A DNA stretch of 53,589 nucleotides from Flavobacteriales bacterium (GTDB lineage: Bacteria > Bacteroidota > Bacteroidia > CAIKAF01), in contig JANWKQ010000126.1 of assembly GCA_025451295.1 (NCBI GenBank), positions 1 to 53,589 of the forward strand, given 5' to 3'. The notes under the pieces were generated by a model, which saw only the letters and a program-made list of their open reading frames with translations, was not told where the DNA came from and did not search any database. The position numbers and the translations under genes were made by a program. Numbering within the stretch: position 1 is the stretch's first letter; every line of letters starts with the position of its first letter. Below are positions 1 through 53,589 of the stretch, in pieces.

Positions 1-2
1 AA

Positions 3-206
3 CCTTTTAGTGCCACCTGGGTATTTGATGTAGAACTGATCAAAAGATTAATTAATTACATCGAAAAAAAGGAAGCTCCCGATAAAATAAAAGAAATAGC
101 CGTGAACCAATGGAAAGATGTGGGGAACAGTAAAGTAAGTATGTTTTACTTTTTTAAAATGTTTGCGGAGCTGAGGAGAATAAAAAAATTAAGACGATCT
201 TCTTAA
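3..206 (+). CDS. 3' end of a GT2 glycosyltransferase (dolichyl-phosphate glucosyl/mannosyltransferase-like), truncated by window start
   Basis: Manual translation of frame 3 (not in ORF track): PFSATWVFDVELIKR...IKEIAVNQWKDVGNSKV...RRSS*, matching the W-x-FDVE...W-x-D-x-x-x-SKV C-terminal pattern; stop TAA at 204-206. Confidence 0.7.
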   Translation, partial: PFSATWVFDVELIKRLINYIEKKEAPDKIKEIAVNQWKDVGNSKVSMFYFFKMFAELRRIKKLRRSS

Positions 207-1015
207 ATTACATCGATCAACTCCTTAATGATCAAAGTCATCTTCGGCTCCTGGGCCGCAGCAACCCTTACCACATCTTCATGAGTCACTTTCACAATTT
301 TTCCTTCCACACCCAGATCTGTAATAATGGAAATGGCAAAAACCTTCAAACCCGAATGGATGGCCACGATCACTTCGGGAACCGTACTCATCCCAACAGC
401 ATCTGCGCCAATTATTTTAAGCATTTTATATTCAGCCGGAGTTTCCAGGGTAGGACCGGAGACACCTGCATAAACTCCCTTACTTAATTGAATACCATTT
501 TTTTTGGCGATCTCAAATGCCTTGTCGATCCAGGGTTGGTGATAAGTTGCACTCATATCAGGAAAACGAACACCCAACTTTACATCATTTTTTCCGTGCA
601 ACGGATTTTCCGGAAATAAATTAATATGATCACGAATTACCATCAACTCCCCAATTTCAAAATCTTGATGCATTCCACCTGCAGCGTTGGAGATAATGAG
701 ATTTTTTATGCCCAAAGCTTTCATTACTCTTACCGGAAAAGTAACCTGTTGCATAGTGTATCCTTCATAATAATGAAAACGTCCCTGCATGGCCAATACT
801 TTTTTACTTCCCAGCGTTCCATAAATGAGTTGACCCTTATGTCCTGCAACTGTTGATATTGGGAAATTTGGAATTTCGCTGTAAGGAATGGTAATTTCTA
901 TTTGGATCTCGGATGCGAGGTTCCCTAACCCGCTGCCTAAAATAATACCTGCATGTATGGGATCTTTAAATCTGGACTGGAGATAGCTGGAGGCCTGGAG
1001 AATTTGTTCGAACAT
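203..1015 (-). CDS. punA: Purine nucleoside phosphorylase (trimeric, inosine/guanosine-specific family)
   Basis: GIILGSGLG, STVAGHKG, QGRFHYYEGY, GPTLETPAE, GADAVGMSTVPE motifs. Confidence 0.95.
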   Translation of the reverse strand: MFEQILQASSYLQSRFKDPIHAGIILGSGLGNLASEIQIEITIPYSEIPNFPISTVAGHKGQLIYGTLGSKKVLAMQGRFHYYEGYTMQQVTFPVRVMKALGIKNLIISNAAGGMHQDFEIGELMVIRDHINLFPENPLHGKNDVKLGVRFPDMSATYHQPWIDKAFEIAKKNGIQLSKGVYAGVSGPTLETPAEYKMLKIIGADAVGMSTVPEVIVAIHSGLKVFAISIITDLGVEGKIVKVTHEDVVRVAAAQEPKMTLIIKELIDVI

Positions 1016-2069
1016 AATCTAGAATACCTGATTTAAAAATTTTATACTCATCGTGATGGAACCAGGCTTCAATGCTAATAAAAAATAACGGGATTTCCTT
1101 GTAAATATCTTTTAGGGAAGGATACATAAGTCTCATCGCATCCTTTTCTGTGGTTAAAACGATCTTATTTTCCCCTGGCATTTTATGATATGCATCGACT
1201 ATTCGTTGCACATCTACCGGATTGTAGGAATGATGATCCCTAAAAGACATATGCTCCACATGTTTGAAATCTTTTTTCAGGTGATCTACCAGGGGATCAG
1301 CTTTGGCAATACCGGTTACCAATAAGACTTTATAATTTCTTTCTGAATAATATTCTTTTTCGAACAGACAAGGTTTGCCATCGTCGACTACACTATACAA
1401 TCCTCCGTATTTCATATAAGTGTAAAATACTTTTTTCGATTTATCGGGATCTATTTTATCCCGGATATGTCTTTTTTCCATGGGGCTGAAGAATTCCGGC
1501 GTTTTTGTGATGATCACAATATCTGCTCTCTCCATTCCCTTTTTGCTTTCTCGTAAATTTCCTGCCGGGAGTAAAAAATCTTTATGTCCTACATCTTTGT
1601 GATCGATGAGTAAGATAGATAAACCGGGTTTAACTGCACGGTGCTGAAACCCATCATCCATGATCACCACTTTTATTTCAGGATGTTCATTAAAAATATA
1701 TTCAATACCCTTTACCCGGTCTTTATTTACAACAACCACGTTCTGGCTATGCTTGAGTTTGATTTGTTTGGGTTCATCACCAACATCAGCTGCCGAATGT
1801 TCCGTTTTTACCTCGATAAGTTCAGTGGTTTGCCGCCGGTATCCCCTGCTTAAAACAGCCGACTTGATCTTTTCTGCATTAAAAAGATCTACCAGCATTT
1901 CGGTATGGGGGGTTTTGCCGGTACCTCCGGTGGTAAGATTACCAACAACGATGACAGGTTTATCAAATTCTCTTGACTGAAGTTTCCCATTGTCGTACAT
2001 GCGGTTTCTCATGCCGACAACTGCGCCGTATACAGGTGAAAAGGGTAATAGTAACTTCCTTAACTTCAT
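966..2069 (-). CDS. lpxK: Tetraacyldisaccharide 4'-kinase
   Basis: VGNLTTGGTGKTP P-loop, SRGY, GDEP, DDGFQH, LPAGNLRE, FRDHH, TTEKDA; ATG at 2069 preferred over the 2078 start; 3' end overlaps punA start by 50 nt. Confidence 0.95.
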   Translation of the reverse strand: MKLRKLLLPFSPVYGAVVGMRNRMYDNGKLQSREFDKPVIVVGNLTTGGTGKTPHTEMLVDLFNAEKIKSAVLSRGYRRQTTELIEVKTEHSAADVGDEPKQIKLKHSQNVVVVNKDRVKGIEYIFNEHPEIKVVIMDDGFQHRAVKPGLSILLIDHKDVGHKDFLLPAGNLRESKKGMERADIVIITKTPEFFSPMEKRHIRDKIDPDKSKKVFYTYMKYGGLYSVVDDGKPCLFEKEYYSERNYKVLLVTGIAKADPLVDHLKKDFKHVEHMSFRDHHSYNPVDVQRIVDAYHKMPGENKIVLTTEKDAMRLMYPSLKDIYKEIPLFFISIEAWFHHDEYKIFKSGILDYVRTNSPGLQLSPVQI

Positions 2070-2345
2070 TACTGGCAAGTTTTGGGACTAGGCCTTAGCT
2101 CAAATTAAGCTATAATATTTGAACGGTGTGGGTTAGGAAAAGTTTAACTTTTCAAAGCTAAAATGTTAATAAGGCCATAGAGGGACCTGTTTTATTGAAA
2201 TTTTAATAATGGATTAGCTAATCTTTTTTCGCAAGAAACCACCTTTTGAACTTCTGTTGGCATGGGGATAGGAGGGGTACCCTTTTCCGTTGCCCCTCGT
2301 CAATCCTATAAAAAAATCCTACTTTAGCCTTCCATTTTATCAAAC

Positions 2346-3437
2346 ATGAAAGTAAACGAAGTCGTTAATTATCTTGAATCCATTGCTCCGCCTGCCTATC
2401 AGGAAGATTATGACAATGCGGGATTGATCACCTCTCATTCGAACGAAATTACGGGTATACTTGTGTCGCTCGACTGTATCGAAACAGTCATTGATGAGGC
2501 GGTGGAACGTGGATGTAACATGGTAGTAGCCCATCATCCCATTGTTTTTAGAGGGTTGAAGCGTTTTACCGGGAAAAATTATGTGGAACGTACACTCATC
2601 AAAGCCATTAAAAATGAAGTGGCTATTTATGCAATCCATACGAATTTTGATAATGTGCAGACTGGTGTGAATGCTAAGATTGCAGATCTTTTAGGACTCC
2701 AGAATCAACGGATACTAAGTCCTAAAAAGGGTTTACTTACCAAGCTCCATACATTTGTACCAAAAGATGCTGCGAATAAAGTAAGAACCGCCCTTTTTGC
2801 TGCCGGTGCTGGAAATATTGGAAACTATAATGAATGCAGTTTTAATGTGGAAGGGTTGGGTACTTTTAAAGCCGGAGCAGGCACGCAGCCTTATGTTGGC
2901 AAGATCAATGAACAGCATCAGGAGCCTGAAACCAAAATGGAGGTGATCTTTCCGAGTCATTTATCGGTTCAGGTAGTAAAGGCTTTGAAAGAAGCCCATC
3001 CTTATGAGGAAGTAGCCTACGACCTGGTTCAATTATCGAATGAGTATTCACAAATCGGAAGCGGAATGATTGGCGATCTTCCTGATTCAGAGGATTTAAT
3101 GAAATTTCTAACCCGGGTAAAAAAACAGTTTGACTGTGGGGCGATTAAGTATACCCATGGGATCAATAAACCGGTTAAAAAAATAGCCATTTGCGGAGGA
3201 GCCGGATTTTTCCTGCTTTCAGGTGCCATTGCTGCCGGAGCCGATGTTTTTTTAACCAGCGATATCAAGTACCATGAATTCTTTGATGCAGAGGATAAAA
3301 TTGTATTGGCGGACATGGGACACTTTGAAAGTGAGCAATTTACGACTGATCTCCTGGTATCCGAACTTACAAAAAAATTTACTACCTTTGCCGTCCTTCA
3401 GGTAAAAATAAATACAAATCCAGTAAAATATCTTTAA
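2346..3437 (+). CDS. Nif3-like dinuclear metal centre hexameric protein (YqfO/YbgI family, with PII-like insertion)
   Basis: YDNAGL, AHHPIVF, HTNFD, AGAGNIGNY, AHPYEEVAYD, GHFESE. Confidence 0.93.
   Translation: MKVNEVVNYLESIAPPAYQEDYDNAGLITSHSNEITGILVSLDCIETVIDEAVERGCNMVVAHHPIVFRGLKRFTGKNYVERTLIKAIKNEVAIYAIHTNFDNVQTGVNAKIADLLGLQNQRILSPKKGLLTKLHTFVPKDAANKVRTALFAAGAGNIGNYNECSFNVEGLGTFKAGAGTQPYVGKINEQHQEPETKMEVIFPSHLSVQVVKALKEAHPYEEVAYDLVQLSNEYSQIGSGMIGDLPDSEDLMKFLTRVKKQFDCGAIKYTHGINKPVKKIAICGGAGFFLLSGAIAAGADVFLTSDIKYHEFFDAEDKIVLADMGHFESEQFTTDLLVSELTKKFTTFAVLQVKINTNPVKYL
3383..3390 (+). promoter_or_regulatory. Bacteroidota sigma-70 -7 element (TACCTTTG) inside the nif3-like CDS, upstream of the zinc-ribbon gene
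   Basis: Exact TAnnTTTG consensus about 50 nt before ATG 3440. Confidence 0.5.
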
Positions 3438-3439
3438 AC

Positions 3440-4228
3440 ATGGCTAAGAAAGAAGCAACTGTAGCAAAGGACCTTACTATTGAACAGAAATTACGTGCTT
3501 TATTTGATCTTCAGTTAGTAGACAGTCGGATTGATAAAATAAGAACCATTCGTGGTGAGTTACATCTTGAAGTACAAGACCTCGAAGATGAAATTGCAGG
3601 TCTTGACACCAGGGTTCAAAAACAAAAGCAGGAATTAACTTCATTGGAGCATGAGATCGTAGGTAAGAAAAATGCCATTAAGGAATCTCAGAGTCTGATA
3701 AAAAAATACGAACAACAACAACAAAATGTTCGAAACAATCGTGAGTTTGATTCATTGTCAAAAGAAATGGAATTCCAGAATCTTGAAATTCAGTTGGCAG
3801 AGAAAAGGATCAAAGAATTTAAATTCAAGATTGAAGGTGTAAAAGCTGCTATTGATGAACTTACTTCGAAACATGATGATCGTAAGAATGATCTGAAGCA
3901 TAAAAAAGCGGAGCTTGATGATATCATCGAAGAAACCAAAAAAGAAGAAGACAGCTTGCAGAAATTATCAAATGAATTCGAAAAAAATATCGAAGACAGA
4001 TATTTAACTGCTTATAAAAGGATTCGTCATAATTCATTCAATGGAATGGCGGTAGTTGCTGTGGAACGTGATAGCTGCGGAGGATGTTTCAATAAGATCC
4101 CACCACAACGTCAATTGGATATTGCCCAACGAAAAAAGATCATTGTATGCGAACATTGCGGAAGAGTGTTGGTTGATCTAGTATTAGCGTCAGAGGAATC
4201 CGAGAAGATCGACAAGAAGATTAAATAA
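3440..4228 (+). CDS. Coiled-coil protein with C4 zinc ribbon (CT398/DUF164-like)
   Basis: Long coiled coil, then CGGC...CEHCGR; usual partner of nif3-like genes. Confidence 0.9.
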   Translation: MAKKEATVAKDLTIEQKLRALFDLQLVDSRIDKIRTIRGELHLEVQDLEDEIAGLDTRVQKQKQELTSLEHEIVGKKNAIKESQSLIKKYEQQQQNVRNNREFDSLSKEMEFQNLEIQLAEKRIKEFKFKIEGVKAAIDELTSKHDDRKNDLKHKKAELDDIIEETKKEEDSLQKLSNEFEKNIEDRYLTAYKRIRHNSFNGMAVVAVERDSCGGCFNKIPPQRQLDIAQRKKIIVCEHCGRVLVDLVLASEESEKIDKKIK

Positions 4229-4251
4229 TTTTGTTATCCAATAAATATTGT

Positions 4252-4280
4252 AAGCCTTCCCGATTCGGGAGGGCTTTTTT
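4252..4280 (+). terminator. Rho-independent terminator
   Basis: aagccttcccg-att-cgggagggctt hairpin followed by T-run. Confidence 0.85.
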
Positions 4281-4338
4281 ATTTGGATGACTTATCTGTT
4301 TCGCGATAGTTGTTGGACAGCTATGTTTTGTCTCGATC

Positions 4339-4426
4339 CGAAGCACGAATAGAAAACACGAACTTCCGAATTTATACGAGTAAAGTCTGTTCGCGGTTCA
4401 TACATTCGTAAAGAGTTCGTACTTCG
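4339..4426. repeat. Imperfect long palindrome built from CGAA/TTCG units
   Basis: cgaagcacgaa (4339-4349) vs ttcgtacttcg (4416-4426); acgaact (4358-4364) vs agttcgt (4414-4420); four CGAA in left half, four TTCG in right half. Confidence 0.55.
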
Positions 4427-4433
4427 CAGGTAT

Positions 4434-4466
4434 AAAAAAGACCCGCGGAGAGCTCCACGGGCCTTT
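4434..4466 (-). terminator. Rho-independent terminator of the RND operon
   Basis: Minus strand: aaaggcccgtggagctctccgcgggtctttttt hairpin plus T-run. Confidence 0.85.
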
Positions 4467-4492
4467 ACTAAACCAACCTAACCTATGAAATT

Positions 4493-7400
4493 TTACGAGG
4501 ATACCTTAGTGAACCATTTGCCCACGGGGATAAATATTTTATGTTTCACTTTGTAAGCCAGAATATACATACAAGGTACCACCAGCAATGTAAGGAAAGT
4601 AGCCACCGTTAATCCGAAGATGATCGTCCATGCCAAAGGTCCCCAGAATGCTACATTATCCCCACCCAAATGAATATGTGGATTACCATGTGATAGCAAG
4701 CTTCCAAAATCAATATTCAACCCAATCGCCAATGGAATTAATCCTAGGATTGCGGCTAATGCAGTAAGTATTACAGGTGTCATTCTGGTTGCACCGGCTT
4801 CTATAACGGCCTCATAAACACCCAATCCTCTTGCTCTTAATTCATCCGTAAATTCGATCAATAGAATTCCATTTCTAATAACGATACCTGCCAATGCGAA
4901 AACACCTACACCCGTCATTACGATTGACATATTCATTCCAGAAATCGTAAATCCAAAGAAAATACCGATCAAGCTGAACAATACCGTACTAAAAATCAAC
5001 AATGGTTTCACAGCAGAATTGAACTGAATAACCATAATTAAAAACATTAAAGCCAAGGCACCTAAGAAAGCAATCCCTAAAAAGTCGGAAGTTTCTTTTT
5101 GATCTTCCTGCTGCCCTGTGATCTTAATTTCATAACCGGTAGGTTTGTCATATTCGTCAATTACCTGCTGAATAATTTTATTGATTCCTGCCGGTGGAAC
5201 TCCGGTCATTACTTTAGATGAGAGATTTACAACCCGGCTTTGATTTTTTCTATTGATCAGGTTGAAGGACTCTATCCTTTTTACGTTGGTAAGAGCTGAG
5301 ATTGGCACTTGCTTAAATCGTCCTGTAGCCATATCCATAAATGAAACATCCACATTGGTGAGTTGATTTACATTCTGGCGATACTCAGGTTTTAAACGTA
5401 GAATGATGGGCACATCTTCCTCGGCTCCTTTTAATTTAGATACTTCCTTGCCGAATAAAGCTGTTCTCAGTTCCAAACCAACTTGCACTGTTGTTACACC
5501 CTCTGATTCCATTTTAACAGGATCGGTTTGTATAATAAATTCAGGCTTTCTTCTTTGAAGGTCTGATTTTAATTCAACCAATCCCGGGATATTCTCATTT
5601 TCTATCTTTTGTTTGAGATCTTTCGAAATGGAATCGAGCATGTTGAAATCGTCTCCTGTTATTTCGATGTTTACTGGTGGTCCCGTAGGTGGCCCGGCAG
5701 ATTCTTTATCTACATTAATCATCACTCCGCTAATAGGTTCATCGGCAAATTTTTGTCGAATAGCCTCCAACGTTTTTCGTGTACTGAAATTTTTTCTTTC
5801 AGAAAATCTAACGAAAGCGACTGTTATCCTAACTTTATGTGGAGTAGGCACCCTGTCTGGATTTTGAGGATCCCCGGCATTTAATCCAATGTTGGTAATG
5901 ATCGATTCAATGTTTGGGTTATCTGTGCCAACCACTTCATATATTTTCTTTTCCAAAATTTTGGCTACCGAATCAGTTACTGAGGCATCAGACCCCATTG
6001 GTAGTTCAGCATATACATAGGTGAAGTTTGGTTCAGGATCTGGAAAAAAATCGGGACTGTTACTGGTCTTCGCAAATATCACAAAACTTGATACCAATAA
6101 AGTCAACGAACCAATGACTGCAAATACGGGCACCCATTTGCTCACTAAAAAGCTGATGACTTTCCTATATAAACGGGTGATTTTGGGCCATAATTTATCC
6201 TGAAATAATCGGATCAATTTATTGAGTACAAAATGATGAAATACCACCATCACCGCACTGAACAATAATAGGTTTGCCAAACCAGGGCTTTTAAATAAAT
6301 GAAAGATAAGTCCAAGGAATGCTAAAATGATGGCCGCAAGCAGGGTCTTTTTAATTTTAGGTTTATGCAAATGTTCATCCTTTTTCATAAAGGAAACTGC
6401 AAATACCGGATTGATAACAAATGCCACAAACAAGGAGGCCCCTAGTGTAATAATTAATGTAATTGGAATATATGACATGAATTTACCAACCACGCCTGGC
6501 CAGAATAATAATGGAACAAACGGTCCGAGGGTAGTTAATGTTCCTGCAAGAACGGGGACAAAAACTTCTCCTGCACCATATTTAGCCGCTTGTTCTATAT
6601 TAAACGGATATTTATGCAAAAGCCGGTGTGTGTTTTCAATGACAACAATGGCGTCATCTACAATAATTCCGAGCGCCAGAAGGAACGAGAACAATACAAT
6701 TACGTTCAAAGTAAAATCTAATCCTGGCATTATCATGAATGCAATGAAGGAGGATAGAGGTCCTGCCAATGCTACAAAGAACGCAGATTTAAAGCCCATA
6801 AAGAACATCAGTACCACCAATACCAAAATAAATCCAATGATAACGGTATTAATCAGGTCGGCCAACTGAACCCTGGTTTGGTTAGATTGATCTCCGGTAA
6901 TAATTATATCAATATTATCCGGAAATTTTGTTTCTTTAAATGTTGCAATTATTTTTTTTATTTCATCAGAAGCCTGAATAAGATTTTCTCCACTTCGTTT
7001 AATTACATTCAGCGTAATCACTTGTTTGCCATCCAAACGTGCATAGTCCTGTTTTTCTTTAAATCCGTCCTTAATATCCGCAAAGTCACCTAACATGGCT
7101 GTGGTTCCGGTAAATGAACGAATGACCAAAGACTCCAAACTTTTTGGATCGGTTACCTGACCTGTTACTCTTACATTTCTTCTAACACCATCCTCAATTA
7201 CTTCACCACCTGAAATGTTTACATTCCTTCGTCCGACAGACGCTTCGATATCACCAAAAGTAATACCGGCTTGCTGCATTTTGTACAAATCCACTTCAAT
7301 ATGTACTTCTCTTTCAAGACCACCCACTTTGTCAACTCTTGTAATTTGAGGTAGGGTTTCAATTTTTTCTTCGAGGTCCTTGGCATATTTCTCCAGCTTA

Positions 7401-7876
7401 TCCAGTGGAAGGGTACTCGCCAGGTTGATATTCATGATGGGCATTTCAGAAATATCAAATTCCTGGATACTCGATTCATTTGTTAGATCAGCAGGTAAAT
7501 CACTTTTTGATTTATCAACGGCATCCTGCACTTTTTGCTTGGCCATTTGCACTTTAATACCAGTGCCAAACTCTACGGTAATAATAGAAACATCACTCAA
7601 GGATTGTGAAGTTACTTTTTTCACCCCGTTAATTGATTTAAGCTGTTTTTCGATGGGTTTGGAAATAAAATTCTCAATGTCCTCAGGTGTATTTCCCGGA
7701 TAAATAGTGACTACCGAAATGGTTGGCACCACAATGTCCGGGAACTGTTCTTTTGGGATGCGGATATACGAAACAATACCTGCTATTGAAATAAGAATGG
7801 TGATTACATAAACGGCAGTACGGTTTTTAATACACCAGTTTGTAAATTTCAGTTCTTTTAATTTTTCCATTTCCAT
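4493..7876 (-). CDS. RND efflux transporter permease (AcrB/AcrD/AcrF family)
   Basis: 1127 aa; GIIVDDAIVVIEN, RMTPVILTALAAILGLIPL, two large periplasmic domains. Confidence 0.96.
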   Translation of the reverse strand: MEMEKLKELKFTNWCIKNRTAVYVITILISIAGIVSYIRIPKEQFPDIVVPTISVVTIYPGNTPEDIENFISKPIEKQLKSINGVKKVTSQSLSDVSIITVEFGTGIKVQMAKQKVQDAVDKSKSDLPADLTNESSIQEFDISEMPIMNINLASTLPLDKLEKYAKDLEEKIETLPQITRVDKVGGLEREVHIEVDLYKMQQAGITFGDIEASVGRRNVNISGGEVIEDGVRRNVRVTGQVTDPKSLESLVIRSFTGTTAMLGDFADIKDGFKEKQDYARLDGKQVITLNVIKRSGENLIQASDEIKKIIATFKETKFPDNIDIIITGDQSNQTRVQLADLINTVIIGFILVLVVLMFFMGFKSAFFVALAGPLSSFIAFMIMPGLDFTLNVIVLFSFLLALGIIVDDAIVVIENTHRLLHKYPFNIEQAAKYGAGEVFVPVLAGTLTTLGPFVPLLFWPGVVGKFMSYIPITLIITLGASLFVAFVINPVFAVSFMKKDEHLHKPKIKKTLLAAIILAFLGLIFHLFKSPGLANLLLFSAVMVVFHHFVLNKLIRLFQDKLWPKITRLYRKVISFLVSKWVPVFAVIGSLTLLVSSFVIFAKTSNSPDFFPDPEPNFTYVYAELPMGSDASVTDSVAKILEKKIYEVVGTDNPNIESIITNIGLNAGDPQNPDRVPTPHKVRITVAFVRFSERKNFSTRKTLEAIRQKFADEPISGVMINVDKESAGPPTGPPVNIEITGDDFNMLDSISKDLKQKIENENIPGLVELKSDLQRRKPEFIIQTDPVKMESEGVTTVQVGLELRTALFGKEVSKLKGAEEDVPIILRLKPEYRQNVNQLTNVDVSFMDMATGRFKQVPISALTNVKRIESFNLINRKNQSRVVNLSSKVMTGVPPAGINKIIQQVIDEYDKPTGYEIKITGQQEDQKETSDFLGIAFLGALALMFLIMVIQFNSAVKPLLIFSTVLFSLIGIFFGFTISGMNMSIVMTGVGVFALAGIVIRNGILLIEFTDELRARGLGVYEAVIEAGATRMTPVILTALAAILGLIPLAIGLNIDFGSLLSHGNPHIHLGGDNVAFWGPLAWTIIFGLTVATFLTLLVVPCMYILAYKVKHKIFIPVGKWFTKVSS

Positions 7877-7895
7877 AGGAAAGTGGTGTATTTAA

Positions 7896-9035
7896 TTAGT
7901 TAGTGATAATAATTTGTCCGTCTACTAAATCTTGAAATCCATCAGTAATAATTGTATCCCCCTCTTTGATACCAGATTTTACCACGGTACTTCCGCCATA
8001 GTCGGTTCCTGTTTCTATATCCACCTTTTTTGCTTGGAGCGTACCGTTTTTCTGTTTTTCGGCAATCAGAATGTATGGAGAGCCATCAATATTTTTTTGA
8101 ATGATCTTGGATGGGATTACCAATGCATTTTCGATGGTCTCATCATTGATTTTGATTTTGGCAATCAGATTCGGCCGCAAGAATTTCTCTCTGTTATCCA
8201 ATTTAATATCAACCTGAAAAGATCTTGATTGTGAACTTACCACCTGGCTCACGAAGCTGATCTTGGCTTCGAAAGACTTATCAATATCCGGGATATAAAC
8301 ATTCACCAACGCTCCTTTTTTTACCTTGCTGATATAAGTATCCGACACCTTGGCTGTAGCTTTCATATTGTCGAGATTCACCACACGGATCCCGTTATAA
8401 CCTGGTGAGGCCATTTCTCCAAGTTTAACTGTAATCTCATCCACAGTTCCACTAAAGGGAGCAATTACATTGGACATGTTGATCTGCCCCTGGATTGCTT
8501 TTCTTCTGGCCTGGAGACTTTCCATTTGGGTTTTTGCCTGTAAATATTGTATCTCACTACCGATTTTTTGATCCCAAAGTCTTTTTTGTTTTTCATAGGC
8601 AATAGTAGCCAGATCAAGTGCAGCATTTACCTCCACCAATGTGCTTTGTAAAGCAGATGATTCAGCTGAAGCCATCACCGTTCCTCTGCCTACCTTGTCA
8701 CCCACCTTTACATTGATCCGGGTTATTAATCCAGGATTTGCGGGACTCACAAAGGCATTTTCGTCAGAATCAACAGTTCCTTGTAATTCAATAAAATGCT
8801 GAAATGGCTGTACCTTTACCACCATCATATTAACAAGCTTTTTCTTTGAACCTTTATCAGAAGTATCGTTTTTGGCGATATATGCTTCAAGGGTTGCAAT
8901 TTTTTTCTGAAGCTCCACAAGATCCTGCTTGTATTTGGCAAGTTCTTCTTTCTTCTTTTCCAGATCAGATTTGCCAGAACCCCCGCATGCAAAAAAGAGA
9001 ACTGAAAGAGCTAAGATGGTAGTAAAACGTTTCAT
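7896..9035 (-). CDS. RND periplasmic adaptor (membrane fusion) lipoprotein
   Basis: Lipobox FFAC, lipoyl half-motifs, APFSGTV, GIKEGDTIITDG. Confidence 0.93.
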   Translation of the reverse strand: MKRFTTILALSVLFFACGGSGKSDLEKKKEELAKYKQDLVELQKKIATLEAYIAKNDTSDKGSKKKLVNMMVVKVQPFQHFIELQGTVDSDENAFVSPANPGLITRINVKVGDKVGRGTVMASAESSALQSTLVEVNAALDLATIAYEKQKRLWDQKIGSEIQYLQAKTQMESLQARRKAIQGQINMSNVIAPFSGTVDEITVKLGEMASPGYNGIRVVNLDNMKATAKVSDTYISKVKKGALVNVYIPDIDKSFEAKISFVSQVVSSQSRSFQVDIKLDNREKFLRPNLIAKIKINDETIENALVIPSKIIQKNIDGSPYILIAEKQKNGTLQAKKVDIETGTDYGGSTVVKSGIKEGDTIITDGFQDLVDGQIIITN

Positions 9036-9056
9036 TTGTACAGGTAATTTAGTTGA

Positions 9057-10400
9057 TTAAAATTTACTCATAGATTTATCAAGGGCGATCTTAGAAACCA
9101 GTAGTTCGTAAACCGTTTGAAAATATTTTTGTTGTGCATCGAAATACTGGGTCTCCGCCTGTGTAAGATTCAAGCTGGAGATCAAACCTTCTTGATATTT
9201 AATAGTGTTCACCCGACGGATCTCCCCGGCAAGTTCAAAATTTTCTTTGGCTGTTTTTAGTTTGCCATAGTTGTTTTTCACCATGATCCGCGAACTCAGA
9301 TAGCTGAATTCCAATCCATCTTCAACCATTTCCTTCGTGTTTTGGGTCTTCTGTATTTCCAGTTTCAATTGTTTTAATTTGGAAACCCGGTTCCAACTGG
9401 AGAAAATGGGCACTTTTAAATTGAAACCCCAAATCACCCCATTTAGATTAGCTTGTGTTCCCTGACCAAGAAATAACCACCGGTCGTTGTTAAAGAAATT
9501 CCCACCTACTGAGAAAAAAGTAGACAAAGATGGATAGGCCGCGGCTCTTTGTAATTTATATTGAAAATTATCCAGATTTAATTTCTGATCAATCAGCTTA
9601 TAATCAATATTGGTTGTTACATCCACAGAATCTTTCAGGCTGGCTATCAATGCGTCATAATCATTGGCTGCAATTAACGGTTCCAGTTTATCCGTAAGCA
9701 GAATTTCTTCGTCTAACGGATAGTTCATCTGGAACTTAAGGGCATATTGCGTAAGTGCAATATTACTTTCCAACTGTGCTGAAAGATCCTTTAACTGTGA
9801 TTGGGTAAGTTTTAACTGTTTTACATCCAGCTCTTCGATCAAGCCCTCTTTGAATACCTGTTCGGTTTGATAAACCGTTTGCTCTAGAATTTTTAAAGTA
9901 GAATCAACCACAATTTTTGATTCCTGTGCGATAAGCGCAAGATAATAAGCCTTAACGATCTCTTCTTTTACCTGAATATCAGCTTTCGCTTTTTGTTGGG
10001 TAAGTAAATTCCCATAAGCTTTGGCCGCGGCAATTCCAATAAAATACTGGCCATTTACAACCGACATGGAAGCTGTAACCGACATACTTAGCGAATTAAG
10101 CGGAGATGCCGGAATAGCAACAAAAGCCGGACCGCTCCCCGTGGTATCAAATACATTGGGGAATACAAACATGTTAGGCTTGATATAATAGAGATAATCC
10201 ACATTTCCATTTATCTGAGGCAAACCCGTCGCAATATTTTCCATGATGAAGTGTTTTCCTTTCTCAACATCAATTATGGCATTTTTAGCATTGACATTAT
10301 TAGCGATTCCATAAACTACTGCCTGATCCAGACTAAATGTATTTTGTGCAGACCATGATGCTGAAATGATAAAGATGACTATGACGAATACTTTTTTCAT
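9057..10400 (-). CDS. TolC family outer membrane protein
   Basis: Signal peptide, SLDQAV, YYLAL, YQEGLISSLNLTQAE; co-oriented with MFP and RND. Confidence 0.92.
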   Translation of the reverse strand: MKKVFVIVIFIISASWSAQNTFSLDQAVVYGIANNVNAKNAIIDVEKGKHFIMENIATGLPQINGNVDYLYYIKPNMFVFPNVFDTTGSGPAFVAIPASPLNSLSMSVTASMSVVNGQYFIGIAAAKAYGNLLTQQKAKADIQVKEEIVKAYYLALIAQESKIVVDSTLKILEQTVYQTEQVFKEGLIEELDVKQLKLTQSQLKDLSAQLESNIALTQYALKFQMNYPLDEEILLTDKLEPLIAANDYDALIASLKDSVDVTTNIDYKLIDQKLNLDNFQYKLQRAAAYPSLSTFFSVGGNFFNNDRWLFLGQGTQANLNGVIWGFNLKVPIFSSWNRVSKLKQLKLEIQKTQNTKEMVEDGLEFSYLSSRIMVKNNYGKLKTAKENFELAGEIRRVNTIKYQEGLISSLNLTQAETQYFDAQQKYFQTVYELLVSKIALDKSMSKF

Positions 10401-10403
10401 ACG

Positions 10404-11030
10404 TTATTGATTAAAATTCATGGATGCATAATTATCTGATAAATATTTACGGCCTTTATTGCTGGCAATCGCATGTATATGGTATAAAAATATTTCACGG
10501 TAAATCTTTACTGGATGCATGTCTTTTCCAAAGGCTTCCGAATTCTCAAAAATATTTACTACCATTAAAATATAGTTGGTTGAGATGACCGGAATATTGA
10601 TGTCCTGCCTGTAATAACCTTCGTTTACTCCTTTGGCCAGATTTTCCTCTACACATTTTTTTGAAAAGGTCCACATGAAATTTCTTTGAAGCGCATAAGC
10701 CTCAGGATGGTATTTTTTGAGATCGTATAAAATATTCGGCGGCACGTCCTCTATATTCTTAACAATGCTTTTGAAAATCTCGAAACTCTCATCAATCGCA
10801 TTTAATTTTTTCTCAACCACAGCGCATATCTGTTCATGATCCATTTGCATGTCCATCTCAATTACCTGTTTGATGAGATCATTCTTATCTGCGACGTATT
10901 GATAGAGTGTTTTTTTTGATATACCCAATTCACGGGCAATATCATCCATGGTCATGCTCTTTATCCCATACTTCAGGATAAGCTTTCCGGCAGCTTCGAG
11001 AACTTTTAATTTTTTTTCTTCGACTTCCAT
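10404..11030 (-). CDS. TetR/AcrR family transcriptional regulator
   Basis: TMDDIARELGISKKTLYQY HTH; first gene of efflux operon. Confidence 0.95.
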   Translation of the reverse strand: MEVEEKKLKVLEAAGKLILKYGIKSMTMDDIARELGISKKTLYQYVADKNDLIKQVIEMDMQMDHEQICAVVEKKLNAIDESFEIFKSIVKNIEDVPPNILYDLKKYHPEAYALQRNFMWTFSKKCVEENLAKGVNEGYYRQDINIPVISTNYILMVVNIFENSEAFGKDMHPVKIYREIFLYHIHAIASNKGRKYLSDNYASMNFNQ

Positions 11031-11051
11031 GGTTAATAATTAAATGGTCTT

Positions 11052-11113
11052 GAAATCAGAGGCAAAGGTTAAATGATTTCCCAAAGGAAACAAATATTTT
11101 TAAAAACGTTTCC
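11052..11113. promoter_or_regulatory. Two inverted repeats, candidate TetR operators
   Basis: gaaatca(11052-58)...tgatttc(11074-80) flanks a near-consensus minus-strand -7 element (AACCTTTG); ggaaac(11086-91)...gtttcc(11108-13). Confidence 0.4.
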
Positions 11114-11219
11114 ATAGTTTTTAAAGTTTTTTAACCTAATAATCAAGATTATATATAAAGTGTCTGAAAACGAGGTCCTCAATCGGGTAAAAATCTATTT
11201 TAGCTTAAAATTACTTACC

Positions 11220-13406
11220 ATGAAATATTCCCTAAGCCTTCTTGCTGTGCTTGTTTGTGCCGGTTTTACCTATTCGCAAAAGAACTTCACTATTGAACAG
11301 GCCACTTCGGGGCAGTTCAGGGAATTTGCGCCCCAAACCTATAATTTTGTAAAGTGGCGAGGTAAAACACATGACTTTACCTATGTGGTAGATTATTCTA
11401 CACTGATGATGGTCACCGAAAAAAGTGGATGGCAGTCAAGCTCATTGTCCGATCTTTCCAAATTTAAATCCAGTCTGAAAAGTTATGTAAGCGCTACGGA
11501 TCTCAATCCCGACGATCTGAGTTTTTTCCCTTATGATTACAATTGGGTTACTGATTCTGTGATCATGGTGGAAGCTGCTGGCAAGAATTTTAATTATGCC
11601 CTCAGCTTCAATCCTTTTTCGGGTAAGATCAAACAATTATTCTATTATGATGTGAATGCCGCAAACCCAGCTTATTCTCCATTAAATACTGGAGCGGCTT
11701 ATACCATTGATAACAATATTTTTTTTAGCACCGGAAACGGGTCAGGGACTTTTTCGGTGACCAGTGACGAGGATAAAGGAATTGTGAACGGAGCCAGTGT
11801 GCATCGACAGGAGTTCGGGATTGACAGAGGCCTCTTCTTTTCTCCGAAGGGGAATTATATTGCCTACTATCGGAAGGATGAGACCATGGTTGCTGATTAT
11901 CCTTTGGTAAATACTGCTTTGAGGATAGCTGCAACTAAAAATATTAAATATCCAATGGCCGGTGAAAAAAGTGAGGAAGTTACATTGGTGATTTTTAATA
12001 CAACCTCTCAGCAGAAAACCACAGTAAAGACTACTGGTCCAGCGGAGCAATACCTCACCTCTATTACATGGGACCCAACCGAAAAGTATATTTATGTAGG
12101 TATTCTTAACCGCGATCAAAATCATCTGCAAATGAACAAGTATGATGCGGTTAGCGGCAACTTTCTTCAAACCTTGTTTGAGGAAAAACATGCAAAGTAT
12201 GTGGAACCCCTGACTCCATTAACATTCATGAGTACCAAGCCGAATCAATTTATCTTTCAGTCGGCCAGAGACGGACATAATCATTTATATCTCTATGATA
12301 CAAACGGAAAACTTATCAAACAATTAACGAAGGGAGACTGGATCGTTACCGAACTGGTTGGATTTGATACAAAGGAGGAGAATTTATTTTTCATCTCGAA
12401 TATGGATGAAGCTATAGGCCGGCATTTATGTTCTGTGAATATAAAAAGTGGAAAGATCAACCGGATCACCAAGACCCCCGGAACACATTCCGGTATGCTT
12501 TCGAAGGACGGAATGTTTTGGGTAGACTTTGTAACAAATACCGAGATCATTAATACGGTTACACTCATTCAAACGAAGACTGGTAAACTGGTTGCTCCAC
12601 TTTTAACCGCACCGGATACTTATTCTTCGATCAATATGCCAAAACTGGAAATGGTGACCATTATTGCGGCAGACGGAAAGACGCAGTTGTACGGACGATT
12701 GATCACACCGCCCAATATGGATAAAACAAAAAAACATCCAACAATTGTATATGTATATGGAGGTCCTCATGCACAACTTGTAACGAATCGTTGGTTAGGA
12801 GGAGCCACTTTGTTTGAATACTATATGGCTCAACAGGGTTTTGTCATGTTCACAATGGATAATCGCGGTTCGGAAGGCAGAGGAATGGATTTCGAAAATG
12901 TAATTCATCGTCAGCTGGGTCAAAACGAAATGGCGGATCAGATGAAAGGGGTTGAATATTTGAAATCGCAATCATTTGTTGATGGTAGTAAAATGGGTGT
13001 TTACGGATGGAGTTTTGGTGGATTTATGACCATCTCCTTAATGCTTAATCACAGCGATGTATTTAAAGTGGCGGTAGCCGGTGGACCTGTTTGCGACTGG
13101 AAGTATTATGAAGTGATGTACGGCGAAAGATATATGGATACACCACAGGACAACAAAGAAGGATATGATAAAACATCTGTGATCAATAAAGCAGAAAACT
13201 TAAAAGGGAAATTGCTGGTGATCCATGGTGCACAGGATGATGTGGTTTTGATGCAAAACAGTATGGAGTTTATTAATGCCTGCATTAAAAAAGGTAAGCA
13301 AGTGGATTATTTTTTATATCCGGATCATAAACACAATGTACGTGGAAAAGACAGGGTACACCTGAATACAAAGATCTCAGAATATTTTTTAACCCATTTA
13401 AAATAA
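11220..13406 (+). CDS. S9B family peptidase (dipeptidyl peptidase IV / prolyl tripeptidyl peptidase-like)
   Basis: Signal peptide from ATG 11220; YVYGGPH, DNRGS, GWSFGG nucleophile, HGAQDDVV, HNV. Confidence 0.93.
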   Translation: MKYSLSLLAVLVCAGFTYSQKNFTIEQATSGQFREFAPQTYNFVKWRGKTHDFTYVVDYSTLMMVTEKSGWQSSSLSDLSKFKSSLKSYVSATDLNPDDLSFFPYDYNWVTDSVIMVEAAGKNFNYALSFNPFSGKIKQLFYYDVNAANPAYSPLNTGAAYTIDNNIFFSTGNGSGTFSVTSDEDKGIVNGASVHRQEFGIDRGLFFSPKGNYIAYYRKDETMVADYPLVNTALRIAATKNIKYPMAGEKSEEVTLVIFNTTSQQKTTVKTTGPAEQYLTSITWDPTEKYIYVGILNRDQNHLQMNKYDAVSGNFLQTLFEEKHAKYVEPLTPLTFMSTKPNQFIFQSARDGHNHLYLYDTNGKLIKQLTKGDWIVTELVGFDTKEENLFFISNMDEAIGRHLCSVNIKSGKINRITKTPGTHSGMLSKDGMFWVDFVTNTEIINTVTLIQTKTGKLVAPLLTAPDTYSSINMPKLEMVTIIAADGKTQLYGRLITPPNMDKTKKHPTIVYVYGGPHAQLVTNRWLGGATLFEYYMAQQGFVMFTMDNRGSEGRGMDFENVIHRQLGQNEMADQMKGVEYLKSQSFVDGSKMGVYGWSFGGFMTISLMLNHSDVFKVAVAGGPVCDWKYYEVMYGERYMDTPQDNKEGYDKTSVINKAENLKGKLLVIHGAQDDVVLMQNSMEFINACIKKGKQVDYFLYPDHKHNVRGKDRVHLNTKISEYFLTHLK

Positions 13407-13412
13407 AGAACC

Positions 13413-13820
13413 ATGGCCAGAGCTAAAGGAACCAAGGAAGATCCCTGGAAATTAAAAACTCCACCATTAACCTCCGACTACGAAATGTATAAGGATGTAA
13501 AAGACGGAAAAGAAGTAATCGTTTGTACGGTAGGAAAGACGGTTTTACTATATGATGCAAGATGTTTGAATGATCTGCATGCGATGCTCAAAAAACATGG
13601 TGATTGGATGGAATTGGGTTCGGCCGATGAACAGAAACCTGCGAAGGACGGAACCGTAGAAGCGTGGGGCAGAGATCCTAAAAATCCGGTGAAGGGTTGG
13701 TATGGTTTGAAAAAAGGATTAAGAGGTAGGTTTGGAATGTATGTTCCGCCCTTAATGGAAGAGCTTGGTTTAGCAGAGGTAGAACATAATCCGAAAAATA
13801 ATCGGATGAAGGCGAAGTAA
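13413..13820 (+). CDS. Conserved hypothetical protein (probably DUF6855)
   Basis: GTKEDPWKLKTPP, GSADEQKPA, TVEAWGR, GWYGLKKGLRGRFG; family assignment from memory. Confidence 0.65.
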   Translation: MARAKGTKEDPWKLKTPPLTSDYEMYKDVKDGKEVIVCTVGKTVLLYDARCLNDLHAMLKKHGDWMELGSADEQKPAKDGTVEAWGRDPKNPVKGWYGLKKGLRGRFGMYVPPLMEELGLAEVEHNPKNNRMKAK

Positions 13821-13834
13821 GCGCATCCCTTTTT

Positions 13835-14473
13835 ATGAAAACGTTTTCCTGTTTGGTTATTGTTTGTTTGGCGAGTATTCAAGCTCATGCCCAAAAGCTG
13901 AGAACCTGTATCCCGATATACGAACTAGAGAACCCTACAGAGAAAAGAATTAAAAAATATGTTTGCAACTGCAGGTATCTGGATTATAGCGAGAATAAAA
14001 CGATCCAGGAAGAAGGGTACTATAAGGATTGTCTGGAGGAAGGAAAATGGATTACGTATAGTGACTCAGGCCGAGTTTGGATGATAATAAACTACAAAGC
14101 CGGCCAACGACACGGAGAATTTATTAGCTACTTTGCCAATGGTCAAATCGCAATAAAATGTAATTGGGATAATGGAAAGTATCATGGGGCCTATTATAAG
14201 TATGATTATGACGGAAATCTCTGTGAAGAGAACGAATTTGACCATTCCCGACTTGTTAAATCGAATAAAATAAAGGATTGGGAAATGGATGGTGTTCAGT
14301 CTTATATTTACGAAACAGATACATTAAACAACCTTATTCCTGGAGTTTATGTCTGGGAAAAAGGTCAAAGAATCCGACTGCGAGATTTCACACAAAATGA
14401 AACAGATACGGGAGTGGTTGATTTTGATTTGACTCGTGAGGTCCTTGACGAGTATTATAAGAACAAAAAGTAA
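13835..14473 (+). CDS. Exported MORN-variant / YwqK-like repeat protein
   Basis: Signal peptide; repeats EGKWITYSDSG, HGEFISYFANG, HGAYYKYDYDG. Confidence 0.8.
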   Translation: MKTFSCLVIVCLASIQAHAQKLRTCIPIYELENPTEKRIKKYVCNCRYLDYSENKTIQEEGYYKDCLEEGKWITYSDSGRVWMIINYKAGQRHGEFISYFANGQIAIKCNWDNGKYHGAYYKYDYDGNLCEENEFDHSRLVKSNKIKDWEMDGVQSYIYETDTLNNLIPGVYVWEKGQRIRLRDFTQNETDTGVVDFDLTREVLDEYYKNKK

Positions 14474-14519
14474 AAGGAACGTGCATTTGTGTTGGATATA
14501 ATTATTGGGCAAGGGTCCT

Positions 14520-14900
14520 ATGAAAAAATTAATGACTTTAGTTAGTCTAACTGGCTGTTTTATCTGGTTGTCCTGTGGAGCCAAAAAATACCCGCCTCCA
14601 AAAACCTGGACGGATATAGACGTTGACCGACTTTTTACCGCCTGTGATTGTGTTCATGCCTGGAACCTGGTTTATTCGGAGCAATTGGTTATTTCTGAAA
14701 ATTGGGATAGTTTGGATTCGAAAAACTATTATTCGAATCTGGATACAATTTCAAAATTAGCTGATCTAATCGATCACATTGATTCCCGGTGCTATGCGGA
14801 AATGTACGTGCCAGCGCATGAAATTTACAAATGTGCTGAATACGATGAGATGAAGAAAAATATGGATAAACTAAAACAAGTTGAACAACCATTAAAATAA
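14520..14900 (+). CDS. Hypothetical lipoprotein
   Basis: ATG 14520 MKKL..., lipobox WLSC, ACDC motif and two further Cys. Confidence 0.65.
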   Translation: MKKLMTLVSLTGCFIWLSCGAKKYPPPKTWTDIDVDRLFTACDCVHAWNLVYSEQLVISENWDSLDSKNYYSNLDTISKLADLIDHIDSRCYAEMYVPAHEIYKCAEYDEMKKNMDKLKQVEQPLK

Positions 14901-14947
14901 TGATTGGTACGAATAGTTTACCTTATTGAGACCAGAAAAAGCAGCAG

Positions 14948-15520
14948 TTAATCATACAAATGATAATCATCTATATACTGCCATACTTTTTCGGGCAGAA
15001 GATCGCAAATATTTTTTTTATTTTTAATGCAAGCGCGGATATAGGTGCTTGACACTTCCATGTTAGGCGCATCGACCATTTTTACATGTGGATGATCTTT
15101 GAATTTGATTGCTTCCACCCCTGGACGCGGATATACATATAGTTCGTAATTGTCCAAAATCACCTGAAAGTTTTTCCACTTATCGAAGTTATTAAGATTA
15201 TCCTCTCCAAGAATAAGTACAAATTGATGATCCTGATGTTTTTCTTTTAAATGAGCAAGTGTATGAATGGTATAATTGGGTTGGGGTAAGCCAAACTCAA
15301 TTTTAGATGTTCTGAACTTCGGATATTCCTCTATCGCCATTTGAACCAACTCCAGTCTTTTATAATCATCGAGTAAAGTCGATTTGTGTTTTAACGGATT
15401 ATGGGGTGAAACCACAAACCAGATCTGATCCAGATCCGTATGTTTGATAAAATAATCTGCTAACGATAAATGCCCGTTGTGTATGGGATTGAAGGAGCCA
15501 AAGAATAAACCTATTTTCAA
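14948..15520 (-). CDS. nadD: Nicotinate-nucleotide adenylyltransferase
   Basis: GSFNPIHNGH, SPHNPLK, YTIHTL, ILGEDN, KWKN, VSSTYIR; TTG start. Confidence 0.95.
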   Translation of the reverse strand: MKIGLFFGSFNPIHNGHLSLADYFIKHTDLDQIWFVVSPHNPLKHKSTLLDDYKRLELVQMAIEEYPKFRTSKIEFGLPQPNYTIHTLAHLKEKHQDHQFVLILGEDNLNNFDKWKNFQVILDNYELYVYPRPGVEAIKFKDHPHVKMVDAPNMEVSSTYIRACIKNKKNICDLLPEKVWQYIDDYHLYD

Positions 15521-15526
15521 AGGATG

Positions 15527-16756
15527 TTAAGAGTTGGAAACTTTTAGCGGCTCTTTTCTTTTGATATAATTTTCATAGATAAACCAGCATGTTGATACAA
15601 ATCCAATGGAAATGCTGAGTACCAGCATTAATAAAAACCAGGCATGATAAGATTCATAATACAGTGTGTTCAATAAAACACCGGCACCAATCAAGCGAAT
15701 GATCTCAATCGGAAAACGTTTGGTTTTATTTTCAAGAATGTATCCACATGATTGAATGGTGAGGATCACCAACCCCAGACAAGCAATTTTATAAAAAGTG
15801 GAAAGATCATTGAATTCCAGGATATACATAATGAGTCCTGCGGTTAAAGCAACAAATTGGGTAAGTACATAAATTCTCATGTTCATGCTTACCGGAGCCG
15901 GATTTACTTTTGGCTGGGCAGTATAATATTCTTTGATGAGATTTCCAAGATAGGAGGGACTTCTGAAAGCAATGGTGAGTTTTCTCCAGAAACTTTTTTC
16001 TTTTCTGGCACCCACTGCCATTTCTTTATAGAAATGCACATTGGCATAAATGGGATCAAGACTCGTATGCCCGACCGTAATTCCATAAACAGGCTCTTCT
16101 TCTTCTTTAGCGAAAGTTCCAAATATACGATCCCAGAAAATGAATACGGCGGCATAGTTTTTATCGAGATACTGCGGATTGGTTGCATGATGCACCCGAT
16201 GATGAGATGGGGTGTTAAAGATGAACTCAAACCATCTTGGCATTTTTTTAATGGCTTTGGTATGGATCCAGTATTGGAATAAGGTAACAAAACCACCCAC
16301 ACCACCAATCACCTCTACAGGTACCACCAATGCCAACGGAAGGAACATCCAGAATGAAAGAAAAGAATGGAACCAGCTCTGGCGAAGTGCCACGGAAAGA
16401 TTGTACTGGTCACTTTGATGATGCACAATATGTGCACCCCACATTACATTCCATTCATGTCCCCAGCGATGAGCCCAATAGTAAATACAATCGAAAGCAA
16501 GTAAAGTGCCTATCCATACAAATGCATTATCGACCGGCAGAACCAGCAGGTGGAAATTATCATATATAATGCTATACAATCCCAGCATAATTAACGTTAG
16601 CATGAGGCTAACCGTTTGCTGGCCTATGCCAATATTCAAATTGGTAATGGCGTCATTAAAATTATAGTATTTCTTTTTCTGATAATAGCCAAATAGCATT
16701 TCCAGACCAATTGTCAGGAAAAAAAACGGAATGGCAAATACGATCATGTCTTTCAT
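15527..16756 (-). CDS. Sterol desaturase / fatty acid hydroxylase family membrane enzyme (alkylglycerol monooxygenase-like)
   Basis: His boxes YWAHRWGH, HIVHH, WIHT, HHRVHH; NLSVALRQ; C-terminal TM extension. Confidence 0.88.
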   Translation of the reverse strand: MKDMIVFAIPFFFLTIGLEMLFGYYQKKKYYNFNDAITNLNIGIGQQTVSLMLTLIMLGLYSIIYDNFHLLVLPVDNAFVWIGTLLAFDCIYYWAHRWGHEWNVMWGAHIVHHQSDQYNLSVALRQSWFHSFLSFWMFLPLALVVPVEVIGGVGGFVTLFQYWIHTKAIKKMPRWFEFIFNTPSHHRVHHATNPQYLDKNYAAVFIFWDRIFGTFAKEEEEPVYGITVGHTSLDPIYANVHFYKEMAVGARKEKSFWRKLTIAFRSPSYLGNLIKEYYTAQPKVNPAPVSMNMRIYVLTQFVALTAGLIMYILEFNDLSTFYKIACLGLVILTIQSCGYILENKTKRFPIEIIRLIGAGVLLNTLYYESYHAWFLLMLVLSISIGFVSTCWFIYENYIKRKEPLKVSNS

Positions 16757-16797
16757 TGATCAGAAATAACTTTATAGGTTAAAGATACCAATTTTTT

Positions 16798-16805
16798 TAA
16801 CTTTG
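16798..16805 (+). promoter_or_regulatory. -7 promoter element (TAACTTTG)
   Basis: TAnnTTTG about 15 nt upstream of ATG 16820. Confidence 0.55.
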
Positions 16806-16819
16806 ATGGAGATAGATAT

Positions 16820-18334
16820 ATGACATTGCGCTACATTTTAGTTATTTTAAGTATTGGCTGTTCCGGTTTTTTGAATGCACAATACTATCGTGTATTTTTT
16901 TCCGATAAGGGAGAAAACATTGGTGCAGATTTTTATCAGACCCCCGTTCCTGTAAGGTATATTGATGAGGTAAAGCTGCACTGCGACTCAGTTTGGATGA
17001 TCTCCAACTGGCTTAACTATGCACTCATCGAATCAGAAAAAGATATCTCGACATTGCAGCAACTTCCCTTTGTAGATCATGTGGAGAAAATACATTCAAC
17101 ACAATCTGTATCGTTACAGTTAAACGAGTATTCATGGTTAGAAAAAGATTCCCTGGATCCGGTTGAACTGGATGAGCACCGGCAATGGCAATTGGACACA
17201 CTTGGTTATTCTTTTTTCCGGGGAAAAAATATAAGAGGGAAGGGTATTGTTGTGGCAATCATCGATGCAGGTTTTACCAAAGCTGATGAAAGCAATGCGT
17301 TCAAGGAGATTTTTGCTACCAACCGTGTTTTAAAGACCTGGGATTTTCTGGATAATGATACAAACGTGTATCACGGCTCAACCCACGGAACCTCTGTCTG
17401 GGGCTGCATAGCTGGTACCTTGGATGGAAAGTCAACCGGACTTGCCACCGAAGCTTCGTTTATTTTATTAAGAAGCGAAGATCAGCAAACCGAGACGATG
17501 GCCGATGAAGATCGATGGATACAGGCCATCGAAAAAGCCTATGAATGGGGAGCTGATATCGACAACAGTTCTGTGGGGTTTACTGATGTATTGCATAGCC
17601 GCGACCAGGTGAATGGCCAATCATTGATCTCCCAGGCGGCGGAGATTGCAACACAGAAAGGAATGCTGGTGGTGGTTGCCGGAGGAAATGAACTGGTTAC
17701 GATCTGGCGAACATTAGCTATACCGGCAGATGCGGAAGGTGTGATTGCAGTAGGAGCCATTGATCGGCATGGATATCAAACTTATTTCAGTTCGGTAGGC
17801 CCCACAGCTGATGGTCGTGCCAAGCCTGATGTGGTGGCGCCGGGGACCTGTGCGATCGTAAAAGGGAATGACCTGGTTTTGGGTAACGGCACTTCCTTCG
17901 CAGCACCTTTGGTTACCGGATATTTAGCTTGTATGATGGAATTAAAAGGCAAAAAGAATTTTATAAAAGACAGCCTTAAATATTATGGAGGATTGTATCC
18001 ATATTTCGATTATGTATTTGGTTATGGTGTACCGGGAATAGTAGCCAGGGATTCGAGTCTCGGTTATTCTTATGGACTGAATAAAGAACTTCGTAATTTT
18101 CATATCGCCGGAAGCGAAGTAGCAGCTCAGGATGAGGTTTGCTTTAATATCCGGTTGAAAATTGTGGGAGAAGATGGAAAAATAAAATTTTCAAGATATT
18201 ATAAGAAGATCACCGGTGGAAAATTAAAAGTACCGATAGGTGCTAAACAGCCTTTTAATTATACCAAGTATTACGATGAACAACCCACAGACAAGTGGTG
18301 CATCTGGTGGGACGGCCAGTATTTTGAATTTTAA
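16820..18334 (+). CDS. S8 subtilisin-like serine peptidase
   Basis: Triad IIDAG / HGTSV / GTSFAAP; KPDVVAPG; FGYG; signal peptide. Confidence 0.92.
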   Translation: MTLRYILVILSIGCSGFLNAQYYRVFFSDKGENIGADFYQTPVPVRYIDEVKLHCDSVWMISNWLNYALIESEKDISTLQQLPFVDHVEKIHSTQSVSLQLNEYSWLEKDSLDPVELDEHRQWQLDTLGYSFFRGKNIRGKGIVVAIIDAGFTKADESNAFKEIFATNRVLKTWDFLDNDTNVYHGSTHGTSVWGCIAGTLDGKSTGLATEASFILLRSEDQQTETMADEDRWIQAIEKAYEWGADIDNSSVGFTDVLHSRDQVNGQSLISQAAEIATQKGMLVVVAGGNELVTIWRTLAIPADAEGVIAVGAIDRHGYQTYFSSVGPTADGRAKPDVVAPGTCAIVKGNDLVLGNGTSFAAPLVTGYLACMMELKGKKNFIKDSLKYYGGLYPYFDYVFGYGVPGIVARDSSLGYSYGLNKELRNFHIAGSEVAAQDEVCFNIRLKIVGEDGKIKFSRYYKKITGGKLKVPIGAKQPFNYTKYYDEQPTDKWCIWWDGQYFEF

Positions 18335-18480
18335 GTTGGACCTGGCTGCTAGGCAATATGAGGGCCAACGTCTTGGCCATTAAATACATGAGATTTGTTG
18401 AAAAACCAGTGTTAAATTTAAAAGGGCGGGTGAATTCCTCATTTACTATCCATATCTTTATATATCTAAAAACTGGTTCA

Positions 18481-20742
18481 ATGAAAAAACTCCTACTTAT
18501 TTTTTCAATTGGTTGTTGTACAACACTCTTTTCACAAAACTTTATCGTTCAGAATTCTCAGGAAACGAATTTTAAGTTTCTTTCCGGTGATGAATATGAA
18601 TCTGAAATCGAATTTAATGTGGGAGATATTTCCTATCTGGTAGTGAATACTCCCAACGGACCCGCTTATGCGATTTCCACACCCGATGGTACTCCTATCC
18701 TGGAAGCCGGTTATCCTGATCTTCCTAAGATGAATGCATCCATTATTGTTCCTGATGATGAAGCAATGCAGATCCAGGTTGTATCGGCGGAATATACTGA
18801 CTATCCAAATATAGATGTGGCTCCGTCAAAAGGAACCCTCTCCAGAGTATTTGATCCGGCATCAGTTCCATTCGCCTATGCAGATGTTTACAATCATGAT
18901 GTTTTTTACCCGTTCGATCTGGCTCATCTGAATCATCCTTATATACTTAGAGATTTCAGAGCACAAACGATTACTGTAAATCCTGTTCAGTACAATTCAG
19001 CTACCCGTACCCTGAGAGTTTACACCAAGATCAAACTCGCCATTTCAGTTTCGAATGCTGAACCCGAAAATATATTGGTAAGAAACCCGAATGCTATTTC
19101 AACGGAACAAGAATTCAGCGGATTGTATGGCAATCGTTTTCTCAACTATAATAATACATCACGATACTCGGCCGTAAACGACAATGGTAGTATGCTTATC
19201 ATTTCATATCCTACTTTTGAAGCTGCGATGCAACCTTTCGTGGATTGGAAAATTCAGCGTGGAATGAAAACGGTAATGGTCAATACTACGACCACCGGTT
19301 CTACCACTGCTGCTATCAAAAGCTATATTCAAACTTATTATACCGCAAATCCTGATCTGAAATATGTTTTGTTTGTGGGTGATGATGCGCAAATCCCGGC
19401 AGCTCAGCCAGGGGTTAATAGCATAGCCGGACCCTCTGATAATTTTTACGGTTATCTTTCCGGTAATGATCACTATCCGGAAATTTTTGTTGGAAGATTT
19501 TCTGCAACGACTGTAGCACATGTAAATACGCAGGTTCAGCGCAGTATTGAATATGAAAAAACTCCTGTAGTACAGGCATCTTTTGGTAAGTCTGTTCATA
19601 TTGGATCAGATCAGGGACCTGGTGACGATGGTGAAATGGATTTTCAACATCAGAGAAATCTTCGTTCCATGTTACTTGGATATACATATTCGTTGGGAGA
19701 TGAATTTTATGATGGAAGCCAGGGAGGTGTGGATGCACCTGGTAATCCTGGACCCATGGATGTTGCCAATGCCTTGGATGCAGGAAGAGGTGTAATGTTA
19801 TACACAGGCCATGGTTCTACCTATGCTTGCAGTACCAGTGGATTCAGTACTTCTGAAGTACCTAATTTACAAAATGCCGGTATGTTACCATTCATCTGGT
19901 CAGTGGCCTGTGTAAATGGTGAATTTACCACAGCTACCTGTTTGGCAGAAGTTTGTTTGAGAAGTGCGAATGGTTCAGGTCAACCTATTGGTGCGATTGG
20001 TACCATGATGAGCACGATCAATCAATATTGGAATGAACCTATGGAAGGTCAGGACGAAATGGTGAACCTCTTAACAACGGTTGTAGTTGGATACGATAAA
20101 AAAACTTTTGGTGCATTATCCATGAATGGATGTATGCAAATGAATGATGCTTACGGTTCTTCAGGAATGGATATGACGGATACCTGGACTTGTTTTGGAG
20201 ATCCTTCATTAATGGTGAGAACTACCACACCAATGGCATTAACAGCTTCACATGTAACCGCTGACGTACCAGGTATTACCTCAGTCGTAGTTACCTGTAA
20301 TGTAGAGGGTGGATTTGTAGCTTTAACCAGGAACAATATTATTCTGGGTACCGGAACTGTTTCAGGTGGAAATGCAACTGTTACTATTCCAGCTGCAGCC
20401 GAAGGTGATGTAATCACCGTAACTGTCACCGCATATAATTATGTTCCCCATGTTGGAACTGTTACCATTACTTCAGCTGCTGCTGGTGTAGATGAGAACA
20501 TGTTACCAGGTGTAAGTATTTATCCAAATCCAACCACCGACTATATTTCTATTCAGACAGTGAATGGAGCAACTGTGGATATGATCAATGTATATGATAT
20601 GAATGGTAAAATGGTATTTACAAGCAATAATACCGTTTCCGGACCCTACTCAATTCCTGCCTCTGACTGGGCAAAAGGAATGTACAACGTCCAGATGACT
20701 TCGGCTGGAAAAACCAGCGTTTACAAAGTAATGTTGAAATAG
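18481..20742 (+). CDS. C25 (gingipain-like) cysteine peptidase with propeptide, Ig-like domain and T9SS CTD
   Basis: Signal peptide from ATG 18481; GYPDLP propeptide, LFVGD, PEIFVGRFSA, YTGHG (His), SVACVNG (Cys), FGDPSL, IYPNP...KVMLK CTD. Confidence 0.9.
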   Translation: MKKLLLIFSIGCCTTLFSQNFIVQNSQETNFKFLSGDEYESEIEFNVGDISYLVVNTPNGPAYAISTPDGTPILEAGYPDLPKMNASIIVPDDEAMQIQVVSAEYTDYPNIDVAPSKGTLSRVFDPASVPFAYADVYNHDVFYPFDLAHLNHPYILRDFRAQTITVNPVQYNSATRTLRVYTKIKLAISVSNAEPENILVRNPNAISTEQEFSGLYGNRFLNYNNTSRYSAVNDNGSMLIISYPTFEAAMQPFVDWKIQRGMKTVMVNTTTTGSTTAAIKSYIQTYYTANPDLKYVLFVGDDAQIPAAQPGVNSIAGPSDNFYGYLSGNDHYPEIFVGRFSATTVAHVNTQVQRSIEYEKTPVVQASFGKSVHIGSDQGPGDDGEMDFQHQRNLRSMLLGYTYSLGDEFYDGSQGGVDAPGNPGPMDVANALDAGRGVMLYTGHGSTYACSTSGFSTSEVPNLQNAGMLPFIWSVACVNGEFTTATCLAEVCLRSANGSGQPIGAIGTMMSTINQYWNEPMEGQDEMVNLLTTVVVGYDKKTFGALSMNGCMQMNDAYGSSGMDMTDTWTCFGDPSLMVRTTTPMALTASHVTADVPGITSVVVTCNVEGGFVALTRNNIILGTGTVSGGNATVTIPAAAEGDVITVTVTAYNYVPHVGTVTITSAAAGVDENMLPGVSIYPNPTTDYISIQTVNGATVDMINVYDMNGKMVFTSNNTVSGPYSIPASDWAKGMYNVQMTSAGKTSVYKVMLK

Positions 20743-20762
20743 AAAATAATTTTTATAAATGA

Positions 20763-20793
20763 GAGGACGCATAATTCTGCGTCCTTTTTTTTT
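20763..20793 (+). terminator. Rho-independent terminator
   Basis: aggacgca-taattc-tgcgtcct followed by T-run. Confidence 0.85.
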
Positions 20794-20818
20794 GAAAAAT
20801 AGAATAGAGATGGTAGAT

Positions 20819-21622
20819 TTAATTCTCCCACTTCAGGGTGACATAATATCCCGAATGACTTCTCAAATTCATCACATCCCCATTTTCGAAAAGAAGATAT
20901 TGACCTTTAATACCTTTTAACACCCCTGTTACAGTGGGTGATTTATCCAGATTGGTTGAATTTATTTTTTCAAGGGCCAAACCAATCGGGTATTCTATTT
21001 TAACCACTTCATCCTCTTCCAATACATATGCCTTTAATTCTTCGGGAAGTAAATCTTTGGCCTTTTGTTTTTCTGCGATGAGATCGGCATCCATTCTTAC
21101 ATCTTTCAGCATTTGCTGCCAATTGGTTTTATCACTCAGATATTTTTTTAATTCCACCTCGATCTGTCCTGCCAGTTTTCTATAGGGAACTTTGGCGAGG
21201 ATAATAGCCTGCCAGGCCCCTTGATCGATCCATCTTGTAGGGATCTGTGTTGATCTGGTGACACCTACTTTTACTCCACCTGATTCTGCCAGGTATATAT
21301 AATGTGTTTGTACATGATGATCATATTCCCATTGCGGATCACGTCCTTTACCTAAATGGCCTTCACAAACTTCGGGTCTCAAAATGCAATCTGAATTTTC
21401 GGCAGATTCGCTGAAGCATTTAAAACAAAATCCCTGTCCAAATGCTTTTTTGGTGAGCTTGCCACAGCTAATGCAGTTGATGCGACCTGTAAATATGAGT
21501 TGAATGTTTTTTCCGATCAGCTCATTCATGGGAATTTTTTCCTCCTGCAGATCCAAAAAATATTGAACAGGAGCAGTTCCCACTGTACTCATTTTTTCTA
21601 TATTTCCTTCGAAAGCAGGCAT
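20819..21622 (-). CDS. DUF2797 domain protein (Cys-rich, probably Zn-binding)
   Basis: CISCG...GQGFCFKC, H-x-IYLA, KVGVTR...PTRWIDQGA, DKTNW, GIKGQYL. Confidence 0.85.
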   Translation of the reverse strand: MPAFEGNIEKMSTVGTAPVQYFLDLQEEKIPMNELIGKNIQLIFTGRINCISCGKLTKKAFGQGFCFKCFSESAENSDCILRPEVCEGHLGKGRDPQWEYDHHVQTHYIYLAESGGVKVGVTRSTQIPTRWIDQGAWQAIILAKVPYRKLAGQIEVELKKYLSDKTNWQQMLKDVRMDADLIAEKQKAKDLLPEELKAYVLEEDEVVKIEYPIGLALEKINSTNLDKSPTVTGVLKGIKGQYLLFENGDVMNLRSHSGYYVTLKWEN

Positions 21623-21700
21623 GGATAATTTTTACGTAAATATACAGGATTTTAAAACAGTCAGGATGAACCTGGCAATTGATGTGAGAAATTTTTGGTA

Positions 21701-22075
21701 TTAGAATGAGCTCATTTTGGGAGCAATCACTATATATAATTTGAAGGTACGTGATGCACCCTCAAAATCAATTTTCACCAGATAGAGTCCTGTACTTGCT
21801 TCTTCTCCATCGTCTTTTTTCAAATCCCAGTCCCAGTATCCACGGTCATCCACGGTCGCCATTCTAATTAATACGTTGTTGAGGGTGAATATTTGTACGG
21901 TTACAGGCTTATAAGGAAGATTATTGATCCGCACAAAATGATCCCCGCTTTCACCATCATAATAAGGATTTGGATCAGCCTTTACCAATTCAAGTTGCAT
22001 CAACGGAGTCTGCGCATGAAGAAACCCGAATCCTGCGATCCATATGCAGAGGGTGATAAGGATTTTCTTTTGCAT
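21701..22075 (-). CDS. Small exported protein, essentially one FlgD-Ig / T9SS-CTD-like domain
   Basis: Signal peptide; DPNPY, VQIFTLNNVLIR, WDWDL, STGLYLV, TFKLYIV. Confidence 0.7.
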   Translation of the reverse strand: MQKKILITLCIWIAGFGFLHAQTPLMQLELVKADPNPYYDGESGDHFVRINNLPYKPVTVQIFTLNNVLIRMATVDDRGYWDWDLKKDDGEEASTGLYLVKIDFEGASRTFKLYIVIAPKMSSF

Positions 22076-22143
22076 GTGTAAATCTATCCTTTACCGGATA
22101 AAATTCCAAAGACTTAATTTTTGATTTATCGCCACCAATAAAT

Positions 22144-22180
22144 AAAAAAGCTGCCCAGTTGGTTCAAGGCAGCTTCTTTT
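22144..22180 (-). terminator. Rho-independent terminator (possibly bidirectional)
   Basis: aagctgcc(22148-55)/ggcagctt(22168-75) stem with A-run on one side and T-rich run on the other. Confidence 0.8.
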
Positions 22181-22226
22181 ATGTGAATGGGTCCTACCGG
22201 CTTAACCTCCGGTTGATCCAGATTGG

Positions 22227-23063
22227 TTAGGAATTAATAAATAATTTTCTGCTGAATTGCTGGGTAGCCGTTTTAATATTCAGGATATACAGTCCACCGT
22301 TTAATGAGGTTACCGGAAGCATATATGAATTCTGGAAATAAGTAACCGAAGTGGCCACTACTTTTCCTGACAGATCCAGCAACTCGATCGTGGCTTCTTC
22401 ATTCAATTCAGTGGTAGTATTGATCTGGATGTTTCCAGGTGTAGTGATGATATTCAATCCTACGTTTGATTCATCTTCAATAGAAGCAGTTTCAAGCACT
22501 TTGAATTGAAGGTCATCAAAAACAAATTTCATCGGCATATCTCCACCCATTGGATTTTCATAACCATGAATAGAAATAGTATGATTGCCTGCATCAATGT
22601 GACCAAGTGGCAATATGATCTGCTCATAAGTTGCTGATGAATTCACTATATAATGCGGATTGATTGACCAGATTACAGTTCCATCCAGAGAAATGGAGAT
22701 TTCGCTGCCTGGATCAACACTTGGACTGATATAGCGTACATAAAAATCTAATTTAGCATGACCTGCGGTTCCTACAAAAAACTCCTGGGCAATTTCTCCT
22801 TCATATAATCCAGCGGGATCCTGATAACCTCCGATATAAGCAAAGTACATTCCGCTGTTGGCGACAATATTTTGCTTGTCAAAAAATGGTTCATTTTGGT
22901 TGGCGATGATCGCGTTACCCGTATTGGTCTGACTTACCCATCCAATACTTTGCCAGTTGGTGGTTTCAAAATCATAGTTATTAAGCAATGAATTTGAGCT
23001 TTGAGAGTGTATGGTTGCTGTTAAGACAACAAACAAGCTGAGTAGGGTAGTCGTTTTAATCAC
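22227..23063 (-). CDS. T9SS type A sorting domain protein with jelly-roll/CBM-like N-terminal domain
   Basis: Signal peptide, NYDFET...FDDLQF beta-sandwich pattern, CTD LDLSGKVV...GGLYIL...SRKLFIN. Confidence 0.78.
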   Translation of the reverse strand: MIKTTTLLSLFVVLTATIHSQSSNSLLNNYDFETTNWQSIGWVSQTNTGNAIIANQNEPFFDKQNIVANSGMYFAYIGGYQDPAGLYEGEIAQEFFVGTAGHAKLDFYVRYISPSVDPGSEISISLDGTVIWSINPHYIVNSSATYEQIILPLGHIDAGNHTISIHGYENPMGGDMPMKFVFDDLQFKVLETASIEDESNVGLNIITTPGNIQINTTTELNEEATIELLDLSGKVVATSVTYFQNSYMLPVTSLNGGLYILNIKTATQQFSRKLFINS

Positions 23064-23172
23064 TTTTTAATTTTTTTAAATTTCGGGCAAAGGTGGGGTT
23101 TATTATTTCCAATAGCAACCTGGACCTAGTATTGGATCATTATGAATTAGTATTAAACCTACTAAACCGATA

Positions 23173-24027
23173 TTAGGTGGATTTTGACCTGGCGATTTGC
23201 CGGGTATAAATAAAATTGAGAATTATGCCAAAAACGATGAGAATCATACCAACTATGCTGAGAATTGGATAGGTCTCATGAAAAATAAAGTAACCCAGCA
23301 ACAAGGAAAAGAGGATCCCGGCATACTGAAGATTCACAATTCCTCCGGCTTTTTCCTGTTGTAAGGCAATGGTCATAAAGGTCTGACCTAACTGGGCGAA
23401 AGCTCCGCTTAAAAGCAGGTACACGAGTTCCCGGGTAGTTGGGATCATAAAATCAAAGCAGGCTCCGATCAGAACAAATGGAAAAGCCACCAGTGGAAAA
23501 TAAAATACCACCACCATAGGATGTTCGCTTGAACCGGTTTTACGGATCATATTATACGCCAGACCTGAAAAAAAGGCAGACGTAATGCCTGCAGCCAACG
23601 CCAGTAAACTTATCCGCGGATCAAACCGGGTGATAAAAATCACCCCAATAAATGAAATCAGAAAAAAAAGATACTGTGTTAACCGGGTTTTTTCTTTAAC
23701 AATAAAGGTGGCAAGGATGATTGTAAAAATGGGAGACAAATATTGGATGGTTACGGCACCTGCCAATGGGATCCTTTGTAATGAGTAAAAAAACGCGGTA
23801 AGACTGATCATGCCGAAAAGACCACGCAGAATGAGAGCCTTTTTATTGTTACCCCAGATGGGTTGTTTGATGATCTTTAGATGTGTATAGCTGGCAACCA
23901 ATGATACGGCACATCTGGCCAAAACAATTTCCATTAAAGGAAAATGGGACAAGGATTTTACACAAACATTCATGAGGGCAAAAAAGAACGTGGAAATGAC
24001 CAGGTATTTTGCCCCTTTAGAGATCAT
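23173..24027 (-). CDS. DMT/EamA family transporter
   Basis: About 10 TM segments; LILRGLFG, YLSPIF; two EamA repeats. Confidence 0.9.
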   Translation of the reverse strand: MISKGAKYLVISTFFFALMNVCVKSLSHFPLMEIVLARCAVSLVASYTHLKIIKQPIWGNNKKALILRGLFGMISLTAFFYSLQRIPLAGAVTIQYLSPIFTIILATFIVKEKTRLTQYLFFLISFIGVIFITRFDPRISLLALAAGITSAFFSGLAYNMIRKTGSSEHPMVVVFYFPLVAFPFVLIGACFDFMIPTTRELVYLLLSGAFAQLGQTFMTIALQQEKAGGIVNLQYAGILFSLLLGYFIFHETYPILSIVGMILIVFGIILNFIYTRQIARSKST

Positions 24028-24073
24028 CTGTAAATAGATGCGGGGTTGTTAAATGAAATGCAGATGTATTGCA

Positions 24074-25990
24074 TTATTTTTTTGTTTTAGCAGTTGGTGC
24101 CGATTTTTGTGGTGGTTTTTTTCTTGCATCCACTTTAGCCTTAATAAACCTGGCTGTTTCGAGTATTCCTAACGCAATCACTAAAGAATAGAGTGGAAAT
24201 ATCGGGGTCATATATCGGGGCCAGTCCTGCCATACAAAGTCGACATTTCCGTAGACAATAAAAATAAAGCTCACTAATAAAATACCATAGGTATAGAATT
24301 GTTTTTTCTCTTTCCATTGTTTCCAGGCAAGCACCATGCAGAATATAAGTCCCAGAACAGCCATCAATCCATCCAGGAAATTATATTTTACTTTTATGAG
24401 ACTACCAAACGTGCCATAAAAACGATCCGGTGCTTCCGGATCTACCCAGGCGATCCTTTTTAAAACAAGACTAAAAGCACTTGGCCAGTTATGCTTTACA
24501 TCTACCCAATTCACAAAAACAGTTTTGGGTTGAAAATTGGGACTCAGTTTTATGAGATCTTTTTCCATTTTTGTTACATCCCTTACATACTTGTCGGATC
24601 GTTTCAAATGAAATTGATCTTCACTGAGTGAATTGTTTCTTACTTCATCATTATAATTTTTTCCAATCTGGTTCAGCTGGTTATACACATTCATCAGCGC
24701 TTGCTGGTCAATACCCGGTTGTTTTGAAATAGTCATGATCTCAGCATTGACTGCTTTTAACCGGTCGGTGATCTGGTTACTCGTAAATATTCTGGCCCTC
24801 CGGTCGAAATAATCATCAATGGAGGCCCGCATCGCAGCAATTTTTTGTTTGGGTTGACCTTGCACCTGTGGATTCAACCTGATGAAAATGAAAAGTGCAA
24901 TGATACCAGTAAGCGCCCCAGCTACAATCGTTTTTAAAAGGGGTGTAAATCTTTCAACGGGTTTTAAATTTTTTAATTTCCATCCTTTAAACAATGCGAT
25001 CAGACAAAGGATGGCAAAAATCGCGGCTTCGGTAAGGATTACCATACCTGCATTTAATTTACTGCTGAGGGCAAATGCGGAGACTATTCCGGATCCAACT
25101 CCCCAAAGAATAATTTTCCACCATTTATCATTCTTCAAAATGGATTTGATGGTCCACATCATCATTAAAAATGCGATGGCAGAAAAGCAGACAGCGAATG
25201 AATCAAGGCCCACCATACAATTGATTACGATAAAAGTTTTGTTGAGGGTGAGCCAGGTGCCGGCTAAAAAACCTACCCAGAAATTAAAGAACAACCAACC
25301 TGTTAAAAATACGGCTGCGATCGTAAAGATTGTCATGATAGCGTTGGGCTGTCGTGCAAGCCGTTCATATTCTATCGGTGCATAAGAATAAGGTGCCGGG
25401 GATGGACTCGTCGAGGGTTCATATTTACCAGAGTCAGGATTGCTTAGATTGGTAGGCACAACGAATTCAAAATATCCTTTGGGATCAGGTTTTGTTTTTG
25501 CAAAAGTCTGGACCCACCATCCCATAATATATTTTCCAAAGTTAGGGGCTTTCCATCCAAATGTCCACATGGCCCTGTCGAACCATTGAAATTCTTTTCT
25601 GGGAAAAATGGCGGTGTCATATTGAACAGCCAGCATATACTGACTCTTTTTTGTGTTGATGGTTACCTGGTCCCACGGAAAGTGAATGGTATCCGGCTTA
25701 TATTGAATGCCCATGGCTCCATATACCAGTGAATCACCGGTAAATGCATGTACACCTTTTTGCCAGGCATAGGTTGGGAACCAGTTATCAAGCTCTTTAG
25801 TTGGACGAACATAATTTTTAAAATACATATGATAACTGGATATGGAAGCTGAGGTCCACATTTGTTCATCATAACCATTGGGCTTATTTGTATCAGAAAA
25901 AGGGATCCGCTGAAAACTGCGAATAGATGCAATGATGATGATCACAGCAAACAAACCAATATGCACATATTTATTCTGGAGAAATTTCAT
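24074..25990 (-). CDS. Multi-pass GT-C fold glycosyltransferase (PMT/ArnT-like)
   Basis: Start reassigned to ATG 25990 (MKFLQNK); first TM then YDE acidic motif, APNFGKY, ARQPN, SSKLNA, PRYMTP. Confidence 0.7.
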   Translation of the reverse strand: MKFLQNKYVHIGLFAVIIIIASIRSFQRIPFSDTNKPNGYDEQMWTSASISSYHMYFKNYVRPTKELDNWFPTYAWQKGVHAFTGDSLVYGAMGIQYKPDTIHFPWDQVTINTKKSQYMLAVQYDTAIFPRKEFQWFDRAMWTFGWKAPNFGKYIMGWWVQTFAKTKPDPKGYFEFVVPTNLSNPDSGKYEPSTSPSPAPYSYAPIEYERLARQPNAIMTIFTIAAVFLTGWLFFNFWVGFLAGTWLTLNKTFIVINCMVGLDSFAVCFSAIAFLMMMWTIKSILKNDKWWKIILWGVGSGIVSAFALSSKLNAGMVILTEAAIFAILCLIALFKGWKLKNLKPVERFTPLLKTIVAGALTGIIALFIFIRLNPQVQGQPKQKIAAMRASIDDYFDRRARIFTSNQITDRLKAVNAEIMTISKQPGIDQQALMNVYNQLNQIGKNYNDEVRNNSLSEDQFHLKRSDKYVRDVTKMEKDLIKLSPNFQPKTVFVNWVDVKHNWPSAFSLVLKRIAWVDPEAPDRFYGTFGSLIKVKYNFLDGLMAVLGLIFCMVLAWKQWKEKKQFYTYGILLVSFIFIVYGNVDFVWQDWPRYMTPIFPLYSLVIALGILETARFIKAKVDARKKPPQKSAPTAKTKK

Positions 25991-26068
25991 CCTTTCCTGA
26001 TGTAATCCTACAAAAATAAGATAATCTGTTAAAAACCAGTCGGGTATTTTGTTTAATTTTACACTCCA

Positions 26069-26989
26069 ATGTCTGCGCCATTTAAGATATCGGTGGTTAT
26101 TTGCACTTACAACCGCGAAAAATATATTCGCCATGCATTGGATGCATTGGTTTTGCAAACATTGCCAGCTTCCTTGTTTGAAATTATTGTTGTGAATAAT
26201 AACAGTACAGATAGGTCTGAAGAAGAGATCCTCGCTTTCAGAAATGATCACCCGGAATTAAATTTCATTTATGTGACAGAAACCGATCAGGGGCTTTCTT
26301 TTTCCCGCAACAAGGGTGTTCATGAATCCAATGGTGAGTTGATCACCTTTCTCGATGATGATGCAATCGCCGTACCAGATTTTTTAAAAAAATGTGTGGA
26401 CTATTCAGAGAAATTTCCGGAACTCATTGCATTTGGCGGAAAGATCATTCCACGTTTTGTGGATGGAAAACCGAAGTGGTATACACGTTATTACTGGGGT
26501 GTTACGGGCCAGTTCGATCTGGGTGATGAAACCTTTAAGATTTTATATCATGGGAAATTCCCCTGCGGCTCCAATATGACTTATAAAAGAAGTTTTTTTG
26601 ACCGGTATGGATATTTCAATACAAATTTGGGTCGCAAAGGAGCCATCTTACTAGCCGGTGAAGAAAAAGAATTGTTTTCAAGGGTAAGGGCAGAGGATAA
26701 AGACAAAGTAATGTACTTTCCTGATCTGCATGTAGAGCATTGTGTGGATAATAGTAAACTCAATCCGGTTTATCTAAAAAAATTCTGTTACGGTTTTGCA
26801 AAAGGTGAAAAGCTGGAAGTGGAAAATGCCTCACTCGGTAAAAAACTGGGTCGCTATCTCGAATTTACAGCCAAGGCCTATGGTGCAATGTTCCTGGGTC
26901 AACTCTATTTTCTAACAGGCCGTTTTTCAAAGGGCTGGATGTTGTTTCGTTTTGGATGGTGGATCTGGGTAGGGTTGTGGTTTAAATAG
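26069..26989 (+). CDS. GT2 family glycosyltransferase
   Basis: SVVICTYNR, NNSTD, GLSFSRNKG, FLDDD, GSNM, GEEKEL. Confidence 0.93.
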   Translation: MSAPFKISVVICTYNREKYIRHALDALVLQTLPASLFEIIVVNNNSTDRSEEEILAFRNDHPELNFIYVTETDQGLSFSRNKGVHESNGELITFLDDDAIAVPDFLKKCVDYSEKFPELIAFGGKIIPRFVDGKPKWYTRYYWGVTGQFDLGDETFKILYHGKFPCGSNMTYKRSFFDRYGYFNTNLGRKGAILLAGEEKELFSRVRAEDKDKVMYFPDLHVEHCVDNSKLNPVYLKKFCYGFAKGEKLEVENASLGKKLGRYLEFTAKAYGAMFLGQLYFLTGRFSKGWMLFRFGWWIWVGLWFK

Positions 26990-27056
26990 ATTTTTATGCC
27001 TCGTTTCCCCTTGCTCTTTTTCGTCAAGCTAAACTTCCCCCCAGAGGAAAATCGTC

Positions 27057-28445
27057 CTATTGATAAACCAATTGATAGTTGATGGTAAACGGAGCCTCTT
27101 TATGATCATAATGAACCGTTTTTACCTGGGTAACCGAAATCTTTAAATATTTTTTTACATCCTCCTGTTCTTTTTTACTCAGGCGACTGTCTTCACAAAT
27201 AATTTCATGATTGGTAGGATTTTTTACATGCATGCCCCATTCGATATTTGGATATTTTTTGAGCAGCTTGGCAATTTTTCCATTAGGGGCCAGGGTTATT
27301 GTGATCACCGGTTTCACGATCCCGTCAGGAAAAAGATCGAGGGCTACCAGCTTTTCAATGGGAGCCTCAATAATTTCCTGGGATACAATAATATCTTCTT
27401 TGTTCTTGAACTGTTCGGTTCCGGTAATTTTTCCTTTTGGGCTATACATATACCAGGTGCCGATTTGTTCATTGTGAAAATAATGTCCTTTTTTAGAAAG
27501 CTTTCCATTTTCGTATTCTTCATATTCACCGGTAAGTTTGCTAAAGGCATAGTTGGCTACTTTGGCTTTGCGACCCAGTGAATCAAATTCCATATAAGTG
27601 CCTTCGAAGTAAGATGAATCATTGTCCCAACGTTCCTTTAAAAAATATTTGGAACGGAGCGTAAGTTTGCTGTCATATTCATGTATTGAATGCTTCTCAG
27701 CAAAAGGATCAGATTTTGAATACACAGAACTGATCTTTCCGTCAAATGAATAGGTAACGATGCTATCCACTTTTTCTGATCTGAATTTTTCTTCGGTAAG
27801 CATTCCGGTGGCATCATATTGTTTCCATACCCCGGCTGGTTTACCCTCCTTATAGATCTCAATATCTGCATTAGGATTGGTACAATTGAGCCAGCTGGTG
27901 TCATTCAATATTCCGTTTAAATAGGTTCTTATGTTTAATACCGAGCCAACACTATCATAGTCATATTGCTTACCAACTTTCCTCCCCGATTCATATGTAT
28001 ATCTGGATTTCAAAATATCCGGATTAGAGGAATAGTAAACCCTTTCTATTCCATGTCTTTCGCCCCTTAAGGCCGCATTGGGTTTTAAGGAAGGTTCAAC
28101 ATTATCGGTATTATTGGTACAACAGGTTTTTTTAAAATTGACGGTTCTCACTATACGTCCTTGATCATACCAGATGGCTGAATCCACCAAATGGGTTCCC
28201 TCCATGGTTCCTTTAAATATCACTTCAGTGGTTTTTGTATTTGTAAGGATAAGCGGACCTTTTAATTCTGCATTTCCATCCAATGTAAAAGCAAGATCTC
28301 TTTTATGAGTTGCATCTGCAAACAGGTTATGGCTTCCAACATTTACATCGATTGAGGTGCAAACGGCCTGAATAGCAGGTTGCGCTTTTTGCGCAAACAG
28401 AGCGGAGGAAAAAATGAAGATAAAAAAAATTAAATATTTTTTCAT
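27057..28445 (-). CDS. Exported MORN-variant / YwqK-like repeat protein (paralogue B)
   Basis: ATG 28445 signal peptide; repeats HGIERVYY, VGKQYDYD, AGVWKQYD, IGTWYMYS. Confidence 0.8.
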   Translation of the reverse strand: MKKYLIFFIFIFSSALFAQKAQPAIQAVCTSIDVNVGSHNLFADATHKRDLAFTLDGNAELKGPLILTNTKTTEVIFKGTMEGTHLVDSAIWYDQGRIVRTVNFKKTCCTNNTDNVEPSLKPNAALRGERHGIERVYYSSNPDILKSRYTYESGRKVGKQYDYDSVGSVLNIRTYLNGILNDTSWLNCTNPNADIEIYKEGKPAGVWKQYDATGMLTEEKFRSEKVDSIVTYSFDGKISSVYSKSDPFAEKHSIHEYDSKLTLRSKYFLKERWDNDSSYFEGTYMEFDSLGRKAKVANYAFSKLTGEYEEYENGKLSKKGHYFHNEQIGTWYMYSPKGKITGTEQFKNKEDIIVSQEIIEAPIEKLVALDLFPDGIVKPVITITLAPNGKIAKLLKKYPNIEWGMHVKNPTNHEIICEDSRLSKKEQEDVKKYLKISVTQVKTVHYDHKEAPFTINYQLVYQ

Positions 28446-28512
28446 GATGTAAAAAGGATTAGTGCTCAAATGAAAGCCGTCGAAAGTAAAAAAAAAATCG
28501 AATATTTGGCAG

Positions 28513-28606
28513 GGAGGTTGAAAATTATGGAATAACTTACAAGGGGTAAGTGAAAGAAAATATTAACCTAATAATATTGGTATTAAATTCCTTCAGTTCA
28601 ACCTCC
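28513..28606. repeat. Intergenic inverted-repeat / multibranch structure
   Basis: ggaggttgaa(28513-22)/ttcaacctcc(28597-606), with inner ggaat/attcc, cttac/gtaag and aatatta/taatatt stems. Confidence 0.45.
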
Positions 28607-28656
28607 AATCTCCATCATATCCCGATGGTTGTCATGAAGTTTTTAGAATATTGCTG

Positions 28657-29973
28657 TTATTTAAACACCAGCTTATAATGGGTAATGAAATTCACCTCCT
28701 TGTGGCTATAACGAACCCCTTTAACAGTTGAAATACAGGAGGTAATATAGTTGATCACATCCGTTCTTTCGTTTTCGGTAATGGTCTCTTCGTTGCATAT
28801 AACCTGGTAGTCTGTTGCTGATTTTACATCCAGTGACCAATTGATCTCTTGTGTTTTTTTAAATAGCTTTTCAATTTTACCATTGGACCCGAATGTCATG
28901 GTAATGGTTGCCTTGGAAAGGGCCGGTGGAAAAAGATCTACGGCCACCACCGCATTGGTAACCTGCAGAACCTCTTTTTGATTGGCCATTGCCTCATCAC
29001 GCGTCATAAATGTTTCAGACTTTGTTTCCCTCCCTTTTTTGTCATAGGTAGTCCAGATATCTATTTTTTGCCCCATATAGTATTCTCCTCTAAGGATCAG
29101 AATACCGTTGGTATATTCCTCATACATTCCATCCATCACTTCTCCAATGGTGTCTAATCTATCTTTGGCATAATATTGCTTTGTTAATTTATATTTTATG
29201 TCATATTCACGGTAGGTATACATACCACCCTCTGAAGAAGATTTACAAATGATGGTCTGTAGTTTTCCATCAGCTAAATATAGTAAGGTGCTATCGGTTC
29301 CGGTTAATTTATACGTAGCTTCGGTTAAAACACCCGTTGCGCTATACTTTTTCCAAACGCCGGTTGGGACACCATTGGTAAATATTTCAACATTGCCAAC
29401 CTTGTTCTGGCAGTTGGTCCAACTTGTGTCATGTAATTTATCGTCTTTAAAGTTTCTTATACTAACCAGGGCCCCATTTGAACTATATTCATACTGTTTA
29501 CCCTGCCTTTTGCCAGATTGATAATAGTTGATCTCTTTAACCACATTTGCCGGTTTTGAATAAAAAATCCTTTCCGGTCCATGTTTTTCTCCTTTAATAC
29601 TTGACAGAACTTTAGGTGTTGGGTCTACATAATTTGTTGGGGCCGAACAACATTTCTCCTTAAAGTTGACCACTTTGATAAGGTTGTTATTCTCATACCA
29701 CATAGCTGAATCAATAAGATAGTTGTCCTTCATTGTACCCTTAAAGATTATACCAGAGGTGGCGGCATCTTTAATAGTTATTTCGCCATTTAATTTTGCA
29801 TCTGCATCAATGGTGAATGTGAGGTCACATTTATGGACATTATCTGTAAAGTGATTTTTGGTTCCTTCGTTCACCGTGGTTGATACAAAGGTATTTTGAA
29901 GGGTAGGCTTTGACTTTTGAGCAAATAGCGTTAAGCTGTAAAAGGCAACGGTAAATAGTACAATATTTTTCAT
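28657..29973 (-). CDS. Exported MORN-variant / YwqK-like repeat protein (paralogue A)
   Basis: Signal peptide; colinear similarity to 27057-28445 (DSAxWY, VNFKxxCC, DTSWxNC, GVWKxY, DLFP). Confidence 0.8.
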   Translation of the reverse strand: MKNIVLFTVAFYSLTLFAQKSKPTLQNTFVSTTVNEGTKNHFTDNVHKCDLTFTIDADAKLNGEITIKDAATSGIIFKGTMKDNYLIDSAMWYENNNLIKVVNFKEKCCSAPTNYVDPTPKVLSSIKGEKHGPERIFYSKPANVVKEINYYQSGKRQGKQYEYSSNGALVSIRNFKDDKLHDTSWTNCQNKVGNVEIFTNGVPTGVWKKYSATGVLTEATYKLTGTDSTLLYLADGKLQTIICKSSSEGGMYTYREYDIKYKLTKQYYAKDRLDTIGEVMDGMYEEYTNGILILRGEYYMGQKIDIWTTYDKKGRETKSETFMTRDEAMANQKEVLQVTNAVVAVDLFPPALSKATITMTFGSNGKIEKLFKKTQEINWSLDVKSATDYQVICNEETITENERTDVINYITSCISTVKGVRYSHKEVNFITHYKLVFK

Positions 29974-30198
29974 GGTAGTATTAATTATAATGTGTTGGAG
30001 AATTGTGTCGAAAATATAAAAAAAAGCCTTTAGTGTATCATTCTGCTGACGAAAATGCAGAAAGTTTAAAGTTCCAGACCAAATGCTGGCGGAGCATCAG
30101 CCAGGCGCCCAAAGAAATTGATGAAAAAAAGTAAAAACGCCCGTTGGGGCGATCTTTTTAAAGATTCTGTGTACCAATCAAAATCCTCAAAAAAACCC

Positions 30199-30206
30199 TA
30201 TCTTTG
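30199..30206 (+). promoter_or_regulatory. -7 promoter element of ileS operon (TATCTTTG)
   Basis: Exact TAnnTTTG about 27 nt upstream of GTG 30233. Confidence 0.7.
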
Positions 30207-30232
30207 CACCTTTCAAGAAAAATGGCCCTGTC

Positions 30233-33200
30233 GTGAGTAAAGTATATAAGGAATATAAACAACTGAATCTACCCGAGATCAACAAGGAGATCCTGGCATT
30301 TTGGAAAGCACATAATACTTTCCAAAAGTCGATCAGTACCCGTGAGGGAAAAAAGGAATATACTTTTTACGAAGGTCCACCCAGTGCAAATGGTATGCCT
30401 GGCATACACCATGTAATGGCACGAGCCATTAAGGATATTTTTTGTCGTTTTAAAACCTTACAAGGATATAAAGTACAGCGCAAAGCCGGATGGGATACGC
30501 ATGGTTTACCCATTGAACTTCAGGTGGAAAAAGAATTGGGAATTACCAAAGAGGACATTGGTACAAAGATTTCTGTTGATGAGTACAACCAGGCTTGCCG
30601 CAAATCGGTGATGAAGTTTACCGACAAATGGAACGAGCTTACCGAGCAAATGGGATATTGGGTGGATATGAGTGATCCGTATGTAACCTATGAAAATGAT
30701 TACATAGAATCCGTATGGTGGTTGTTGGGTGAGTTTTACAAAAAAGATCTTTTATATAAAGGTTATACTATTCAGCCTTATTCACCTGCAGCCGGCACTG
30801 GCTTGAGCTCTCATGAATTAAATCAACCGGGAACATATAAACCTGTAAAGGATACGACCATTGTTGCCCAATTTAGAGCATTACCCAATCAAAAAACGAA
30901 ATTGGGTAAAGAACTACCGGAAGAAACCTATTTTTTAGCCTGGACGACTACGCCCTGGACCTTGCCTGCTAATACAGCTTTGGCTGTTGGAAAGAATATT
31001 GATTATGTTTTGGTAAAGACATTTAATCCATATACGGCTCAACCAGTGCATGTAATATTAGCGAAGGATCTGATGGCTAAATATTTTTCAACCGATAATG
31101 AAAATGCTGAGCCATGGGAATATAAAGCAGGCGATAAGAAATTACCTTATCATGTAGTTGATATTTACAAGGGATCGGATGTGGAAGGTTTACGTTATGA
31201 GCAATTACTTCCTTACGTACAACCAGACGGAGATGGATTTAGAGTGGTTATAGGTGACTTTGTAAGTACCGAGGATGGTACAGGTATTGTGCATATTGCT
31301 CCATCACACGGTGCAGATGACTTTAGAACCGCAAAGCAAAATGGTATTGGCGCAATTCTATTAGTTGATAAACAAGGCAAGTTCACTGCCGAGGTAACCG
31401 ACATGGCGGGTGAATATGTAAAAGAAGAATATTTAAGTGAAGTTCCGAAGGATTATAAATCGGTGGATGTTCGCATCGCCATTAAATTAAAGGAAACAAA
31501 CAGAGCCTTTAAAGTGGAAAAATATGAGCATACCTATCCACATTGCTGGAGAACCGATAAGCCCATTTTATATTATCCGATGGATTCGTGGTTCATTAAA
31601 ACCACCGTCATCAAAGACAAATTGATCGCTTTAAACAAAACGATCAACTGGAAACCAGAATCTACAGGAACGGGTCGTTTTGGGAATTGGCTTGAAAATC
31701 TGGTTGACTGGAATTTATCGCGTAGCCGGTATTGGGGTGTTCCTTTGCCGATTTGGAGAACCGAGGATGGCACGGAAGAAATTTGTATCAATAGTATTGA
31801 GCTTTTAAGAAAGGAAATAGAAAAATCCATTGCTGCAGGATTCATGAAAACAAATCCGTATGCAGAAGGCCAGAATTTTGATGTACATCGTCCGTATGTG
31901 GATGATGTGATCCTTCTTTCTGCATCCGGGAAACAAATGTACCGCGAAAAAGATCTGATTGACGTCTGGTTTGATAGTGGAGCGATGCCTTATGCGCAAC
32001 AACATTATCCATTCGAGAACAAAGAAATGATCGACGGAGGCAAAGCATTCCCTGCGGATTTTATTGCTGAAGGTGTGGATCAAACCCGCGGATGGTTTTT
32101 CACTTTGCACGTGATTGCAGCAGCCATCTTCGATACCGTTGCATACAAAACGGTCGTTTCAAACGGACTCGTTCTTGATAAAGTAGGTCAGAAGATGAGC
32201 AAACGTTTGGGTAATGCGGTGGATCCGTTTAAGTCGATGGACACCTATGGTGCTGATGCATTGCGCTGGTACATGATCACCAATGCAGAACCCTGGGATA
32301 ACTTAAAGTTTGACATGGATGGAGTGGTGGAAGTGCAGCGTAAATTTTTCGGCACATTGTACAATACTTATTCTTTCTTTGCACTCTATGCCAACGTGGA
32401 TGGATTTAAGATTGACGAAAAAAATGTGATCAGGGTAAAAGACCGTTCGGAATTTGATCAATGGATCATTTCGGAATTGCAATCACTGATCAAAGAAGTA
32501 ACCGAACAATACGAGGATTATAATCCCACGAAGGCATCAAGACCCATTCAGGATTTTGTGACGGATAAATTATCAAACTGGTATGTTCGTTTATCGCGTC
32601 GTCGTTTCTGGAAGGGTGAAATGACGGAAGATAAAAAGGCGGCTTACGAAACTTTGTACGAGTGTATGATGGTGATCAGCCAGTTGATGAGTCCGGTGGC
32701 TCCATTCTTTGCAGAATGGTTATATAAAAATCTGAGTGATAATGTACGTGATACTGCTATCAAAAACGGCACACCGCTTGCGGCCGAATCGGTGCATTTA
32801 AGTTTGCTTACAAAAGCGGAGGATGATCTGATCGATAAGGAGCTTGAAAAAAGTATGGAACTTGCACAACGGGTTACTTCACTTGTGTTATCATTGAGAA
32901 AAAAACATAAGATCAGGGTGCGTCAGCCATTACAAAAGGTGATGATACCGGTGCTTGATCCGAGCCATAAAAAAGCCATTGAGAAGGTCCAGGAACTTAT
33001 CAGAAGCGAAGTGAATGTGAAAGAGATCAGCTTTTTGGAGAATGATGAAGCAGGTATCCTGGTAAAGAAAATAAAACCTGACTTTAAAAAGCTGGGACCC
33101 AAATATGGGAAGTTGATGAAGGAGATCTCATCAGCCGTTGGAAATTTTGGACAGGAGGAAATTGCAACAATTGAACGCAATGGTTCGTATGAGATGCACA

Positions 33201-33592
33201 TCAACAGTGAGCAGGTAATATTAATGCGGGAAGATGTGGAGATCATTTCAGAAGATATACCGGGCTGGTTGGTGGCAAATGATAATGAGCTTACGGTAGC
33301 ACTCGATATTACCTTAACTCCTGAACTTACGCAGGAAGGTGTTGCGAGGGATATCGTTAACCGGGTGCAGAACTTAAGAAAGGACAGGGACTACAAAATA
33401 ACCGACCGGATACAGGTGAAGATACAACCTGCTGAAGGGATCGAGGATGCGGTTCGAAGCAATATGAGCTATATCTGTAGTGAGGTTCTGGCTGATAAGC
33501 TGGAAGTTACGGAGAAGCTGGATGCTACTTCGGCTGTTGAAATCGAGTTAGAAGATAATTTAAAAACCATGATAGAAGTATCATTAGTTTAA
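30233..33592 (+). CDS. ileS: Isoleucine--tRNA ligase, type 2 (IleRS2)
   Basis: EGPPSANG, GWDTHGLP, WTTTPWTLP, GTGIVH, SRSRYWG, EGVDQTRGWF, KMSKR; type-2 C-terminus. Confidence 0.98.
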   Translation: MSKVYKEYKQLNLPEINKEILAFWKAHNTFQKSISTREGKKEYTFYEGPPSANGMPGIHHVMARAIKDIFCRFKTLQGYKVQRKAGWDTHGLPIELQVEKELGITKEDIGTKISVDEYNQACRKSVMKFTDKWNELTEQMGYWVDMSDPYVTYENDYIESVWWLLGEFYKKDLLYKGYTIQPYSPAAGTGLSSHELNQPGTYKPVKDTTIVAQFRALPNQKTKLGKELPEETYFLAWTTTPWTLPANTALAVGKNIDYVLVKTFNPYTAQPVHVILAKDLMAKYFSTDNENAEPWEYKAGDKKLPYHVVDIYKGSDVEGLRYEQLLPYVQPDGDGFRVVIGDFVSTEDGTGIVHIAPSHGADDFRTAKQNGIGAILLVDKQGKFTAEVTDMAGEYVKEEYLSEVPKDYKSVDVRIAIKLKETNRAFKVEKYEHTYPHCWRTDKPILYYPMDSWFIKTTVIKDKLIALNKTINWKPESTGTGRFGNWLENLVDWNLSRSRYWGVPLPIWRTEDGTEEICINSIELLRKEIEKSIAAGFMKTNPYAEGQNFDVHRPYVDDVILLSASGKQMYREKDLIDVWFDSGAMPYAQQHYPFENKEMIDGGKAFPADFIAEGVDQTRGWFFTLHVIAAAIFDTVAYKTVVSNGLVLDKVGQKMSKRLGNAVDPFKSMDTYGADALRWYMITNAEPWDNLKFDMDGVVEVQRKFFGTLYNTYSFFALYANVDGFKIDEKNVIRVKDRSEFDQWIISELQSLIKEVTEQYEDYNPTKASRPIQDFVTDKLSNWYVRLSRRRFWKGEMTEDKKAAYETLYECMMVISQLMSPVAPFFAEWLYKNLSDNVRDTAIKNGTPLAAESVHLSLLTKAEDDLIDKELEKSMELAQRVTSLVLSLRKKHKIRVRQPLQKVMIPVLDPSHKKAIEKVQELIRSEVNVKEISFLENDEAGILVKKIKPDFKKLGPKYGKLMKEISSAVGNFGQEEIATIERNGSYEMHINSEQVILMREDVEIISEDIPGWLVANDNELTVALDITLTPELTQEGVARDIVNRVQNLRKDRDYKITDRIQVKIQPAEGIEDAVRSNMSYICSEVLADKLEVTEKLDATSAVEIELEDNLKTMIEVSLV

Positions 33593-33600
33593 TAATTTTG

Positions 33601-33628
33601 CCCGGCTGAACCAACTTAACCTGCCGGG
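33601..33628 (+). other. Intercistronic hairpin between ileS and the dksA-like gene (no U-tract)
   Basis: cccggc-[tgaaccaacttaacct]-gccggg. Confidence 0.5.
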
Positions 33629-33666
33629 GAAGCAAAACAAATATTAACCCGAAAAAAGAGAATATT

Positions 33667-34119
33667 ATGGCAAAGGCAAAAACAGTAGCAAAGGGAAAGC
33701 CAACTCCGAAAGGAAAAACAGTTTCAAAAAAAGAGGATCAGATCCGGTATTCGGATGAGGAGTTGGATGAATTCAGAGAACTGATCCAAAAGAAACTTGA
33801 TAAAGCAAAAAAGGAATTGGAAATTCTTACCGATGCCTTTTCACATAAAGACGGCAACAATACCGATGATACATCTCCTACCTTTAAATTAATGGAGGAT
33901 GGTGCTGAGATCACTTCAAAGGAAGAAATTGGTCAGTTGGCTGCACGTCAGAAAAAATTTATTGATAACCTGGAACTGGCATTATTAAGGATCCAGAATA
34001 AAACGTATGGTATTTGCAGGGTAACCGGCAAATTGATACCAAGAGAAAGATTACGTGCTGTTCCGCATGCTACATTGAGCATGGAAGCGAAGATGGCTCA
34101 AAAATCAAGCAACGATTAA
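33667..34119 (+). CDS. TraR/DksA family transcriptional regulator (Bacteroidota type)
   Basis: RYSDEEL, coiled coil, TYGICRVTGKLIPRERLRAVPHA. Confidence 0.9.
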   Translation: MAKAKTVAKGKPTPKGKTVSKKEDQIRYSDEELDEFRELIQKKLDKAKKELEILTDAFSHKDGNNTDDTSPTFKLMEDGAEITSKEEIGQLAARQKKFIDNLELALLRIQNKTYGICRVTGKLIPRERLRAVPHATLSMEAKMAQKSSND

Positions 34120-34125
34120 CCAGGA

Positions 34126-34797
34126 ATGACGGATATTGGCCTTCAAAAGCAAAAGTCCTCGATGCTCAAGAGAGCATTGCTGGTTATTTTCTCAGCATTA
34201 GTAATTGACCAAATCATAAAGATTTGTATTAAGACGACGATGACTTTGGATGATCGTAAATTTGTATTGGGGAAATATCTTCAGCTTTATTTTATCGAAA
34301 ATAATGGAATGGCTTTCGGCATGCAATGGGGTGGTGATAGCGGAAAGATCTTCCTGACCATTTTTCGCATCGCGGCCTGTGTTTTGATCTTCTGGTTTAT
34401 CTATGACCTCTCTAAAAAGTCGAATGATAAATTTAAGATGACTGTTTTTGCCCTGATCTTTGCAGGGGCCGCAGGCAATACCATCGATTGCATTTTTTAT
34501 GGACAGATCTTTTCCGGAAGTACGATGAATCAGGTGGCCACCATGTTTCCATCTGAAGGCGGTTATAACAGCCTATTAAAAGGTAGAGTAGTAGATATGT
34601 TCTATTGCGAGATATTTAATATTCACAGAAATCAGGCCAGTTGGCTCCCCGGATTTTTATTTGGTCCGGATGACCGTTGGATATTTTTTAGACCCATCTT
34701 TAATTTTGCAGATTCCTGTATCTCGGTAGGAGTAATCATGCTACTCATCTGGCAAAAAAGATTCTTTGGTAAGAAGGTAAAAGAAGTAAAGGCCTGA
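34126..34797 (+). CDS. lspA: Lipoprotein signal peptidase II
   Basis: DQIIK, ENNGMAFG, GAAGNTID, VVDMF, FNFAD. Confidence 0.93.
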   Translation: MTDIGLQKQKSSMLKRALLVIFSALVIDQIIKICIKTTMTLDDRKFVLGKYLQLYFIENNGMAFGMQWGGDSGKIFLTIFRIAACVLIFWFIYDLSKKSNDKFKMTVFALIFAGAAGNTIDCIFYGQIFSGSTMNQVATMFPSEGGYNSLLKGRVVDMFYCEIFNIHRNQASWLPGFLFGPDDRWIFFRPIFNFADSCISVGVIMLLIWQKRFFGKKVKEVKA

Positions 34798-34843
34798 TTT
34801 TCATCAAGCCTTTATAAATTCAATTTTATTTAATAAATAAGTC

Positions 34844-35314
34844 TTAAACCGTTGGCGGATTGTTCGGATCGTTGTTCTGCCAGTTATTGGTTAAGGAATT
34901 ATCGCTGGTTTGTGGAGTATTAATCCCTCCCGGACCCACATATTTAATATCCTTACTGAAGGCCATCCATGGAAAGAATACAATTCCCAGGAAAAAAAGT
35001 CCGATACCGAATCCTTCATCTTTCCCAAAACTTTTGGCCAGTGCCATATAAGTAACAATAGCCGCATAAATATTAATGATCGGAATAAAACGAAGGATAA
35101 ATGTTGTGGTGTCCTTTCCAGCAATGTCTACTGTAAGCACATAAATATTATAGATAGGAACCAGTGCTTTCCAACCTTCTTGTCCGGCCTTTACAAATAC
35201 TTTCCACATGCAAACGGCCATGAAAACAAGAATGGGGATGAAGATGAGCATTTCGCATAGGAGGATCGTGAGAAACATTTTCGGATCATCGCTTGAACGG
35301 CTGTTGTAGTACAT
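34844..35314 (-). CDS. Small membrane protein (DUF5684-like)
   Basis: WKVFVKAGQEGWKALVPIYN, LAKSFGK...GFGIGL, YVGP. Confidence 0.8.
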   Translation of the reverse strand: MYYNSRSSDDPKMFLTILLCEMLIFIPILVFMAVCMWKVFVKAGQEGWKALVPIYNIYVLTVDIAGKDTTTFILRFIPIINIYAAIVTYMALAKSFGKDEGFGIGLFFLGIVFFPWMAFSKDIKYVGPGGINTPQTSDNSLTNNWQNNDPNNPPTV

Positions 35315-35375
35315 AATATGGTTTTTTGGTTAAGAGTTTAAAAATATACAATATTTGATAACAAGGAATTATTTT

Positions 35376-37079
35376 CTATCGAAAAGTATAGTCTACACCT
35401 GTTACCTGCGATAACAGGGTTTCCGGCGCATCCAACATATGAGCATTTTTCGCAGGAGCCGGAGTTACAGGTGAATTGGCGGCCAAATATTCCATGATCA
35501 CCGTGTGAATGGTATGTTCAGTATTTAGAGCATCCGCTACTCCTTTAATCCTGCATAAGGTATCACGCGGATCCCCATCTCTGTCGCAGGATAACATTGA
35601 ATATTGTTTTTGCGGGTCAATAGGCTGCCCATTCATCGTCTGACTTTGTACCCTCGATCCCATTTCGCCAAAAGCATTGAAGCTTATTTCCATTCCTTTG
35701 AACTTTACCATCCATCCGCCAATCCGTTTAGAAGCATCTGCTGCAAATACATTGTTCAGTTCTTTTTCAAGCCACTCGATAAGTTGTTTTCCGGTTACTT
35801 TGGCGGTCCGCAGCACGTGATCAACCGGTAACATATCAAATAAAAAACCATTAGTGATCGGAATATTCCCGGTTTCATCGACAGTAGTTCTTGGTGGACA
35901 AAATCTGAATCCATTCATTGCAACCAGATCCATTTCCGGAAATTTCCATTTCAGGGAATTTAGTATCAAGGTGTCAATCGTATTTTCTACCACAAAATTT
36001 CTGTACAAAGGAAGGGTACTATATCCAATAACGGTATTAATATGTTCTTTATAGACTGATTCCTGTTCGTCCAAAAGTTTTTGAATGGCGGGATCCGCTT
36101 TTAGTTTGGAAGGATTTACTTCAAGAAGTTCGTATTCATCTTTGGTGATCATTCCGTTTTCCACCGTTAATTCCAGTTTGCCAATGAAAGATCCAAATGC
36201 CCCGGGCTCAACCACCTTTGCATATTTGCATTCAATCGGTTTGCGGACTCTTTCATGAGTATCACCACCTAAAATATAATTCACACCTTGGCATTCAGGC
36301 ATATTTGCTAGAGAAATTTGCTGGGATAAACCTAAATGTGCAATGATGCAAACAAAATTGCATTGCTCCTGATTTTTTAACACATCTACATAATAAGCCA
36401 GGTTGTCTTCTGGTTTTTTATAAACGATACCCTTACTATAGGTAGGATTTTGTCTTGTTGGGACCCAGGGATCTGTATATCCAAGAAATCCGATTTTAAT
36501 ACCGGCCACATTCCAGATCTCGTAGGGTTGAAATATTAATTCACCTGTTTTACCATCTCCGGCATCATGGAACATATTTGCACAGATCTTGGGTGCTTTG
36601 AGAGCACCCAGTAAGGTGCGCATATTTTTTTTACCATATACGACCTCCCAGTTTCCCGGTAAATACAAATCGTAGTTCAATGCATCCAGAATAGGAACGA
36701 AAGCCTTACCAGTTGTTTTTATACTCAATTCACTACCCTGAAACATATCACCGGTATCAATCACAAATGTATTGGGGGTTTTCTTTCTAAGCTGTTTTAA
36801 CATAGTGGCTATGTAGGCATAGCCGCCCGTTCTTCGAAAAACGGTCTGATCATTTTCCCAAAACAATTCATCATGTGGATGGATCTGACAATGCACATCT
36901 GTGGTCTGAAGGATGGTAATCTTCTTTGGTTTGGAAAAATTGTTGTTATCCAGTTCATCATCGGATTCTGAAATTTCATCGATGTTACCTTTCATTCCTG
37001 ATAACGGAGGCATAATCGCAGCACCCACTCCGAGGGCTGTGATGGATTTGATGAAATGTCTTCTTCCTTTCTTTTTCAT
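35376..37079 (-). CDS. Tat-exported SoxB-like thiosulfohydrolase / 5'-nucleotidase-fold metallohydrolase
   Basis: GRRHFIK twin-arginine signal; TTDVH, DTGDMFQG, PGNWEVVYG (Trp where 5'-nucleotidases have GNHE), HLG, GGDTHE. Confidence 0.8.
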   Translation of the reverse strand: MKKKGRRHFIKSITALGVGAAIMPPLSGMKGNIDEISESDDELDNNNFSKPKKITILQTTDVHCQIHPHDELFWENDQTVFRRTGGYAYIATMLKQLRKKTPNTFVIDTGDMFQGSELSIKTTGKAFVPILDALNYDLYLPGNWEVVYGKKNMRTLLGALKAPKICANMFHDAGDGKTGELIFQPYEIWNVAGIKIGFLGYTDPWVPTRQNPTYSKGIVYKKPEDNLAYYVDVLKNQEQCNFVCIIAHLGLSQQISLANMPECQGVNYILGGDTHERVRKPIECKYAKVVEPGAFGSFIGKLELTVENGMITKDEYELLEVNPSKLKADPAIQKLLDEQESVYKEHINTVIGYSTLPLYRNFVVENTIDTLILNSLKWKFPEMDLVAMNGFRFCPPRTTVDETGNIPITNGFLFDMLPVDHVLRTAKVTGKQLIEWLEKELNNVFAADASKRIGGWMVKFKGMEISFNAFGEMGSRVQSQTMNGQPIDPQKQYSMLSCDRDGDPRDTLCRIKGVADALNTEHTIHTVIMEYLAANSPVTPAPAKNAHMLDAPETLLSQVTGVDYTFR

Positions 37080-37090
37080 TTTTCCAATAG

Positions 37091-37507
37091 CTAAAAACCC
37101 CCTTTAATATAACTCCAGCCTTTTTCTTCTTTCTCAACAATTTCTGCAATACCGGCCGGAACGATCACCGCAATCGGTAACAAATCTTCGGGCTTAATAT
37201 TTCGCTGATTCATTGTATTCTGGCATGCCATGAACTGTACTCCTTTTTTATTCAGTTCATTGATGGCGTTGATATGTTTTGATTTGGCTGACAATAAATA
37301 TTCTATTCCATTATTATAACATACCACTTCTATTTTGGCTTTTGGCCAATGCTCCGTAAGATTCTGCAGTTGACGAGTAAATGCCTTTTGCTGCATCGTA
37401 TCATTGGCATTGGTAAATTGAAATACCACTTTATGTGCTTTTTGCGCAAAGGAGATGCCAGAAGTACTTAAGGTGAGGACAAGTAACAAAAGTCGAAGAT
37501 GTTTCAT
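37091..37507 (-). CDS. DsrE/DsrF-like family protein with Sec signal peptide
   Basis: MKHLRLLLLVLTLSTSGISFA-Q signal; KVVFQ, IEVVC, GVQFMACQNTM, VPAGIAEIV...GWSYIK. Confidence 0.85.
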   Translation of the reverse strand: MKHLRLLLLVLTLSTSGISFAQKAHKVVFQFTNANDTMQQKAFTRQLQNLTEHWPKAKIEVVCYNNGIEYLLSAKSKHINAINELNKKGVQFMACQNTMNQRNIKPEDLLPIAVIVPAGIAEIVEKEEKGWSYIKGGF

Positions 37508-37543
37508 TTTTATTTTTTATTGGTTGTTGGAAATGTTTCTGTT

Positions 37544-38635
37544 CTATTTCTTTTTTTTCTTCTTTTCATCTGCAATAGGCTGGAAAGGTCCGAATTTATG
37601 TTGAGTCTCCGAAAATTTATCTGCATAAGGTCCGAAAGGATGATCAACAGGTTTTTCGGCGATCTTTGGCCAGTCAGCGCTAAAATCTTTGGTAGGTCGG
37701 GCCTGTGAATTTATATAGGCTGCTAAATCCCATGCTTCTTCATCCGTTAGTTCAGGATTTTGAAAGCTCACCCCTTGTGGCATATTGTTTTTAATAAAAC
37801 CCGCCATACGACTCATTCGGTATAATCCTGCACCCTGGTTATAAGAATGATTGCCCCAAAGTGGTGGATAAAGATATTCAATCTGATCACCCGCTAATAT
37901 ACCTTCTCCATTCGGTTGATGACAGCGCTGGCATTTCACCACAAATAATTCTTTTCCTTTTAAAGGATCCGCAGGTCTATCCAAAAAAGGAAGTTCAACA
38001 ATACCGGAACCCTTGGGCTTTTCTCCTTTTATTACCTCTTTGCCTATGAACTCAATGTAGGCTTTCATGGCTTGCATTTCCTTACTGTTGAGGGTTAAGG
38101 CCGTTCCGTTCAGACTGCGCTCAATGCAATCATTGATCCGTTTATAGATATCTTCTGTTTGACCACTTCTCGCCCTGTATTTTGGATACGTTGCAAATAC
38201 AGCTCCGTAATTATTGCCCCAGGTCTTTGTGCCGGCAGCTAAATGACAGTTCTGACAATTCATTCCGTTGGTGGTTTGTGAAACGCTGCCTTTTGGCCCC
38301 AAATATTTGGCTGTATGTGCAATTAAATCTTGTCCGTAAAGAATTTGGGCTTTGAGCTGATTGTTGGAAATTGAATTCAGATCAGCGGGTTTCCAAAAAC
38401 CATTGTCTTCTTTTGGTTGGGTGTCGGCCAATGATTGTTCAATGGCTTTTTTCTTTTTCTCAGCAGCTATTTCAGATTCACTTTTTCTAAACCATGAAAA
38501 CAGATCGGGTTGAACAATCAAAAGCAATGGAATAAGGATCAGACTGGCCAGTAAAAGTGCAATGATTCGGCCAAGTCGCTTGATTTCTTTCGTAAGCTGC
38601 TCTACGAGTATTTTATCCTTGTCCTTTTGTTCCAT
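37544..38635 (-). CDS. tsdA: Membrane-anchored diheme c-type cytochrome, thiosulfate dehydrogenase TsdA-like
   Basis: N-terminal TM helix; CQNCH and CQRCH; RINDCIERSLNG catalytic-Cys motif; PPLWG..SYNQGAG..R; NMP. Confidence 0.75.
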   Translation of the reverse strand: MEQKDKDKILVEQLTKEIKRLGRIIALLLASLILIPLLLIVQPDLFSWFRKSESEIAAEKKKKAIEQSLADTQPKEDNGFWKPADLNSISNNQLKAQILYGQDLIAHTAKYLGPKGSVSQTTNGMNCQNCHLAAGTKTWGNNYGAVFATYPKYRARSGQTEDIYKRINDCIERSLNGTALTLNSKEMQAMKAYIEFIGKEVIKGEKPKGSGIVELPFLDRPADPLKGKELFVVKCQRCHQPNGEGILAGDQIEYLYPPLWGNHSYNQGAGLYRMSRMAGFIKNNMPQGVSFQNPELTDEEAWDLAAYINSQARPTKDFSADWPKIAEKPVDHPFGPYADKFSETQHKFGPFQPIADEKKKKKK

Positions 38636-38679
38636 TTTCGGGACTTCATCACGTGAATTATGAGTCCTAAATGTAATTA

Positions 38680-39015
38680 TTATTTTATGATTCCGGATTT
38701 CTTGGCAAAGAAAGCGGCGAAGTCCTGCATATCTTGTGCCAACTCTTTATCATTGGTGGCCCTGATCATGGTTTCACTCATGGAAACCATATTCTGGTAA
38801 ACGAAATAATACATTTCTTCAACCATCAGGTCTTTATTCCAGAGATCGATCCGCATGGAATTATTTTCTTTTACATCCCAAAAACTTAACATCATGGCTT
38901 TGGTTTCTCTGTAATCAGGGATACCACTATCGCTTGCCATCCATTGAATGGCAATGGGATTGTTGTTTTCGTCGCTTCCTATTTTGATGGAGATTTCGGA
39001 GTTCTTTTTTATCAT
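38680..39015 (-). CDS. gldC: Gliding motility protein GldC
   Basis: KAMMLSFWD, RIDLWNKDL, RATND; directly downstream of gldB. Confidence 0.9.
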   Translation of the reverse strand: MIKKNSEISIKIGSDENNNPIAIQWMASDSGIPDYRETKAMMLSFWDVKENNSMRIDLWNKDLMVEEMYYFVYQNMVSMSETMIRATNDKELAQDMQDFAAFFAKKSGIIK

Positions 39016-39045
39016 GGTGTGTTAATTATCTTTCAGCCCAATTGA

Positions 39046-39071
39046 GGAGACGTCCCATGGGACCTCTGGAC
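39046..39071. repeat. REP-like palindrome, copy 1
   Basis: ggagacgtcccatggga-cctctggac; 17-nt exact match to 44536-44552. Confidence 0.65.
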
Positions 39072-39084
39072 TATCGGCTTTGAT

Positions 39085-40095
39085 TTATTTTTTCGGTTTG
39101 TAACGGCTACTGTTTAAAATCTGTTTGGCATTGTTGTTCATCATCAATTGTTCGATGGTGATATTTGGATTGTTCTTCATAAAGGCGGTAACAATCTTCC
39201 AGCCGAGCCAGATGCCTGTGCGACCTGGAGCTCTTTCGGGCATACCTGCACTAATGGGAGATTCACCACAATATTTATTGATGAGTTTTACATCCTTGGT
39301 ATACAATAATTTTTTCTCCAGGAAAAAAGACCACATCATGAATTCACTTTCGTTACAGAATTTTACCTGATCATCGGTAAAAGCAAATTTAATAGAGTCG
39401 TGTGTGAAGGGAAGTACTTTGTCCACCAGATACATCACCTTTCCATTGAAAACCATTTCGTCCAACATGTCGAGTCGCGGCTGACCGGTATCAAACTCTG
39501 CATCGATCCAGCACTTCATCACATCCGTTACAAGATAGGGTTTAGCTTTTCTGTAAACGAGATAATCATATTCACCTTCATAGAATTTATAGTCCTTTCC
39601 GAGGTATTGGTCAAGTGAAACGTACATAACACTATCAGTGATTGCCGCAGCACTGATGTTATAACTATAATTTCCGAAGTAGATTTTTGGAATGGCCTTT
39701 TTGGGTAAATAATATTTATAATATTTAAATGCCCGAACAATTTCTTTTTCCAGATCGTCGGTACTGTTATATTGTTTGTCAACATCAGCAAAAAGTTCCT
39801 GAACTGCTTTATCAAATAAAAAACCCTGGATATAAGGAATGGCTGCGGAATCTTTTTCCTGTTCATTCACAATCCGGGCAATGCGCTGAAAATAGAGATC
39901 CGTAAAATCGGGATATTTTTTTCTCAGGTTTTGATAGCTTGTGAATGATACGGTGTCTTTTTTAAGATCGGCCAGGGCCTTATCGAAACGGATGAATTGG
40001 AGATCAACCTTAATGTTTGAAACATCCGGGGCTTTGTTACCGCCACAGGCGAATAAGAAAAGAAGTGAAAAAGCTAGAAAAATACATTTTTTCAT
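39085..40095 (-). CDS. gldB: Gliding motility lipoprotein GldB
   Basis: Lipobox LFAC, IRFD, SLDQYLG, LDEMVFNGK, PGRTGIWLGWKIV, SRYKP. Confidence 0.9.
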   Translation of the reverse strand: MKKCIFLAFSLLFLFACGGNKAPDVSNIKVDLQFIRFDKALADLKKDTVSFTSYQNLRKKYPDFTDLYFQRIARIVNEQEKDSAAIPYIQGFLFDKAVQELFADVDKQYNSTDDLEKEIVRAFKYYKYYLPKKAIPKIYFGNYSYNISAAAITDSVMYVSLDQYLGKDYKFYEGEYDYLVYRKAKPYLVTDVMKCWIDAEFDTGQPRLDMLDEMVFNGKVMYLVDKVLPFTHDSIKFAFTDDQVKFCNESEFMMWSFFLEKKLLYTKDVKLINKYCGESPISAGMPERAPGRTGIWLGWKIVTAFMKNNPNITIEQLMMNNNAKQILNSSRYKPKK

Positions 40096-40138
40096 GGCGG
40101 TAAAAATAGGTATATTAGCAGATAGAACCGATAGATAT

Positions 40139-41080
40139 ATGAAAAAACTCTACCTTCTTCTTTTATTATTAACGCTGGGTACTTCTAACTATTATGCCAG
40201 AGGACAGGTGTTTGGGTATCCGGGGGCAACCTGGATGTTTCAATCTCCAGAGTTTTTTGGGATGTGTTTTGAGGTGAATGAAAAGTGGGAATACACAGGA
40301 GATACTTCTATTCTTGGTACCAGTGCCAAAGCAATACACTTAACCCAAAAAGTAGCAAATGGGTTTCCTGCTACAAGCTTCACAACCTATAATTATGATA
40401 AGTATTTCCATGTTAATGGAGATACCGTTTGGCTGTTTGTTAGTTTTGATTCTACCTGGCAGGAGATTTACAACTTTTCGGTGCAGATAGGTGATACTGT
40501 TCAAAATCCCTTGGGGAATAGGCTAAATGGATGGGCCAGTAGTTGTCCGGATTCGATTCCTTATAACGATTATTCAGAAGTAATAGACACCGGGAGTACT
40601 TTAATTGCAGGACAAATGCTTCGGTACTATACGGTTCGTTACGCCACTGGTGTACAATGGGGTCCCGACTCGGCCAATCAGACATTTTACGAAAGAATTA
40701 TTACACAAAATTATTGGTTCCCGAATGATGAATATTGGTGCGGTGCAGTTCCTGAATGCATCAATCCGAGTTTCATTTGTTATAAAGATGTTGGAATGAT
40801 GACGGATTCTTCCTGTTCTGATCTTACCTGGTTTGAAACTTTATCGTTTGAAGAAGACGACAATAAAAAAATCCGGATTTATCCCAATCCAACCACGGAC
40901 CATTTATTCATTGAAAACGGGGAGTTGCTGCATGAAAGACTGATTCTTCTTTCTGTGGATGGCCGCATTATTGAAACTCTTCAATCGACAAATTCAATGA
41001 ATGTATCCCATCTTTCTCCCGGTTTATATTTTCTCACCAATGAAAGTCGAACCTGGTGCAGGAAGTTTGTGAAACAATAG
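40139..41080 (+). CDS. Cys-containing T9SS cargo protein (type A CTD), paralogue 1
   Basis: Start reassigned to ATG 40139; signal peptide, GATW, YNFSVQIGDT, CYKD, IYPNP...GLYFL...RKFVK. Confidence 0.82.
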   Translation: MKKLYLLLLLLTLGTSNYYARGQVFGYPGATWMFQSPEFFGMCFEVNEKWEYTGDTSILGTSAKAIHLTQKVANGFPATSFTTYNYDKYFHVNGDTVWLFVSFDSTWQEIYNFSVQIGDTVQNPLGNRLNGWASSCPDSIPYNDYSEVIDTGSTLIAGQMLRYYTVRYATGVQWGPDSANQTFYERIITQNYWFPNDEYWCGAVPECINPSFICYKDVGMMTDSSCSDLTWFETLSFEEDDNKKIRIYPNPTTDHLFIENGELLHERLILLSVDGRIIETLQSTNSMNVSHLSPGLYFLTNESRTWCRKFVKQ

Positions 41081-41102
41081 TATCTTAGTCGGCAAAACCG
41101 AC

Positions 41103-42041
41103 ATGAAAATGAAAAAACCAGCCCTTACCATTTTACTATTTATATTGGGGTCTTTAAATTATTTTGCAAAAGGGCAGGTGTTTGCACATCCCGGGGCCAC
41201 ATGGATATTTCATGCAGGATATGTTCCCTGGACCTGTTATGCAACGGATGAAAGATGGGAGTATGTTGGTGATACCGTTTTTTTTGGGATGGCTGCCAAA
41301 GATGTTAAAATAACCAGCAAGACATCTTATACATATCCTCCGTCAACATATTCCACCTCTCAATTCCATCATTATTTTCATGTTTCCGGGGATACTGTTT
41401 CCATATTCAATGATAATGATTCAACCTGGCAGGAGCTATACAATTTCTCTTTGCAAATCGGAGATACAACTCAATCACCATTAGCGAATTGTTTAAACGT
41501 CTGGGCGAATTGTCCAGATTCTATTCCTTATCAATGTCCTGCGATTGTGGCGGACACTGGGCATGCAACGATTGGAGGCCAGTCGCTGCGTTATTATACC
41601 TTAAAATTTCGTCCGGGTCCAGATACCACAATGAATTTTCAGACATACTATGAACGGATCATAACAACCGGTTATTGGTACCCAACGGATAACTATTGGT
41701 GCGGTATTCTCGTAGAATGCAGTGGACTAGGTTTTGTTTGCTATAAGGACGATGGAATGTTTACGGATAGTCTATGTATTGATCAAACCTGGTTTGAGAC
41801 GTTGGCTTTGGAGGATGAGAAAGGAAGTCTCGTCAAAATTTCCCCTAACCCGGTTCAGAATATTTTATTTATTGAAGCCTTTGAACCTTTTACGGAAAAA
41901 CTATCTGTTTTTTCTATCGATGGCCGTATCATCCAAATTTTTCAGCCTAACAATTCGATTGATTTGTCCCATCTATCTCCAGGCTTATATTTTCTCACCA
42001 ACGAAAGCCGAACCTGGTGCAGGAAGTTTGTGAAGGATTAA
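41103..42041 (+). CDS. Cys-containing T9SS cargo protein (type A CTD), paralogue 2
   Basis: Colinear with 40139-41080 (PGATW, DSTWQE, CPDSIPY, YERIIT, YWCG, CYKD); identical 23-aa stretch at the C-terminus. Confidence 0.82.
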   Translation: MKMKKPALTILLFILGSLNYFAKGQVFAHPGATWIFHAGYVPWTCYATDERWEYVGDTVFFGMAAKDVKITSKTSYTYPPSTYSTSQFHHYFHVSGDTVSIFNDNDSTWQELYNFSLQIGDTTQSPLANCLNVWANCPDSIPYQCPAIVADTGHATIGGQSLRYYTLKFRPGPDTTMNFQTYYERIITTGYWYPTDNYWCGILVECSGLGFVCYKDDGMFTDSLCIDQTWFETLALEDEKGSLVKISPNPVQNILFIEAFEPFTEKLSVFSIDGRIIQIFQPNNSIDLSHLSPGLYFLTNESRTWCRKFVKD

Positions 42042-42739
42042 TGTTGATCCAGGTATTTCTTTTTATCAAGTTGCCCGGTCTTTAGATAGAGTTGTCCGAG
42101 TATTTTTTTATAGGTTTCGTTTGGATTGATCTCCATGGCTCTTTCTAAATAAGAGATAGCGATGTTAAACTCATCGAGTCCCTTGTTTTTAAGTTGCTTA
42201 TACAACGTTTCATTATTAAGTGGCACCTCATCTGCCTCCTTCAAATATTCATTTCCACGTGTAATATAATAGTTGGCGATTCCATTATAGGCCATATCAT
42301 ATTTATCATCGAGATCTTTCGTCTTTGTATAGTAAACAAGCGCCGAATCATTGTATCTATCCTGCTCTGTTTTTGTAGTGTACGAAGAGGAATAACTTGC
42401 ATAGATCACACCTTTATTAAAATATAGAAGTTTGAGAATATGTGTACTGTCTTTATAAAAAACGATTGTTTCATTGATGGCTTTCAATGCCTTTGGATAG
42501 TCTGCTTTGCTTAAGTAACAATTTACTTCATAAATAACCAGGTCACTTTTTCTTTCCGGATAATTTATTTTTGCTTCCCTGATCAATTGTAAAGTTCCAT
42601 CATAGTCGGCCGCCTCGAACTGATAATAAATTTGTGCAATGGCAGTATCTGCTTTGGTGAATACTTTGGTTTCGGTCTGTGCGGAAATATTTCCTAAAAA
42701 CAGAAAAAATCCAATGGTTAAGATGAACAGTTTATTCAT
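42038..42739 (-). CDS. Exported tetratricopeptide repeat protein
   Basis: Signal peptide; LYFNKGVIYA, AYNGIANYY, YLERAMEINP, LGQLYLKTG. Confidence 0.8.
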   Translation of the reverse strand: MNKLFILTIGFFLFLGNISAQTETKVFTKADTAIAQIYYQFEAADYDGTLQLIREAKINYPERKSDLVIYEVNCYLSKADYPKALKAINETIVFYKDSTHILKLLYFNKGVIYASYSSSYTTKTEQDRYNDSALVYYTKTKDLDDKYDMAYNGIANYYITRGNEYLKEADEVPLNNETLYKQLKNKGLDEFNIAISYLERAMEINPNETYKKILGQLYLKTGQLDKKKYLDQH

Positions 42740-42754
42740 ACTCTAAAATTAAGA

Positions 42755-42949
42755 CGGTTTCGGCAGCTTTCCAAGCCTGGACCGGGTCCGCCTCTTCGCC
42801 GCGGCGAAAGAGGAGTGATACCCCGCAAACCCCGGCCCGCCGGAGGTGGATGGGGTAAACGTCCCGATGGCTGCCGGGAAACCGGACAGGCAAGCCGAAG
42901 GCGCCCACCGGCTTGCGGGCAATACCTGCCGCGCAGGTGGGGAGACCCC
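42755..42949. ncRNA. GC-rich, highly structured intergenic element (ncRNA or nested REP/MITE; identity unknown)
   Basis: 135/195 nt G+C by hand count; closing stem 42755-67/42870-84 encloses three hairpins, followed by three more hairpins. Confidence 0.4.
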
Positions 42950-42993
42950 TAAAAACTCCTAAAAAATCACTTTTAACCCAAACTCAATTTTAT

Positions 42994-43001
42994 TACATTT
43001 G
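42994..43001 (+). promoter_or_regulatory. -7 promoter element of icd (TACATTTG)
   Basis: Exact TAnnTTTG; implies a leader of about 170 nt. Confidence 0.65.
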
Positions 43002-43041
43002 CTTCCCGCCTTAAGAATAACGTTAAACAAAATAAATGCAA

Positions 43042-43158
43042 GCGGTTCTTTAAACAAAGAATTTCAAGGCGGACGAAACCGAAAAAGCGAAGTTTACTTG
43101 CGTAAATGAGCTTTTAGAGGTTGAGGACAACGCAGAAATTCAAAGTTTAAAGAAGCGC
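43042..43158 (+). ncRNA. Long interrupted hairpin in icd leader with AAGGCGG...CAACGCAG internal loop (Bacteroidales-1 / Acido-Lenti-1 / ERIC-like architecture)
   Basis: ttctttaaac(43046-55)/gtttaaagaa(43145-54); gaatttc/gaaattc; aaaagc/gctttt; apical gaag-tttac-ttgc-gtaaa-tgag. Confidence 0.6.
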
Positions 43159-43174
43159 GTAAACTAAAAAACAT

Positions 43175-44416
43175 ATGGCAAAGATTAAAGTAGCAAATCC
43201 GGTTGTTGAGATGGACGGAGACGAAATGACCCGCATCATCTGGAAATTTATTAAAGACAAACTTATCCTTCCATACCTGGATGTGGATATTAAATATTAT
43301 GACCTAGGTGTTGAATATCGCGATCAAACCGAAGATAAGGTTACGGTTGAAGCGGCTGAAGCCATCAAAAAATATGGTGTTGGAATTAAATGTGCTACCA
43401 TTACACCCGACGAAGCCCGAGTGGAAGAATTCAAATTGAAAAAAATGTGGAAATCTCCCAACGGAACCATTCGTAATATTTTGGATGGAACTGTTTTTCG
43501 TGAGCCGATCGTGATGAAGAATGTTCCTCGTTTGGTAACTACCTGGGACCTGCCAATCGTGGTGGGTCGTCATGCTTTTGGAGACCAGTATAAAGCCACC
43601 GATTTTTTAATTCCCGGAAAGGGAAAACTTACCATGAAGTTTGAAGGTGCAGATGGAAAAGTGATTGAACATGAGATCTTCCAGTTTGATAGCCCGGGTG
43701 TGGCGATGGGAATGTACAATGTGGAAGAAAGTATTTATGGCTTTGCACGCAGCTGTATGAATGTAGCTTTGCAGAAAAAATGGCCTTTGTATTTAAGCTC
43801 AAAAAATACCATCTTAAAAAAATACGATGGAAGGTTTAAGGATATCTTCGAAGAAATTTACCAAAAGGAGTACAAAGCAAAATTTGACGCGGCTGGTATC
43901 ACGTATGAACATCGTTTGATCGATGATATGGTAGCATCTGCTATGAAATGGAATGGTGGTTTCGTTTGGGCTTGTAAAAATTATGATGGAGATGTGCAGT
44001 CTGATTCAGTTGCTCAAGGTTTCGGTTCATTGGGATTGATGACCTCTGTTTTGGTTACACCGGATGGAAAGATCATGGAAGCCGAAGCAGCACATGGTAC
44101 CGTTACCCGTCACTACCGTGATCACCAGGCTGGGAAAAGAACGTCTACCAATCCAATTGCTTCTATTTTTGCATGGACCCGTGGATTGGAATTCCGCGGT
44201 AAACTGGATAACAATAAAGAATTGATCGACTTCTGTCAGGCATTGGAAAAAGTTTGTGTCGATGTAGTGGAAAGTGGACGTATGACCAAAGATTTGGCGG
44301 TTTGTATCCATGGTAATAAAGTGGAGCATGGGAAACATTATTTATATACAGAAGAATTTTTGGATGCTATCGATGCCCAGCTGAAAGAAGTTTTGGCGAA
44401 GCAGTTGGTGAGCTAA
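43175..44416 (+). CDS. icd: NADP-dependent isocitrate dehydrogenase (type II)
   Basis: [53 protein letters not shown]. Confidence 0.97.
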
Positions 44417-44440
44417 ATATTTTACAATGGATAGTTAAAT

Positions 44441-44470
44441 GAAAGACCGATTTAGTTCGGTCTTTTTTTT
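44441..44470 (+). terminator. Rho-independent terminator of icd
   Basis: aaagaccga-tttagt-tcggtcttt plus T-run. Confidence 0.87.
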
Positions 44471-44535
44471 ACTGCCTTATCCCGCTTTCCGCTATATCTT
44501 TTTATTGCTATTGATTAGAATTTTCGTCAATTTGG

Positions 44536-44561
44536 GGAGACGTCCCATGGGAAGTCTGTAC
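44536..44561. repeat. REP-like palindrome, copy 2
   Basis: ggagacgtcccatggga-agtctgtac; matches 39046-39062. Confidence 0.65.
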
Positions 44562-44669
44562 GATCGTTTCGAAAGCGGTTTCCGAAGGCAATAAAAAGGA
44601 TGCCGCTTCAATCGGGGGCAGTTCCGTACTTTATTTGTGTTTTTATCGTTATTGAAGTAAATTTCAAGT

Positions 44670-45629
44670 ATGAAAAAGACATTTCCAATTTTACTCCTCA
44701 TATTTTTCTTTTCCGGGATAAATGTCATTTCACAGACCATTGGTCTTCGTCTTCAAACCAAATACGAAAAAAATCCTATCTCCGGGGCTTTAAATTTTAT
44801 TATTGACAAGTCGGACTCGACAGTTTTGGGTTTTGGCGTGTCCGATGAAACTGGATATAGCAGAATTATTCTTTCCCAGGCACCCAAAAATCACCTGGTT
44901 CAATTGAAGGTTTTTAGTATGGGTTATAGTCCATATACCGTTTTTGATATTTATTGTTCCGATAACAAAATTACAAGGCTGGATCTGGAAATGGATCCCG
45001 GAAAAAACCAAACAGAACTTTTTACAGTACTCACAAATAAAACCGGGTCATATCACGCAAACCCAAACCGCTTGTTGGATAGCATACCATTGGTATACTA
45101 TCAGCAGTATTTGGATATTGCAGAGTACTATGATAGCTTAAGTACTGCAGCTGAAGAGAAATATCAGGCGGATCTTATTCATTATAAGAAACAGATGGCC
45201 GAGTTCGATTCTTTATCAAAACTTGGCCATGATGTGGAATATTTATGGCTTGAAATGCCTGAATCGCCACCACTTTATACCAAATTTGAATATTTGGACC
45301 CATCACCTAACAAGAACCAACCGGTTAGCATAGATGGTGGCTGGGAAATTTTTTATGATTATTTTACATCGAATCAGAAATTTCAACATGAGCTAAAAAG
45401 GAATGGGAAATTAAGAGTTTGGTTGAGTACCGATACAGGTTATAAGCCTTATCTTGATACGGTAGTTGTCTGTGTGGAAAATAAAAAATGCATCAAAGGA
45501 CTTAAGCGGTTATGCCATCAAATATTAGAACGAAAATTAAAGATAAATCCTGTTTTGTTGGGGAGCAACCTGGTAGTGCTGGAGGACAACATGAGTTTTT
45601 ACATAGATTTTATTTATCGGGAAGAATAA
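44670..45629 (+). CDS. Exported hypothetical protein (CarboxypepD_reg-like N-terminus, possible degenerate TonB C-terminal domain)
   Basis: Signal peptide; NPISGA...SDETG...SMGY; C-terminal GGWEIFYDYFTSNQKF...GKLRVWLSTD. Confidence 0.6.
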   Translation: MKKTFPILLLIFFFSGINVISQTIGLRLQTKYEKNPISGALNFIIDKSDSTVLGFGVSDETGYSRIILSQAPKNHLVQLKVFSMGYSPYTVFDIYCSDNKITRLDLEMDPGKNQTELFTVLTNKTGSYHANPNRLLDSIPLVYYQQYLDIAEYYDSLSTAAEEKYQADLIHYKKQMAEFDSLSKLGHDVEYLWLEMPESPPLYTKFEYLDPSPNKNQPVSIDGGWEIFYDYFTSNQKFQHELKRNGKLRVWLSTDTGYKPYLDTVVVCVENKKCIKGLKRLCHQILERKLKINPVLLGSNLVVLEDNMSFYIDFIYREE

Positions 45630-46515
45630 TACTATTCTTCCTGCTCACCATGAACACACCGGTAAATATCATACTGGCGCAACCCACCAATACCCACGTA
45701 ATGGAATCCTTACCCATCCATACACTATGTACGGTTGCAATGATTGGCTGCACATAAATAAAAATACCTACCACTGAGCTGTCTACATGTTTTAATGCGT
45801 AAATATTAAACAAATATGCAATAAATGTTACACCGACAATTACAAAACCAACCTTCCAGTAAATATCCGAGGTAAAAGTCTGCCATTGAATTTCCGAAGC
45901 CTGGTTAAATCCGAATGGAAGAACAAATAAAAGTCCAAAAGTAAAAACCCAGGTGATCACTGTAAGCGGTTTGTATTTTTTCATCAATGGTTTAGCAAAT
46001 AAAAAATAAATGGCATATGAGATCGCATTGAGAATGATAAAAATATTCCCCAACCAGGTTTTCGATGAAAGATCCATGCTTCCTTTGCTATAAACGATGA
46101 TCGCAATTGCTCCGGATGCACCTAACAAGGTTCCTGCTATTTTTAACCAGGTAAGTTTTTCCCTGGCAAAAATAACACCTATAATTAAAATGGTGATAGG
46201 GGTAACGGACATAAGAATACTTCCATTAATAGGTGTGGATAGATTTAATCCTTCAAAAAATAAGAGTTGATTAATGGCTACACCAAATAAACCTCCGGCT
46301 GCAAATAAATGCAGATCTTTTCGTTGAATTTTTTCATATCCGGTTATCAATAACAAGATCCAAAACATGAGGGTTGCCCCTGTTGCTCTTACCAAAACAA
46401 AACCTGAAGGCTTAATGAATGCGGGCATTACGTCTTTAGCGATCACAAAGTTGATCCCATAAATGGCATTTACGATAAATAAAGCTAAAAAGGGGAGCAG
46501 AAGGGGCTTTTTCAT
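45610..46515 (-). CDS. DMT/EamA family transporter
   Basis: NQLLFFEGL, GNIFIILNA, FIYVQP; about 10 TM. Confidence 0.9.
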   Translation of the reverse strand: MKKPLLLPFLALFIVNAIYGINFVIAKDVMPAFIKPSGFVLVRATGATLMFWILLLITGYEKIQRKDLHLFAAGGLFGVAINQLLFFEGLNLSTPINGSILMSVTPITILIIGVIFAREKLTWLKIAGTLLGASGAIAIIVYSKGSMDLSSKTWLGNIFIILNAISYAIYFLFAKPLMKKYKPLTVITWVFTFGLLFVLPFGFNQASEIQWQTFTSDIYWKVGFVIVGVTFIAYLFNIYALKHVDSSVVGIFIYVQPIIATVHSVWMGKDSITWVLVGCASMIFTGVFMVSRKNSIILPDK

Positions 46516-46600
46516 CTTTTTATAAGCGTCATATACAATCCAATGCCGGATAGTTTTGCTAATATTGTAGCAGCAATAGTACAGAAATAAAAATCTCCAG

Positions 46601-47515
46601 GTGCTAGAGACTCATTTTTTTTCTTCCATTCTTCTTCCGGTTTCGTTGGCGTTTATTATGCTTGGAATGGGGTTGTCGTTAACCCGGAAAGATTTCGCCA
46701 ATATTTTTTTACGACCCAAAGCTGTCATCATTGGATTGGCGGCGCAAATGTTGGCGTTACCAGTGATTGCTTTTAGTATTGCTTTCATTTTTCCTGTTCC
46801 GCCGGAAATCAAGGTAGGATTATTTCTGGTGGCGATTTGTCCGGGTGGGGCAACCAGTAATCTATTGAACTATTTATTAAATGGAAACCTGGCCCTTTGT
46901 GTTTCATTAACCACGATCAATAGTTTTCTTACACAGATCTCGATTCCACTGTTATTAAACTTTGCGTTGAAATTTTTTATGCATACAGAAGGGGATGCAG
47001 ACATTCAACTTTCTTTTTGGGAAACACTTACACATATCTTATTGATCACCCTAGTTCCTGTTATTGTTGGGATTGTATTTACCCATTATTATCCCAAAAT
47101 ATCAGCGAGGATCCAGAAGCCGATGAAATGGAGTATGCCAGTTTTAATGGCCGTCGCCCTGGTGGGTGCCATCATTTTGGAGAAAAAGGAAAAGATCGTG
47201 GAAATGACCACTTCCGATTATATTACCATACTCCCCATGACTTTACTTCTGAATGCAGCGGCTTTGTTTGCTGGATATTATATTGCCAAAGGGTCAAAAC
47301 TCAGTAAAAAATCCTCGGTTACTATTAGTCTGGAGGTAGGACTTCATAATACAGTTTTGGCAATCTATATTGCGACCAGTCTTTTAAAAATGCCTATTAT
47401 GGCCTTACCCGCCATCGTTTATGCGATGTTTAGCTTCTTTACCAGTGCGGCTTTTGGTATCTGGAAATCGGGCGTAAAGATGCCGATCAAATCTCTGTTT
47501 ACCGGCAAAAAATGA
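46601..47515 (+). CDS. Bile acid:sodium symporter (BASS/SLC10) family transporter
   Basis: IMLGMGLSLT, CPGGATSN, GNLAL, ISLEVGLHN. Confidence 0.92.
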   Translation: MLETHFFSSILLPVSLAFIMLGMGLSLTRKDFANIFLRPKAVIIGLAAQMLALPVIAFSIAFIFPVPPEIKVGLFLVAICPGGATSNLLNYLLNGNLALCVSLTTINSFLTQISIPLLLNFALKFFMHTEGDADIQLSFWETLTHILLITLVPVIVGIVFTHYYPKISARIQKPMKWSMPVLMAVALVGAIILEKKEKIVEMTTSDYITILPMTLLLNAAALFAGYYIAKGSKLSKKSSVTISLEVGLHNTVLAIYIATSLLKMPIMALPAIVYAMFSFFTSAAFGIWKSGVKMPIKSLFTGKK

Positions 47516-47519
47516 CCAG

Positions 47520-47570
47520 TTTTGGCCGATTTTGGCTCAAAACCTGCTTTTTTTGGCCAATTTTGGCCAA
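47520..47570. repeat. Four TTTTGGC(C/T)nA decamers upstream of the accB promoter
   Basis: ttttggccga 47520, ttttggctca 47530, ttttggccaa 47551, ttttggccaa 47561. Confidence 0.6.
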
Positions 47571-47619
47571 TTTTTAAGGATTTTGTTGATAAGAATTAAG
47601 CAGGGTATTGTTATTTATC

Positions 47620-47627
47620 TACTTTTG
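47620..47627 (+). promoter_or_regulatory. -7 promoter element of accBC (TACTTTTG)
   Basis: TAnnTTTG about 27 nt upstream of ATG 47654. Confidence 0.65.
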
Positions 47628-47653
47628 AACCCTGGTTTTAAAACCCCAAACAT

Positions 47654-48145
47654 ATGGATATTAAAGAAATTCAAGACTTGATCAAATTTGTTGCAAAGAG
47701 TGGTGTTTCTGAGGTGGAACTCGAGACAAAGGGCGTGAAACTTAGAATATGTACTGGCAAAGAAGTGACTTATGTGCAGCCCCAGGTGATGAATGCTCCG
47801 GTACCCCAGGTGATTACCGCGCAGGCCCCTGTGGTTCAGCCAACCAATAATACAACTACCACGAGTAACAATCCACCCGTTTCTACCGGTGGTGATGACT
47901 CCAAATATATTACCATTAAATCACCAATGATCGGTACTTTTTATCGTCGTCAATCTCCTGATAAACCGCTATTGGTGAATGTAGGTGATGAAATAAAGCC
48001 GGGTAATACTTTATGTATCATCGAAGCAATGAAATTATTTAATGACATTGAATCGGAAGTATCAGGTAAGGTTGTAAAAATTCTTGTGGACGACGCTTCA
48101 CCGGTTGAATACGATCAACCCTTATTTTTAATTGACCCAGCTTAA
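47654..48145 (+). CDS. accB: Acetyl-CoA carboxylase biotin carboxyl carrier protein
   Basis: SPMIGTFY, EAMKLFN biotinylation motif, PVEYDQPLF. Confidence 0.97.
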   Translation: MDIKEIQDLIKFVAKSGVSEVELETKGVKLRICTGKEVTYVQPQVMNAPVPQVITAQAPVVQPTNNTTTTSNNPPVSTGGDDSKYITIKSPMIGTFYRRQSPDKPLLVNVGDEIKPGNTLCIIEAMKLFNDIESEVSGKVVKILVDDASPVEYDQPLFLIDPA

Positions 48146-48186
48146 TTTCTGGATAAATCATTTTTTAATCTAACAGCTGATACAGT

Positions 48187-49524
48187 ATGTTTAAAAAAAT
48201 ATTGATTGCTAATCGTGGGGAAATTGCTTTGCGTGTGATTAGAACATGCAAAGAAATGGGTATAAAAACAGTAGCCGTTTATTCGACCGCCGACCGGGAT
48301 AGTTTACATGTACGTTTTGCAGACGAGGCCGTTTGTATAGGGCCACCTCCCAGCAAGGAATCATACCTGAGTATGAAGAATATTATTTCAGCGGCAGAAA
48401 TAACGAATGCTGATGCCATTCATCCCGGCTATGGTTTTCTTTCAGAAAATTCAAAATTCTCCAGGATTTGCGCAGAGCATGGAATAAAATTTATTGGACC
48501 AACGCCTGAAATGATCGATGCAATGGGTGATAAATCCAATGCTAAAGCAACGATGTTAAAGGCAGGTGTTCCCTGTGTTCCTGGATCTCCTGATTTATTG
48601 GTGGATCTTGCAGATGCAAAAAGAAGCGCAAAAGAAATTGGATATCCGGTGATTATGAAAGCAACCGCTGGTGGCGGTGGGAAAGGAATGCGAATCATTT
48701 GGAAACCAGAAGAACTGGAGGAGAATTGGGATAAGGCAAGACAAGAAGCAGGCGCAGCCTTTGGAAATGATGCCATGTATATGGAGAAGTTTATTGAAGA
48801 ACCTCGTCACATTGAAATACAAATCGCAGGTGATCAGTTTGGTAAAGTTTGTCACCTGAGTGAAAGAGATTGTTCAATTCAGCGCAGAAATCAAAAACTG
48901 GTGGAGGAAACACCTTCTCCATTTATGACGGCAAAGTTGAGAGAAGCGATGGGGATCGCTGCTATTAAAGCAGGAGAATCCATCAGATATGAGGGAGTTG
49001 GTACGATTGAATTCCTGGTGGATAAAAACAGGAACTTCTACTTCATGGAAATGAATACCCGGATCCAGGTGGAGCATCCGATCACGGAAGAAGTGATCAA
49101 CTATGACCTTATTAAAGAACAGATCAAGATTGCCGCTGGCATTCCAATCAGTGGAAAAAATTATATCCCACAGATGTGTGCTATTGAATGTCGAATCAAT
49201 GCCGAAGACCCTTATAATGATTTTCGTCCATCCCCAGGTAAGATCACACATTATCATTCACCGGGTGGACATGGTGTAAGGGTAGACACACACGCCTATG
49301 CAGGATATGTTATTCCTCCTTATTATGATAGTATGATCGGCAAACTGATCGTCGTGCATCAAACACGTGAGGAAGCCATTGATACGATGTTAAGGGCGCT
49401 GCAGGAATATGTGATCGAAGGGATCAAAACAACCATTCCATTCCATATACAACTGATGCAGAATGAAAATTTCCGTAAAGGGAAATATACGACCAAGTTT
49501 ATGGAAACTTTTGTGTTGAAATAA
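48187..49524 (+). CDS. accC: Acetyl-CoA carboxylase biotin carboxylase
   Basis: [44 protein letters not shown]. Confidence 0.97.
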
Positions 49525-49540
49525 AAGAATACTTAATGCA

Positions 49541-50020
49541 CTAGAGCTTATAACTGCCTTTGCATTTTACATCCAGGTCGATAAATACCGATGAAATGGG
49601 AGCTGCCGACAAATTCTGGCATCCGATCACAAAATAAGGTTGTTTGTTATTTAAAATATCGATCAACAGCGCGGATGTTACCACACCCCCTTTTTCTGTT
49701 TCATTAACACCCAATGTTACGCTGATCACATCCTCGTCACCGGGAAGTTGAACGTTGTCTGCCGTTTGGGCGGCAGATACATAGATCTTTACATTGGCCA
49801 CAAAAGCGTCATTTTTTCTCACTTTATAAGCTACCACAATCTCATCGAAATTAACATCGTGTTGAATAAATAACTCCGGAACCTCAAATACTGCTTCCAC
49901 ATTTATACCGTAGGTATTCGGGAGTTCAATGGTCGCATCTTCGAACGAGAGGTCAAAGCCACAGCTGCTGATACAGATGGCTATTGACAGAACCACAATC
50001 GAATTTTTAATTTTTTTCAT
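49541..50020 (-). CDS. Hypothetical lipoprotein
   Basis: Lipobox ISSC; beta-rich mature part. Confidence 0.65.
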   Translation of the reverse strand: MKKIKNSIVVLSIAICISSCGFDLSFEDATIELPNTYGINVEAVFEVPELFIQHDVNFDEIVVAYKVRKNDAFVANVKIYVSAAQTADNVQLPGDEDVISVTLGVNETEKGGVVTSALLIDILNNKQPYFVIGCQNLSAAPISSVFIDLDVKCKGSYKL

Positions 50021-50049
50021 TTCATTTACCTTTTTGAGCCCGGTAAATT

Positions 50050-50757
50050 TTAATTCGGAATGATCATTTTAAATCCAATCCCGTGAACTACCTGGATCTT
50101 TACATTCTCATCCGTGCTTAAATACTTTCTGAGTTTTGAAATAAATACATCCATACTACGTCCGGTAAAATAATCGTCTTTTCCCCAGACTGATTTTAAT
50201 AAAACTTCCCGTGTTATGATCTGATTTTTATGCAGACAGAGTAACCTCAACAGGTTGGCTTCTCTCTCAGTGAGGCGTTTGGTATCGTCCCCAAGATTCA
50301 GGCAATATTCCTTATAGTTAAAAGTATATTTACCAATAGGAAAAATGTCTTTATCCGCACCATCATTATCTAAGGTACCCGTACGCTTCAGCAGATTCTC
50401 CACACGCAGAAGAAATTCTTCCGTAGAAAAAGGCTTCGTAATATAGTCATCAGCGCCTATTTTTAATCCTTTAATCTTGTCATCAGATAGTGATTTGGCC
50501 GAAAGAAAAATAATGGGAACGGTGGCATCGACCTTTCGGATGAATTCAGCCACTTCAAATCCGTCCTTGTTAGGAAGCATAATATCCAAAATACATAACT
50601 GGAAGGAATCAGTACCAAATTTTTGGATGGCATCATCACCATCCACACAATGTTTAACTGAATAGCCTTTTTCTTCCAATACTTCTTTTACAACAAACCC
50701 AAGATTCATATCATCTTCGACGTAAAGAATATTGATATTTTTTTTCTCTTCTGTCAT
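50050..50757 (-). CDS. OmpR/PhoB family response regulator (RprY-like)
   Basis: VEDD, LDIMLP, GADDYITKPF, RSMDVFISKLRK, VHGIGF. Confidence 0.93.
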   Translation of the reverse strand: MTEEKKNINILYVEDDMNLGFVVKEVLEEKGYSVKHCVDGDDAIQKFGTDSFQLCILDIMLPNKDGFEVAEFIRKVDATVPIIFLSAKSLSDDKIKGLKIGADDYITKPFSTEEFLLRVENLLKRTGTLDNDGADKDIFPIGKYTFNYKEYCLNLGDDTKRLTEREANLLRLLCLHKNQIITREVLLKSVWGKDDYFTGRSMDVFISKLRKYLSTDENVKIQVVHGIGFKMIIPN

Positions 50758-52034
50758 ACATTGTTGGTTTTTAAATAAATGGTAAAGGTTGTGCCTTTTC
50801 CGGGAATACTATGTAAATGTATTTTGCCGTTGTGGGATTCGATTATCTTTTTTACATAACTTAATCCTAATCCAAAGCCTTTTACATTGTGAACATTTCC
50901 GGTGGGGACTCTAAAGAACTTTTCGAAGATATGTTTTTGGGCTTCTTTTGGAATCCCAATGCCATGATCCTCAATTTCAACTACTAATTTACTCTTTTTA
51001 TTGTATGTTCTGATGCGTAAGTAGGGATTTTCCTTTGAATACTTGAGGGCATTATCGACCAGATTATAGAGCACGTTCACCAGGTGTCCACGATCACCTA
51101 AGACGATAGGGTTTTTAGCATCCAGGTGTATGTCCAGCTTGCAACGGGCATTTTCGATCCTTACCAGCATGTTGTCCGCTATATCACGGATCATTTGGTT
51201 GAAATCAACCGGCTCCTTGATGAGCTTATTTTTTACGTTATCCACCATAGCGATTCGGAGAATCTGCTCAACCTGTCCTTTCAGGCGATCCGTTTCATCC
51301 CGGATAATATTGGCATAGGTGGTTACTTTTTCGGGATTGGTAGCATTCGTTCCTCGTAATAAAGAATCGCTGCTCACCTGGATCGTTGCAATCGGAGTTT
51401 TAAATTCATGTGTCATATTATTGATGAAATCCGTTTTCATCTCTGACAGCTTTTTTTGCTTGAAGATCACAAATACGATATAAACAAAGAAACCGATCAC
51501 GATCAATATCCCAATACTGGAATAGATCATTACGCCAAGCTGACGGGCGATATAGATATTCTTTGTGGGGAAATAGACGGCGAATTTATGGCTATCCGGG
51601 GCCATTTTTATCTTAGGAAGATTCACTTGTTCCACTGATTCCAGGTTACTGTGGGTCCTCATATTATAACTACGCCACTGGATCGAATCCAGGAAACAGT
51701 CATAGACGGCAAAATTGAAATCGAGGTTGATATTAAAATGATCGAACTCTATGAGCAACAGGTTTTGAAGATGATCCGGATCAGCCGTTCCAGCCACATT
51801 GACCAGGAAATAATTGCTGGATACCTGTTGTACAGGGTCGATAATGTTGAGTGTATCTTTATTGTATAAATTGATCTGATTAGCTACTGAATTCAATGCC
51901 AGATTCACCCTGTTATTGAATTGTTCATCAGTTAGCAAATATGATCTTCGTACCCAATAGATCTGAAGCCAGACCAGAGCAGCCAGGGTCATGGTTACAA
52001 GGATTACAATTATTCGAATGGTACGTGATGACAA
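50754..52034 (-). CDS. Sensor histidine kinase (RprX-like)
   Basis: Two TMs, NNMTHEFKTP H-box, NLVDNALKY, DHGIG, GFGLGL. Confidence 0.93.
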   Translation of the reverse strand: MSSRTIRIIVILVTMTLAALVWLQIYWVRRSYLLTDEQFNNRVNLALNSVANQINLYNKDTLNIIDPVQQVSSNYFLVNVAGTADPDHLQNLLLIEFDHFNINLDFNFAVYDCFLDSIQWRSYNMRTHSNLESVEQVNLPKIKMAPDSHKFAVYFPTKNIYIARQLGVMIYSSIGILIVIGFFVYIVFVIFKQKKLSEMKTDFINNMTHEFKTPIATIQVSSDSLLRGTNATNPEKVTTYANIIRDETDRLKGQVEQILRIAMVDNVKNKLIKEPVDFNQMIRDIADNMLVRIENARCKLDIHLDAKNPIVLGDRGHLVNVLYNLVDNALKYSKENPYLRIRTYNKKSKLVVEIEDHGIGIPKEAQKHIFEKFFRVPTGNVHNVKGFGLGLSYVKKIIESHNGKIHLHSIPGKGTTFTIYLKTNNV

Positions 52035-52073
52035 TTTCCTATTTGTTTTTAAACATTAGCTAAGACCAAAATC

Positions 52074-53018
52074 TTAAATGGTTTTATATCCTTTTCCCCA
52101 CTCTTCCATTTCTTCCTTCGTCCAAATTCCAGGATAAAATACCCGGAGCTGGAAACGTGGAGGCAAATATTTTTGCCAGTTGGTTCCGCCGGTTGCTTTA
52201 ATATCTTCCGGGTCTTTTTGCAAATACCGAACCGCGGATTTATAGTGAGATAAAGGCCAGTTGACATTTACATTCAGATCAAACTGCTTCATCTCACGGA
52301 GTAATTCCGCATCCTGTTGTTCTGATTCAGGCAGATTCTTATATTGATCAAACAGGGTTTTTCCTTTGAGGGATTCAGCGGTATCTATGATCAGTTCAGA
52401 ATATTTTTTTTCAAATTGTCTTAACGTAAGTGTCTTTTTGCCGGTGGCCAGTTCAGTAGCTCCTTTCTTCCAGTAAATGTTATCATACATTTCTCTGCAT
52501 GTTGCATCTTTTTTCCTGAATTCTTCTTTTACCGTTTTCTCCACCAATTCAATAAAAGGGGTTGCATAGATCTCGATGATCCTGTATTGGGCCGACTGGA
52601 ATCCACTGGCCGGTAATAATGACATTCTGAATTTTAGGAACTGGTCCACTTCCATACCGGTAACCATGATCTCAAAAGAACGGGTAAGGTTCTCGAAATA
52701 ACTGTTGATCCGCTTGAGTCTGGCTTTCAGAAAATCGGGTGTAATATTTACCGCTGCTGTTATCTGTTTTAGTTCGTGGAGGGTCAGCTTAAAATAAAGT
52801 TCGGTGATCTGATGGTACATGATAAAGATCTCCTCATCCGGAAAGGATGTCTTTGGATTTTGAAGGCTCAGCAACGTATCCACATGTATATAATCCCAAT
52901 AGGTTAAGTAATCAGCATATAATAAACCATCAAGATAAGACACCAGGTCTTGTCCCATCGTGTTGTACTTCTCCTGAAGTTCGGTTAATCGTTGCTGCAT
53001 TTCGGCACTTATCTCCAT
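52074..53018 (-). CDS. kynA: Tryptophan 2,3-dioxygenase
   Basis: YWDYI, LLSLQ, FIMYHQITELYFK, PASGFQSAQYR, ATGGT. Confidence 0.9.
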   Translation of the reverse strand: MEISAEMQQRLTELQEKYNTMGQDLVSYLDGLLYADYLTYWDYIHVDTLLSLQNPKTSFPDEEIFIMYHQITELYFKLTLHELKQITAAVNITPDFLKARLKRINSYFENLTRSFEIMVTGMEVDQFLKFRMSLLPASGFQSAQYRIIEIYATPFIELVEKTVKEEFRKKDATCREMYDNIYWKKGATELATGKKTLTLRQFEKKYSELIIDTAESLKGKTLFDQYKNLPESEQQDAELLREMKQFDLNVNVNWPLSHYKSAVRYLQKDPEDIKATGGTNWQKYLPPRFQLRVFYPGIWTKEEMEEWGKGYKTI

Positions 53019-53035
53019 CTTTTTTAATTTGGTTT

Positions 53036-53043
53036 CAAAGGTA
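53036..53043 (-). promoter_or_regulatory. -7 promoter element of kynA (TACCTTTG on minus strand)
   Basis: caaaggta on plus strand, about 18 nt upstream of ATG. Confidence 0.65.
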
Positions 53044-53118
53044 ACAGATTCCGCTTTTGCCCAAGCGGTTTAGGGACTGGGAACCGCAGTTTTATGAGTT
53101 TTATAACAAAAGAAAGCC

Positions 53119-53126
53119 TAACTTTG
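53119..53126 (+). promoter_or_regulatory. -7 promoter element of queD (TAACTTTG)
   Basis: TAnnTTTG about 15 nt upstream of ATG 53141. Confidence 0.65.
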
Positions 53127-53140
53127 CAAAAATTTTAAAA

Positions 53141-53554
53141 ATGCTTGTTTACCTCACCAGAAAGGAACATTTTAATGCAGCCCATAAACTGTATAACCCT
53201 GCCTGGACGGTGGAAAAAAACAATGAGGTCTTCGGGAAATGTGCCAATGAAAACTGGCATGGGCATAATTTTGATCTATATGTTACCATTAAAGGAACAC
53301 CGAACCCGGAAACAGGATTTCTTTTTGATGTAAAAAAGCTTAGTCTGATCATCCAGGAATATATCATAGAGGTGCTCGACCATAAAAATCTCAATATGGA
53401 TGTACCCTTCATGGATGGAAAGTTTTGTTCGATCGAAAACCTGGTCTATGAGATATGGCATCAGCTGATTCCGCATATCCCGGCCGGGATCACCTTGCAT
53501 TGTGTTAAACTCTGCGAAACACCGCGGATTTATGTAGAATACTTCGGCGAGTAG
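53141..53554 (+). CDS. queD: 6-carboxytetrahydropterin synthase / 6-pyruvoyltetrahydropterin synthase
   Basis: FNAAHKL, GKC...HGHN, LDHKNLN, EN, ETP; start reassigned to ATG 53141. Confidence 0.88.
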   Translation: MLVYLTRKEHFNAAHKLYNPAWTVEKNNEVFGKCANENWHGHNFDLYVTIKGTPNPETGFLFDVKKLSLIIQEYIIEVLDHKNLNMDVPFMDGKFCSIENLVYEIWHQLIPHIPAGITLHCVKLCETPRIYVEYFGE

Positions 53555-53589
53555 TGTTGGATTTTTATAGGATACGCCTGGCGAGTAGT

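What the first reader, a model, noticed from the sequence alone, without database searches (positions are those of the whole stretch)
35376..38635. Compact tsdA-dsrE-soxB-like operon: candidate minimal, SoxYZ-free thiosulfate oxidation system in a Bacteroidota
Seen: three co-oriented genes with 36- and 11-nt gaps, sitting between gldC and a DUF5684-like gene. All three products look exported (TM anchor, Sec signal, Tat signal). No soxYZ, soxAX, soxCD or tsdB lies in the window. Known: TsdA and SoxA both form S-S bonds from thiosulfate at a Cys-ligated heme; SoxB hydrolyses sulfate from SoxY-bound S-thiosulfonate; DsrE-family proteins carry sulfur on a Cys, and DsrE3A forms Cys-S-thiosulfonate with tetrathionate. 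Inference: the cytochrome loads thiosulfate (or makes tetrathionate), DsrE is the carrier in place of SoxYZ, and the SoxB-like enzyme releases sulfate. That would be a three-protein periplasmic cycle in a phylum usually regarded as heterotrophic.
Basis: partly seen in the sequence, partly recalled or inferred. Interest (0 to 1): 0.85.

Follow-up and report, generated by a model that had tools for sequence, protein, structure and literature searches.

The report
Bacteroidota TsdA, DsrE-like, SoxB-like sulfur genes
Three neighbouring genes for exported proteins (a thiosulfate-oxidising cytochrome, a small sulfur-carrying protein and a SoxB-like hydrolase) form a module found in many Bacteroidota. 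It most likely lets these heterotrophs oxidise thiosulfate without the classical Sox carrier, by a route already described in another bacterium.

Summary
Three co-oriented minus-strand genes (gaps 36 and 11 nt) encode three proteins:
- a membrane-anchored TsdA-type dihaem cytochrome (E 3e-39 to A. vinosum TsdA, all haem ligands present);
- a Sec-exported DsrE-like protein of the MTH1491 type with an invariant Cys95;
- a Tat-exported SoxB-like metallohydrolase (238 bits against the 550-bit SoxB cut-off).

No SoxY or SoxZ was found in the own MAG (78% complete) or in 18 of 18 other carrier genomes.

The SoxB-like family is widespread in Bacteroidota. It usually sits in a larger sulfur cluster with rhodaneses, PmpAB-like YeeE halves, an OprD porin, TauE and Crp. 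This lineage keeps only the triad.

A SoxYZ-free TsdA + SoxB-like pathway (thiosulfate to tetrathionate to S0 + sulfate) was published for Erythrobacter flavus in 2020, with Bacteroidetes listed as carriers. The core idea is therefore not new.

At least 11 of 18 sampled SoxB-like genomes had no detected DsrE-like gene, and 16 genomes have TsdA + DsrE-like without a SoxB-like gene.

The tight, apparently undescribed TsdA–DsrE-like pairing is the most interesting residue.

Verdict: new variant of a known kind, moderate interest.

The parts
37544..38635 (-). TsdA-type dihaem cytochrome c (363 aa). It has an N-terminal membrane anchor, a catalytic haem 1 with a Cys ligand, and an electron-transfer haem 2 with a Met ligand.
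   Evidence: E 3e-39 to A. vinosum TsdA (4wqc), residues 121-315. PF21342 53.6 bits. Cys127, 130, 170, 235 and 238 are invariant in 57 of 57 sequences (window + 56 relatives). N284-M285 in 57 of 57.
38513..38575 (-). Hydrophobic stretch (about residues 21-41) read as the signal-anchor of the cytochrome.
   Evidence: Read from the translation. No topology predictor was run.
38243..38257 (-). Haem 1 CxxCH (C127-H131) of the cytochrome.
38126..38128 (-). Cys170, aligned with the Cys sixth ligand of the TsdA active-site haem (RINDCIERSLNG against RIGDCFERSLNG).
   Evidence: Alignment printed; invariant in 57 of 57.
37781..37786 (-). Asn284-Met285 at haem 2. Together with Lys282 this is the K-x-N-M pattern of Campylobacter jejuni TsdA, not the Lys-Met of A. 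vinosum TsdA.
   Evidence: 57 of 57; alignment; PMC5146829 passages.
37091..37507 (-). Exported DsrE-like protein (138 aa) of the MTH1491/ST0148 type, with a single invariant Cys.
   Evidence: PF02635 42.8 bits; 1l1s 1.3e-13 and 2pd2 6.3e-12. C95 invariant in 48 of 48.
37445..37507 (-). Sec-type signal peptide (residues 1-21, ending ...SFA|QK).
   Evidence: Read from the sequence. A21 and Q22 are nearly invariant.
37223..37225 (-). Cys95 (motif F-M-A-C-Q-N-T), the presumed sulfur-binding residue.
   Evidence: Aligned to the Cys of MTH1491 (ACSNT) and ST0148 (GCENS). Invariant in 53 of 53 and 48 of 48.
35376..37079 (-). Tat-exported SoxB-like dinuclear metallohydrolase (567 aa). It belongs to a clade distinct from canonical SoxB and from nucleotidases.
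   Evidence: TIGR04486 238.3 bits (cut-off 550). T. thermophilus SoxB 3.6e-28; tree; motifs; model pLDDT 88.7; best fold matches are SoxB 4uwq/2wdc, E about 3e-41.
37047..37067 (-). Twin-arginine motif G-R-R-H-F-I-K (residues 5-11).
   Evidence: Read from the sequence. RRxFLK is the consensus of 33 relatives.
36645..36656 (-). G142-N143-W144-E145. Trp stands where nucleotidases have the catalytic His (GNHE/D), as in canonical SoxB (HWEF).
   Evidence: motif table. N143 is invariant and W144 nearly invariant.

Best explanation
This is the Bacteroidota form of a SoxYZ-independent, periplasmic 'tetrathionate-intermediate' thiosulfate oxidation module.

Step 1 (by close homology). The membrane-anchored TsdA-type cytochrome joins two thiosulfates to tetrathionate at its Cys-ligated haem. 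It passes the electrons on through the Met-ligated haem 2 to the aerobic respiratory chain. The acceptor is not identified.

Step 2 (by analogy to Erythrobacter flavus genetics and by the SoxB-type active-site signature). The Tat-exported SoxB-like metallohydrolase cleaves a terminal sulfonate from tetrathionate. The products are sulfate plus reactive sulfane sulfur and/or thiosulfate.

Step 3 (inferred). The exported DsrE-like protein takes reactive sulfur (persulfide or thiosulfonate) on its invariant Cys95. It acts as an accessory periplasmic sulfurtransferase or buffer tied mainly to TsdA, not as an obligatory SoxYZ substitute.

In most relatives the sulfur then goes to periplasmic rhodaneses, a PmpAB-like two-part YeeE importer and MBL-rhodanese (persulfide dioxygenase-like) proteins, with TauE for sulfite export. 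In this lineage only the triad and an unlinked MBL-rhodanese gene were found. The likely outcome here is supplementary electron gain, or detoxification, by a heterotroph.
For: TsdA identity:
- E 3e-39 to A. vinosum TsdA.
- The Cys ligand motif aligns.
- All five haem Cys are invariant in 57 of 57 sequences.

The SoxB-like protein is not a nucleotidase:
- W144 replaces the catalytic His of GNHE/D, as in canonical SoxB.
- SoxB is the best NCBIfam hit (238 bits against 167 for the next family).
- SoxB is the best fold match.

Sulfur context:
- In 51 well-flanked loci the SoxB-like gene has, within 4 kb, the cytochrome in 41, the DsrE-like gene in 35, YeeE halves in 33-34, rhodanese in 30 and the porin in 29 (families named).
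- The Runella rosea plasmid carries TauE, two MBL genes, the cytochrome, DsrE, the hydrolase, OprD, YeeE and DUF6691 in a row.

Genome-level association in 400 sampled Bacteroidota:
- TsdA-like is present in 15 of 18 SoxB-like carriers, against 35 of the 382 others.

No SoxY or SoxZ in the own genome or in 18 of 18 carriers.

Cytochrome c assembly genes are present in the own genome. An MBL + two-rhodanese protein lies on contig C57.

Precedents:
- E. flavus tsdA and soxB knock-outs lose sulfur-globule formation. The authors propose tetrathionate hydrolysis by SoxB and report gene pairs in Bacteroidetes (PMC7608252, passages and section 17).
- An exported DsrE-like protein in a sox operon was proposed as a sulfurtransferase (PMC9371685).
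Against: - No biochemical or expression data exist for any member of this Bacteroidota clade.
- The hydrolase falls outside canonical SoxB in the tree.
- Its relation to the E. flavus protein could not be tested, because that sequence was not obtainable.
- One metal-ligand position differs from both SoxB and nucleotidases (GDTHE instead of GHTH/GHSH).
- The E. flavus evidence is genetic. In the passages read, tetrathionate hydrolysis by purified SoxB was not seen.
- The haem 2 environment (K282-x-N284-M285) is that of C. jejuni TsdA. That enzyme is biased towards tetrathionate reduction, so the direction of the reaction is not settled.
- The own genome is only 77.9% complete. No sulfite-oxidising molybdoenzyme or PmpAB/YeeE was found, so the fate of the sulfane product here is open.
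Confidence: 0.5

Rival explanations
1. One reading: a protein-bound cycle. The TsdA-like cytochrome, working like SoxAX, oxidatively couples thiosulfate to Cys95 of the DsrE-like protein (or DsrE reacts with tetrathionate). The SoxB-like enzyme then hydrolyses sulfate off DsrE-Cys-S-thiosulfonate. DsrE would replace SoxYZ.
For: - TsdA and SoxA share the Cys-ligated haem domain (PF21342).
- The DsrE-like Cys95 is invariant.
- The DsrE-like gene is strongly tied to TsdA. Of 31 DsrE-like carriers in the 400-genome sample, 21 have TsdA-like, and 16 of those have it within 2 kb.
- The order cyt-dsrE-soxB or cyt-soxB-dsrE occurs in 41 of 80 loci (25 + 13 + 2 + 1).
- SoxYZ is absent.
- DsrE3A forms a Cys-S-thiosulfonate with tetrathionate (PMC4175335, abstract in the search listing).
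Against: - The SoxB-like gene occurs without a detected DsrE-like gene in at least 11 of 18 sampled carriers. It also does so in 9 of 51 well-flanked loci that still have the cytochrome.
- TsdA + DsrE-like occurs without SoxB-like in 16 sampled genomes. Neither enzyme therefore depends on the proposed chain.
- Cys95 is internal to a compact DsrE fold (aligned with MTH1491). The C-terminus (...SYIKGGF) has no Cys-bearing arm such as the one SoxB receives from SoxY (4uwq title).
- The published TsdA + SoxB route needs no carrier.
Confidence: 0.17
2. The module handles sulfane sulfur or polysulfide, or other sulfonated sulfur compounds, as part of a sulfide-detoxification cluster (SQR, persulfide dioxygenase-rhodanese, TauE). 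The SoxB-like enzyme would act on a substrate other than tetrathionate, such as higher polythionates or S-sulfonated thiols. TsdA would only recycle the thiosulfate by-product.
For: - Neighbours in relatives include SQR-like, MBL and rhodanese proteins, TauE, TlpA-like thioredoxins and USP.
- A Novosphingobium plasmid has a SoxB-like gene (HWEF motif) in a cluster that is typical for sulfide detoxification as I recall such clusters. It holds ArsR, peroxiredoxin, MBL, YeeE, DUF6691, a phosphatase/oxidoreductase fusion, TauE, TlpA and DsbA, plus an apparently exported DsrE family protein and no TsdA in the 19 kb shown.
- G164 and G236 have the SoxB-like gene without TsdA.
Against: - TsdA is the most frequent neighbour of the SoxB-like gene (41 of 51 loci).
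- The window lineage keeps exactly TsdA, DsrE-like and SoxB-like and none of the detoxification genes nearby.
Confidence: 0.15
3. The cytochrome works in the reductive direction, with tetrathionate as electron acceptor under low oxygen as in Campylobacter jejuni. The module then serves tetrathionate use rather than thiosulfate oxidation.
For: - TsdA enzymes are bidirectional. The K-x-N-M haem 2 environment, found in 57 of 57 Bacteroidota sequences for N and M, matches CjTsdA. That enzyme is biased towards tetrathionate reduction.
Against: - A sulfonate-cleaving hydrolase has no obvious role downstream of tetrathionate reduction.
- The paper shows that single residues near haem 2 shift the bias in ways that are hard to predict, so the motif does not fix the direction.
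- Flavobacterium isolates are reported to oxidise thiosulfate (cited in PMC3631710).
Confidence: 0.08
4. The 567-aa protein is an ordinary periplasmic 5'-nucleotidase or phosphoesterase, and its position next to tsdA and dsrE is fortuitous.
For: - Its Pfam domains are Metallophos + 5_nucleotid_C.
- Public annotations call it a nucleotidase.
- Fold matches to nucleotidases are almost as good as those to SoxB.
Against: - The catalytic His of GNHE/D is replaced by Trp in the whole clade.
- Synteny with sulfur genes is conserved across several Bacteroidota families and on plasmids.
Confidence: 0.04

Closest known systems
TsdA + SoxB thiosulfate oxidation pathway of Erythrobacter flavus 21-3 (Zhang et al. 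2020, PMC7608252)
   Same: - A TsdA-type cytochrome plus a protein annotated 'metallophosphatase/5'-nucleotidase' that carries a SoxB-like domain.
- No SoxYZ is involved.
- MBL-rhodanese sulfur dioxygenases belong to the same system.
- The authors list Bacteroidetes among organisms holding both genes.
   Different: - DsrE does not occur in the main text of that paper (0 occurrences). Here a DsrE-like gene lies between the two enzymes.
- The cytochrome here is membrane-anchored.
- Orthology of the hydrolases is untested, because the E. flavus sequences and Supplementary Table S5 were not available.
Canonical Sox system (SoxAX, SoxYZ, SoxB)
   Same: - A Cys-ligated haem cytochrome of the SoxA/TsdA superfamily.
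- A Tat-exported dinuclear hydrolase with Trp at the nucleotidase catalytic-His position.
- A periplasmic location.
   Different: - No SoxY or SoxZ.
- The hydrolase scores 238 bits against a 550-bit cut-off and lacks a match to the first ~110 profile positions.
- It lies in a separate clade.
- Its motifs are GNWE and GDTHE, against HWEF and GHTHD in canonical SoxB.
TsdA of Allochromatium vinosum and Campylobacter jejuni
   Same: - Two CxxCH motifs.
- The Cys ligand motif R-I-x-D-C-x-E-R-S-L-N-G.
- A Met ligand at haem 2.
- The K-x-N-M pattern as in CjTsdA.
   Different: - An N-terminal extension of ~100 residues with a membrane anchor.
- A conserved C-terminal extension (residues ~316-355).
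- No tsdB-like cytochrome gene in the window.
MTH1491 / ST0148 (structural-genomics DsrE-like proteins; PDB 1l1s, 2pd2)
   Same: - The best sequence matches (1.3e-13 and 6.3e-12).
- The conserved Cys aligns.
   Different: - Those entries are named only 'hypothetical protein' in the PDB table.
- The window protein has a signal peptide and sits in a sulfur-oxidation locus.
DsrE3A/TusA thiosulfonate relay of Metallosphaera cuprina (PMC4175335), and the periplasmic DsrE-like protein in the sox operon of Methylovirgula thiovorans HY1 (PMC9371685)
   Same: - DsrE-family proteins that carry sulfur on a Cys.
- DsrE3A reacts with tetrathionate to give a Cys-S-thiosulfonate (abstract).
- HY1 has an exported DsrE-like gene beside periplasmic sulfur oxidation genes.
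   Different: - DsrE3A is cytoplasmic and belongs to the sHdr system.
- The HY1 protein accompanies a SoxYZ-containing system.
- Neither is paired with TsdA.

Membership tests
TsdA (thiosulfate dehydrogenase / tetrathionate reductase) | Two c-type haem-binding CxxCH motifs in a SoxA/TsdA-type fold | tested here: met
   C127-H131 and C235-H239 are present. PF21342 scores 53.6 bits against a cut-off of 27. E 3e-39 to 4wqc.
TsdA (thiosulfate dehydrogenase / tetrathionate reductase) | Cys as sixth ligand of the catalytic haem 1 | tested here: met
   Cys170 aligns in RINDCIERSLNG against RIGDCFERSLNG. It is invariant in 57 of 57 sequences. That this Cys is the ligand in AvTsdA is recalled; the role of the corresponding CjTsdA Cys138 is stated in PMC5146829.
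TsdA (thiosulfate dehydrogenase / tetrathionate reductase) | Strictly conserved Met at haem 2 | tested here: met
   M285 is present in 57 of 57 sequences. It aligns with the Met of the AvTsdA motif.
TsdA (thiosulfate dehydrogenase / tetrathionate reductase) | Thiosulfate/tetrathionate interconversion activity | not testable with these tools
   This needs an enzyme assay.
Canonical thiosulfohydrolase SoxB (TIGR04486) | Score at or above the curated equivalog cut-off (550 bits) over the full profile | tested here: not met
   The score is 238.3 bits and only profile positions 110-555 are matched. Canonical representatives score 603-855 bits.
Canonical thiosulfohydrolase SoxB (TIGR04486) | Placement inside the canonical SoxB clade | tested here: not met
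   a branch with SH-aLRT 99 separates the window clade from the canonical SoxB representatives. The tree was built quickly and is unrooted.
Canonical thiosulfohydrolase SoxB (TIGR04486) | Trp in place of the nucleotidase catalytic His in motif III | tested here: met
   The window has GNWE and canonical representatives have HWEF (4 of the 5 scanned; P0244 has DWEF). Nucleotidase-like representatives have GNHE/D.
Canonical thiosulfohydrolase SoxB (TIGR04486) | A SoxYZ carrier encoded in the same genome | tested here: not met
   SoxY and SoxZ were found in 0 of 1 (own genome) and 0 of 18 carrier genomes. The own genome is 77.9% complete.
Canonical thiosulfohydrolase SoxB (TIGR04486) | Twin-arginine export signal | tested here: met
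   GRRHFIK at residues 5-11; RRxFLK is the consensus. That SoxB is a Tat substrate is recalled.
5'-nucleotidase / UshA / CD73 family | Metallophos + 5_nucleotid_C domain pair | tested here: met
   PF00149 37.8 bits and PF02872 49.8 bits.
5'-nucleotidase / UshA / CD73 family | Catalytic His in the GNHE/D motif | tested here: not met
   W144 stands at that position. It is nearly invariant in 33 relatives. That this His is catalytic in UshA is recalled.
DsrE/DsrF-like family (PF02635) | Pfam match over the cut-off, with the conserved Cys | tested here: met
   42.8 bits against a cut-off of 22.7. Cys95 is invariant.
DsrEFH / TusBCD-type cytoplasmic sulfur relay | Cytoplasmic hetero-oligomer encoded with dsrF/dsrH (tusC/tusB) | tested here: not met
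   The protein has a signal peptide, is encoded by a single gene, and has no dsrF- or dsrH-like neighbours.
SoxYZ-type carrier | Carrier Cys on a flexible C-terminal GGCGG arm | tested here: not met
   The only invariant Cys is residue 95 of 138. The C-terminus is ...SYIKGGF, without a Cys. The SoxY motif is recalled.

The most novel reading that the evidence does not exclude
In Bacteroidota the exported DsrE-like protein is the dedicated protein partner of TsdA-type cytochromes. The cytochrome would load thiosulfate-derived sulfur covalently onto, or take it from, DsrE-Cys95. That would be a second, evolutionarily independent protein-bound periplasmic sulfur oxidation system analogous to SoxAX-SoxYZ.

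The downstream modules would be interchangeable: the SoxB-like hydrolase in this window, and a Tat-exported ~230-aa Cys-rich protein or a sulfate/thiosulfate-type binding protein in other lineages.
Probability: 0.17. Interest if true: 0.8.

Novelty: new variant of a known kind. Interest (0 to 1): 0.45.

Why it matters
Bacteroidota are abundant heterotrophs in soils, fresh water and marine particles. If this module works as proposed, it gives a defined genetic basis for their long-observed thiosulfate oxidation.

It would also add a phylum-wide sink and source for tetrathionate, zero-valent sulfur and sulfate. Standard sox/dsr marker surveys miss it, because the hydrolase is annotated as a nucleotidase and falls below the SoxB model cut-off.

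The conserved TsdA–DsrE-like pair offers a testable lead on two open points: how TsdA-type enzymes are coupled to sulfur trafficking, and whether carriers other than SoxYZ exist in the periplasm. Several cultured carriers make the tests straightforward.

Tried and rejected
- Complex prediction of the SoxB-like protein (residues 48-567, alignment A4) with the DsrE-like protein (residues 22-138, alignment A3) and two Mn gave 'no answer', score 0.00. It is not used as evidence either way.
- Sequencing runs: no RNA holder was listed. There is therefore no expression evidence.
- Fold search: SoxB ranks first (2.8e-41), but nucleotidases follow closely (6e-40). Fold alone does not separate the two.
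- Sigma-70 promoter scan: 16 sites found against 16.6 expected. It is uninformative, and Bacteroidota promoters differ (recalled).
- Naming of the unnamed SoxB-like representatives P0121-P0141 failed.
- Own-genome searches with HMMs built from the relatives' neighbour genes found no YeeE halves, porin or DUF202. PF04143 was also absent from the own genome and from the closest relative's genome, G014. Absence in a 78%-complete MAG is weak evidence.
- PF00174 (SoxC/sulfite oxidase type) gave no match in the own genome.
- BLASTP between the window DsrE-like protein and the Novosphingobium plasmid DsrE family protein gave no alignment. They are not close relatives.
- Alignments A1 and A2 were made with coordinates shifted by one codon, dropping the start Met and including the stop. 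They were replaced by A3 and A4 and not used further.
- PMC9237845 was checked for a tsdA-dsrE link. It mentions only cytoplasmic DsrEFH.
- Literature searches found no paper in the held library that describes a TsdA–DsrE-like–SoxB-like gene triad, or a TsdA–DsrE-like pair, in Bacteroidota. Supplementary Table S5 of PMC7608252, which lists the Bacteroidetes carriers, could not be seen and may bear on this.

Full report
**1. What is there**

One search shows three co-oriented minus-strand ORFs: 37544-38635 (363 aa), 37091-37507 (138 aa) and 35376-37079 (567 aa). The gaps are 36 and 11 nt.

- Upstream lie gldB and gldC, and downstream a DUF5684 gene.
- The only strong terminator-like hairpin on this strand follows the DUF5684 gene. 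The extent of the transcription unit is therefore open.
- The window is contig C126 of a MAG of 3.41 Mb in 257 contigs, 77.9% complete.

**2. The cytochrome is a TsdA**

- It matches A. vinosum TsdA at E 3e-39 over residues 121-315.
- The active-site motif RINDCIERSLNG lies opposite RIGDCFERSLNG.
- It passes the Pfam SoxA/TsdA domain cut-off.
- In an alignment of the window protein with 56 relatives, both CxxCH motifs, Cys170 and N284-M285 are invariant (57 of 57).
- The haem 2 environment, K282-x-N284-M285, is that of Campylobacter jejuni TsdA (Lys252, Asn254, Met255). It is not the Lys208-Met209 of the A. vinosum enzyme (PMC5146829, passages).
- About 100 N-terminal residues, including a hydrophobic anchor, precede the catalytic domain (read from the sequence).
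- This is the only CxxCH-bearing ORF of 100 aa or more in the window.

**3. The small protein is an exported DsrE-like protein**

- PF02635 is over the cut-off.
- The nearest solved structures are MTH1491 (1.3e-13) and ST0148 (6.3e-12). Their Cys aligns with Cys95.
- Cys95 is the only invariant Cys (53 of 53; 48 of 48).
- The signal peptide region is conserved.

**4. The large protein is SoxB-like, not canonical SoxB and not a nucleotidase**

- Its best NCBIfam hit is SoxB at 238 bits, against a cut-off of 550. Only profile positions 110-555 are matched.
- Of 1.84 billion representatives, 206 match at E <= 1e-30.
- I took 55 of the 150 listed representatives, choosing those about 440-660 aa long that looked full-length and single-domain. 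I added 12 of the 80 locus proteins, the window protein and two plasmid proteins, and built a quick LG+G4 tree (70 rows; midpoint drawing only; 15 rows flagged for composition).
- The Bacteroidota proteins form one clade (SH-aLRT 100) among unnamed relatives of 30-45% identity.
- Five representatives were checked by scan: four score 603-855 bits and one 482 bits. They sit across a 99-supported branch, together with nucleotidase-like representatives.
- Motif III is the telling feature:
  - nucleotidase-like rows have GNHE/D;
  - canonical SoxB rows have HWEF;
  - the window clade has GNWE, which keeps the Asn but has Trp at the catalytic-His position.
- Motif V is GDTHE, against GHTHD (SoxB) and GHSH (nucleotidases).
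- An AlphaFold model (pLDDT 88.7) matches T. thermophilus SoxB best (E 2.8e-41). Nucleotidases are close behind.

**5. Distribution and neighbourhood**

The best 80 (64-79% identity) carry record titles from Flavobacterium isolates, Daejeonella rubra and MAGs labelled Chitinophagaceae, Saprospiraceae, Crocinitomicaceae and the like. A few MAG titles are clearly odd.
- Clustering all ORFs of these loci and naming the clusters with Pfam shows a recurrent set. It comprises periplasmic rhodaneses, two short YeeE halves (PmpB/PmpA-like; see PMC11582611), the cytochrome, the DsrE-like protein, the SoxB-like protein, an OprD-type porin, Crp, TauE, USP, a TlpA-like protein, DUF202 and sometimes an SQR-like protein.
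- In the 51 of 80 loci with at least 4 kb on both flanks:
  - the cytochrome lies within 4 kb in 41 and the DsrE-like gene in 35;
  - both are present in 32, the cytochrome only in 9, DsrE only in 3, and neither in 7.
- Gene orders among all 80 loci include C-E-B (25), C-B-E (13), C-B (13) and B alone (14, many on short contigs).
- Two Runella plasmids carry the family. The R. rosea plasmid has TauE, two MBL genes, the cytochrome, DsrE, the hydrolase, OprD, YeeE and DUF6691 in a row, all with generic names.
- The window and its closest relative L003 (79% identity) share the reduced arrangement gldB-gldC-cyt-dsrE-soxB-DUF5684.
- Neither genome has a Sulf_transp match.
- The own genome does have cytochrome c assembly genes and an MBL + two-rhodanese protein elsewhere.

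**6. SoxYZ**

No SoxY or SoxZ match was found in the own genome, nor in 18 of 18 other carrier genomes, 13 of them isolates. The Thermus control was positive each time.

**7. Genome-level co-occurrence**

I searched an even sample of 400 Bacteroidota genomes, each at least 90% complete.

| Query | Genomes with a match |
|---|---|
| SoxB-like (E <= 1e-60) | 18 |
| TsdA-like (E <= 1e-30) | 50 |
| DsrE-like profile (E <= 1e-10) | 31 |

Cross-tabulating the listed rows by hand gives:

- TsdA-like in 15 of 18 SoxB-like carriers;
- DsrE-like in 6 of 18 (a seventh, G236, shows a DsrE-like ORF next to the SoxB-like gene with my local HMM);
- TsdA-like in 21 of 31 DsrE-like carriers, and within 2 kb on the same contig in 16 of those 21;
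- all three in 5 genomes;
- TsdA + DsrE-like without SoxB-like in 16, adjacent in 12 of those.

Caveats:
- Kin are not independent.
- Only 10 first-look candidates per genome were scored, so the DsrE counts are lower bounds.
- The thresholds are my own.

In the loci without a SoxB-like gene, the pair is accompanied by one of two things. One is an SBP_bac_11 binding protein. The other is a conserved Tat-signal protein of about 230 aa with an FC(V/A)CN motif and no Pfam match. That ~230-aa family is absent from the own genome and from all 80 SoxB-like loci.

**8. Comparison with the literature**

- Zhang et al. 2020 (PMC7608252; passages and section 17 read, supplements not seen) showed that deleting tsdA or a SoxB-like 'metallophosphatase/5'-nucleotidase' gene abolishes sulfur-globule formation from thiosulfate in E. 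flavus.
  - They proposed thiosulfate to tetrathionate (TsdA), then to sulfate + zero-valent sulfur (SoxB), then to sulfite (SdoA/B).
  - They checked hits for soxYZ and reported gene pairs in Bacteroidetes.
- The route is already used in metagenome interpretation (PMC12345210).
- An exported DsrE-like gene in a sox operon was noted in Methylovirgula thiovorans (PMC9371685).
- DsrE3A forms a thiosulfonate with tetrathionate (PMC4175335, abstract only).
- Thiosulfate oxidation by Flavobacterium cultures is cited in PMC3631710.
- Searches turned up no description of the triad, or of a TsdA–DsrE-like pair.

**9. Reading**

The core is best explained as the published carrier-free TsdA + SoxB-like route in a new phylum-specific form (confidence 0.5).

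- It is also weakened because Cys95 is not on a swinging arm.
- It is not excluded (0.17), and the strong TsdA–DsrE-like linkage does call for an explanation.
- The direction of TsdA catalysis and the true substrate of the hydrolase remain open.

Noticed in passing
L090:9844-10548(-), L091:8719-9426(+), L099:9294-9980(+), L100:8952-9638(-): A conserved ~230-aa protein family lies between or beside tsdA-like and dsrE-like genes in genomes that lack the SoxB-like gene. It has a twin-arginine signal (HRRxFLG), an FC(V/A)CN motif and a C-terminal GC(A/G)Y motif, and no Pfam match. Members are 42-69% identical to each other. The family is absent from the own genome and from all 80 SoxB-like loci, so it may be an alternative downstream partner.
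   Followed up: partly
L093:7740-8657(-), L093:6979-7725(-), L097:8078-8986(-), L101:9112-10053(+): SBP_bac_11 periplasmic binding proteins lie directly next to TsdA–DsrE-like pairs in several Bacteroidota genomes without a SoxB-like gene. That this family binds sulfate, thiosulfate or molybdate is recalled.
   Followed up: partly
L083 (Runella rosea plasmid NZ_CP030856.1) and hit H2 (Runella slithyformis plasmid NC_015705.1): The sulfur cluster sits on a 48-kb plasmid of Runella rosea, where the annotated region was inspected. A 45-kb plasmid of R. slithyformis carries the SoxB-like gene, but its neighbourhood was not inspected. This suggests horizontal mobility of the module.
   Followed up: partly
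L011 and L030 (Flavobacterium petrolei); L018 and L037 (F. psychrolimnae): Two separate copies of the cyt-dsrE-soxB-like cluster lie on different contigs of the same isolate genome. One copy has a FadL/TodX-type outer-membrane gene inserted before the SoxB-like gene.
   Followed up: no
L087:3423-4847(+) = G000 contig C57: A 474-aa MBL-fold protein with two rhodanese domains is unlinked to the triad. It has the same domain make-up the E. flavus paper gives for SdoA (an MBL-fold hydrolase with a rhodanese part).
   Followed up: partly
window 38636-38679 (minus strand, between gldC and the cytochrome gene): The 44-nt spacer holds an imperfect inverted repeat (GGACT...AGTCC) around a CACGTG palindrome, just upstream of the cytochrome start codon. 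It could be a regulator-binding site or an RNA hairpin.
   Followed up: no
L002 = G000 contig C41:25128-26039(+): A second, shorter (~304 aa) metallophosphatase gives a weak SoxB-profile match (81 bits). A universal-stress-protein-like ORF lies nearby on the same contig.
   Followed up: no
L084 (Novosphingobium resinovorum plasmid pSA3): A 480-aa SoxB-like protein with the canonical-type HWEF motif lies in a cluster with ArsR, peroxiredoxin, MBL, YeeE, DUF6691, a phosphatase/oxidoreductase fusion, TauE, TlpA, DsbA and cytochrome bd genes, plus a DsrE family protein with a signal-like N-terminus. SoxB-like and exported DsrE-like proteins therefore also co-occur in Alphaproteobacteria.
   Followed up: partly
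record titles (L006, L021, L008, L029): Some MAG records that carry this Bacteroidota-type gene are titled 'uncultured Bifidobacterium sp.', 'Candidatus Methylacidiphilales' or 'Chitinophaga pinensis'. These are probably mislabelled or mis-binned records.
   Followed up: no
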